From Scenedesmus sp. PABB004 (taxonomy: Eukaryota), in contig JABVCE010000028.1 in NCBI GenBank assembly GCA_014905635.1, positions 372,001 through 436,000 of the forward strand: a stretch of DNA of 64,000 bases, given 5' to 3'. The position numbers were made by a program, and so were the translations under genes. Positions 1 to 64,000 of this stretch are shown one piece after another. Every line of letters begins with the position of its first letter. The first letter of the stretch is position 1. The notes under the pieces are model-generated. The model ran no database searches and had not been told where the DNA came from. It saw nothing but the letters and a program-made list of their open reading frames with translations.

Positions 1-2799
1 CGCGCCCGCGTGCTGGCCGGCGGCCCGACCGCGCCTGCCTGGCCTTGGCCCGCCGGCCTGCGCGCCTGCCAGCTCCCTGCCGCCGCGGTGGCGGGCGCAC
101 CTGGCGCACGTGCGTGATGCCGAGCTCAGCGAGCTTGCCCTTGAGACTGTAGCCGACGCCAGGCAGCTCCCCGACCTCCAGGTCGCCCAGCACCTGGCGC
201 GGCGGCGCAGCGCGCGCGGGAGGCTCGCCCGCGCCCGGAGCACGCAGGGGGCCGCGCCAGTGCGGCGGCGGGGAGGCGGCGCGCACCTGGCGCGCCTCCC
301 CGCCCGCGGCGATCAAGGCCTGGCCGTTGGGCTTGGCCGCCTTGGTGGCGAGGCGGGCGAGGAGCATGTTGGGGCCGATGCCTGCGCCGCGGGCGGCCGG
401 CGGCCGGCGCGCTGGCCCCCATCCGTCGGCGGCGGCGCTGCTAGCTCGGGGGGGGGGGGGGGACGCCGCGCACCCGCGCTGGCGGTGCACTGCGTGGCGG
501 CGCGGATCTCCTCCCGGATGGCCGCGACGTACGCGTGCGGGTCCTGCGCGGCACCGGCGCGGCGCGGCACAGGGTGGGGCGTGCTCCGCGACTGCGAGCG
601 CAGCCCGCGCCGCCGCTGCCAGAGCGCGGCGCGGCGCGGCACGGGGCGCGGGGTTCAGGCAGGCCGCAGGCGCCGCGCCTGGGTGAGGCCTGTGATGTCC
701 AGGAACGCCTCGTCGCAGGAGAGGGGCGCGACCAGCGGCGTGGCGCGCAGCAGGATGCGGTACACCTGTGTGTGTGTGTGGGGGGGGGGGCGGCAGCAGT
801 GAGCACGAGTTGTTGACCGGCGGCGCCGCGGGCGCGGCCAGCACGCACAGCGGTTCAAGCGCCCTACAACCCCCGTGCGCGCGCGGAGGCCCCACCTGCT
901 CGGAGACCTCCTCGTACTTTTCGAATTCGTACGGCACCACGAGCAGCCCCGGGCACGCGGCCTTGGCGGCGGCCATGAACATGCCCGCCCGGATGCCGCA
1001 GCGCCGCGCCTCGTAGTTGGCGCTCGACACCTCGCCGCTGCCCGCCGCCGACGCGGAGTGGCACACCGCGAGCGGCTTGCCTGCGCGCGGCGGCGAGGAG
1101 GGGAGGGGGCGGGTGCGGGGCGTGGAAGCGACGCGGCTCAGCGCAGGCGCGGCGTGGCGCAGCGACGAGGGCTGGCGCCGCGCGGCGCGGCGGGCGGCGG
1201 GGGCCGCCGCGCACCCGCAAACTCGGGGCGCCCCACCGCCGCCACGGCGGCAAAGAAGCAGTCCATGTCGATGTGGACCACCACACGCTCGCCGCCGGCG
1301 CCGCGCGGGCCCGCCGCCGCCGCGGGGCGCCGCTGCGCCTGCGCGCGCTGCGCCTGCGCGTGCTGCGCGTGCTGCTGCTGCTGCGGCGCCTCTGCCATGA
1401 GCGCCTCGATGCGCGCCTTCCAGCTGCCGATGAAGTGCAGCCGCGACGACCTGCGCGGCGGCCGCAGCACGGCGCGCGCGCGCGCGCGTCGAGGGCGCAG
1501 GGCGAGCAGGCGGGCCCGGGGCGGGGAGGAGGAGGAGGCAACTGCGCTCGCGCCAGCGCCGGCGGCGGCGGGCGCGGCGGGCGGTCGCCGAGGCGCCCCG
1601 CCCCGCCCCGCCTCACCTGAAGAAGCTGCCCATGAAGCCCTGGGGGTCGTCCGCGGTGGAGCGCGGCGGGCCCTTGAGCAGGTCACACGCCGCGCGCAGC
1701 CCCGCCGCGGTCGCGCGCGCCGCCTGCAGGGACGCCTGCTCCGGCTGCGGCGGCGGCGCCTGCTGCGCCGCCTGCTGCGGCTGCGGCGGCGCCGCCTGCT
1801 GCGGCTGCAGCGGCGGCGCCTGCTGCGGCTGCGGCGCCGGCTGCTGCGGCTCCAGCTCAGCCTCCCCCGCCGACTGCTCCTGCAGCCCCTGCCCCCGCTG
1901 CTCGCGCTCTGGCTGCTGCCCCTGCTGCCCCTGCTGCTGCTCCTGCTGCTGCTGCCCCTGCTGCTGCTGCGCCTGCTGCTGCCGCTGCCCGAGCGCGGGG
2001 TAGACCTCGGCCGGCGCGAGCGCGTCGGCGGCGTGGCGCGCAAACTCAAAGAGCTGGCGCTGCCCCGGCGCGTCGCGCAGGCCCGGCAGCAGGAAGTCCT
2101 TCACTGGCAGCACCTGCCCCGCGCGCAGGCTCGCGACGATCCACTCCGGCCGCACCACCGGCACGGGGTCCCTGCGCCGCGGCGGCGGCGGCGGCGGCGG
2201 GGAGGGGCGCGAGGCGCGTCCCCGCTCAGCGTGCCGCCGCGCAGCGCCGCGGTGGCGGCGGCGGTGCATACGCGCCGCACCGCGCGTGCGCGAGCTGCTT
2301 GAGCTTGGTGTCGGGCAGGTTGGCGCACACGATGTGCGTCACGCGGCCGCGGTGGTAGTACGTCTCAAAGCGCCCGCCGTGCAGGGCCTGCGGCGCTCGC
2401 GGCCGTCGGCGCGCGCCCGGGCCGCGCCGCGCTGCGCTGCGCAGCGACGGCGTGCTGCGTGCTGCGTGCTGCGCCGCGCAGCGCTGCGCGCGGCTCGCAG
2501 CGACGCACCATGATCTGCTTGAGCTCCAGGTGCGAGGGCACGGTGAGGCCGTTGACGTGGATGGACACGCCGCGGAAGAGCGCGCTCGCCGGCGTCGCAG
2601 CGAGGGCCTGCGCCTCGAACTGCTCCTGTAGCTTGAGGTTCTTCACGGCAAAATAGGTCTTGAAGCTGCCGCCGTGGTGCATGCTCCCCTCCGGCCCGTT
2701 GCCCGGGGCCCGTGCCGGGCGGGCGGAGATGGGCCATGCGCCCGGGGGCGCCGCCGCTGCTGCGTCGCCATCCCCGCCGTCGCCGAGCCCCGGCTCCAT
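1..2799 (-). CDS. REV1: DNA repair protein REV1 (BRCT + Y-family polymerase), multi-exon, 3' end runs off the window
   Basis: ATG 2799. BRCT-type exons (FRGVSIHVNGLTVPSHLELKQIM / ALHGGRFETYYHRGRVTHIVCANLPDTK / VVRPEWIVASL) precede Y-family motifs SRLHFIGSWK, VVHIDMDCFFAAV, SSANYEARRCGIRAGM and SCDEAFLD. Confidence 0.93.
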
Positions 2800-3129
2800 G
2801 CTACGGCCGCCAGCGGCCCCGTCACGCACACCAGCGTGTCATGAGCGCGGCCTGGCGCGCGCGCGCCGCGGCCGGAGCAGCGGCGGCGACAGCGGCGGGA
2901 GCGGCGGCAGCGCCGGTGCGCGGCGGTCGCTGTGCGGCTCGCTGTCGAGTGAGAGTGAACTGGGGGCGAACGCGTGGCCTGTCGCGTCTGTCACAACCTG
3001 TCGCGCCACACAACCGCCGCGGTTCGCGCGTGTCGCAGCGCGCCGCGCGACGAGAACGAGCGCTCGTTCTCGTTGCCCCCGCCGCGCCGCCACCATCAGT
3101 TTGAACCGCGCGCCTCACCGCCACGCCCC

Positions 3130-3707
3130 TCACTTCTTGCTCTGCTTGTAGCTCTTGGTGTCGAGAATAGACTTGCCGCACATCGCGCAGAGGCCTGGGC
3201 CGGCAGGCGGCGGGGAGCGGCGGCGGCGTCGGCGCGCTGCCGCTGGCCGCGGCCGCGCGCTGGCCGCGGCCGCGCGCTGGCCGCGGCCGCCGCCGCGCGC
3301 GCCGGGCGCGCCGCGCGCACCCTTGGCGTACGCGCAGCCGTGGCAGTACTTGCCCTCCTGGTGCAGGTTGGACTTGCACGTCAGGCACTTGTGCTGAGTC
3401 TTGTAGGGCGCGTACCTGAGGGGCCGGGTGCGGCGTGAGCGCGCCGGGGTGCGGCGTGAGCGCGCGACGCTGTGCGCGCGCCGGGCGCCGCCGGCTGCCT
3501 GCTGCCCGCGCCGCGCGCTGCCGCGGCTGCCTGCTGCCCGCGCCGCGCGCTGCCGCTGGGCGGCGCGCCGCGCCCTCACTTCTTGCTCTTGCTGAGCAGG
3601 GCGTTCTGGTTGAGCTTGCGCGTGGCGCTCGTGTTGTTCGATCCCTCCTTCCACTTGTCGGGGCAGGCCACCTTCTGCAGCTTCTGCTCGCACGCCTGGC
3701 ACACCAT
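3130..3707 (-). CDS. CRIPT: CRIPT-family cysteine-rich protein (3 exons)
   Basis: Spliced product MVCQACEQKLQKVACPDKWKEGSNNTSATRKLNQNALLSKSKK|YAPYKTQHKCLTCKSNLHQEGKYCHGCAYAKG|LCAMCGKSILDTKSYKQSKK* has the CRIPT CxxC pattern; introns are GT-AG. Confidence 0.9.
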
Positions 3708-4359
3708 GCCGCCGCGCGCGGGCCGGAGCAGCGGCGGCGGCGGGCGTGCGCCGGCGCGCGCTGGCGCGCGAGCTGCCGGCCCGGCCGCCGCGCGCTGCGG
3801 CGCGGGAGGCCGCGGGCAGGCCGCGAGGAGGCCGCGGGGCGGGCGGTGGCCGCGGCGCGCGGCGCGGCGCGCGGGCGAGCGGAGCAGTGGCGGCGCGCGT
3901 GCTCGGGCTGGTGCGGCTTGGTGTCGGGGCGGCGAGGGACAGCGGAGCAGTGGAGTGCGGGACGCGGCGGGGTTGGGGCGGTGATGGCGAGCGGCAAGGA
4001 CGCGTCGCGCTCGCCCGGTTGCCTTCTGCGCTCGCGGCTGAGCGCACGCGTGCTCTGCAGTGATCCCTCACAACTCGACTCGCTCCCGTGCCGCCCACAT
4101 CATCCACCCACCGCTCCTTGGCTGCGCGCCGCCGACGCCGCCGCTGCTGCCGCTGCTCGCGCCGCTGCCGGCGCGCCGCATGCCGCCGGCGCGCGTCGCC
4201 GCGTGGTTGCGCGCCTGAGCGGTGCCGGCGTGCCTGGGGCGTGCCGGCAGCGGCCGGGGCGCCGCCCAGCCGCGCGGCCACCCCGCACCAACCGGCCCCA
4301 GCAGTCGCGCGGCGGCAGCGCCGGGCCGCCGGCCGCGGCCGGAGGCGCCGCCGCGGGCC

Positions 4360-7300
4360 ATGGACCGCGCCGGCAGCGCCGACTGGGGCGGCGGCGGGTT
4401 TGGCTCGCTGCACGTGGTCGGCTCGTTTGCGTTCCTCGCTGGCGCACGGTACCTGTATCAGATTTACAACCGCCCCGCCGATGAGGGGGCGTACGCGTAC
4501 GTGCCCTGGGAGGACGGCGCGCTGCCGCCGGACGACACCGTCGTCGTCGACTGCACGCACCCGCGCCTGCCGACGCTCAGCCACCACCGCGGCGCGGCCA
4601 ACCCGGCGGGCCTGCGCCCCGCCGACACCTCGACCGGCCTCGTGCTCAACGCGCTGCAGGTGCGCGCTGGGGGCTCGCGCGGGGGCCCGCGCGGGCGCCC
4701 GCCGCGCCGCGCCGGCGCCCGCCGACCGCCGACCGCCGGCGCGGGCACCGCCGCGCCGCAGCACCGCGCGGGGCCCTGGCTCGCGCGCGACGTCGCGGGC
4801 ATCACGCAGCGGCGCTGCGTGACGGTCAACCACTTTGATGTCGACGCCTTCCTCAGCGTGTGGGCCTACATCAACCGCGCCGCCGCGCTGGAGCACGAGG
4901 GCGGTGCGCGGCGGCGGCGGCGCCCCGACGCCGGCGTAGCTCGCGCCCGCAGTCCACGCGCCGCCGCCGCAGCCTCGCCGCCGCCGCGGCCCACGTGCCG
5001 CCGCCGCGACCCACGCGCCGCCGCCGCGGCCTCGCCGCCGCTGCGGCCCACGCGCCGCCGCCGCCGCGCCGCCGCCGCAGTGCTTCGCCACATGGCGCGC
5101 ATCGGTGACTTCCGGGAAGCCTTCCTCTCGCCCGACCTCATCACCGCGCACGGCGCCGGCGACCGCGTCACCTTCATCCGGTGCGCCGCCGCCGCCGGCG
5201 GTCGGCAGCGCTCGCCCAGTCTCGCCCCCTCGGCGCCCCCGGCCCCCGCCGCCGTGGCTGACACGGCGCGCCGCCGCCGCCGCCGCCGCGTCCGCGACGT
5301 CGCCGCGTTGCAGCGAGGCCTACACGGCGCTGAAGCTCGTGTGCTGGCTCAACACGCTCGAGGCGCGGCTGTTCTCGGCGCCGTACGAGGCCAAGGACGC
5401 GGCGCCCAAGATGGCCTGGTTTCTGGAGCGCTTTGAGCGCGTGCTGCGCGACCCGGAGAGCGCGTGGGGCGACTGGCAGGCGGAGTATACACGGGTGCGG
5501 GGCGGTCACGCGTGGCCGTGTGCGTGGCTGCGTGTGTGTGCGTGCGTGCGTGTGTGTGCGTGTGTTGCTCCGTGCTGCGCCCCGTGCTGCGGCGCCGCCG
5601 GCCGACACGGCCCCTTCACACCCGCAACCACCGCACGCGCGCCCACTGCCAGGTCGTCTCTGGCTTTGATCTGCTCGCCGGCGCGGACTGCATGGTCGAG
5701 GCGCCGCCCGGGCTGGGGCTCGCGGTGCTGTCCGCGCCGGAGCCGCTGCACTACGTCAGCCTCTTCAGCCACACCGTCGGCCAGGACGTCGTGGTGCGGC
5801 GGGCGCGCCGCCCGCGCCGCGCGCCGCACACCACGCGCCACGGCCCCGCGCGCAGCGCCTCGCGCGTTGAGTCACCCCCCTGTCCGCCGCCATCGCCGCC
5901 GCTCGCCTCGCCTCCGCTCGCCTCGCCCCGCGGCGGCAGCTGATGATGTATGACGACAACCGCTACGAGGTGGAGTGCAAGTACACGCAGGTGCGGCGGC
6001 GGCAGGGAGCGGGCGGCAGCTGTGCGGGCGCGGGCGCGGCGGCGGGGCGCGAGCGCAAGTGCGAGTGCGGGCGCACCCGCGCGGCGCCGCGCGCCCGGCG
6101 GCCAGGCGGCTGGATCGCGCAGCCCTGTTTATTCAGCCGCCCGCGCCGCGCCGGCCCTGCTCCGGCCGCCGCACGCGCAGTTTGTCGTGCTCGCGAGCCG
6201 CCCCACGTGGCCGCGGCTCGACATGGCGCCGCTCGCGGCGGTGCTGAACCGCTTTGAGTGCGCGTACGCCGCCGGCGGGCCGGACGCAGCAGCCGACGCC
6301 GCGGCAGCAGGTGCGTTGGAGGGGCCACCGCCGCGGGCGCAGCCGTCGCCGCGGGCGCAGCCGCCGCGCGCGTTGCTGGCGGCGCCGACGCGGCGCCGCC
6401 GCAACCGCGCCCGCCGCGCGCAGCCGCAGGCGGCGAGAGCGAGATGCAGTGGGTCGCCAGCAGCTTCACCGACACGGGTGCGGCGCCCGCGCCCGCGCCT
6501 GCACTCTGCGCACGCCTCCCGCGCCTCCCCACACTGCCGCCACACCTCCGCCGTCTCCGCCGCCGCGGCCGCTGCCGCCGCCTCAGGCCCGCTGCTGCGG
6601 CTGGAGCGCCGGGGGGAGACCCTCAGCAAGGCGGCGCGCTACGGCAGCCCCTGCGACCGGCCCATCCACAGCAGCGCCATCCCGCCGCGCCGCATGCAGG
6701 CGATCGTGCAGAGCTTCCTCGGATTTGGCCTGCAGGCGCGGCGGCGGCGGGACCCGCGCGCACGCGCGCTCGGCAGTCGCCGCCAGCGCCCGGCCGGGGG
6801 CGGGGGCGGCTGCAGCGGGCGCGGGTGGCGGCGCGCGCCGGCCCGCCGACTGCGTGCCTGCCCGCGCGCCGCCCCCGGCGTCCCTCCCGCGCAGGGCCTG
6901 AAGCCGAAGCTCGGCGGCTGGAGCTGGCAGGAGCTGCAGGAGCTCAACCAGCAGATCCACTGGCAGGTGCGGCGACGGGGCGCGGCCCACGGCGACCGCC
7001 GAACCGCACCGCACGCGCCGCGCGCACCGCCGCGCGGCCACGGGCGCCGACGCCGGTGCGCGCGCACACATGCGCGCGCGCGGCGCCGCAGGACTGGGCG
7101 AGCTGCGTGCTGGAGCAGGTGTCGCGCGGGGACCTCGACCAGCTCGGCGCGACGGGCATGGCGGCGGCGCAGCGGCGCCGCAGCCTGCCCGCCGGGTACC
7201 CGCTTGCCAGCTCGGGCGGCGCGGCGCGCGGCGCGGCTGGCGCGGCGCCGGGGGCGGGTGCGCCCGCGGCGCTGCCCGCGGCGGAGCAGCCGGGCGGCGG

Positions 7301-8440
7301 CGAGGTGGAGCTGCCGGAGCTCGCGGCGGGTGCGGGCGGCCCCGCGGCGCGGCGCGCGCAGGCGGCCGCGGCCCCGCATCTCCGGGCCGGCAGCTCAGCG
7401 AACCCACCGCCGCCATGTCGCCCCCGTGCACGCCGCGCCAGGGCCGAGCTTTGCTGGCGGCAAGGGCTTCACCTCGCCCGCCAACATCAGGGCGCCCGGC
7501 GCGGCGCTGCCGGCCGGCGGCGCGCCGCCGGTGCTGAGCCAGCCGTCGGTCGTGGCGCAGCCCGCGGCGCTCGCGGCGCTCGCAGGTGCGCGCGCCGCCC
7601 GCCGCGCCGCCGCCGCGGCTTGACCCCGCCCCGCACGCCGCCGCCTCACCCCGCGCGCCGCGCCGCGCCGCGCCGCGCCGCAGCCGCGCTGCCGCCGCTG
7701 CACCGCGGCACGCCCTGGCTGCTCATCTACTCGACCGCCCGCGACGGCACCAGCCTCGCGACGCTCCTGCGCAAGGCGGAGCGCGTCGCGCCGAGCCTGC
7801 TGCTCGTGCGCGACGGCGGCGGCGGCGTGTTTGGCGCGTTTGTGGCCGAGGCGTGGCGCGCCGCGCCGCGCTTCTACGGCACCGGCGAGAGCTTTGTCTT
7901 TCAGGCGCGCGCGCGCGCAGCGGGGGTTTAGGGCAGCAGGGTTTTGGGTGGCGGCGAGGACTACTTTCCAAGTGTTTTAGGGCTTGCAGGGCGCCGCAGC
8001 GGCCAGACCTGGAGTGGGCCGGAGGGCCCGGCGGGCCCCGCCGGCGCGCGTCCGCAGCTCACGCGCCGCGCCGCCGCCGCGCGCCGCAGCTCGCGCCGGC
8101 GCAGCACAGCTGGGGCTGGGTGAACGCGCCGGGGCTGCGCAACGATTTCTTCCAGTACGCCAGCCACGAGGGCCTCGGCGTCGGCGGCGCGGGTGCGCGG
8201 GGCGCTCGCCGCCGCATTCCGCAGGCTTGAGCGGAGGCCTGGGGCGCGCGCGCCGCGCGCTGTGCCGCGCCGCGACGCCCGCCGCCGCGCCGCTGATCCC
8301 CCGCAGGCCACTGGGCGGTCAGCCTGGACGACGAGCTGCTGCGCGGGAGCAGCGGGCCGTGCGACACGTTCGGCTCGCCCTGCCTCGCGAGCGCCGAGGA
8401 GTTTGAGGTCCTGGCGGTGGAGCTGTGGCACGTGCACTGA
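4360..8440 (+). CDS. DUF6687-like N-terminal domain fused to a C-terminal TLDc domain, multi-exon
   Basis: ATG 4360. N-terminal motifs VVVDCTHPRLPTLSHHRG..ADTSTGLV, TVNHFDVDAFLSVWA, MARIGDFRE. TLDc motifs WLLIYSTARDGTSLATL, GGVFGAF, FYGTGESFVF, LGVGG, LDDELLRGSSGPCDTFGSPCL..EFEVLAVELW*. Exons splice in frame to TGA 8438-8440. Confidence 0.75.
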
Positions 8441-8828
8441 GGCTCCTGGCGCGCAGAGAGTTGGCGCGGCAACCGGCCGCGCTCGGCGATTTTTCCGGCG
8501 TCACCGGCAGCGGCGGCGGCGGCGGCGGCAGGCGGGTCGGTCGCGCCGTGCAGCGTGCAGCGTGTGGTGAGCTGCTCGTCACCGTCGAACGGGAGTCCGC
8601 GCCGGCATATCGCGACAAAGAGCTAACAAAGCGTTCGCCGCTGCGCCCGAGGCCGCTGCGCCCGCGTGGCCTGCTCCAGAAGCCGCTCCAGCTCCGCCCC
8701 ACTCGTCGCGCCCATCGGCGCCCCCCGGGAAGGGCTGCACAGCTCGCGCACGAGCTCCCTCGCACCACTCTTCTCACCTTCGCGGCCGCACAGCGCCGCC
8801 CGCCTCTCCAGCGCCCGTCAGCGCTGTG

Positions 8829-11800
8829 ATGGCGGATCCGCGCTCCCGGCACGCCGGCGCGCCGCTGGCGCTGGCCCTCGCCGCGGCGGCGCTGCTTCTG
8901 CTCGCCGCGGCGCCCGCGCGCGCCCAGGGCGCCGCGCCAGGTGCGGCCGCGCCGCGCGAACGCGCCGGCACGGTCCTCTGGCCGGTTCCGCGCGATCCTC
9001 CGCCGCCGCCGCCGCCGTCACCGCACGGCCGCCCGCTGCTGCTGCTCGCCCGCCCGCGCAGCCGCGGCGGCGCCGCCGCTCGCGTGCGCGCGCATCGCGG
9101 AGGCCTTCACGCGCTACCAGCTGGACTACGCCGGCTTCAAGCCCGCGCCCGGTGCGGGCGGCTTTGCGGGGACGCCGCGCGCGCCGCGCCGCGCACGCCG
9201 TCGCGCCGCGCGCCGCGCGCCGCACCGCGCGACCCCGAGCGTCACCGCCTGCCCCGCCCCGCCCGGCAGGCGGCGCGGTGCGGCACAACTTCAACATCAT
9301 GAAGAACAATGGTGAGCGCAGCGGCGGCCCGCGCGCGTGCGGCGGGGGGCGGCGCTCCACACCGGCCCAGCGCTCGCGTGCCCGCTTGCCGCCCACGCGC
9401 GCGCCGCCCCGACGCGCCCGACGCGCCCGCCCGTCGCCCCGTCGCGCCGCCGCGCAGACGACTACGTGTGCGACGCCAAGGGCTCCGACAAGTCCAAGAA
9501 CAAGTGCTGCCACAGCGAGAACGCCGTGCGCGCGATCGAGCTCACGCTGCTCCCGCCGTGCGCGGCCGCGGCGGCCGCGGGCCGCGTCGCGGTGCTGCTC
9601 GACGGCGCGCGCCTCGCGGCGAACCAGTTCGCCGTCGACGCGGGCACGCTCACCGTGTTTGCGGGGCCCGGCCTCGGCGGCCCCGAGCCGCCCTCGACGG
9701 TCGCGCTCGAGTTTGCCAAGCCCGCGTCGCCCGGCGCGCCCGACGCCGCGTGCAGCACGGGGCTCGCGACGCAGGGCTTCGGCCCCTGCCCCGCCGCGAC
9801 GGGCTGCGCGTTCAGCCTGCTCATCTCGCCGGCGCCGCTCGACGGCCCGCGCGGGCGCTGCGGCAGCGCTGGCTGCGCGGAGGCGTGCTGTGACGTGCAC
9901 GGCAACACTCAGACGACCGAGGCGATCGCGTCGACGTCGGCGTTCAAGTGCGGCGCGCCCGCGCGCGGCGTGCCGGGCCCCAAGGGCCTGTCGACCGAGG
10001 TGGACACCAGCGACTTCCCAGTGCGCTTCCTGGTCATTGGTGACTGGGGCGCCAACTCAAAGTGCGTCGCGCGCGGCGCGGGATGAACCCTGACCCTCCA
10101 GCGGTCGGGGGCGCGCGTGGCACTGCACGCGGCGCGCTGCGCAGCGTCCTGCTGGATGGATGGCGCAGGCAGACAGCCGGGCGCGCGGGGCCGGCCCGCG
10201 GCGCCGACCGACCCGCCGACCGACCCCGCCGCAGGCCGACGCCCTCGGGCGACGCCAACCCCGACCGCCGCGCGCAGCAGCTCGTTGCCGCGGCGATGGC
10301 GCAGACGGCTGACTGCTTCAAGCCCCAGTTCATCGCCAACATGGGTGCGCGCCGCCGCGGCGACCTCGCGCCGCCCTCGCGTCGCCCACCCGCCGCACCC
10401 CTCCCCCGACTCCCAGCACGCTGACCCTCCTCCCCTTCTGTGCGCATTTGCGCGCCACAGGCGACAACTTTTACGACAACGGGCTGCGCAGCGTCAACGA
10501 CACGCACAAGAAGGCGCAGTGGGCCGACGTTTACGGCCGCTTCCCTTCCCTCGCCAACCTTACGTGGTACGGAGTGCTCGGGAATCACGATTATAACAAG
10601 TATTACGAGCCGCTGCCGAAGGTGGGAGCTTTTGTGTGCTGGCGACTGCGCCGCCCGCACGGGGCGGGGCGTCACCGTTGCGACCACGCGCGCGCGCGGC
10701 GCATCACCCGCGCGTCACCCGCGCGCCGCAGGAGTGCCTGACCGACAGCTGGGCGGCCTGCCAGACGATGGCCTGCTGCTACTCGCCGCGCTGGTGCGCG
10801 CGCCGGGCCCGACGCGCCGGCCCGGGCTGGCGCCGGCCCAGCCGGCGCGGCCCGCCCGCCGCCCGCCGCGCTGCGGCGGGCGCCGCCGGCGGCGGCGCCC
10901 GCACGGCGCCGCGTCCGCCCGCGCTCGCTCTCCACTCGCGCCCCACTCGCGCCCCACTCGCTCCCCACTCGCTCCCGTCCCCGCCCCTGACACCACAGGC
11001 TCTACACGGAGCACTTTGGCGACCCGCGGTGGGTCACGTCCAACGGCAGCTACGTCGTGTCCAAGGGCGATGGCCTCGTCGACCTGGTCATGTTTGACAG
11101 CAACCCGTTCATGCCGCATTACCTCAAAAATCCAAAGGACCTGCTGCCCTGGCTGCCCGGCGGGCTGCGCGAGCAGAACGCGACCGCGACGGCGGAGGCC
11201 GTCAAGCGCCAGCTGTCGAGCTCCGACGCCGTGTGGAGATTGGTGGTGAGTCGCCATGCGCTCGCACGCGAGCACGCCGCCGTGCCTCGCGAGGCTGGCC
11301 TGGCGGACGCGGCCGACGGCCGTGTACTCCGCGGCGCGGCGCTGCACTGCGCGGCGCGGCGCTGCGCGGCGCGGGCAGCCGCCGGGCCAAGCGCGCACAT
11401 TGCCGCCGAACAGCCGCGCGCTCGCGCTCGAAACTCTTCTTGCAGGTGAGTCATCATACTTTCGAGTCAATGGGCCACCGCTGTTATCCGAGCTACAAAG
11501 AGTGCAGGCGTGAACAGCGGCGCGCAGGCGCACGGGGCGTGAGCGGCTCGCGCCCCTCACGCCAGCTCGCTCACCCGGCGCGCCGCCGCTGCGCCGCCGA
11601 CCGCCGCTGCGCCGCCCGCGCCAGGCCGATGGAGGGCCTCAAGCGCTTCCTCTGGCAGCAGAACATCCCCCTGGCAATGAATGGGCACGACCACAGCCAG
11701 CAGGTCGGGCGCGCGCCGCCGCGCCCTGCACCCGCCGCCGCAAGCGACCAGCCCCGCGCGCCACGCCGACGCGCCCGCCCGCCCGCCCGCCCGCCCGCCG

Positions 11801-12429
11801 CACCCGCCGCAGCTGGTCAAGAACGGCAGCGGGCCCACCTTTTTCCTCACCACCGGCGCGGGCGGCCGCGTGACGGGTGCGCGCGCGCCCCGCCGCGGCC
11901 CGCCGCCGCCGCCCCCCCCCCCCCCCCCCCCGCCCCGCCGCCCCGCTCACGCGCGCCCCGCACGGTCCGCCGCGCGGCGCAGACGCCGTCGTCGAGAACG
12001 CCAAGGTCCTGTGGCCCAACGGCCCCCTCTACACCTCATCCGGCAGCGCCTTCATTGCCGACAACGGCTTTGCGACCGTCGCCGCGTCGCGCGACCGGCT
12101 CGTGCTCAAAATCTACACCATCGGTGCGGCGGCGGCGCGCGTGGCGGCGGCGCGCGTGGTCGCGGCGCGCGTGGTGGCGGCGCGCGTGGCGGCGGCGCGC
12201 GGCGGCCCTGGCCGGCCGGCGGCGGTCGCTCAAGGGGCCTCACGCGCGCCGGCCCGGCACGCCCCGCCCCGCCGCAGGCAAGAACGGCCCGCAGCAGGGC
12301 CTCGCCTATCAGCTGGTCCTGAACGCCAAGGACTTCCGCAAGCCCGGCGGCACCACCAAGCCCGCCGCGACCACGCCCGCCGCGCCCAAGCCCGCGGCCG
12401 CGCCCAAGACCGCGGCCGCCAAGCCCTAG
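8829..12429 (+). CDS. Secreted purple acid phosphatase (type-5/TRAP-like) with an N-terminal Cys-rich, pherophorin-like domain
   Basis: Signal peptide LALALAAAALLLLAAAPARA. Metallophosphoesterase motifs FLVIGDWG, GDNFY, GVLGNHDY, VSHH and MNGHDH are intact; TAG at 12427-12429. Confidence 0.88.
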
Positions 12430-13127
12430 CCAGAGCCGGGGCGTGTGCTTGGATCCAACCTCCGGAGCTTGCGCGCGTGCGCGCGGTGCAGGTGTGGGGG
12501 GCGCCGGACTCGCGGCGTGGGCAAACGTGACGCAGGCTGCTGAACCAGTCGGGGCTCAGAAGAGCCGGGGCTCGGAACAGCCGGTGTTTGTTCGTGTTGT
12601 TATTATTCCACGAGCACGTGAGTGAGCTCACTGAGCATTGCGGGTGCATGTGCGGGGGCGCGTGTGCCAGCGCGCGCAGTGTCCGCGCAGCACGTGCAGC
12701 ACGGCCGGTCGGCGCGCTGCCTTGACTCTGCTCTGGCTGAGCGGGGCTGTTTGATGTGGCATGTTTGACGGTAAGACGCATTGTTTCGCGTGGCGGTGCC
12801 AGCGGCGCGCGGCGACAGCGGCGGCGCTTCGGCGCTCAACCGCAGCGAACGCCCCGCGCTTTGCCCCCGCCGCACCAACGCACCGTGCCAGTCCCCGTCC
12901 GCTCCGTCGTGCCTCGCCTGGCCCGCACCGCCCAGCAGACGCCTCGCAGACGCCCCGCAGGCGCCCCGCTGCTGCCTGCTGCTCCGAGCCGCGCCCGCGC
13001 AGCGGAACCAGGCATCTCAGACCGCCGTGCGCTTCGTGGCGGGCGGGCACCGCGCCGCACGCCCGCGTTGTTGGCGAGCAGCAGCGTCGCATCCGGGCGC
13101 CCCGGCGCCCGCCCGGGGCGTGCGGCC

Positions 13128-14304
13128 ATGGCGGAGTACCTGGACAAGTACGTGGAGCGCGTGGCGGACGTCCCCGCGCACCTGCAGCGCTGCTTCAAGC
13201 TCGTGCGCGACCTCGACGACCGCAGCGCGGCGGCGCAGGCAGAGGCGGACGAGAAGAGCCGCCAGCAGCTCCTCGCGCTCCAGCCCAAGGCCGGCAAGGC
13301 GCCCAAGCGCACCCGGGCCAGCCAGGAGGGCCCGCTGGGCGCGGAGATCGCGGCGGCGCAGGCGCAGGTGCTCAGCTACGCCGAGGAAAAGGTGCGCACC
13401 TTACACCGCGCTGCTGCCGGCAGCGCGCGCCGCCGCCGCTGGCTGCTGCTGCTGTGGCCGCCAACCGCCGCCGCCCGCCGCCCACGCGCCGCCCGCCGCC
13501 GCCGCCGCTGCAGATGCGCATCGCGGCGCAGGTGTACGACCTGGTCGACAAGATCATCCGTGAGCTCGACGACGACCTCAAGGCCTTTGCCAGCGACGTG
13601 GAGGAGGAGCAGCGCGCGAGCGGGCTCGCGCCCGGCGAGGCCGCGTGCGACCGGCTCGCGCTCGACCTGGGGCTCGGCGGCGCCGGCGCGGGCGCCGCCG
13701 GCGACGCCGGGCGCGCCGGCGGGCGGCAGAAGCGGAAGTACGTCCGCCGCAAGGGCCTGTCGGCGGCGGAGGTCGCGGCGGCCGAGGCGGCGGCGGCGGC
13801 CGAGGCGGCGGCGGCCGCGGCGGCGGCAGGTGCGGGCGCGGGCGCGGCGCGCGGGCGTGTCAGGGCCGGGCGCGCGCCGCGACGGCGGGCGCCTGCGCGG
13901 CGCGGCCGCGCGCACCGCTCTCACCGCCCGCCCGCCTGTCGCGCTCACCGCCCGCCACGCGCGCAGCCGGCGGCGGCGGCGCCGCGCTGCTGGGCGGCGG
14001 CGACGCGAGCGAGCCGCGCTACTGCACGTGCAAGGGCGTGAGCTACGGGGAGATGGTCTGCTGCGACAACGACGAGTGCCCCACCGAGTGGTACCACTTT
14101 GGCTGTGTCGGGCTCACGCAGCAGCCCAAGGGCCGCTGGTTCTGCCCGGAGTGCCGCGCCGCGCACCCAGAGGCGGCCGGCGGCGAGCCCGCGCCGAGCG
14201 GCGCGCCGAGCGCGGCGGCGCCGGCCGGCGGCGGCGCGGCGCTGAAGGCGCTGAAGGCGGAGGCGGGACAGGGCGGCGGACCGCAGCAGAAAAAGAAAAA
14301 GTGA
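13128..14304 (+). CDS. ING: ING-family PHD finger protein
   Basis: N-terminal ING domain [94 protein letters not shown]. Confidence 0.93.
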
Positions 14305-14567
14305 CGGCTGAGGCGGCGGCGGTCGCGGCAGTTGAACCTGCTGGAGTGCTTACTCTGCGCACGCGTAACGCCCTGTCGACCGACCCCATGCCCCAACGCC
14401 TCACTCCTCGCCCTCGCCGCCGCCGTCAGCCTCGCCCTCGCCCGCGCCCGCGCCGCCCGCGACCTGCGCGGCCGCCGCCGCGGCGGCACCCGCCGCCGCC
14501 GCCGCCGGCAGCAGCCGGTCCGCGCGCTCCGCCTCGGCGGCGGGTGGCGGCGGGGCGTCCCCAAAGC

Positions 14568-15282
14568 TCAGCGGCGCCGGCGGCTCGTCGCCGGCCGCGG
14601 GCGCGGGCGCGCCGTCGCCGCAGCGCCGCCGCCGCCCTCCAGCTCCTGCTCGCGCCGCCGCCGCAGCCCGCCCACAGCGGGGCTCAGCAGCGCGCTGAGG
14701 CGCGCGGCCACGCTGTCCGCGGCCGCCGCCGCGCCGCCGGCGCCGCCGGCGCCGCCGAGCGCGGCGTCCGACCAGCTCGGCGGCCCCACGCGGCTGAGCA
14801 CGACCGGCAGCAGCACCAGGCCGTGCGCCGCGCCGAGGATGACGAGCGCCAGGTAGAGGCGGAAATAGTAGACCTGCGCACACACGCAGCACACACCGGA
14901 CGCAGCACACGCGCGCCCGCGGACGCGGCGGCGGCGGTGTGTGCCGGGCGTGGGTGTGGGCGTGGGCGGAGGCGGCGGCATGCGCTGGCAGCGCGCTGGC
15001 AGCAATCGCGCGCGCGGCGCGGCGGCGCGCGCGCCTCGAAGATCTGCGTCCGCGCCGCGCCGAGCACGGCGACGCCGAGGAGCTTGGTCAGCGCGATGCC
15101 GCTCGTGACGGGGGCGCCCATCTTGAGCAGCGCCGCGCGCGCGCGCGCGGGGCGGGAGCCGTGGCTGACGCAGAACGCGTGCAGCACGTGCGCGCAGAAC
15201 TCGACCGCGATGCCGAGCGCCATCGCGAGGTTGACCAGCGACACTGCCCGCGGCGGCGGCGGCCGCGGCGGCGGGGCAGGGC

Positions 15283-15314
<32 letters not shown>

Positions 15315-18300
15315 ACAGGGGGCAGGCGACGTCGGCGGCGGCGGCGGTGGGCAACGTCGGCAGCGGCGGCGCATGCGCGCGCCCCGCCCTCGGCGCGGGC
15401 GCCGAGGGCGGGCGGGGCGCCGCGGGCGGCGCGAGAGGGCGCGGCAGGCGGGACAGCAGCGCACCGGCGTTGACCTCGATGCCGGCGAGGTACATCGCGG
15501 CGCCCAGGTGGGCCATGAGGCTGGACAGCATGGCCAGCAGGATGCCGCTCGCCCACAGGCTGCTCGTGAAGGCCCACGCCGCGCCCGTCACGGCCAGCAG
15601 CGGCAGCCCCACCAGCAACAGCGCGTCCCTGCGGACGCAGGGTTAGGCGGCGGCCGCGCCGGTGCGGCGGCGGCGCCGGTGCGGCGGCGCAGGCCCCCGG
15701 GGGCCCGCAGAGGGCTGTCGCAGGCATAGGTTTTAGTACCTGTGTGTGTTGAGGTACTGCTCGAAGAAGACATGGAAGACGCTGTAGGGGTAGATGGGCA
15801 GGCCCAGCTCCGCCGACGCCTGCGGGCGCGGGAGGGAGGCGGGCGGTGCGGGGCGCGTTGTTATAGTTTACGTTACGTTACGTTTGTGTGACGTGTGAGA
15901 GAGACGGAGGAGGCGGGTGTGCCGGAGGGCCCGGGCGGGCGGGCGGCGGCGGCGGACCTGGTCCGCAAACGCGCGCGCGGCGCTGAGTGCGGCGATGAAG
16001 TCGTGCTGCTTGTTGAGTGGCGTGTGGTAGGTGCGGAACGACGACGCCGTGATGACGCCGCCGCTCAGGCCCGCCACGCCTGGGCGCGCAGGGCGCGGCG
16101 CGCAGGGCGCGGCGCGCAGGGCGCGGCGCGCAGGGCGCGGCGCGCAGGGCGCGGCGCGCAGGGCGCGGCGAGCGGCGCGGCGCGGCGCGTCGGCCGCGGG
16201 CGGGGGCGGGCGGGCGGGCAGCCGGGCGGGCGCGGCCGCGCGCGCGCGTGTGTATGGAGGGGAGGGGGCGGTGGGCGGCGGCGCACCCGTCGGGTCGGCG
16301 GCGTCGCGCTGCAGCGCCGAGTTGTAGGCCCCCGCGCCGCCCTTGGCGCAGCCCATGCTCGGCACCGCCTCCAGGAACCAGGGCAGCAGCCTGGGGGCGG
16401 GCGGGGCGGCGGGGCGGCGGTGCGGGGCTCGGGAGGCGGGCCGCCGGCCGGGCGAGGCCCGCGCGCGTGGCGCGGGCGGGGTGGGCGCAGCGGCACGCGC
16501 GGTCCCCGCGCACCGCGCGACGTCGGCGGCGTCGGGCCGCCCCGAGACCGGGAGCTCGGTGAAGCACGCCTGGCAGCCGGCGCACGCGCTCGCGTTGGCC
16601 GCGCAGGGCGGCTGGTCCGGCGGCGGGCAGCGGCTGCCGGCGGGCCCGAGCGCCGAGGGCTCGGGGTCGAGCCGGCAGCACTTGGGCAGCGCCGGGTTGA
16701 TCCAGGACAGGAAGTCGTCCACCCACGACGCCGCCGGCGTCGCGATGTAGCTGCTCCCGGGCGTCGCCGCCGCCTCGGCGACCTGCGGTCCGCACAAAGC
16801 ACGCGCGCGCGCGCGCGCGCTCAAGCGCCGCCGCCGCCGGAGCCGCTGGCGTCAGCATCGCGCCGCGCGCGCGCGCGGCGGCGCCGCGCCGCACCCGCAC
16901 GCTGAGGCTGTCCTGGCGGCACATCGCGACGCTGCAGAGCTTGTTGATGTCGGGGGCGTCGGCCGAGACGTTGACGCCGCCGACAACAAAGTAGAGGGGC
17001 GGGCCGACACGGAGGTAGGCCATCAGGTCCCTGCGGGGCGGGGTTTAGGCGGCGGCGGAGGGTTTGGGCCAGGGGTCAGGGTTTAGGGGAGGTTGCGAGC
17101 CAACGGTGCCTCGAGGGCGCGGGGCGCCGCAGGGGGCTGGCTGCCTCGGCGGCGAAGGCGCGCCGCCGCCATTGCGGCGGCGGCTGCTGGGGGTGGCGGG
17201 GGTGCGCCCACCGGTAGTATGGCTGCAGGTATGAGTCGCGCGGCAGCGCGACCGCCTGGTCGAGCCCGACCGAGAGGCGCGGGATGAGCGCGGCAGAGAG
17301 GAAGAGGCCTGATGGGGGGTGCGGGGTGCGTGGGTGCGTGTGCGTGCGTGTGTGTGCGTGTGTTGTGTGTGTGTGTGTGGGGGGGGGGGTGACGCGGCAG
17401 CAGCGGCGGCGGGGTCGGCGCGCGGCGCGCACGGCGGCCAGGCCTGCCGCGCGGCGGCGCGCGCGCGCCCCACCCGTGACAAAGACCGCGAGCACCGCGA
17501 CCTGCGCCAGCGGCTTCATCAGCAGCGGCGCGTGCACGCGCTCCATGTAGGCCTGGGCGGCGGCGCGGCGCGGCGCGTGGGGGGGGGGGGCACAGGCGCG
17601 CCAGCGCAGGGAGCAGGGCAGCTGCCTCGCGCGGCCGCCGCGGCGCGCGCTGCTCGCCCCGCGCCCGGCGCACCTGCAGCAGCGACTGCAGGCTCACGCG
17701 CTCGCCGTGCAGCAGCCCCGGCCCCGCCTTGGTCACGCCCGGCAGCGCCGCCGGCGGCGGCGACGCGGCGCGGCCGCGGCGCCGCGCGCCGTCGGGGCCC
17801 GCCGTGGACGACGGCGGCAGCTCCTGCTGGGGCGCGTAGTACTCGTCGCCGGGGTCGCCGCGGCGCGCGCCGCTGCCGCCGAGCGGGGCGTAGCCGCCGG
17901 CGCCCCCCGTCTCCTCCTCTTCCTCGGTGTCCACGTCATCGTAGACCCACATGCCCGCGTCGTCGAGGTACGGCACGCGCACGCAGGGCAGGCAGTCGAG
18001 CCGGCTCTGCGCCGCGCGCCGCGCGTCGAGCACCAGCAGCGACATGAAGACCGTGACCTGGGGGGCATTGAGGAGGGGGGTTGTCAGGTGTATCAGGGTT
18101 TATTCATCAGGAGTTTATTGGAGCAGGGTTTCAGGTGGGGCAGAGGGTTCAGAGAGAGGGGTCGACGCGGCGAGCGCGCGGGCGCGGGCGCGGCGGGGCG
18201 CCCGACGCAGGGCGCGCCGCCGCAGCGCGTGCACGCGCGCGCCGCCGCCGCGGCGCGGCGCGCACCTGCAGCAGGAAGTCGAGCGCGACCGCCGCGGCGG

Positions 18301-21300
18301 CGCAGATCGAAAAGTTGCGCACCGCCGGCATCGGCGTGAGGCCGCCCAGCCCAAACGCGAGCACCTCGCAGCTCGCCGCGAGCGTGATGGACGGCCCGGC
18401 CGAGCCGAGCGCGAGCCCCGCGCGCGTCGCCAGCGGCAGCGCCGGGTCCTGCGCCGGCGCGGCGCGGCGCGGCGCGGCCGTCTGCCGCAGCCCCTACCAG
18501 CCCGCGCGGAGCCCGCAGCGCAGCGCGCACGCCATCGCCGCACGCCGCACGTGCACGCCCGCGCGCACCTGGCGCTGCAGCGCGTGGGCCAGGACAAACA
18601 TGTTGTCCACGCCGACCGCGAGCACCAGGAACGGGATGACCTGAGCGCGGGCGCGGCATGGGGCGGGGCGGGGCGGCGGCGGCACGAGCACAGCGGGGGT
18701 GGGTGGGCAGCGGCGCGCTGGCTGCACCAGCCAATGCCCTCGGCCGCTCGCCCCTGAACCCCTGAGCCGCCTCCCTGAACCACCACAAAACCACGCACTA
18801 AAGAGCTCCTCCGCAACCCGCTGTGTTATAACATAAATCACCTCCATGATGATGAGCGTGCTCCACATGCCAAACAGGCTGCACAGCCCCAGCCCGCCCG
18901 CGACGCTCGCGGCGACGATCGCGACGCCCGCCGCGCCGAGGCCGGCGCGGGAGAGCACGAAGAGCTGCAGCACCTGCCGCGGCGGCGGCAGCGCCGCGAG
19001 CGCGAGGGTGATGTAAACAAGCATGACCGCGTACGAGGACGCCACGACGCCCGCGTCGGTGTAGCTCTCCCGCCGCAGCTCGTCCTCGACCGACCTGCGC
19101 CGCCGGCGGCGGGCGGGCGGCGCGGCGGCGGCGGCAGGGGCGGGCGGCGGCGCGGTGTGGGCTGGCGGACCGCCGGAGTGCCGACGCCCCGGCCAACCCG
19201 GCTGCCGCACCGCTCGGCCTGGAACGAGAGCGTGAGGTTGGCGGCGGCGGCCATGGCGCTGAGCTCGCCGCGCGCGAGCGCGACGAAGGCCGCCTCCCAC
19301 GCGAGCGCGGCGGCGCGCGTGGCGGGGCCCGAGTCGATGGGATAGGTCACAACAAACGCGGTCGCGTCGGCAGTGTAGTTCCTGTGGCGTGGCGGCGGCC
19401 GCGGCGGCGGCGGCGGGGATGACGGGGCGGGGCGGCGGCGGGGGCGGGCGTGGCGGCGGCGTGAGCGTGCGGGGGAGGCGCGGCGGAGCGTGCGGTCGCC
19501 GCTCAGCGGCGCAGCAGCGCGTGCGGCGCGCGTGCGCCCCGGGGCGCGCCTGAACTCGGGGCCGGTGGGGAAGCCGCCGAGCACGACGTGCGGGTCCATC
19601 GGCGCCTCAAACGCGGAGCGGCACTGCGTCGCCCAGTGCCCGAAGCAGTACTCGGGCTCGCCTTGGTCGCCCAGGGGCTCTTGGCCTGGTGGGTCGGCGC
19701 GGCGGCCGGCGGACGCGTGAGCCGCCGTCCCCCGCTGCGTGTCGCCGCCAGCGCACGCGCGCGCGGCCGCGCAGCACACAGCACACGCAGCGCGCGCCTG
19801 CTCTGCCTCATAGAAGGCGCGGTCCATGTGCCAGTACTGCAGCACGCTCTGCGTCGCGCACGCGCCGCCGACAAAGGGCTTGAAGCACACGTCGGTCAGA
19901 CGCGCGCTGGCGGGCGCGCCGTCGGCGCCGGCGTACGCCGCTGCGGCGCGCGCGGGGCGGTGACGGGCCGGGGCGTGACGGGTCAGGCGGCGTGTGCGCC
20001 GCGGCCGCCGCGGCCGCCGCTGCGACGAACACAGCAACGCACCCGCGAGCGCGTCGACCCTGGCCTGCATGTCGAACAGCAGCGCGATGTTGCCCGGCGT
20101 GACGATGCCCGGCAGGCCGCTCTGGGACGTGAAGTTGCTCGCCGCGGCCGGCGTCGTCGCGAGGATGAGCTGCGCCACGCGATAAAAGGGCCCGAAGCTT
20201 GCCTCGTACGCGGCGCGGTGCCGCGCGGCCTCGCTGCCCGGGCCGACCCAGAGCGCCTGGGGGCTCGTCTCGAGCCGGAAGCGCACGAGGCCGACGAGGC
20301 AGAGCGCGACGAGCAGCGCGCCCGCGCCGATGACGCGCCGGGGCGGCGCGCGCAGTACTCGCCCTGAGGGGCACGCGCGGCGGCGCGGCGCGCAGCGCGG
20401 CGGCGGCCGTGGGCGCGCGCGCGCGGCGCGCGGGCGGCTGGCGGCGCGCGAGGGGGCGGCCGAGCGGCGGCCACGAGTCCCGGCCGCGCGGCGCCGCGGC
20501 GGCCCGGAGCCCCGCCCGGCCGCGGGGGGCCGCACCAGGCGCGTGTAGGCGCGCTGCATGTGGCGCTCGAGCCAGGGGTAGTGCAGGTCACCCGGCAGCG
20601 GCTCCGTCTCGTCGGCGGGGTCGTCGCTGCCGCCGCCGTCGCCGGGGCGGCCCGCCCCGCGCGCGGCCGCGGCGCCGAGCAGCGGCTCCTCGGCTGCCGA
20701 CCGCGGCGGCGGCGGCGGCGGCGCGGGTGAGCGGGGGGCGGGGAGAGAGCGCCAGCGCCAGCGAGCCCGCGGCGCGAGTGCGAGCGCGCGCACCTTCGAG
20801 GCCGAGCTGCTCCTCCAGCAGCGCCGCGTCCTGCGCGCGCTTGTGGCGCAGCACGACCGAGACGGTCCCTGGCGGCGGCGGCGAGCGGTGCAGCGCGTTT
20901 GGGCGGCGCCGCGTGCCGCCACGCCGCCGGCGGCCGGCGCGGGGCGCTGCAGCGGTGCGGGGCGACGCGGCGGCACACGGGCGCGCACCCGCGGCCAGGG
21001 CGATGTAGGTCAGCAGCAGGCTGAGGTCCCAGCAGCTGATGACGCCCACGCGGCAGTGCGGCGGCTCCGGCGCGCCGGGGCGCGGCTGCGCGGCGGCGGC
21101 GGCGGCGGCGGCGCGCGCGTCCGCAGGGGCGCGCGCGCGCGCCGGCGCGGCCCCGCGCGCGCGCCGGCGCGCCCGGCCCCGCGCGCGCGCGCGCGCGCGC
21201 GCACCGCCGCGCAGCCGGGCGCCGCGGGGCAGTCGGCGCAGGAGCACATGAAGAGCGGGTCCCCGCAGCTGACAAAGCTCCCCGTCGCGGGCGCGATGCC

Positions 21301-22987
21301 CGGCGGCGCGGCGCTGCGGTTGCCGCCGGCGCCCGGCGGGTTGAAGTCCTGCTGGAACGGCGACCCCACGGGCGGCACGCGGCGGTCCTTGACCTCGCCG
21401 AGAAACTCCAGCCACTCCTGGCCGTTGGCCGCGCCGCCGCCGATGAACTTCATTGCCGGCAGGTTGGCCGCGCCGTACTTCACGTCCTGCGCGCGGCCAG
21501 GGCGGGCGGGCGGGGGGGGGGGGGGGGGGGCGTGGCAGGCGAGGCGAGGCGAGGCGAGGCGGGGCGAGGCGAGCGAGCGAGGGAGGGAGCGAGGGAGGGA
21601 GAGGGCGCGCGGGCGTCGGGTGGCCGCCGGGGGCGCAGCCGCGGCGGCGGCGGCAGCGCCGCGCGCCCGCCCCGCCGCGCCGCGTCGCGCGCCTTGCAGG
21701 AGGCGTAGAGGCTGTCGGTGAAGGCCGGCGCGGTCCAGACGGACACCTCGGCGACGGCGGTCGCGTTGTTGTCGGCCGCCGCCTGCACGGCCGTCACGTT
21801 GGTGAAGCTCGCCTGGTCGGGGGAGCAGGAGAGCACGCACCAGAGGTGGATGAAGTTGTGGAGGCAGGCGGGGCAGCCCACGGTGAAGGGCGCGACCTTG
21901 CCCGTCTGCGCGGCGGGGCGGCGCGGCGCGGCCGGGGCGCGTGGGCGCTGGCGGGCTGGCGGCGACCGCGGGCCGCGCAGCGCGCGTCGCGCCGCCGCCG
22001 CCGCCGCACGCTCACGTCGGTGGCCAGCTTGTCGAGCTGCTGCGCCGTGCAGCAGTAGCGCCCGTCGGCGCCGCCGTTGGACGCCCACAGGCTGGGGCAG
22101 GTCGTCTTGAGCTTCCCCGCGAGCTCGTCGCTCGGCGGCTGGGCCTGCGGGCCAGCGGCGGCGGGCGTCAGCCAACTGCGCCGCGCCGCGCGGCCGGCGC
22201 CGCGGCCGCCGCTGCCGCCGCCGCCGGCGCGCGCACCTCCGTGTTGTTGGCGCAGTTGAGCAGGTCACCGTCCTTGCGCCGCCCGCACACGCCGTACATC
22301 GCGCAAAACCCCGGCGCGTGGTTGAGCGTGAGCCACGTCGACGGGTCCACCGGCGGCGCGGGCGGCGGCTCCGGGCTCGGCGGCTCCGGCGCCGGCGGCT
22401 CCGGCGACGGCGACGGCGGCTCCGGGCTCGGCGCGGGCGGCTCCGGCTCCGGCGACGGCGGCTCGGGGCTCGGCGCCGGCGGCTCGGGCGCCGGCGACGG
22501 CGCGGGCGGCTCGGGCGCCGGCGACGGCGGGCCTGGCTCCGGGCTCGGCGCCGGGTCGTCGCGGAGCGGCCTGCGGCAGCAGCGGGGGGCGCCCTTGTGC
22601 GCTGCGCTCGGGCCCGCCCGGCCGCGCGCCCACGCCCCGCCGCCGCGGCGCCCCGCGCCCCGCCGCTGCCGCGCGCTGCTGCCGCGCTGGCGGCGCCGCC
22701 TGGCCGGCGAGGCGCGGCCGCGAGCCCGGACGTGCGTGCATCCCAGCGCCCTGTAGGCTCTCTGGGCGGGGCTTCCAGGCCCCGCCCGCGCTCGCGCTGC
22801 GAGCTGTCGGAGCTGCTCCAGGCATCACCGGGCCCTGCCGGCCGCTGTGGGGCTCGTGCCGGCCCGCGCGCCACTGCGTCAGGCCCCACATCACTCACCC
22901 TACGCTCACGGCGCTCGCCAGCAGGCAGGCCAGCGCCAGCGCGGCCAGGGCACCCGCCAGCTGTCGCTGCAGGCGTGAGGCCCTCAT
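14568..22987 (-). CDS. NPC1: Niemann-Pick C1-like sterol transporter, many exons; two apparent 1-nt deletions (~19655, ~20340)
   Basis: Signal peptide from ATG 22987. NTD FCAMYGVCG..LNC and GCPACLHNFIHLWCVLSCSPDQASF; GPFYRVAQLI; SSD LIIMEVIPFLVLAVGVDNMFVL; GLDQAVALPRDSYL; LRVGPPLYFVV; SFRTYHTPL; SLVNLAMALGIAVEFCAH; YYFRLYLALVILGAAHGLVLLPVVLS. Confidence 0.95.
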
Positions 22988-23356
22988 CCTGCCGAACAGC
23001 CGCGCCGCGGCCGGCGCTGACCCAACGTCCGGCAGGGTCTCACTCCGGAACGACGGCGCTGGCAAGGCGAGCAGCTGGCGCCGCGCGCTGCCGCTGCCGC
23101 TGCCGCTGCTGCGGCGGCACAGAGGGAGAGGCGGGCGGGCGCGTGTGGCCTGGCCCAGCGAATAGAGTGCTGCCGAGCGATATGGTGCAGTCACACCACC
23201 GTGGGGCCCTGGCCGCGGCGGCGAGTGCGGGGTTTGGGGCCGGGGCGCGACGTGCCGCATGCGTCATGGTTTACTGATGGCGTCGCAGACTCGACTGAGC
23301 AGCCCTCATCACCGCCATGCTCAAAAACTCTCCTGGCCGCTTCTGTTCACTCAGGC

Positions 23357-24286
23357 TCACAGCAAAGTGGCAGTCTCGCCGCCGCTGCGCTCGCCACCGC
23401 CGCCGCTCGTCAGGCCGCCGCCGAGCATGCTGTCGGCGCTGCGTATGAGCTCCGCGTCGGCGTCGGCCTGCGCGGGCTCGTAGTTGAGCAGCCCCGCGAG
23501 ACCCTGCTCCGGCAGGCGCAGCAGGTCGGCGCGGAAGACCTGGCCGCGCGGGACCTTGGTCCCGCGGGCCGCGCCCGCCATGCTGCCCTTGCCGACGAGC
23601 GCGGAGAGCACGCCCGCGTCGACCCACACCCAGTCGTCGGTCACCTGCGGTCGGCGCGCGGCGCGCGGCGCGCGGCGCAGGCGCGGTCGGTCGGCGGCGG
23701 TGCCCGGCGGCGTGCGCTCGTTGCGTGCAGGCGCCGGCGCCTGGCGGCCAGGCAGGGGCGCCGCGCGCGTGCGCTGCGCATGCCGCACGCCGAGTCGCAG
23801 TCGCGCGCACAGTCACACGCACAGTCGCACACAGATGACTGACTCTCACGCACACAGTCACACACACAGTGCCTCTCACCTTGAGCACTTTGACCTTCAT
23901 GAACTCGCTCACCCCCCGGGCCAGGCCCGGCACGAGCACGAGGTCCCCGGGCGCCAGCGCGTCGCCCTGCTGGCCGGGCGCCGCCCCGCCGCCCGGGCCC
24001 GCAGGCGAGACCTTTGCCGCGTAGTAGTCCACGACGGCCTGCACGTCCGACAGCTCCGCCTCGCCGCGGCGCACGCCCCGGGCCGCCTGCTGCACCTGCT
24101 CGGCGCGCGGCGGCGCGGCGGCGGTGCCAGCGCCGGCGGGGCGGGCTCAGCGGGCCGCGCCCGCGCGCGGTGTGGCGCGGCGTGCCTGTCCCGTGCCATC
24201 ACCAAGGGCGCACCTGCAGCACGATCTCAGCCTGCTCCTGGTCCACCCAGCGCTCCCTGCCCTTGAACTGCTGCCTGTGCACGCGA

Positions 24287-24328
<42 letters not shown>

Positions 24329-27300
24329 AGCGGCGGCCAGGTGTGCAACGGCGCAGGCCGCGCGCGCGGACCGCTCATCATCAAGCCCAGGCCTCGCTCA
24401 GCCCAGCTCACCGCAGGACCATGAGCTGGTGCACCTTCTGCCGCACCTCCGCCGCCTGCGCCTCCGTGGCCTCGCGCTGCGCGTGCAGCGCCGCGAGGCT
24501 CGCGCGCGCGGACGCGAGCTGGCCCTCCACGCTCGCGGCGACCTGCTCCATGCGCCCCGCGCGCGCCTCGGCCGCCGCCGCGGCGCCCGCCGCCTCGGCG
24601 CGCGCGAGCGCGCGGGCCTCGGCGAGCACGCGCGGGTCAAAGCCCAGCGCCTGCGCGATGTCGAGCGCGTTGGACGCGCCCGCTGCGCCCCAGCACAGGC
24701 GGTAGGTCGGGCGCAGCGTGCGGGTGTCAAACTCCATGCACACGTTGACATACCTGCGGCCGGCCGGCCGGCCGGCGCGCGCGCGGGCGTCGGCGCGGAC
24801 GCCTCTTGTCGCGCAGCAAAGCCCAGGCCGCAGCTGTTGGTTCACGCGGGCCCACGCGGGCCCGCGGCCGCACCGCGCGTCCTCGTCGGCCGCCGCCTTG
24901 AGCTCCGCGTGGTGGCTCGTCGCGAGCGTGAGCCGCGCCTGGCCGGCAAGCACGTCCAGCACGGCGCGCGCGAGCGCGGCGCCCTCCTGTACGCGCGCGG
25001 CGCGGCGCGGCGCGGCGGCCGCCGCGTGTCAGCTGCCGCGCCGCCAGCGCGAGGCGGGCGCGACAGAGCGCGGCCGCGCGGCTGCCGCCGCCGCCGCCGC
25101 CGCACCTGCGGGTCGGTGCCGCTGCCGACCTCGTCCAGCAGCACCAGGCTGCCGGCGCCCGCCGCGGCGAGCAGCAGGCGCAGGCGCCGGATGTGGCCGC
25201 TGAAGGTCGAGAGGTTCTGCTGCAGGCTCTGCGCGTCGCCGATGTCCGCCAGGACCTGCGGCGGCGGCGTCTGCGGTGGGCCGCCGCGGAGGCGGCGGGG
25301 CCGCGCCGCCACCGTGCGCGCCGCGCCGCGCCCACCCCCACCCGCCGCCCTGTCCCGGCCGCGACAGCGGCGCACCTGGTCGAACCAGAGCAGCTGCGGC
25401 GCCGCGGCGCCGGCCCCCGCGCCGCGCGCCGCCGCCGCCGCCGCCGCCGCCTGCAGCCGGGTGCTGCGGGTCCACCGGCAGGAAGAGCCCGGCCTTGGCC
25501 ATGATGGCCAGCAGGCCGGCGGTCTTGAGCGTGACCGTCTTGCCGCCGGTGTTGGGCCCCGTGATGGCGACGACGCGCGTGACCCCGCCCGGCGCGCGCA
25601 GGTCGAGCGCCTGCGGCGGCGCCCGCCGCGGCGCCGGCGCGTCGTCCGCGCCGGCGTCGCCGTCGCTGTCGCTGCCGCTGCTGCTGGCGCTGCCGCTGCT
25701 GCCGCCGCCGGCCGCGAGCGCCCAGAGCGGCGGCGGCACAAAGTCGGACTCGAACGCCGCGTCCTCCCCGCTCGGCGGCCGCGGCAGCGGCGGCAGCGCG
25801 GCCTGCAGCAGCAGCGGGTGCCGCGCGCCCGGCAGGAAGAGCGGCGACGCGCCCGGCGCCTGCAGCGCGTCGAGCGGCGCGCCGCCGCCGGGCGCGCCGC
25901 TGCCGGCGCCGCCGCCGCTGCTGGCGTCGCCGGTGAACTCCGGCCGCACCGCGCCCAGCCAGGCGGCGTGCTTGGCGCGCGCCGCGACCAGGTCAAGCTG
26001 GGTGACCGACTCCAGCAGTGCCTGAGACGCAGAGCCGGGCGGTCGGCGCGCGGCGGCTAAAGAGAGAGCGACGACAGCGAGCGGCCGGGCGTGTGCGTGC
26101 AGCCGGGCGCGCGCGGGGGCGGGCGGCGCGCCACGCGCCCGCACCTGCAGCCCCGGCGCGCGCTGCGCCAGCAGGCAGCTGAGCCCCGCCAGCACGGCGA
26201 GCTCCTGCTCCGCCTCCTGCTCGGACAGCAGGGCCTCGCGGTTGTTCAGCTCCAGCAGCTCGGCAGGCTCCATGTACAGCGTGGCGCCTGCGGCGCGGCG
26301 CGGGCGGCGGCGGCCGGGTGGGTGCCGGCGCGCCCGGGGCGGCTGGCGCAACGCGGGCGCGGCGCCGCGCGCGCGGCGCGCGCCGCCGCCGCGCCGCACC
26401 CGTGCCCGACGCGCCCAGCCGCACGCTGCCCTTGGCGAGCGCGGAGCGGCGGCTCGTCTTGACCGCGACGCAGAAGCGCCCGCGCAGGAGCAGCGGCTCG
26501 CGGCCCTCGGCCGCGCCCTGCTGCGCCAGGCTGCGCGCGAGCGCCGTCGCGGCGGCACGCGCCACCTCGCGGTTGGCCTGCCGCGCGGCCCGCACCGCCG
26601 CGAGCTCCGGCGACGCGCCGTCCAGCACCGCGCCGTCACTGCACGGCGGCGGGGCGGGGTCGCGCGGGGCGCGGGAGCGGCGGCCGCGCGGCGCGGGCGC
26701 GCGCGGGCGCGCCGGCCCTGCCGGCGGCGCCGCCGGCGCGCGCACCCGATGCACGCCCGCAGCGCCGCCAGCGTCGCCTGCTCGCGGTCGGCGATGCCGC
26801 CGGCCAGCGCCGCGAGGGCGGGCCACGCGGGCCCGCCCGCCGCCGCAGCCGCGCACGCGGCGGCCTTGACGCCAAACGCCGCCTCGAGGCTGGCCGCGAC
26901 GCCCTCGAGCTGCTTCGCGTTGAGCACGCCGCCGCCGACCACGGCCGCGAGCGCGGGGCGCAGATCAAACACGCCTGGCGGCCGCGAAGGGCGGAGGGCG
27001 GAGGGCGGGGCGGGGGCGGGATGGATGGCGCCGCGCGAGCCCTGGGCGCGGGCGGCGCGCGGCGGGGCGGCAGCCGGTGCCTGCGCCACCGGGCGCCGCC
27101 CGGCGCGCGCACCCGCGACCTCCAGCGCCGCGCCCGCGGCCTCGGCCGTCTGCTGCAGCAGCGCCTCGCTGCCCTGCCGGCTCGCGCCGATCGGCAGGCG
27201 CGCCGCGAGCGCGAGCTCCGCCGCCATGCTCGTGCCGCAGAACGCCGCGACCTGGCGGCACACCGCGGGCCACTCCAGCAGCTCCAGCGACTGCGCGCCC

Positions 27301-27587
27301 GCCTCGGCCGCCGCCGCCGCCGCTGCTGCGGCGGCGCCGCCAGGCTGCGGCGGCGGCACCGTGGCCTCCGGTGCGGCACCGGCGCTGGCGGCAGCCGCTG
27401 CTGCCACCGCCCTGCACGCGCCGCTGCCGCTGCGCCGCCGCGGCGCCGGCTCGGCGGGTGCCGCCGCCCTAGCGGCGGCGGCGAGCGGCGGCCGCCGGCG
27501 CCGCGCGGCGGCGGCGCCGCCGCTCTGTGGTCGCCGCGGCGCGCCGGTCGCGCCGCGTGCACCGCGCCGCGCCGCCGCCGCCCGCAT
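23357..27587 (-). CDS. mutS2: MutS2-like ATPase, probably plastid-targeted; no Smr domain seen
   Basis: Transit-like N-terminus, SLELLEWPAVCRQVAAF, GATLYMEP, ARHPLL, Walker A ITGPNTGGKTVTLKT, ADIGDAQSLQQNLSTFSGHI, LLDEVGSGTDPQEGAALA, ATSHHAELK, GASNALDIAQALG, then coiled coil and a KOW-like segment. Confidence 0.92.
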
Positions 27588-28191
27588 GGCGTCGCGGGCG
27601 GTGCACACGCGCGGCGGGCGTGCTGTGGCGGCGGCGTGCGGCGCGCGGGCGGCGTGCGGCGGGTGCGCGCTGCTGCCGCCGCGGAGCGGCTGTGTGCGCG
27701 GCGCGCAGCCTGCCGCGCCGGCTGGAGCGCCTGGGCGGCACGGTATACACGGGATTGTCGCCGCCCGGCCGCGTTCGCGACGCTGCGAGGCGTGCGACTG
27801 GTCGCCCGCTGGGACTCGAACCCTGCCAGGCCAACCAGCCCCGGCCCGCGCTCACGAGCCCGCCGCTGTTCGCCAGGCCCGCAGCCGAGCTCGCGCGTCG
27901 CCGCGCGCTGCAGCGGCAGCGCTGAGACTGTGCGAGCCCGCACGCGAAATTGAACGCGTTCCGCGGCCCGCCGGGGCTTCCAAGGAACGATCGGCCCCTG
28001 TTCCACCGCACAGGCCATGACGGCTGCTGCGGAGCTCAAGGCAAGGCGCTGGTTTGGGGCGATGGCGGGCGGGCGAGGCCGCCGGGCGGGCCGGGCCTGC
28101 CGGAGGGAGGCCCCGTCCCGTGCAGTGGGCGCACGGCCGCGCGGCGGGGGCGCCCGGGCCGGCAGCAGCGTGGGGAGGGGGGCTGCTGCTG

Positions 28192-35118
<6,927 letters not shown>

Positions 35119-35905
35119 CCAGCGGCCGCGGCGGCTGCGGCCGCGTGCTGTGTGCTGCGCAACTCGGGGAGCGGGCACTGCGCCGCGCGCGTTGCGCGCG
35201 CCAACAGGGGGGACGGGGACGAGGCGTGGAGGCAGCGACTAGGCAGCTCAGGCACCGGCTGCCCCACAGGGGGGAGCGCCTATGGTTTGTGGTGGTGGCG
35301 CGCCGCAATTGCCGGCCGCGGCGTTGTGTCTTAGGCCGCGGCGCATCTCTTGTGTAGGCGCGTGCCCGCGCGCAGCCTCGCGCGGCCGTGCGGGATTGCA
35401 GCTGCTGCGCGCGCAGATCCGGGCGCAGCCGTGAGTGTGTGTGGAGACGGGGGCCGGCTGGCTGGCGGGGGCTGCGGCGTGCGGTGCTGTCGGCTGCCGC
35501 CGCTGCTGCCTGCCTATGAAACACAACCAGCGGTGGTGGCGCAGCGCTCGAGGCAGCGCGCGCAGCTGCGGCGTCGCGCGCAAGCATACCGCTTCGAACT
35601 CTGGCCCAGCGAGGGACTGCCCTCGAAGGCCCCGAGCTCTCGTGGGCGGCCAGGGAGCGTTTGTGGGCTCGCTTACGGCCCGGGGGCGCCCGATCGTTGA
35701 CCGCCGCCCGCGCGTCGGCCGCGCGGCGCCGCCGGGCGCTGCCCCCCAGAAACGCCTCATCGCCGCGCCGCGCGTGCATGAAGCCTCGCACTGCGCTTCT
35801 CTCGCGCCCGGTCCAGCTCGGGGCGGCCCGAGGCCGGCGCGGCGCCCACGTCTGACATGAGGGCTCGCCGGTGCCAAACCGCGCTGAGCGCCTCCAGCGT
35901 GATGT

Positions 35906-35913
35906 GTATATAG
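35906..35913 (+). promoter_or_regulatory. Candidate TATA box of the expansin-like gene
   Basis: GTATATAG about 145 bp upstream of ATG 36055 in otherwise very GC-rich DNA. Confidence 0.45.
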
Positions 35914-36054
35914 CAGGGCCACTCACCACCAACCCGCCACCCCGCGCGCGCGCCGCCCCCTCGCCCCCGCTCGCCAGCGCGCCAGCGCGCGCGCCCGCGG
36001 CCGGCCCGCCCTGCGCGCCACCCACGCGCCCGCCGCACCCGCGCCACTGCCACC

Positions 36055-36837
36055 ATGGCGGGCCCGCGCGCGTCCTGCCTGCGGCGCGGTGGCTGGGGCG
36101 GCGCGCTCACGCTCCTGGCGCTGGCGGCGGCGCCGGCCGCGGCCGGCAAGTTCGACGGCTGGTCCCAGGGCCGCGCCACGTTCTACGGCGAGGGCGACGG
36201 CATGTCCATCCACCAGGTGCGGCACCGCGGCACAACGCCGGCCAGCCGCTGCCGGCCCGCCGGCCCAGCGCGCGGCTGCACCGAGACGCCGCCGCGCGCC
36301 GACGCCCCGCCGGCCGGCCCTCCGCAGGGCTCGTGCATGTTCGGGACCCTCGACGGCGGCAGCGGCACGGGCTTTGACATCGCCGCCCTCAGCGACACCG
36401 CGCCCGAATACGCAGGCAGCTGCGGCACGTGCTACGAGGTCGCCTGCCGCTCGGCGAAGCTGACCGACGGCTACGGCCACGCGCTCGACCGCGGCGGCGC
36501 GTGCACGCGCGGCGAGCGCAGCGTGGTCGTCACGGTCACCGACACCTGCCCCTGCGTCTATCCCTCCAACGCCTGGTCCAACAAGCGCTGGTGCTGCGGC
36601 GACGCGTTCCACATGGACCTCAGCAAGAGCGCGTTCGCCAAGATTGCCGACCCCGGCGCCGGCGTGACCGGCATCTACTACCGCCGCGTGCCCTGCCCCG
36701 GCGGGCGCGGCCACGGCCAGGGCGGCGGCGGCGGCGGCGGCGACTGGGTGGCGGCCAAGGCCAAGGCCGCCGGCGGCGGCTACGACCCCGCCTGGCCCAA
36801 CCGCGGCCTGCGCCGCCTCGCGGCCGGGGCCGCGTGA
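36055..36837 (+). CDS. Secreted expansin-like protein (DPBB domain only), one intron 36217-36327
   Basis: Signal peptide; WSQGRATFYG, GSCMFG, GSCGTCYEVAC, SVVVTVTDTCPC, HMDLSKSAFAKIA, GIYYRRVPC. No CBM63 domain follows. Confidence 0.9.
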   Translation: MAGPRASCLRRGGWGGALTLLALAAAPAAAGKFDGWSQGRATFYGEGDGMSIHQVRHRGTTPASRCRPAGPARGCTETPPRADAPPAGPPQGSCMFGTLDGGSGTGFDIAALSDTAPEYAGSCGTCYEVACRSAKLTDGYGHALDRGGACTRGERSVVVTVTDTCPCVYPSNAWSNKRWCCGDAFHMDLSKSAFAKIADPGAGVTGIYYRRVPCPGGRGHGQGGGGGGGDWVAAKAKAAGGGYDPAWPNRGLRRLAAGAA

Positions 36838-37347
36838 GCGCGTGCGCGTGTGGGGAGGGCTGACTGCGGCAGCAGAATGCCTGCCCTTTGATGCTGCCGC
36901 CGCCGGCCGGCGCGCCGTGCTGGTCGGCCCCGCCAGACTTGAACCGACGACAGCCATGACTGCCCGCGTGTTGAGCGTGTGTTGCTGAATGCTGCTTTGA
37001 AGCAGGCCCCCACAGGACGAGAGTGAGACGGCGGCACTGCGGGGGCTGGCGCGGCCGGGCGCGGCGCGCGCCCCCAGACTGCTGCAGCCTGACGAGCGCG
37101 CTGCGCTGCGCTGCGCGACACCTCAACACACCACTGGGCGGCGCACGCGTAGGGGTCCCGCGCTGCTGCACGGCTGCTGCTGTCGAGGTCACGGCGAAGA
37201 ACCTTGGGGGCAAGGGCGGCGCGCGCAGTGTGGCGCGCGCGCGCTCTCGGACCAATGCGCGGGCGGGCTTGGGGCGAAGCGGGCGAGTTGCCGTGGCGGG
37301 CGGTCCCTGGCGCGTGGCAACCGCCTGATCACGCGCGCCGCATCACA

Positions 37348-40300
37348 TCACAGCCACCGCGGCCGCCGCCTCTTTGGTCCCGCCGCCCTGCGCGCCGCGG
37401 CCGCGGCGCGCACGCTCGACTGCTCGCCGCCGCGCGCCTTGGCGAGGTCCGCCAGGCGCGCCTCCTCCGCGAGCTGCACGCGGAACAGCAGCGCGCGCGC
37501 CTCGGCGCCCGTGAGCGTCCCCGCCGCTGCGGGGCTGAGCGGGAGGCGGAGCTCCGCGATGCGTGCGAGCTGGCTGGGGCTGGCGAGCGGCTCCGGCAGG
37601 CCCGACGACTTGGCGTGCCTCACCAGCTCCCTGCGGCGGCCGCCGGGCAGCGGTCAGGGCCCTGCACAGAGGCCGCCGCACAGGCAGTGCGCGGTGCGAG
37701 CGCGCGAGCGGGCCAGGCCGCCCACCTGCGTGCGTCCAGGCAGCTGTAGCGTCGGCTGTGCGGCAGCCCCGCGGCGCGCAGCAGCTCCAGCTGGCGCGCA
37801 CCTGGCGGCGGCGGCGGCAGCAGCGACGGGGGGCTCGGCGGCGGCCCGTGCGCGCGCGCGCTGCTCGCGCGACGCCGGCCGGGCGCGCCCGTGCGCGCTC
37901 ACTCGCTGGCAGCGCGGGGTGCTGCTCGGTGGCCTTTGTCGGGACCTTCCAGCCGCCGACCATGCCTGCGATGCGCATCGAGTGCTCCCTGCGCAGCGGG
38001 GGGGGGGGGGGGGTGGCGGCGGCCGCCGGCGGGGCACGGGGCAGCGCGTCGGCGCGGGCAGCCGGCCGCCCGGCGCGCACGCGCGCCGCGCGCGCCGCGC
38101 CAGGCCCCCCCCGCCCCCCACCCCCCCCCCCCCGCGCGCCGCAGCCGCCGTGCGCCCACCGGCCGAGGAAGGCCAGCTGCTGCGTCACCAGCCAGCCCGC
38201 GAGCCGCTCCGCGCGGTCCATCGCTGCGCCGAGCGGCAGCGGCGCCGCAAGCCGGCCGGCGCCGCCGCCGCCGCCGCCGCCGCCGCCTGCGTCCCCAGCG
38301 CCGCCCTGGCAGCCGCCGCCCGCGTCGGCGTCCGGCGCGTGGCGGGCGGCGTAGCTGGCCAGCAGCGCCGCGGCGGCGGGGCCGGTGCTGACGGCGTGCC
38401 GCGTGCCGTCCGGCAGCTGCAGCTCCAGCACGTACAGCACGGCCGGGTCCAGCGCACAGGCCGCGCTGCGGCCGCCGGCGCCCAGGCCGAGCCCCAGCTC
38501 ATCGTCGCCCTCGCCGCCGGCGCCGCCGTCGCCGCCGGCGTCGGCGTCGCTGCCGCCGCCGCCGCGCTCGTCACTGCGCCCCGCGTCGCGCGGCGCCGGC
38601 GCCGCTGCCGGCCCCGGAGCCGCCGCCGCCGCCGCCGCCACGGGGCTCAGGGGGCTCAGCCAGAGGTAGGCTCCGCACATGAGGTCGAGCAGCAGCGCCC
38701 CGCCGGGCAGGCCCAGCCAGGTGTGGCGGGGGCGCAGCCCCGCGTCGTACTGCGCACACAGGTCGGCGAGCAGCGCGGCGCGCGCCGGCAGCACGGCGTC
38801 GCGCGCGACGCTGTCGCCCACGGGCCCGGGCCCGGGCCCGGCGCCGGGCCCGGGCCCGCCCCCGCGCGCGCCGCCGGGGGGCGCGGCGCTGCGGAGGAAG
38901 TTGGCGGTGAGGATCGCGGCGAGCAGCTGCGCCGCGGCGGCGCGGTAGGTCATGCCGCCGCTGCTGCCGGCGGCGATGAGGTGCGACGGCGCGTACGGCG
39001 CGAGGTGGCGCAGCAGGAACGCCTGCCGTGGCGTGGCCGGGACGCGCATCTTCTGCGCGGCGCCGCGCCAAAAAACGGCACGCGGGGGCGGAGGCGGGGA
39101 GGCGGCGCGGGCGGTGAGCGGCGTGGCCGGTCCCGACTGGCAGCGCGCGGCGTCGGGCAGCCAACCACGCCCGGTCAGCGCCCGGTCAGCGCCCGGCCGC
39201 CGGCGCACCTCGACGACGCAGCGGTCGATCGCGTTGTTTGCCGTGCCGCGGCTCCAGCTGGGGTCGTACGCGATGCCGTGCCGCTCGCAGAACAGCACCT
39301 GCACGAGGGAAGGTGGCAGCGGACGCGGGCGTGGGCGCGCGCGCAGGCGCGGGCCTGGGGCGAGCGCGGGCGCGCGGGCGGCGCCGCGCGGGCGGGCGGC
39401 GCCGCGCCTGGTGGTCGGTCATTGGCCGGTCGCGCCAGTCCATGCCCAGCTCGCGCAGCGCGGCCTCGTTGGGGTGCGCGGCCTTCACCCAGGCCTCGGC
39501 CAGCGTCTGCGGCGCGCGCGCGCGGCCGGTGGGCAGGCGGCGCGCGGGCGCGCGGGGGCAGGCGCCGGGCGCAGGCGCGCGCCGCGCGCCGCCGCCCACC
39601 CGTGCGCGCTGCAGGTTGACCGGCCGCCCGGTCGTCCCGGGCAGCGGCGACGTGCGGCCGAGGCCCTCCTCAATCTCAGGGACCCAGCCGCGGCCAGACT
39701 TGGTGAGCCAGAGGATGCGCAGCCCCGCCATGCTCGCGCCGCGCCCCCGGCGCAGCGGCATCGCCCAGCTGCCGCCCTCCAGCAGCGTCCAGACCAGGTC
39801 GCCCCGGATCGCGCGCGGCGCCGGCGCCGGCGCCGCGGCGGCTGCCGGTGGCATTTGCGTCGCGCCGGCGCCGCCGCTGAGCCCCGCACCGCGGGCACGG
39901 CGAGCGCCGCGGCGAGCGCGGGCGGCGCCGGCTCGCAGAGCGGGCCCAGAACGTCGGCACAGACGAGCGTGGCGGCTGCAACACCCCCGGCGCCACGATC
40001 CACCAGGTCGACCACCACCACGCGCGGCGGCCCGCCGCCGCCGCCGCACGGCGCCGTCGGCAGCAGCACGGGCGCGAGGCGCGCCGCGTAGTCGCGCGCG
40101 TCGCGCGCGGGCGCCGCCATGACCACCGCCGCCGCGGCGCCGCGCGGCAGCGCCGCCGTCGCCGCGGCGTCGCCGGCGAGGCCGCTGACCAGCACCTGGT
40201 CGCGCCCCGGCGCCGCAAAGGCCTCCAGCACCGCGGCCTGGTCGGCGGGGGCCTGGCCGTCGTGCAGCGCGAGCGCGCCGACGCCCTGAAGACTGAGCGC

Positions 40301-41831
40301 GATCGCCAGCTGCCGCGCGTGCTGCTGCCCGCCCGCGTACACGACCACCTTGGCGCCCTCCGCCGCGCGCACGGCCGCCGCGACGAGCGCGACGCGCGGC
40401 GCGGCGCCCAGCGCGGCGCCCAGCGCCGCCGCGCCCGCGCCCGCCGGGGGCAGCGCCACGCCGGTGTCGACGCTCACGGCCGCGGCGCGGCGGAGCAGCC
40501 CAGCCGCGACGGCCTCCGCGCCGCCCAGCTGCAGCGCCGGCTGCCCCACGTCGGCCGCGGCGCCGCCCGCGTCGGGCTCCGCCGCTGCCGCCGCGTGCGC
40601 GTCGCCGGCTGGGGCCGCCGACGCCCGCCGCCGCCGCCGCTGCGCCGGGCGCTGCGCGCCCAGCGCCGCCGGCTGCGCCGGCTGCACCAGCGCCGGCTGC
40701 CACCAGCCGCGGCTCGTGACCGTAACGAGCGGCCGCCCCGGGTTGGGCTCCAGGAAGCGCAGCTGGCGCAGCAGCTGCTGCGCCGCGCCGCGCGCCGCCT
40801 CGTCAAACGCGGACGCCTGCGGCAACTGCTGCTCCGGCGGCGGCGGCGCCGCGCGGCCGCCGCCGCCCGCGTCGTGCGCCTCGGGCTGCGGCGGCGGCGC
40901 GTCGAAGCCCTCCTCATAGACCGCCAGCGCGCGCGCCGCCGCGGCGTGCGCCAGCAGCTGCGTCGACGCGCCCGGCAGGCGCGCGAGCTGCTGCAGGTCC
41001 ACCAGCAGCAGGCCGTGCTGCGGGCGCAGCAGGTCGCCGGGGACGACGCGCGGCGGGGGCGCCGCCGGCGCCAGCGCCGCGAGCGCGGCCGCGAGCGGCG
41101 CGACGCGCGCCGACGCGCTGACGAGCAGCAGCACGGCGCCGTGGGGCGCGTGCGCGCCGGCGAGCGCGGCGATCAGCGGCGTCACGTCTGCCGAGGGCGG
41201 CAGGCGCAGCAGCACGCGCTGCTGCCCCGCCGCCAGCCGCGCCTGCGCGGCGTCCAGGGCCGCCTGCTGGTAGGGCAGCAGCTGCGCCTGCGGCTGCGGC
41301 TGCGGCTGATGCTGCGGCTGATGCTGCGACTGCGGCTGCGCCGCGCCGGCGGCCCTGCTGGCGTGGTAGCAGCGCGCGTGCACCGCCGCCAGGTCGCGCA
41401 GCAGCTGCGCTGCGGCGGGCGGCGGCCGCTGCTGCCACTGCTGCAGCAGCTGCCACTGCACCTGCCCCTCCGCCAGACGGCTGATTCGCCGGGCGCCATG
41501 CTGGGGCTGCGCTGCTTCCAGCAGCAAGGCGTCGGACGCCGGCCCTGCCGGTGCCGCGCCGGCCGCCGCTGCTGCCGCCGCGCCGCGCCGTGCCGCCTGC
41601 GGCGGCGAGAGCAGCGCGCGGGTGAGCTGGGAGAAATGCAGCGCGCACGCACACGAGCGCGCGCTCGCGCTCGCGGCAGCAGCTCCCGTGCAGGCGAACG
41701 CCGCGACGCTGGCCGCTGCTGCTGCCGCCCAGCCTCACCGGGCTCGCGCCCTCAACCGCGCAGCCCTGCAACGCGTGCCACCACCTCAAGATCTGCGACA
41801 CGGCACGCCGCCGCGCCTGGAGGGCGCGCAT
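37348..41831 (-). CDS. Degenerate SF2 helicase-like protein (Irc3/ResIII-like fold), probably catalytically dead
   Basis: Q-motif LLPYQQAALDAA, RVLLRLPPSADVT at the Walker A position, AVYEEG at the DEAH position, KVVVYAGGQQHARQLA..LHDGQAPADQAAVLEAF..VLVS, VVVDLVD, then repeated WRDRPMTDHQ / PATPRQ / LASPSQ motifs. The start and one junction (~39890) are uncertain. Confidence 0.6.
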
Positions 41832-42002
41832 GCGCCACGGCCTGCGCTGTGGCGAGTTCGGCGGCCGCGGCGGCCGCCGGCGTGGGCGGGAGGGAAGCAA
41901 GCGGGAGCTGCCCCCTCGCAGCCGCTGCGGCACCGGGTTACCCAGCCGCCGCTCGCAGCGAACCGCCAGGGCCCTCGCTCAAAACCTCGGCGCGCGCGCG
42001 CT

Positions 42003-43605
42003 TCAGCGCCGCCCTGCACCGGCCGCGGCCGCCGCCTCGTCGTCGTCGTCATCGTCGTCGTCGTCGTCGCCGCTGCCGCCGCCGCCAACGCTGCCCGCTG
42101 CCAGCACCGGCGCCGCCGCCGGTGCCGCGCCGGCCGCCACCGCGCCGCCGCCCGCCGGGACGACCTCCACCACCTCGACGACCGACACCGTGGTGCAGCG
42201 CCGCACGCACTCCTGCGCGGCGGCGCGCGGGTTGGCCGCACGCGGCGGCGGCGGCGGCGGCGGCCGGGCGCCGCGCAGCCCGATGGCCGCACCTTGGCGC
42301 ACGCCTGCTGCGGCACGTCGACGCACGACTCCACGTCGACCGTCACCTGGCGACAGCTCTGCTCCTCGACCTGCTTGGGCACGTTTGTGCACACATCCTC
42401 ACACACCTGCTGTGTCGCCGGCGCAGCGCTGCTGGCAGGCACGACCGCGGCGGCCGCGGGCGCCGCCGCGGCCTGCTGCTGGCTGTGCGAGTGCACGAGC
42501 GCCGCCGCGCCCAGCGCGAGCAGGGGGAGGAAGTCTGCGCTCTCCCGGCTCTCCTGTCCCGCCACGCTGCCGGCGCCACGCAGCCGCCGCCCGCCCTTCC
42601 CGCCCTTGGCGAAGCTGACCAGTCCCAGCGCGACCGGGCCCTTGCCGGCCGCCGCCGGGGCGGGCGCGGCCACGGCCGTTGTGGCCTCGACCGCCACGGT
42701 TGCGCAACGCCTGGTGCACGCCTGCACCAGCACCGTGCGCTTCACCGTCTCGCACACCTGGCGGCCGCGGCGGCGGAGCGGGCGGCGCGTCGCGCGCGCG
42801 CTCTGCGCGCCTTGGCGCCGGCGGCGCCGCGCCTGGCTGCCGGCGGTCGCCAGCTCTCCGCGGCGCGCACCTGCTTTGTCGTTGGCACTTTCTGGCAGGC
42901 ACGCCCGACCTTGATTACGCACTTGTCCTCACAGACGTCCTTGCACGTGGTCGTGCTCCGCGGCACGGAGCCAGCCGCAGCCGCAGACGCGACCACGGCG
43001 GCCGCGTCGGCGCCCGTCGCCAGCACCTTGGGCTCCGCGGCGGTGGCGCCGAGAACTTCGACCGTCACAGTCGTCTCGGGAGCCTCGGCGCTCTGTGCTG
43101 GGGCGCCCTGGGCGGCGGCTCCTGCGGCGGTGGCGGCGGCGGCCCCTGGCGCGTGGGCTCGTGCTGCTGGAGCAGCCGGGGCGTTGCTTGCCTGGCGCCG
43201 GCCCAGCGCCGCCGCCCGGCCTGGCGCGAAGCTGCGGCGGCGCCCAGCCAGCGGCCTGGCGCGAAGCTGCGGCGGCGCCCAGCCAGCGGCCGCGCGCGCG
43301 CACCGTGCGCCGCCGCCGCGACCAGGAGTGCCAGCGCCAGCGCACGGGGCTGGTTTATTTGGCGCCGTCGCACGGGCCGTTGCGGGCGGGGCAGGCGGGG
43401 CAGCAGTGAGGGCGGGGCGCGGTGCTTCGCGAGATGCTGTCGGAAAGCGCTCGCCCGTCAGCGCGCGGCAGGCCGCTCGTCCCGCTGCGGCCGCGATCCA
43501 CGCCCGACGCAGCGCGACCAGGGCGCGCTTCCCCGCGGCGGCGCGAGCGGCACACCGCGCGCCACCAGCAGCGGCGGCGGCGGCACTCACCGCCAGCCGC
43601 GCCAT
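42003..43605 (-). CDS. Secreted or membrane-anchored Cys/Val-rich protein with a poly-Asp tail, function unknown
   Basis: MARLA|...ALALALLVAAAAHG hydrophobic segment; modules CKDVCEDKCVIKVGRACQKVPTTKQ|VCETV..CTRRC and VCEDVCTNVPKQVEEQSCRQVTVDVESCVDVPQQACAK|ECVRRC; D10 near the C-terminus. Confidence 0.65.
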
Positions 43606-44082
43606 CGCGGGAGGGCAGCGCGGGGCTGCTGGGCACGGTCGCGGAGCCAGCTCGCTGAGGTGTGGCGGTCGGGAGCGGCGCTCGCTGCGGCCCGCTCAGA
43701 GCCTGGGCAGCGCGGCAGGCGCGCGCCGCGCGTCACACTAACGGCGGCGGCCGCGGCGGGGGGGCGGCCGGCGTGTGCGCGCGGCGGCGCCGGCGCTGCG
43801 CGGCCGCCGCTCCCGCGGCGTGGCAGGTACTGGGGAGGGCGCAGCCGGCGCGTGGCGGCCGCACGGCGGCGCGGGCGCGAGGCGCGCGCCTTGACCGGCC
43901 GGCCCTGTCCGCCCGCCGCGGGCAGCGGGCGGCGCCGTGGGGCGGCCCTGCGCCGTCAGAGGGCCGTTCAAACAACGTCTACACCACCAAAATGTGCCGC
44001 TGGTGAGGATCGAACTCACAACCTCCCGCTTACGAAGCGGACGCGCTAGCCATTGCGCCACAGCGGCGCTCGGTGACTTCCG
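43112..44082 (-). repeat. Left arm of a ~0.95-kb inverted duplication (partner 48521-50011)
   Basis: The reverse complement is near-identical to 48521-50011 once the insertion, a 35-bp tandem duplication (43218-43287) and poly-G/C length are allowed for. Confidence 0.95.
43995..44067 (-). tRNA. trnT-CGU: tRNA-Thr(CGT)
   Basis: 73 nt: acceptor GCCGCTG/CAGCGGC-A, D arm GCGC-AATGGCTA-GCGC, anticodon arm TCCGC-TTCGTAA-GCGGG, T arm GTGAG-TTCGATC-CTCAC, followed by TTTT. Confidence 0.96.
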
Positions 44083-44469
44083 GCGCGTGGCGCCGTCGCG
44101 GGCTCTGTTACAGACAGAGGCCCCGCGCCGCGGCACGCGCGCCGGCAATCCAGACAGCACCGTCAAAAACACGTACACGCGCGCCGCCACGGCCTCGCAG
44201 CGCCGACCGACGCGCAACGTTGCGTTCGCGCAACGAGGCCCCTGGCCGGCGGGCCCCACAAAAACGATCAGGCGCCGCCAGCGCGCGCATGCGCTTGCGC
44301 TGGCGGCAGCAGGGAGCCTCCGATGCCCCGGCCCGCAGTGCGGCGCCGTCGCCGCCCCGAGCGGGGCTCGCACAAGGCAAGGCGGCCACCGCCGCCGCAC
44401 GCCCACTCGTGGTTTGTCCGCACACATGCACGACCGCCCAGTGTGCCAACCCAGCAGCGGGCGGGGCCC

Positions 44470-46370
44470 TCACCGCTTGCCGTTGCCGTTGCCGCCGCCA
44501 CCCAAGAGGCTGCCCCACAGCCCGCCGCCGCTGGGCGGCGGCGGCGGCGGCGGCGGCGGCGACGCGCTCGGCGGCCGCGGCGGCTGGCTGCTCGGCACGG
44601 ACGCGGGCCCCGCAGGCGGCGGCGGGCCCGCGCTTGGCGGCGCCGGCGCGGCGGGCACCGGCGCGGCGGGCTTGGCGCCGGCGGCGGGCCCGGGCCCGGC
44701 GACCGCGGCGGCTGGCGCGGCGGGGCCGCGGCCGGCGCTGCAGCGGGGCCGGGCTTGGCGCCAAAGCCGCCAAAGCCCGCGCCCGGCGGCGGCGCGGCGC
44801 TGCGTGCCGGCGCCGCCTTGGGCTTGGGCTTGGGCGGCGGCGGCGGCGGCGCGTCGAGCGAGTCCAGCGCGTCATCGATGCTGTTCTCCAGGCTGCTGCT
44901 GCGGCTGCGCGGCTCCAGGCCCTGCTGCATCAGCTCCTCGTCCCTGCGGCGCGGCGGGCGGCGCTCAGCGCAGCGCGGCCCGCGCGCGCGGTCGCCGCCC
45001 GCCGGCGCGCGTGCGCGCGGCGGGCGTGCCGCAGCGCGCCGCGGGGCGCTCACTGGCGCATGTCCTGGACGAGCGTGTCGCTGAGCTTCTGCATCTGCAC
45101 TAGCTGCATGAAGACATCCTCGTCGGCGGCGCTCAGCGGCACGGCCGACGAGCCTGCTGCACGGCGGCGGCAGCGGCAGCGGCAGCGGTGGCGGCGGCGG
45201 CGGCGTGTCGGCGCGGCGCGTCGCGTCGCGCCGCCCGGCGCCGCGCCGCGCCCGCGCCGCACCCTGCAGGCTCTGGCTCCAGCTGCTGCTCTGCAGCAGC
45301 TCCAGCGCGTGCTCCACGTCGCCGTCGCCCGCGGTGTCCATGCTCGACTTGAGGGCCATGAGGCTGGCCATGAAGGAGTGCAGCTGGCGCTTGGTGCCCT
45401 GCATCTCCGCCTGGATGTCGCTGAGCTCCTGGCGCAGCTTCGCGCGCTCGCGCACGCCGCTCGCCGCGAGCTCGTAGAGCTGCGCGATCTGCATGTCCTT
45501 TGTCTGCACCACGTTGTTGTACGCGCTCTTGCCCTTGAACATCACGTCCTGCGTCTCCGCCAGCGCCGCGCGCAGCGACGTGATCTCCTCGCGCTGCGCC
45601 CTGCGCGGCGGAGCGGCGGCGGCGCGCGCGCGCGCGCGGGCGGGGGCGGCGCCGTCAGCGGCCGGCGCTGCGCGGCGCGCGGCGCGACGAAAGGCGGCGG
45701 CGCCGCGCGCTGCCGCCGCCCGGCGGCGCGCGCCGGCGCCCTCACTGGATGATCGCCGCCTGCTCGCGCGCCTCGCTCTTGGTGATGCCGGCCTTTTGGA
45801 GCTGCACGCTGTCGTTGGTGGAGATGAGCTCCGCGGGCGCCGAGAGCGGGTCGTCGACCTCGATCACGCGCGGCGGCTGCCCGTCCGGCGGGCCCGCCAC
45901 CGTGAGCCGCACCATGCGCCGCTGCTGCTGCTGCTGCTGCTGCTCCGCCTGCGGCGCGCGCGCGTGCGGGCGGCGCGGCGCGGTCGGGCGCGGCGCGGTC
46001 GCTGCTCGCTGCTGCCGCCGCCGCCCCCGCGGCCCCGCGGTGCGCGCAGCTGCTGCTGCTGGCGCTGCGGCGAGCGAGATCGTGCCGGGGCGCACGCCCG
46101 GCGCGTCCAGCACCCGCCAGCGCGCAGGGCTGGGCGGCGAGGGCCGCATCCCCAACGCCAGCCCGCCCACCTGCACGCGGACGCGCAGGCGCCTCCGGGG
46201 CGCCGCCAGCCTGGAGACGGCATCGGGGCCGAGCCGGGGCGGGGCCCCGGCGGCCGCCCGGCGAGCCTGCGGGACGAGGGCACCGGCGGAGCTCGCAGCG
46301 CTCAGCCCGGCACCCGCGCGCCTCGCCCCGCTGCGCAGGCCCGCCACCTGCGCGTGGCCCGCACCTGCAT
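44470..46370 (-). CDS. Coiled-coil protein of unknown function with a Pro-rich tail, possibly plastid-targeted
   Basis: Exons MVRLTVAGPPDGQPPRVIEVDD..EAREQAAIIQ|AQREEITSLRAALAETQDVMFKGKSAYNNVVQTKDMQIAQLYE..|DEDVFMQLVQMQKLSD splice in frame. The 5' end and a frameshift near 44720 are uncertain. Confidence 0.6.
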
Positions 46371-46679
46371 GCCGCCCGGCGCGCGGGGGCGCGGGCGAGG
46401 GCGAGTTTGCGGGCCGAGAGCGTTGGGGGCTATCCGGGCGCGACACGGCCCCCAGGCCACCGGGACGGCGTCGGGAGTGGCGGATCGGGGCAGCGGCGGC
46501 GGCGGCGGAGGCGGTGCGGGCGGCGGCGCAGCAGCGGCGCAGCCGCGCCAAGCCCTGCGCTCCGACGGCCGCGTTCACAGCTGCCGCCGCCACTCCGCGA
46601 CCTCGGCCGGCCGGGCAGCGGGCGCTCTCTCCCGCCGCCGCGGCGCGCCGCAGCTCGCCCAATCGAACGGCCGGCGCCG

Positions 46680-48163
46680 ATGCACGGCACGGAGGACGGC
46701 GCCGCCGCGCCGCCGCGTGGCGCCCGCCAGCCCGCGGCCCGGGCGCGGGCGCCCTTCAAGCCGCCCGGCGCGGCGCCCGGGGCCGCCCCGACGCCGGCGC
46801 TGCTTGCGCCGGCGCTGCTTGCGCCGGCGCCACGCTGCGCCAGCAGCAGCCCGGGACGCGGCGCGCCGCTCGCGCGCGGCGGGGGCGCGCCGGCCGGCGC
46901 GCCTGCGCGCTCGTTCCGGCCGCCGCTGCGCGCGCCCGCGGTCGCCGGCGGGGGCCTCGCCGCTGCTGATGCATGCAAACCGGCGTCAGCGGCGGACCCC
47001 GCAGCGCGGCGCCCGCCAGTCATGCTGCCGGCGCTGCAGGCGAAGCGCCGCAGGCTGGCAGTGCCCCCGGCGGAGCCGGCTGGGTGCCGCGTGGACACCA
47101 GGCCGGGCAGCTTCGCCGCCGCCCCGCCGCCGCCGGCGCAGGGCCGGGCCGCCGGCGGCGGCGCGCAGGCAGCGCCTGCGCCGGCGCAGCCAGAGGCGAC
47201 CGAGGCGCCGGCGTCGCAGGCAGGGGCGCCGGCGCCGCCGCCGCCAGCCGCGCGGCCTCCGCCGCCGGCCGGCCCCGCAGGAGCAGAAGCGGCGCTGCCC
47301 GCGCCAGCAGCGCCAGCAGCGCCGAGCGGCGGCCCGCCGGGGCTGAGCCCCGCCCGCGGCGGCGCTGCGGCTGCCAGCCCAGCCAGCGCCGCGCGCGCAG
47401 GGCGCGGCGGGGCCGCTCCCTGCGAGGCGCCGCCGTCGCCGCCGCCACCGCCGCCGTCGCCGCGGCGGGGCGTGGGGCAGCTGCAGCTCACGCCGCCCGA
47501 CGCCGCGCAGCTGCCGCCCGTCTGGGCCGAGCGCGCGGCGCGGCGCGCGCTGCCCGGCCTGGCCGAGCTCGCGGGTGAGCTCCGCCGCCGCCGCCGCCGC
47601 GCTGCGCTCGGCGCCGCCGGGCGCGGGCCCGTGGACCAGCCAGCGCGCCCGCTGCTCACACCCGCCGACCCCCTCCGCCTGCCGCTCTCTGCCCCTGGCG
47701 CCGCGCAGCCAAGCTGCCGCGGATGCGGCCGCCCGACGAGGGCCCAGCCGCGGCGTCGCTGCTGCCGCCACTGCCGCCGGCCACGACGGCGGCCGCGCAG
47801 CAGGCGGTGCGGGCGCTGCTGCCGCGCAGCCTGGCCGGCGGCGCCGGCGGTGCCGGCGGTGCCCGCAGCAGCAGCAGCGGCAGCGGCAGCGCTTTGGCCC
47901 AGCTCGGCCCCGACGCGCTGCTCCGGCGCCTGCTGGCGCCGGGCGGCAGCTGCCAGGCGGGCGAGGCGGGCTGGCGCGCGCTGCCGGAGCAGCGCGTGGC
48001 GGCTGTGGAGGTGGCGCCCGCGCCGCTCGTGGCCGGCAGCCGCTGCGGCGCGGCCAGCTCGCCCGGGCCGCTGCCGGTCGCGCTGACGGCGCCGGTGGTG
48101 GAGCTGGGTGACGACGAGGGGCTGTTCGCGAGCCTGGCCAGGCTCACGGCGCTGGTGGAGTGA
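46680..48163 (+). CDS. Low-complexity Pro/Ala-rich protein of unknown function
   Basis: ATG 46680, donor GTGAGC at 47575, terminal exon ..LGPDALLRRLL..GLFASLARLTALVE*, and a TGTAA polyadenylation signal near 48240. Confidence 0.5.
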
Positions 48164-48340
48164 CGGCGCGCAGCGCGGCACTCGCAACGCTGCGGCGCGG
48201 CAGAGCTGGCGGGGGGCGCGCACGCGTGGCGCTCTGGCATGTAAATGCAAAGCTGCCCAGGGCGCCGGTGCACTCGGCCACCGCCGCTGCCCGAGCGCCG
48301 TGTGCCCAGCGTGCGCGACCCCGCCACCGCCGTTGCGCAG

Positions 48341-48520
48341 TAGTTTGTTCATTTCATGTTCCTTTTGTGAAAATTGTGTTATTTTTCGCTAAAAAGCGGC
48401 CAGCCGAGAAATTTTCAAAACTTGCCCCGAACTTTTTGCAACCCTTTCCAGGACCAAAAAATGCGTCCTCGGCCAATCTTCATCTTTGCAGTGTGCTGTT
48501 TATATTTGTCCGCTTCAAAG
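48341..48520 (+). promoter_or_regulatory. AT-rich upstream flank of the tRNA with a TATA-like element
   Basis: Abrupt AT-rich island; TTTATATTT about 30-38 nt before the tRNA 5' end, the usual position for plant and algal Pol III upstream elements. Confidence 0.6.
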
Positions 48521-48535
48521 CGGAAGTCACCGAGC

Positions 48536-48608
48536 GCCGCTGTGGCGCAATGGCTAGCGCGTCCGCTTCGTAAGCGGGAGGTTGTGAGTTCGATCCTCAC
48601 CAGCGGCA
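48536..48608 (+). tRNA. trnT-CGU: tRNA-Thr(CGT), identical to the copy at 43995-44067
   Basis: Same cloverleaf; TTTT terminator at 48611-48614. Confidence 0.97.
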
Positions 48609-48646
48609 CATTTTGGTGGTGTAGACGTTGTTTGAACGGCCCTCTG

Positions 48647-49169
48647 TGGCCTGGATTTTTCTGCAAGTGCGGGAGCGTGCCTTGCCCTTTGACGTGGCCC
48701 GAGACGTAGTCAGGCGGGCGGCAGTGAGTGCGTTTTGGGAGGCGCTGGCCGACTTTGCGGCGACCGCTTACGTGCCCCGCGCTGCCCGTACGCCCGACCT
48801 GACGGGCCAGCCCTTTCTGGCTTGGTGCACTCCCCGCGTCGCGGGGAGTGGCTTGGTTGTTATTCGGCGATGAGGATGGTGGCATTCTCCCAGCACTCCC
48901 GCGCGCGCGGGTTGCGCGCTCGCGGGCACGCGCGACCCGCGGTCACCGGCTGCCGCCGACACTGAAATACTGCTACTGCCCAGCAGCGAGCGATCGGTCA
49001 AGGTGTGTGCGCGGAGACAGCACTGAGTGTGTGCAGGTGACGCTTTTGGGCGTGAGCGTGGCCACGGGCGGCAGCTGCGCGTGAGTGACTGACTATACCA
49101 AAGTGATGGGGTCCGTGTTTGCGCCGTAGGCGCTTGTTCACCCCTGGTAACGCCCTTCTTCCAAAAACA
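48647..49169 (+). mobile_element. 5'-truncated non-LTR retrotransposon (L1/Tx1-like ORF2 C-terminus + 3'UTR), 523 bp, 13-bp TSD
   Basis: Flanked by GAACGGCCCTCTG at 48634-48646 and 49170-49182; absent from the paralogous arm; no TIRs or LTRs; open frame ..RRAAVSAFWEALADFAA..GQPFLAW..LVVIRR* (stop 48873); ends CCAAAAACA. Confidence 0.8.
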
Positions 49170-49552
49170 GAACGGCCCTCTGACGGCGCAGGGCCGCCCC
49201 ACGGCGCCGCCCGCTGCCCGCGGCGGGCGGACAGGGCCGGCCGGTCAAGGCGCGCGCCTCGCGCCCGCGCCGCCGTGCGGCCGCCACGCGCCGGCTGCGC
49301 CCTCCCCAGTACCTGCCACGCCGCGGGAGCGGCGGCCGCGCAGCGCCGGCGCCGCCGCGCGCACACGCCGGCCGCCCCCCCCCCCCCCCCCCCCCCCCCC
49401 CCGCGCGCCGCCGCCGTTCGTGTGACGCGCGGCGCGCGCCTGCCGCGCTGCCCAGGCTCTGAGCGGGCCGCAGCGAGCGCCGCTCCCGACCGCCACACCT
49501 CAGCGAGCTGGCTCCGCGACCGTGCCCAGCAGCCCCGCGCTGCCCTCCCGCG

Positions 49553-50011
49553 ATGGCGCGGCTGGCGGTGAGTGCCGCCGCCGCCGCTGCTGGTGGCGCG
49601 CGGTGTGCCGCTCGCGCCGCCGCGGGGAAGCGCGCCCTGGTCGCGCTGCGTCGGGCGTGGATCGCGGCCGCAGCGGGACGAGCGGCCTGCCGCGCGCTGA
49701 CGGGCGAGCGCTTTCCGACAGCATCTCGCGAAGCACCGCGCCCCGCCCTCACTGCTGCCCCGCCTGCCCCGCCCGCAACGGCCCGTGCGACGGCGCCAAA
49801 TAAACCAGCCCCGTGCGCTGGCGCTGGCACTCCTGGTCGCGGCGGCGGCGCACGGTGCGCGCGCGCGGCCGCTGGCTGGGCGCCGCCGCAGCTTCGCGCC
49901 AGGCCGGGCGGCGGCGCTGGGCCGGCGCCAGGCAAGCAACGCCCCGGCTGCTCCAGCAGCACGAGCCCACGCGCCAGGGGCCGCCGCCGCCACCGCCGCA
50001 GGAGCCGCCGC
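49553..50011 (+). pseudogene. Truncated 5' copy of the Cys/Val-rich secreted protein gene
   Basis: Same MARLA|..ALALALLVAAAAHG..ASNAPAAP sequence as the 43605 gene; homology stops at 50011, where it meets the ELYS-like 3' end. Confidence 0.75.
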
Positions 50012-50053
50012 ACCGGCAACCGCCACCGCACCTGCCAAGCGGCGAGGCGCAGC

Positions 50054-53037
50054 TCAGCGGGCGCCCGGCTGGAAGCGGTTGGGCGTCTGCCGCTGCCGCT
50101 TGCTGCTGCGCCGCCCGGGCGTGCCGGCGTCGCCGACCGCGTCCGTGCTGCTCGTGGGCGGCGGCGGCGGCGTGACGGGCGGCGGCGCCGCGGCGCGGCC
50201 GCCGCGGCCGCCACGCGCGCCGCGCGCCGGCGTGGCGCCGCCGCCGCCGCCGCCGCCGAGGCCCAGGACCTCCCTGCCAAACTCCTCCTCGCTCATCATC
50301 AGCCCCAGCCCCGCGGGCGTGTCGGCGGCGCCCGCGTCGTCGCCGCCGCCAAACAGCGCGCCGCCGCCGGGCGCGCCAAAGAGCAGCGGCACGTAGTCGG
50401 TGCCGCGCCCCGGCGCGTCGAGCGGCACCGCGCCGGGGCCCGCCTCGGCGCGCACCTCGGCGCCAAACAGCGAGCCCGCCGGCGCCCACGCGCCGGCGGC
50501 GGGCGCCGCCGGCGGCGCGGCGCCCGCGGCGCCCAGCGGCGGCGGCGGCGCGTCCGCGTCCATCGCCGCCGCGCCGCCCGCCGCGGCGGCGCCGTCGCCG
50601 CCGTCGCGCGCCGCCGCGGCGGCCTCCGCGAGCGCCTCTGCGCCTGGGCCAGCGACGAGGGGGCCCATGAACACCGGGGGCTCCACCCCGCGCTGGCTGA
50701 GCGTGGCCGCCGCCGGCTGCGCGCCGCCGCCCTCCTGGCCGGCCAGGCCGGACAGCACCGGCCGCGGCGCGGCGCCGCCGGGCCCGCCACGGCCGCGTCG
50801 CGCAGCGCCGGCGGCAGCGCCGCGGCGGCGGCCGACATGAGCGTGTGCAGCTGGCGCTGGAGCAGCGCGCCGTCGCGGCCGTCGGCGCCGCCGCCGGCCG
50901 GGCTTGCGACCCACTCGCCGTAGCTTGCCAGGGCCTCCAGGCTGCGCCCGCGCTGCGCGCGCAGGGGGGCAGCGACGGCGGCGGCGGCGGCGGTCAGCGC
51001 GCGTCGCGCTGCGCGGCAGCGCCGCCGCCAGCAGCCAGCCGGCCAGGGCGGCGCCCCGTGGCGCACCTGCAGATAGAACAGGGCCAGCGCGTGCCCGCCC
51101 GGCTCCCCGGCCGCGAGGCGGCCCCGGAACCACGCGACCAGCGCCGCCTCCTCGGCGGCGTCCCACGGCAGCTGGCAGAGCTGCTGCAGCCGCGCCGCGC
51201 CCGGCGCGCCGCCCCGCCCGGCCGCCTCGTCCGGCTCGGCCGCCCACGCGGCCAGCTGGTGCGTGAGCGCCTGCACGTGCGCCCAGCGCTGGCCGGGCGG
51301 CACCTGGGACCGGCAACGACGGGGCGGGCGGGCGGGCGTGGGCGAGCGGGCGGGGCGCACAGGCCGCGCCGCGCGAGGCTGCGCCGCCCCTGACCGCGCC
51401 GCCCAGTCGCGCGCACCCGGCCGCAGTGCCGCCGCAGCTCCGAGAACGCCTCCGCGAGCAGGCCGCAGCCGAGCTGCACGTTCAGCAGCACCTGCATCTC
51501 CGCGAGGCTCACCCCGCCGGCGCCGCCCGCGAGCGCGCCCGCCGACGCCGCGCAGCGCGCGCGCTGCACCGCCAGCGCGGTCGCGGGCCGCCCGGCCGCC
51601 AGCAGGGCTTCGACAAACCTGCGCGGCCGGGCCGGGCGGCGGCGTCTGGCGCCGCCGGCGGCCCCCGTCTGGCGCCGCCGGCAGCCCCGCGGCGCCTGAC
51701 CCTGCCCTGCCGTGCCGCACCTGAAGGGCGTGGCGGGGCCCGAGATTGCGCAGAGCAGCCCACACGCGGCGTCCAACGCGCCGCCGCCGTCGGCGCCCTC
51801 CGCCGCGGCGGCGTCCATGAGCTGCGCGGCCTCCCACTGCTGCGCCGTCGTGAGCGGCAGCTGCAGGCCCTGCGGCGCCGGCGCGGGCGGCGGACGCCGG
51901 CGCGGCCCTGAGCGCCCGCCGCGCCCGCGCCCTGGGCCAGGGCCGCGCGGCGCGCGCGGCGCGCGCCGTGGGACCGCCGGGGCCGTGCCCCGCGCGCAGG
52001 CGCGCGCGCGGGCGCGCGCCTGCGCGAGCGGCGCGCAGCTCTCCAGCCAGCCGCCGTCGAGCAAAAAGTAGGCGAGCACGGCGAGCTTGGCGGCCCACGC
52101 CTCGGCGCCGCCGGCGCCGCGCGCAAAGAGCCAGTCGAGCGCGGAGAGCACGTCGGGGAAGGGGTAGGCCAGGCCGCCCTGCCCGGGGCTGACCGCGGCG
52201 AGCGAGTCGAGCAAGTCATCCAGGAAGAGCCGGGCGCCGGGCAGGCGGCGCCGCGCGGCCGCGAGGCCCGCCGCCCAGTCGGCGGCGGCGGCGCCGCCGC
52301 GGCGCGGCGCGCGCGCGAGCGGGCGCCGGGCGCCGGCCGGCCGCGCGAGCAGCGGCGCCTGGCCGGGGCGCTGCTCCTGGAGCTGCTCCAGCAGCTGCAG
52401 CACGCGCGCCGCCTGCTGCAGCAGCTGCAGGCGCTCGGCCAGCGCCTGCGCCGCGGGCTGGCTGCGGGGCGGGTCGGCGCGGGGCGCGGCGGGGAGAGGG
52501 CGACGGGATCAGCGCGGCGTGGTCGCAGCCGCGGCTGCGGCGACCGCCGGGGCCGCCCCCTCTGCGCCAGCCCGCGCCGCCGCCGCCCCCGCACCTGGGG
52601 CCGCCGGCGGCCGCGACCGCGCGCGCGATCGCGAGCAGCGTGGACGTGGCGTGCTCCAGCTCGGCCGCAAACTCGGCGCCCTGCGCCGCGCCGGCGAAGA
52701 GCGCGTCGACGCGGCGCTGCAGGCCCTCGACCGCGCCCTCCGCCCACGCGAGCACGCCGCCCGGCGCGAGCAGCGCGGCCTCCTCGGGGCAGGCCGACGT
52801 CACGCCCTCGTCGGCGCAGACACAGGCGACCCAGTCACAGATCCACGACCCGAGCCGCGCGTCCAGCGCCGCGCTCAGCAGCGCGTGCAGCTGGCCCGCC
52901 AGGCCGCCGTCGGCGCCCGCCGCCAGGCCCAGGCGGCCGCACAGGGACGCGAGCCAGGAGCGCAGCGGCTCGCCCGCCCGCAGGCCCGACAGCGGGACGT
53001 CCACCAGCGCCGCCTGCAGGCGCAGCGCCGCCGCCAT
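50054..53037 (-). CDS. ELYS/HOS1-like nucleoporin-domain protein
   Basis: LFLDDLL..AYPFPDVLSALDWLF..AKLAVLAYFLLD, ALLAAGRPATALAVQRA, LGCGLLAEAF, LCQLPWDAAEEAALVAW and LALFYLQRGRSLEA resemble the ELYS domain of plant HOS1. Confidence 0.7.
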
Positions 53038-53478
53038 CTCGGCGGCACAAGCGCGCCGCCGCTGCTGCTCGCCGCGCGCGCGCGCCCGCTGGCGGGGTGC
53101 CCGGCTTTTGGCGGGCTGCAAGTCCCCCTGGCGCGTGGATCGCGCGTGGATCGGCGACCGGGCGAGCGGGACGCGTGGATCGGCGACCGGGCGAGCAGCC
53201 GCCGCACGGCAGCAGCGGCTGCTGAAGCGGGTGCGGCGGGCGCTGATCGCAGCGGCTGCTCTCTCCGCGCGGTGTCCTGCGTCGCTGCCGCGTGGCCGCG
53301 GAGCGATCGGAAGAAATGCCAGGCCGGCGGGCGGCGGGGCAGCAGACAACCGCCGCGGCACAGCGCGGCACAACCGCCCGCACGTCGAAGTTTCACGTCA
53401 GGCTGCCGCACCACGAAAAACGGCCCCTCCCCTCGCTCAGCAGTGTGCTCGGCAGCGGCCCCTGCTCCGGGACGTCGC

Positions 53479-54956
53479 TCAGGGGCAGACGAGGCTCTCG
53501 CGCGTGTCGTTGCCGGTCGCGGGGTTGGTGCCGCTCGCGATGGAGCAGAGGTATGCCTGCATGTCCTTGCGCAGCACCACGTCGCTCCAGTCCGTGTTCG
53601 TGATCGTCGCGCCCTGCGCGCGCGCGCGCGCGCGCGCGCGCGGCGACCGGCGGTGGCGGCGCGTCGGCGGCGGCGCGAGCGGGCCGTGTCGTCGGCGGCG
53701 GCGCACGCAGGCAGCGGCGCTCGCCGCCGCGCCTTGAGCTGCGCGTTGTTCACAAACGCGCCGCTGAGGTTGGCGTTGGTGAAGTCGGCGTCCTCAAAGT
53801 TGCCGCTCTCCTGCGAGCGGCGCGGCCGCGCGGGCGCGCTCGCCGCGCCCGCCGGCGCCGGGCGGGCCCGCGCCGGTCCGGCCCGCGCCGCGCCGCGCCG
53901 CGCCCGCCGGCGCACCAGGTCGGCGAGCGTGAGGTCGGCGCCGCTGAAGTTGGCGCCCTCCGCGAGGCTGCTGAAGAACGACACCCCTGGCGGGCGCGGC
54001 GGGCGCGGCGGGGCAGCGGCGGCGGGGCCGTCGGGACGCGCGCACGCTCGCGCCCGCGCGCGCCGGCCTGCGCGCCGGTGCGCTCCGCGCCTGCCGGCGC
54101 GCGCGGGCCCCCACCGGTGAGGTTTGAGCCGCTGAAGTTGGCCTTGCGCAGCACAGCCTTGGTGTATGACTTCTTGCGCAGGTCCTGCAAGCGCGACAGC
54201 GGCGATTCGCGGTGGTTCGCGGTCGGCGGCGGTTCGCGGTCGGCGTGCGCGCCTCGCCAGCAGGCCGGCGGCGGCGCGCGGCTGCTCCGCGACGCCCGTA
54301 GAGGAGGTGGCGGCGGCGGCGGCGCGCCTGGTTGCTCAGGTCGGCGCCCGAGAGCGGCGTGCTGATGCCGCCGCCGCCCGACACTGCGCGCGCGTCGAGC
54401 GGGCACAGCAGCAGCAGCGCCGACGCCGCCGCGACCGCGGCGCCGCCGAGGAGCGGGCTGCTGCCGGGCGCGTCCTGCGGGCGGCCGCGCGCGGCGGGCG
54501 TGCTGCTCGCCACACGCGCGTGTGGCGCGCGGTTGCGCCGACCGGCCGAGCAGCGCTGCCGCCGCCCGGCGCGCCAGCGCACCTGGCGCGCCGCCCTGGC
54601 CACGAGGCGGCCGGACGCAGGAGCACCTGCCGCGGCGGCGGGCGGCGGCGCTGCGTGGCCGAACAGCGCTGCAGCTCGCTCGGCGCCGCGCGGGCGTGCG
54701 CGGCGGCGGCCCGCCCTCGCACCAGACGAGCACGCGAAGCTGCCAGACGCGCGGCGCTGGGCGGCCTGCGGGAGGGGGGCGCGTGAGGATCAGCTCTCTT
54801 TCCACCGCACGCGCCCGCCACGTCTGCCTCAGAATCTGCTGCTGCCGCGCCCGCCAGCGCAACGCAGCGCACGCCCGGAGCGCCGGCGCGCCGGTTCCGG
54901 CGCGCGGCGAGACCACGCACGGTGGGGCCCGCGGGGCGGACCGCGGTGAAGGCCAT
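53479..54956 (-). CDS. Thylakoid lumen pentapeptide-repeat protein (TL15 type)
   Basis: Bipartite transit with AxA (LLLLCPLDARA), repeats ADLSN/ANFSG/SNLTG/ADLTL/ADFTN/ANLSG, and the family C-terminus DWSDVVLRKDMQAYLCSIASGTNPATGNDTRESLVCP*. Confidence 0.9.
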
Positions 54957-55184
54957 CCCAGCAGCGGCAGCGGCGGCGGTGCGGCGAGCGGCGAGCGGCG
55001 CGCGTCGGAGCGAGCGCGGGCGCGTGGCGTGGGCTGCGCTGGCTGGGGGAAGACGCGGCTTGTGGAAAAGCCCCTGCGCCGCTGAAACCGCGTTGAGTCG
55101 TCACACGACGGCGCACCGGGGGGCCCGCGATCGCGCCTCCGCGCACTCCCGACGCCCACCCGCCGCACCACAGCAGCCGAAACA

Positions 55185-55983
55185 ATGGCGCTCGCCCTGC
55201 TGCGCGCGCCCGCGCCCGCCGCCGCGCGCGCCGCGCCGCGCCGCCGCGCGCGCGCCGGGCTGCTCGCGCCCCACGCAGCGCCCGCGGGGCGCGGCGCCGA
55301 CCCTGCTGGCGCCCCTGGCGCCGCCGCCGCGGCGGCCGCCGCGGCGGCCGCGCTGCTGCTGGCCCTGAGCCCGCCCGCGCTCGCTGCGGGCGGCGGCGCG
55401 TCGCCGGCGCGCGACGAGGCGCGCACGGCGGGCGCCGCGGAGACGCGGCGGCTCATCGAGGAGAGCGGCACGCCCGACGCCGCGCGGCCGGCGGATACCA
55501 TGGCGACCAACTCGCCGTTCCAGGCGCCCGGCATCTCGCGGTCGCCGCGCGGGCCGGCGCAGGAGCGCGGCACGACGGCGGCGCGCGCGCTCAAGGACGC
55601 GGGGCGGCAGATCCGCGAGAACGCCAAGGACCCGGGCAGCAAGCCGTTCGGCATCGGGCGCGGGCCCCTCGTGCGCGAGGCGAAGAAGGCGCCGCAGGTG
55701 AGGCGCGCTGGGGGAGCGGCCGGGAGGGGCGGCGCGCGGCCGAGGGGGTGCGCGGCGCGCCGGCGCGCACGCGCAGGCGCGCCGAGCGGCCGGGGGCCGC
55801 CGCCCGCCCGCCCGCGCGCCGCAGCCGGGCAATATCCCGGCGGGCCTGCGGCGGCAGAGCACGGACAGCTACCGCCGCCAGGCCTCGACGACGGCCGCCG
55901 CCAAGGCCGCGGACGAGCGCGGCGGCGTGTCGCGCGGCTACTATGACGTCTATGACAAGCTCACCGACCGCATGCGCAAGTGA
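55185..55983 (+). CDS. Putative thylakoid-lumen protein of unknown function (2 exons)
   Basis: Transit-like Arg/Ala N-terminus, hydrophobic ALLLALSPPALA, donor GTGAGG at 55698, last exon PGNIPAGL..YYDVYDKLTDRMRK*. Confidence 0.65.
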
Positions 55984-56428
55984 AGAAGAAGGTGGAGTGA
56001 GGCGGCGGATGCAGTTGGCGGGCGGCGCTCGAGTTGCGCGCCCGCGCGCGGCGGCGCGGGGTGTGGGCGGCGCGCGCAGAACCCCGGCGCGGGCGGTTGA
56101 CCTTGTGACTCGCGCCTGCCCGGTCGCCACAGACCTTGCCTCCACAGCACCGTGCACCGGCTTCCAGCCAACGAGCGCCCCCAGCCCACCCGCCAGCGGC
56201 AGCAGCAGCAACCACTCATCGCCAGCGCACGTGCAAGGTGCGGCGCCCGCGCTCTCAGCGAGACTGAGAGCGGCCACAGGTGGCCAGGCGGGACGGGGGC
56301 GCCGGGCGCTGCGCCTGTGGGGAGGCCGGGGCAGATTGATGCATGGGGCATGCATGCAGAGGCTCACCCCCCGCCGCGCCGCCCGCGCGCCTCCCCGCAG
56401 GCGCTCGCTGCTGCCCGGCCGCGCCGCC

Positions 56429-57421
56429 ATGCAGGCGCTCCACGCCGGCGCCCCGCCGCGGCTGCGGGCACGCCTCCCCCGCAGCAGCAGCGCCAGCAGC
56501 AGCCCCAGCGGCGCCGTGCGCCGGCCGCCGCCGCCGCGGCGCGCCGCCGTGCGCGCGGCCGCGTCGAGCAGCGGCAGCGGCGGCGCGGGCGGCGGCTTCG
56601 CGGCGTTTGCGGAGAGCGCGCAGGCGCGCGTGCAGGACTTTGTGGCGCAGAACGAGCTCGACAAGAAGGCCGCGGCGGCGGCGGCGGCGGCGGGCAAGAC
56701 CGCGGCGCAGACGCTCGAGGACACGCAGGCGAGCCTGCGCCGCACCTACACGCGCATCGACCGCGAGCACAACGTCAGGTGTGCCGCGCCCGCCCGCCGC
56801 GCCGCTGGCCCACCGCCGAGCAGCCGCGCCGCCGGCCCCGCGCCGCGCCGGCGCGGCGCCGCGCCGCGCCGCGCACGCCGGCCGCGCGCTGACTGCGCCC
56901 GCCCGCGCGCGCACTGCGCCCGCCTGCGCCCCCGCGCCCGCAGCGGCCGCCTCGACCGCACCAAGCGCGTGGTCGAGGAGGCGGTGCGGGACGTGGACCA
57001 GCGCTACAGCGTGCGGCGGCGGCTCAAGACCGCGGCCGACGACGCGCGGCGCATGGCGCCGGTCTGGCGGCGGCAGTTCAGCGCGTTCAGCTCGACGCAG
57101 CTCGGCAAGACGACCATAGCGCTCGCGCTCGTCGGCCTCTGCCTCAGCGGGCTGCTCTGGCAGCTGCTGAACGTGTTCTGGCTGCTCTGGTGGATCAGCG
57201 TGCCCGTGTCCCTGCTGCTCGCGGGCCAGCGCGGGCAGGCGGCGGCGCAGCAGGCGGCGGCGGCGCAGGCGGCGGCGCAGCAGCAGGCGGCGCGCGGGCC
57301 GTTTGGCGGCTGGGGCCGCGCCAGCCCCGGCGGCGGCCGCGCCGCCGACGAGGGCCCCGTGGTGGAGGCCGAGTGGGTGAGCCTCGACGGCGACGACGAC
57401 AGCGACCGGCGCAGGCGCTGA
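56429..57421 (+). CDS. Plastid membrane protein of a conserved green-lineage uncharacterised family
   Basis: Transit peptide, helical region (RIDREHNV|SGRL..DVDQRYSVRRRL..WRRQFSAFSSTQLGK), two TM segments and C-terminal PVVEAEW. Confidence 0.7.
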   Translation: MQALHAGAPPRLRARLPRSSSASSSPSGAVRRPPPPRRAAVRAAASSSGSGGAGGGFAAFAESAQARVQDFVAQNELDKKAAAAAAAAGKTAAQTLEDTQASLRRTYTRIDREHNVRCAAPARRAAGPPPSSRAAGPAPRRRGAAPRRARRPRADCARPRAHCARLRPRARSGRLDRTKRVVEEAVRDVDQRYSVRRRLKTAADDARRMAPVWRRQFSAFSSTQLGKTTIALALVGLCLSGLLWQLLNVFWLLWWISVPVSLLLAGQRGQAAAQQAAAAQAAAQQQAARGPFGGWGRASPGGGRAADEGPVVEAEWVSLDGDDDSDRRRR

Positions 57422-57681
57422 GCAGCCGCCGGCGGGGGCGTGGGTGTGAGCAGGGGGGGCCTTGTCATCGTCGTCGTTGTTCGTCGTCATGCTCCGCGAT
57501 GGTCAATCGCCCCGCGTGCTGTTTTTCTCTGCCCCCCTGCGTGCAGCGTGCACTCCTCTTGAGCCCCTAGCTAGGCGGCGGCCTGCCCGCCGCGGGCAGT
57601 GAGCTCCCAATCGAGCGAGCGTAGCGGCGAGCGAGCGAGCGAGTTCCCAAGGTAACCGCGGCGTGGTCGGTTGCCCGCGCC

Positions 57682-59544
57682 TCACTCGCCCAGGCCCATG
57701 AGACCAAAGCCCATCGCCACCGCGGCCGCCAGCCCCGCCGCTGCGGCCGCGAGTGCCGCGGAGCCGCACGCCGCGCCACCGCCGCCGCCGCCGCGCGCGC
57801 AGCGCCGCCAGACCGTGCGGCCGCCGCGGCCGCCGCCGGCGGCGCCTCCAGCTCGACCAGCTGGCTCGCGTCCAGGCCCTGCAGCCCCAGCAGCTGCGCC
57901 GCGCGCTCCAGCGCGGATTCGGGGGGCTCGCCCTCACTTAGGTAGTCACACACCTGCGGGCGCGGGCACGTGGGCGCGGGCGCGGGCGCGTGGGCCGGCG
58001 CGCCGCCGCGCGGGGCCCGCACGCGGCCGGCCCGCACCTGCAGGCCGAGCCCCGCCCACGGCAGGAGCACGCGCCGCGCGAGGCCCTGCCGCACGCGCGC
58101 GCCCGCCCCGGCGGGCACGAGCAGCGGGTGCGCCGGCGCCGGCGGCGCCGCAGCCGCCGCGCCGCCGCCGGCCTCCGCCGCGTCGTCGGCCGCCGCGAGC
58201 GCCTCGTCCGCCAGCAGCTGCAGGCGCGCGGAGAGGCTGCCGACGACGTCCTGCTTCACCTCCAGCAGCGCCTTTGCGAGCGGGTCGCGCTTGTGGACGT
58301 ACGCGAGCGCCTCGACGCTGCCCCGCAGCCGAGCCGCGCCGAGGCAGCCGCCGCTGCTCACCGCGCCGGCGCCGGCGCCGCCCTGCAGCGCCGCCGCCGC
58401 GGGCGGCAGGCAGAGCAGCTCCACGCGCGCCGCGTCGCGCAGGCCGCACCCGCTGCCGGGCGGCAGCGCGTCGACGACGAGCGCGCCGCCGCCGGCGGGC
58501 GGGGCGGCGCCGGCGAGCGTGGCGACCGCCGACAGCACGCGCGCGCCCTCGACCGCGGCGGACGCCTGCAGCAGCGCCTGCGCCCGCGCCGCGCCGTCGG
58601 CGCCCGACGGCAGCGCGAGCTCAAACGCGTGGCTGCAGCGCAGCGCGACGAGGCTCGAGAGGCAGGGCCCAAACTTGAGCTCGCACGGCTTGAGGCTCGC
58701 CGCCGCGGCGGCCGCGCTGGCGACCGAGCAGCTGCGCATGCTGAACTTGCGGCTCCCGCTGTCGACGTGCAGCAGCAGCAGCTCGCCCGGGCCGCCGGCA
58801 GGCGGCGCGGGCGCGCCGGTGGCCGCCGCGGCCGCGGCGCCCCCGCCGGCGCGGCGCCCGCGGCCGCGTCGGCCGCGACGGCCGCGAGCGCCGCCGCGAG
58901 CGCCGGCGCCGCGCTCGCGTAGCCCGAGTCTGGTGCGAAGAGGTACAGCCCCAGCACGGCGAGGCCGCCGGGCAGCATGCGCGAGACCTGCAGGGCGTGC
59001 TCCGCGACCCACTCGCCCGCGACAGCGACCGCGACGCCGCCGCCGGCGGCGGCCTTGCCGCCGCCGGCGCCGCCCTTGCGCGGCTTGGCGCCCGCCGCGG
59101 CGGCGCCCCCGGCGGTCACGGTGAGCACCTGCCGGGACGGCGCGGGCGGGCGGCGGGGGTGGGTGGGTGCGCGGGTCAAGCTGCGCGGCCGCCGGTCCCG
59201 CGCCGCCCGGCCGCTGCTGCTCGCGCACCGGCTCGCCGTCCTGCTGGCTGGGCGTGGGGACCACCGCCAGCGCCAGGTCGCGCGACCCCACGCCCGCCTT
59301 GCCGACGAGCAGGCCGACCTGCGGCGGCGGCGGCAGCAGCGGGCGGCGCGCCGCGCAGCGGTTGGCCCGCCGCCGGCCAGCCCGCGCGCCGCGGGCTCTG
59401 CGGCGCCGGCTGCATCCCAGCGATTGGCCCGCCGCCGGCCAAGCTGTCCCGGGCGCGCGCGCGCACCTCTGCCTGCACGCGGGCGCGCAGGAGGCCATCG
59501 AAGTGCGCCTCGATGGCCTCCTCCGCCTGCACCGCCTTTGGCAT
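57682..59544 (-). CDS. ODR4: ODR-4 homolog; probable 1-nt indel near 57790 before the C-terminal TM helix
   Basis: VGLLVGK..DLALAVVPTP, EWVAEHALQVSRMLPGGLAVLGLYLF, LKPCELKF, VKQDVVGSLSARLQLL, VCDYL. The TM tail AALAAAAGLAAAVAMGFGLMGLGE* lies in an adjacent frame. Confidence 0.88.
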
Positions 59545-59923
59545 GGCGCGCGGTGGGGGGCGCGCCTCAGGGTTGTTGGCGAGAGGACTGCGCCCGAGCC
59601 GCGCGGTCGGCCCCCCCGGAGCGGGCGTCGCCGCCGAGCGCTGTGCCGGCGCTGCTCAAGGCGCCGCGGCGCGGCGCGGCACCAGGCGCCACTCGTGGAG
59701 CTGCTCGGATCACTGGTGGGCAGCACGAGGGCGCGTCCCCCTTCTTTGATGTTGTTGCACATTTGACGCTGACGGCGGTCTTTCGGTACACCGGCGCCCG
59801 CGCCGCCTGCGGCGGCGGCGCCGCCCGGCGCCATTCTGCCGCGCCCGGACCGCCGTCAGCGCCCTGCCAGCGTGCACGGCCATCGCCGTGTGAGGACAGC
59901 GACAGCGAGGTCACCCGGCGAAA

Positions 59924-61399
<1,476 letters not shown>

Positions 61400-62180
61400 A
61401 CGACCCCGCGCGCGCCCTGTTTGGCCCGCCGGGCCCGCGGGCCAGGGGTCTGCTTCGCGCACGGGGGATCTGCTTTGTCCTTGTTGCAGACGGCTACGTT
61501 TTTGACTGCACCGCACCCCATCATGATGGGGTGATATCATCCTGCAGCTCCAGCGACCCCGCACGCACACCACCCTCCTTGCTGATGCCCTCCTGACCGC
61601 ACGCTGCAGCTCTGCGCCGGGCCTTCGTCCGCACACGCGGCGAGGTGCACTGGTCCGTGATGTTCGTGATTTCATGTGTATGTGGATCTCGTGCTTGTAA
61701 CCAGGCCCCCGGGCTCCGGCGGGGCCGCGTGCAGGCTGGCTGCGCAGGCTGGCTGCGCCGTGCGCTGCCGACCGGTGCGGCGGCCAACGCCCGAAGCTGC
61801 ACCGCGCGCTGTGCTTCAAGTTGCGCCACCGCAGCGGCAGTCACGCTGGCACGCTCCGGCCCGTGCGCCGCCACGCCGTGCGCCGCCGGGGGGCTGCCGC
61901 GTGCTGCACAGGTCACGGCGGCCGGCGGGGCCTCGCGTGGAGCTTCAGTGATCCTGGGAGCCTGCTCTGGCGGCCCTGGGCGGTCCCTCTTCGCAGCGCG
62001 CGATGATTATGCCGCCCCTCACGCTGCCGATCCGCTGGCGCTCGAGCTTCTACAGGTGCCGGAGCTGGCCGGCCGCCCAGCCCTGATCGTGCCCTGGACT
62101 GCGCCACTCCCCGACCAGCCCTACCGCAGCCCGCGTCGCCCCTGCGCCACCTCCGACAGTGCGCCGCCCGACCCCCCGAG

Positions 62181-63321
62181 ATGGCTCGCCTCAGCGCCCT
62201 GCTGTGCCTGGCAGTCCTTCTGATCGCGTCTGCCGAAGGTGAGGGAGGCCCTCGCGCGCGCGGGGGGGGGGGCTCCTCGCCGCGCGCCTGGCGGGCGCGG
62301 CACGGCCGCGCCTCGGCAGCCTGCTGCCGCGCTGCGCGGCCACAGTCAGTCGCGCCGTGCGACGCAAACGCTTGGAAGCGGGCCGGATCGCGCGCCGACG
62401 CAGCGCGCGGGACGCGCGGGCGGGCCGGCGAGGCGCACGGGGCATTGCAAATCTTCGCTGCCGAGCGCCCGGCCAGCCCGCGCCTGCGGACCCCGCGCGC
62501 TGCCGGCTCCGGGCGCCGACTACAGCCCCTGACCACACGCGCCTGCTGCCGGCTCGCCGCGCGGCGCCTCCGAGGGGGTCACCCGCGCCGGCCGCTGCTC
62601 GGCGCTCCGCTCACCCCGCGCCGCCGCCGCCGCAGGCCGCTGGCTGCGGCAGGTCAACAAGAGTGAGGGCAACGGGCAGACCACCATGGCCTCGAGCGGG
62701 ACGGCGGACAACATCAACCGGGCGATCGACACCAAGGCCACGGTGCAGCCGGGCGCGAAGGACCCGCCGACCAAGCTGCGCGTGACGCCCTGGGCGCAGG
62801 CCAAGGGCTCGCCCGGCTCGCCCGCCAAGGCCCCCGCGTCCACCCAGGGCACCGCGAGCCAGGTCGGTTCAGCCGCGCCGCCGACAGCGCCGCGCGCGCG
62901 CCCACGCGCCGCCGCGTGCCTGCCGCCTCCGCGCGCGGGCGCGCGCAGGGCGCCGCCGAGGCGAGGAACGCCAATACTGGGGCCAAAATTGAGAAGGTCA
63001 TGGCGACCAAACCCTCTCGACCGACTATCAACATCCCCAAGCCCAGCGACGTGCGTGCGCGCGCCCGCTGGCGCCCGCCGGGGTGGCGCCGCCGGCCCGC
63101 GCGCCGGCGCCGCGCCCGCGTCCGAGCGCGCCGCCGAGCACGCCGCCGCCCGCCGCCCGCCGCCCGGCGGGCGCGCGCAGGTGCCCAAGATGATCAACCA
63201 GGCGCCCACGACCAGCCACAGCACCGGCAGCCTGGGCGCGCACACCAGCGACCAGGCGGCCACGGGCGCCGCAATTGCCACCGGCGTCGACGCCGTCGGC
63301 GCCAAGGCCGCCCGCCCCTAG
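62181..63321 (+). CDS. Small secreted protein, paralogue B (4 exons, same intron positions)
   Basis: MARLSALLCLAVLLIASAE|GRWLRQ..PTKLRVTPWAQAKG..GTASQ|GAAEARNA..NIPKPSD|VPKMINQAP..TSDQAATGAAIATGVDAVGAKAARP*. Confidence 0.85.
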
Positions 63322-64000
63322 GCGATGCCCCCTCCCCCAGCCGGGGCGCACTGCGTCGGTTCCTGTTTGTCGCAGCGCGTGACGTTTTCACTGCACTCAC
63401 CCGTCCAGAGCTGCTCCCGAGCTCCCGCACGCACCGCCGTCCCCCTGTTGCTGGTGATTGCTGGCGCGGCCATCTCCCGCCCGCCGAGACTGCTGCGCGG
63501 CCGATGAGTTGCAGCCCGCTGGCGCGCGGTGCGACGGCCCACACGCACTGCGGCCGCCACCCACCGCGGCGAAGAAGCAACACTGGTTTTTTTTCCCGCA
63601 CAGGCTTTTTTCATTAAGCGGGGCGCCGGCGGCCGTCGCGGCTCTTGTTGCGCGCGACGCCGCCGGCCGGCCGTCGCGACGCGCGCGGTGCGCCGCCGCC
63701 TGGAACCGCGCGCGCCGCCGCCGCCTGCGGGCCCTCTCCTCCCAGAGACTCGCCCAGTCCCTCTGCGCCTGCAGCGGCCGCACACGCAGCGCGCCCGAGC
63801 AGCGCGCTCCGCGGCGCCATGTGAGCTGCCGCTCCGCGGGGCCGGGCTGGGCGGATGCCTCAGCTTGGGTCGCCTCAGGGGCGCTGCGCGGGGCCGCCCA
63901 GTCGCCGCGGGGCAGCAGGGGCGCACTGATGATGGCGCGCCGCCCCGCGCTCAGCCCGCCCCCGCACGCCCGCCCGCCGGCGTTCTCTTCCGGGACACAC

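Follow-up and report, generated by a model that had tools for sequence, protein, structure and literature searches.

The window analyzed here, a stretch of 64,000 nt (64 kb) that contains no N, has a G+C content of 79% across its length and carries eukaryotic genes with introns, identified by Pfam as NPC1-like, TPR/GT41, ODR4-like, ING, TLDc, CRIPT and Y-family polymerase genes. The Pfam scan of the window covered 89 stop-to-stop frames with a minimum length of 340 aa, and no reverse transcriptase (RT), endonuclease or transposase domain was found among these frames. ARAGORN detected exactly two tRNA genes in the window, which are identical to each other and both encode tRNA-Thr(CGT). An Rfam search of positions 43000-50200 returned the two tRNAs and otherwise only sub-threshold chance matches. 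The two genes lie on opposite strands in the arms of an inverted duplication (Table 1), and the 126 nt around the minus-strand gene are 100% identical to the other copy. When the segment 48647-49182 (the insert described below plus one 13-mer) was left out, the alignment of the two arms contained 937 matches, 4 mismatches and 54 gap columns. The arms first differ in aligned column 319; the preceding 318 columns, which hold the tRNA, its trailer and the target, were identical. With 4 substitutions in 941 aligned bases, the inverted duplication is judged to be young. The region upstream of the tRNA copy with the insert is AT-rich and TATA-like, a feature that is absent from the paralogue. Directly after the plus-strand tRNA-Thr gene follows ATTTTGG, and its T4 run (48611-48614) is likely the Pol III terminator.

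Table 1. Positions of the tRNA genes, duplication arms, target sites and parts of the insert, numbered from the first letter of the window
Feature	Position	Strand	Basis or remark
Left arm of the inverted duplication, tRNA gene at its inner end	43107..44082	-	Repeat analysis; arm alignment
Empty target site in the paralogous arm (single 13-mer, no insert)	43957..43969	-	Sequence, arm alignment
Paralogous tRNA-Thr(CGT)	43994..44067	-	ARAGORN; Rfam, 67.8 bits
Right arm of the inverted duplication	48521..50016	+	Broken only by the insert and one 13-mer
tRNA-Thr, anticodon CGT, with the insert downstream	48536..48609	+	ARAGORN; Rfam RF00005, 67.8 bits
Left copy of the 13-bp target-site duplication GAACGGCCCTCTG	48634..48646	+	Sequence, motif search
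Last 75 codons and stop of a LINE ORF2 (predicted)	48647..48873	+	Homologous to P0154 residues 1351-1409
3′ UTR, 288 nt (predicted)	48874..49161	+	98.8-100% identity with metagenome copies; ends ...CCCTTCTTC
Copy-specific 8-nt tail CAAAAACA	49162..49169	+	Between element end and duplication
Right copy of the 13-bp target-site duplication	49170..49182	+	Sequence, motif search

The plus-strand tRNA-Thr gene is followed by an insert of 523 bp (48647-49169), which begins about 37-38 nt past the last base of the tRNA, lies on the same strand and is enclosed by two copies of the 13-mer GAACGGCCCTCTG. In the entire window, this 13-mer starts only at 48634 and 49170 on the plus strand and at 43957 on the minus strand. 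The minus-strand paralogue runs through uninterrupted (...GACGTTGTTT GAACGGCCCTCTG ACGGCGCAGG...) with one 13-mer and no insert, and the empty site can be written as GACGTTGTTT|GAACGGCCCTCTG|ACGG. This paralogous empty site serves as an internal control, and both boundaries of the insert are therefore fixed to the base without recourse to chance statistics. As the insert is missing from the paralogous arm, the insertion is younger than the duplication. The G at 48646 is common to the duplication and the element, which corresponds to a 1-nt microhomology at the 5′ junction. The repeat analysis of the window reported neither TIR nor LTR around the insert. A preliminary description of this DNA had already proposed a 523-bp insert with a perfect 13-bp repeat and a paralogous empty site, located 3′ of the tRNA-Thr gene in the orientation of the tRNA, starting in the middle of an ORF and lacking TIR or LTR. 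The motif search and the arm alignment, together with ARAGORN and the sequence itself, bore out this anatomy.

The G+C content of the insert is 65%, compared to 79% for the window. An open frame enters the insert from its left edge, reads ..AAVSAFWEALADFAATAYVPRAARTPDLTGQPFLAW..RR* and stops with the TGA at 48871-48873. For the region behind this stop, a 3′ UTR of about 295 nt had been proposed; its place was correct, but its extent was refined to 288 nt plus an 8-nt tail, as the part in common with other copies of the element ends at 49161. The tail CAAAAACA contains only five A's and is not poly(A); it could be a short 3′ tail of the A/CA type, or its bases could be untemplated. The A-rich end (AAAAACA) had also been read as a sign of target-primed reverse transcription (TPRT), for which it is a weak argument, since none of the four other copies described below has an A run after 49158-49161. 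Folding of the 3′ UTR as a single sequence was no better than that of shuffled sequences (z of -0.83; 41 of 200 shuffles were as good) and gave no support for a conserved stem-loop.

The 74-residue peptide encoded by the insert was compared by phmmer to 1.84 billion representative proteins. This search yielded 35 matches at E<=1e-3, including 7 at E<=1e-10, with a best E value of 1.2e-11, and nearly all of these proteins align with the insert peptide at their final residues. The nearest proteins are metagenomic and show 45-64% identity in this tail. A word-indexed protein search with the 74-aa peptide scored no longer protein; this is weak evidence, and the exhaustive HMMER search did find relatives. 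Ten of the 35 phmmer matches were scanned against Pfam. RVT_1 exceeded the cut-off in two of them (P0018 with 971 aa and 97.4 bits; P0007 with 811 aa and 44 bits), while zf-RVT was seen upstream of the common tail in seven, always below the cut-off (17.6-25.9 bits versus 27.5), and three of the ten lacked any Pfam family. A search with P0018 returned 403 relatives, many of which have a length of 1400-1430 aa and carry precomputed PF03372 (APE-type endonuclease) and PF00078 annotations. Few relatives are named, and these originate from Scenedesmus sp. PABB004 (with the automatic name "LINE-1 retrotransposable element ORF2 protein") and Volvox.

The full-length relatives P0036, P0038, P0042 and P0067 (4/4), as well as P0154, combine Exo_endo_phos, RVT_1 and zf-RVT. 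Exo_endo_phos was present in all five proteins and above the cut-off in four (P0042 reached 21.5 bits versus 24.5), RVT_1 scored 95.8 bits in P0154 and 92.1 bits in P0036, and zf-RVT was found in 5/5 but never up to the Pfam cut-off. P0154 (1409 aa) stems from the cluster of one of the best phmmer matches. Its last 59 residues are identical to the insert peptide at 35 positions (59%; pairwise E of 3e-18), and 15 columns are invariant across the tail in alignment A1. When nine relatives were compared to the window by tblastn, seven matched, exclusively at 48646-48870, and two gave no match; the insert is the only LINE-like piece that was found in the 64 kb by this approach. Among solved structures, P0036 is best matched by human L1 ORF2p (8sxt), with an E value of 1.3e-36 over residues 115-851, whereas R2 proteins reached only ~1e-11. 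One related locus (L003) displays an ORF1-sized frame upstream that overlaps the start of ORF2. Judged by this homology, the insert is the last ~5% of an L1-type ORF2 plus the 3′ UTR. The earlier suggestions of a LINE and of a resemblance to chlorophyte ORF2 C-termini are thus supported: ORF2 proteins that bear an RT match the peptide at their C-terminal end, the nearest named relatives come from Scenedesmus and Volvox, and the LINE call had been tied to the existence of an RT-bearing parent or another copy, of which RT-bearing relatives as well as further, longer copies were found. APE and RT were seen only in these relatives, whose C-termini are 45-64% identical, and the fragment itself ends before the RT.

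Near-identical sequence was detected in public freshwater metagenome runs, with 17 rows containing part of the insert and 8 containing at least half of the sampled words. Contigs of four runs from four studies (X1, X4, X7 and X17, the last being the only one taken from the runs with small word shares, X9-X17) were aligned to positions 48300-49500, and the metagenome copies were 98.8-100% identical to the insert. The X1 contig (1133 nt) spans 48646-49161 with 3 differences, and the X4 contig (642 nt) spans 48646-49158 with 6 differences. Beyond 48646, both contigs share the next 30 letters, and these do not resemble the tRNA trailer of the window. Translated by hand in the frame of the window, these letters read AIHACERGRR before VAW, and 8 of the 10 residues are identical to VIHAFERGRR(AAW) of P0002, VIHAFERGRRAAW. 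X1 and X4 therefore continue the ORF2 frame in the 5′ direction, which shows that the copy in the window is 5′-truncated. The longer copies of the family were traced only for these 30 nt beyond the 5′ break. The common 3′ end lies at 49161 in X1, X7 and X17 and at 49158 in X4, and the four 3′ flanks behind it (TTCTGAG.., GATTTTT.., TTTCTGC.. and CCCCGCA..) are all unrelated. Four copies with four different 3′ flanks make this a multi-copy family, which is young and appears to have been active recently. As the 3′ flanks all differ, the copies have no target sequence in common. In the metagenomes, the flanks come from the ends of contigs of unknown organisms, and assembly paths could account for them.

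X17 is a metatranscriptome, and its 184-nt contig spans the UTR into the flank; this documents the presence of the element in an RNA library and is not proof of transcription. In the four runs, no contig crosses the junction between the tRNA and the insert, and the regions 48300-48545 and 49285-49500 had no cover, which says nothing about the source organism. Matches of 35-41 nt inside the tRNA (4 mismatches) represent tRNAs of other organisms. An exact 28-mer of the 3′ UTR had 0 matches in JGI metagenome contigs. Based on alignment A1, five related loci were found in metagenome contigs and one in genome contigs, and none in viral contigs. These six loci are 1.3-6.7 kb long, have a G+C content of 50-54% and are mostly element-only contigs of distant families. 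A 44-nt stretch in L002 was the only DNA similarity between these loci and the insert. They contain 0 tRNA genes, which, in short element-only contigs, carries no weight on targeting either way.

We consider it likely that the insert is a severely 5′-truncated copy of a recently active, multi-copy L1-type (APE+RT+zf-RVT) LINE of a very GC-rich green alga, which was integrated by TPRT after the duplication and whose adjacency to the tRNA gene is most likely passive. L1 is established to move by TPRT and to duplicate its target; its copies are frequently 5′-truncated and show microhomology where the 5′ end is joined. The footprints of TPRT at the locus are the 13-bp duplication with its empty site, the existence of copies that are longer at the 5′ end and the lack of terminal repeats. 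From this anatomy, the following course of events is proposed. After duplication of the tRNA-bearing segment, the endonuclease would have cut the bottom strand across from GTTT|GAAC, at a distance of 24 nt from the end of the tRNA and past the T4 run. The first nick is assigned to the bottom strand at this position because the 3′ end of the element abuts the downstream copy of the 13-mer. Reverse transcription would then have been primed at the nick from the 3′ end of the RNA, and its early stop would have produced the truncated copy. The cDNA may have been joined at the 1-nt microhomology (G), 13 nt downstream, at a top-strand nick, and gap filling would have generated the 13-bp duplication.

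The L1 LINEs of green algae, such as L1-1_CR of Chlamydomonas and Zepp of Chlorella, which are listed in PMC3472496, constitute the comparison group. As in these elements, the relatives of the insert have an ORF2 of ~1400 aa that begins with an APE at the N-terminus, followed by RT and a zf-RVT-like region, and closes with a conserved C-terminal tail, with which the insert peptide aligns. Like them, the insert is 5′-truncated and has a 13-bp duplication, and it carries no regular poly(A). Table 1 of Ohshima 2012 (PMC3472496) gives (A)n for 2 of 15 green-algal L1 families, other short repeats ((CA)n/(CAA)n-like) for 8 and none for 5, and the lack of poly(A) in the insert fits these entries, as 13 of the 15 listed families have none. 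The element ends in ...CCCTTCTTC with variable additions, which is none of the repeats given in that table. By the architecture of the relatives, the footprints and the nearest named relatives, the family would be a new and unremarkable addition to the green-algal L1 LINEs. For a place in L1 proper rather than in Tx1 or another clade, the evidence consists of the best solved match, human L1 ORF2p, and the automatic names of relatives.

Among solved structures, human LINE-1 ORF2p (8sxt, 8uw3, 9k6g and 8c8j) is the best match of the relatives, extending from the APE through the RT. The match ends at query residue ~860, and the C-terminal tail of the relatives has no counterpart in the human protein. 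The insert also differs from human L1 in having no long poly(A) tail and in its nick site, which would be GTTT|GAAC (top strand) here but is of the TT|AAAA type in human L1. The Tx1 lineage, too, falls within the L1 clade if this is taken broadly, and it is linked to small-RNA genes, and some of its LINEs (Dewa) sit in tRNA arrays. Tx1 elements insert in one fixed sequence, whereas the 3′ flanks of the five copies all differ here.

In its geometry and in the ORF2 of its relatives, the insert resembles Dictyostelium TRE3, which is also L1-type, has an APE-RT-zinc-finger ORF2 and inserts downstream of tRNA genes and in their orientation, as described in sections of PMC5911963 and PMC5006619. According to the TRE3 section of PMC5911963, this element inserts 40-150 bp downstream in the same orientation. 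Table 1 of PMC5006619 gives distances in the range of 14-305 bp, lists 60 of 67 Dd_TRE3-A copies with distances, and points to an association in essentially all copies. In contrast to this near-universal association at mostly 40-150 bp, there is one copy here, located 24-37 nt away. By analogy, the position of the insert could result from active, Pol III-directed targeting, in which element proteins would recognize TFIIIC/TFIIIB or the B box and direct insertion downstream in tRNA orientation; tRNA genes would then serve as safe harbours in a gene-dense, GC-rich genome. We regard this scenario as unlikely. It would account for the observation that the sole copy with a visible 5′ flank lies 24 nt (nick) to 37 nt after a tRNA, on the same strand and past T4, and that no other LINE piece was found in a 64-kb window with just two tRNA genes. 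The copy that was hit is also the one with the AT-rich, TATA-like upstream region, which the paralogue lacks, and this fits a preference for an active gene. Under uniform insertion, the chance of such a position is ~0.1-0.3% per insertion (two tRNA genes with 40-100 nt each in 63.5 kb), for a case that was chosen as striking. However, this is a single insertion (n=1) that was selected for its interesting look, the paralogue of the tRNA gene carries no insert, and in the four other copies the 24-30 nt of 3′ flank that can be seen contain no pointer to a Pol III gene. The absence of a tRNA from 6/6 loci of relatives counts little, as these are short contigs of distant families.

A bias that is driven by sequence can yield the same position as Pol III targeting, and the location next to the tRNA gene most likely does not reflect active targeting. 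The endonuclease may have an L1-like preference for a T-run/purine-A site; such sites are very rare in DNA of 79% GC and concentrated in the few AT-richer intergenic patches. Such patches include the trailers of tRNA genes, and insertions could be funnelled there without tethering. An insertion past the Pol III terminator would be harmless and hence tolerated. Stretches of 60 nt with a G+C content of <55% make up 4.4% of the window and form 27 patches, two of which are the tRNA trailers. The motif TTT[AG]A occurs at 38 sites on both strands of the pre-insertion window and TTTGAA at 6 sites, and for either motif 3 sites lie no more than 60 nt from a tRNA gene; the nick motif derives from one junction, and these counts are post hoc and illustrative.

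That the insert is no LINE insertion at all is very improbable. A chimeric assembly, a non-autonomous element such as a SINE, or a deletion that gave the paralogue the look of an empty site could be invoked because the filled tRNA-insert junction is unbridged by the contigs of the four runs and because the fragment itself lacks RT. Both the perfect duplication of 13 bp and the exactness of the empty site disfavour a chimera or a deletion, and the homology to ORF2 C-termini is significant among 1.84 billion proteins. The longer copies continue the frame, as expected for a truncated autonomous-type element rather than a SINE, and neither a tRNA-like nor any other Rfam match was found inside the insert. 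Hardly credible is a sequence-specific insertion of the Tx1 type, i.e., into one fixed target that happens to lie in the tRNA-Thr trailer: the Tx1 lineage is placed inside the L1 clade and described as target-specific in PMC3472496, and within the window the target 13-mer is confined to the two tRNA trailers, but 0/4 of the other 3′ flanks start with GAACGGCCCTCTG or resemble one another and the identical paralogous target is unoccupied, so that a fixed target sequence is contradicted.

Regardless of its position, the insert represents a clean, textbook case of a recent 5′-truncated L1-type insertion with an internal empty-site control in an unusually GC-rich eukaryote. In the section of a 2018 review that deals with this mode (PMC5911963), targeting downstream of tRNA genes is ascribed only to dictyostelids, and full-text literature searches revealed no algal or plant case. 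If the tRNA association were true, it would mean that Pol III-gene targeting had arisen independently among retrotransposons for a third time, and for the first time in the green lineage, and it would set Pol III tethering against the scarcity of AT-rich nick sites. A green-algal L1-clade LINE with an independently evolved, TRE3-like integration downstream of tRNA genes and past the terminator is nevertheless improbable on the present evidence. We treat tRNA targeting as a weak lead and regard the passive explanation as more likely. The idea that base composition alone could funnel LINEs into tRNA flanks is testable and of mild interest. For practical purposes, the insertion is useful for annotation and as a dated marker that is younger than the duplication (4 substitutions/941 bases). 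The empty-site arrangement was also observed in a 159-nt X4 contig, which could represent either a paralogue or an empty allele.

The two tRNA-Thr(CGT) genes lie in the arms of a young inverted duplication (see the table), with one gene located at the inner end of each arm. Alignment of the arms revealed 4 substitutions in 941 compared bases and 54 gap columns, which fell mainly at simple G/C runs. Gene conversion may contribute to the similarity of the arms. One homopolymer measured C28 in the right arm (49375-49402) versus C7 in the left arm (43770-43776). This difference is an effect of homopolymer instability or of assembly in extremely GC-rich DNA; in the window there are eight further homopolymers of G or C, with lengths of 12-21 nt.

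Location of the inverted duplication and of intron-split genes in the window
Feature	Position	Remarks
Inverted duplication, young	arms 43107-44082 and 48521-50016	arm ~960-976 bp; spacer 4.4 kb
NPC1-like gene	18.5-23 kb	
TPR/GT41 gene	28.6-35 kb	
ODR4-like gene	57.6-59.9 kb	

Immediately 5′ of the plus-strand tRNA-Thr copy lies the AT-richest stretch of the window (48312-48556; GC per 60 nt as low as 0.30), which was not covered by any contig in four metagenome runs. It contains TTATATTTG, located ~30 nt 5′ of the tRNA gene, and two small hairpins (CGCTAAAAAGCG and CCGCTTCAAAGCGG). Since the duplicated segment begins just 15 nt 5′ of tRNA-Thr, the upstream region of the minus-strand copy is GC-rich, unlike that of the plus-strand copy. 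Their Pol III promoters may therefore not be equally strong.

Sequence from the family of the LINE fragment inserted in the right arm is present in an RNA library, possibly as a result of read-through transcription of another copy of the family. A contig of the metatranscriptome run X17 matched the end of the 3′ UTR (49002-49161) with 0 differences and then continued into a separate flanking sequence (TTTCTGCC...). In chlorophycean algae, TGTAA is the usual poly(A) signal. This motif was found in the spacer at 48240-48244, ~290 nt 5′ of the plus-strand tRNA-Thr, and a TGGTAA located 10-15 nt ahead of position 49161, at the LINE's own end, could represent a variant of the signal.

The G+C content of the insert (65%) is much lower than that of the surrounding window, which averages 79% over 64 kb. 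The window is nuclear DNA of a eukaryote and carries genes split by introns, comprising DUF6687, TLDc, ING, CRIPT and Y-family polymerase genes in addition to those listed in the table. Almost all frames are open over hundreds of codons; 149 stretches without a stop reach a length of 250 aa or more.

A distant relative of the LINE makes up essentially the whole of a 5.4-kb contig (L006; APE-RT ORF2 of L1 type, 51% GC) that is stored under a genome bin titled uncultured Synechococcus. It shares 99.7% identity with a JGI metagenome contig (L003, 1393-6640), and its occurrence in the Synechococcus bin probably reflects eukaryotic contamination of a bacterial MAG.
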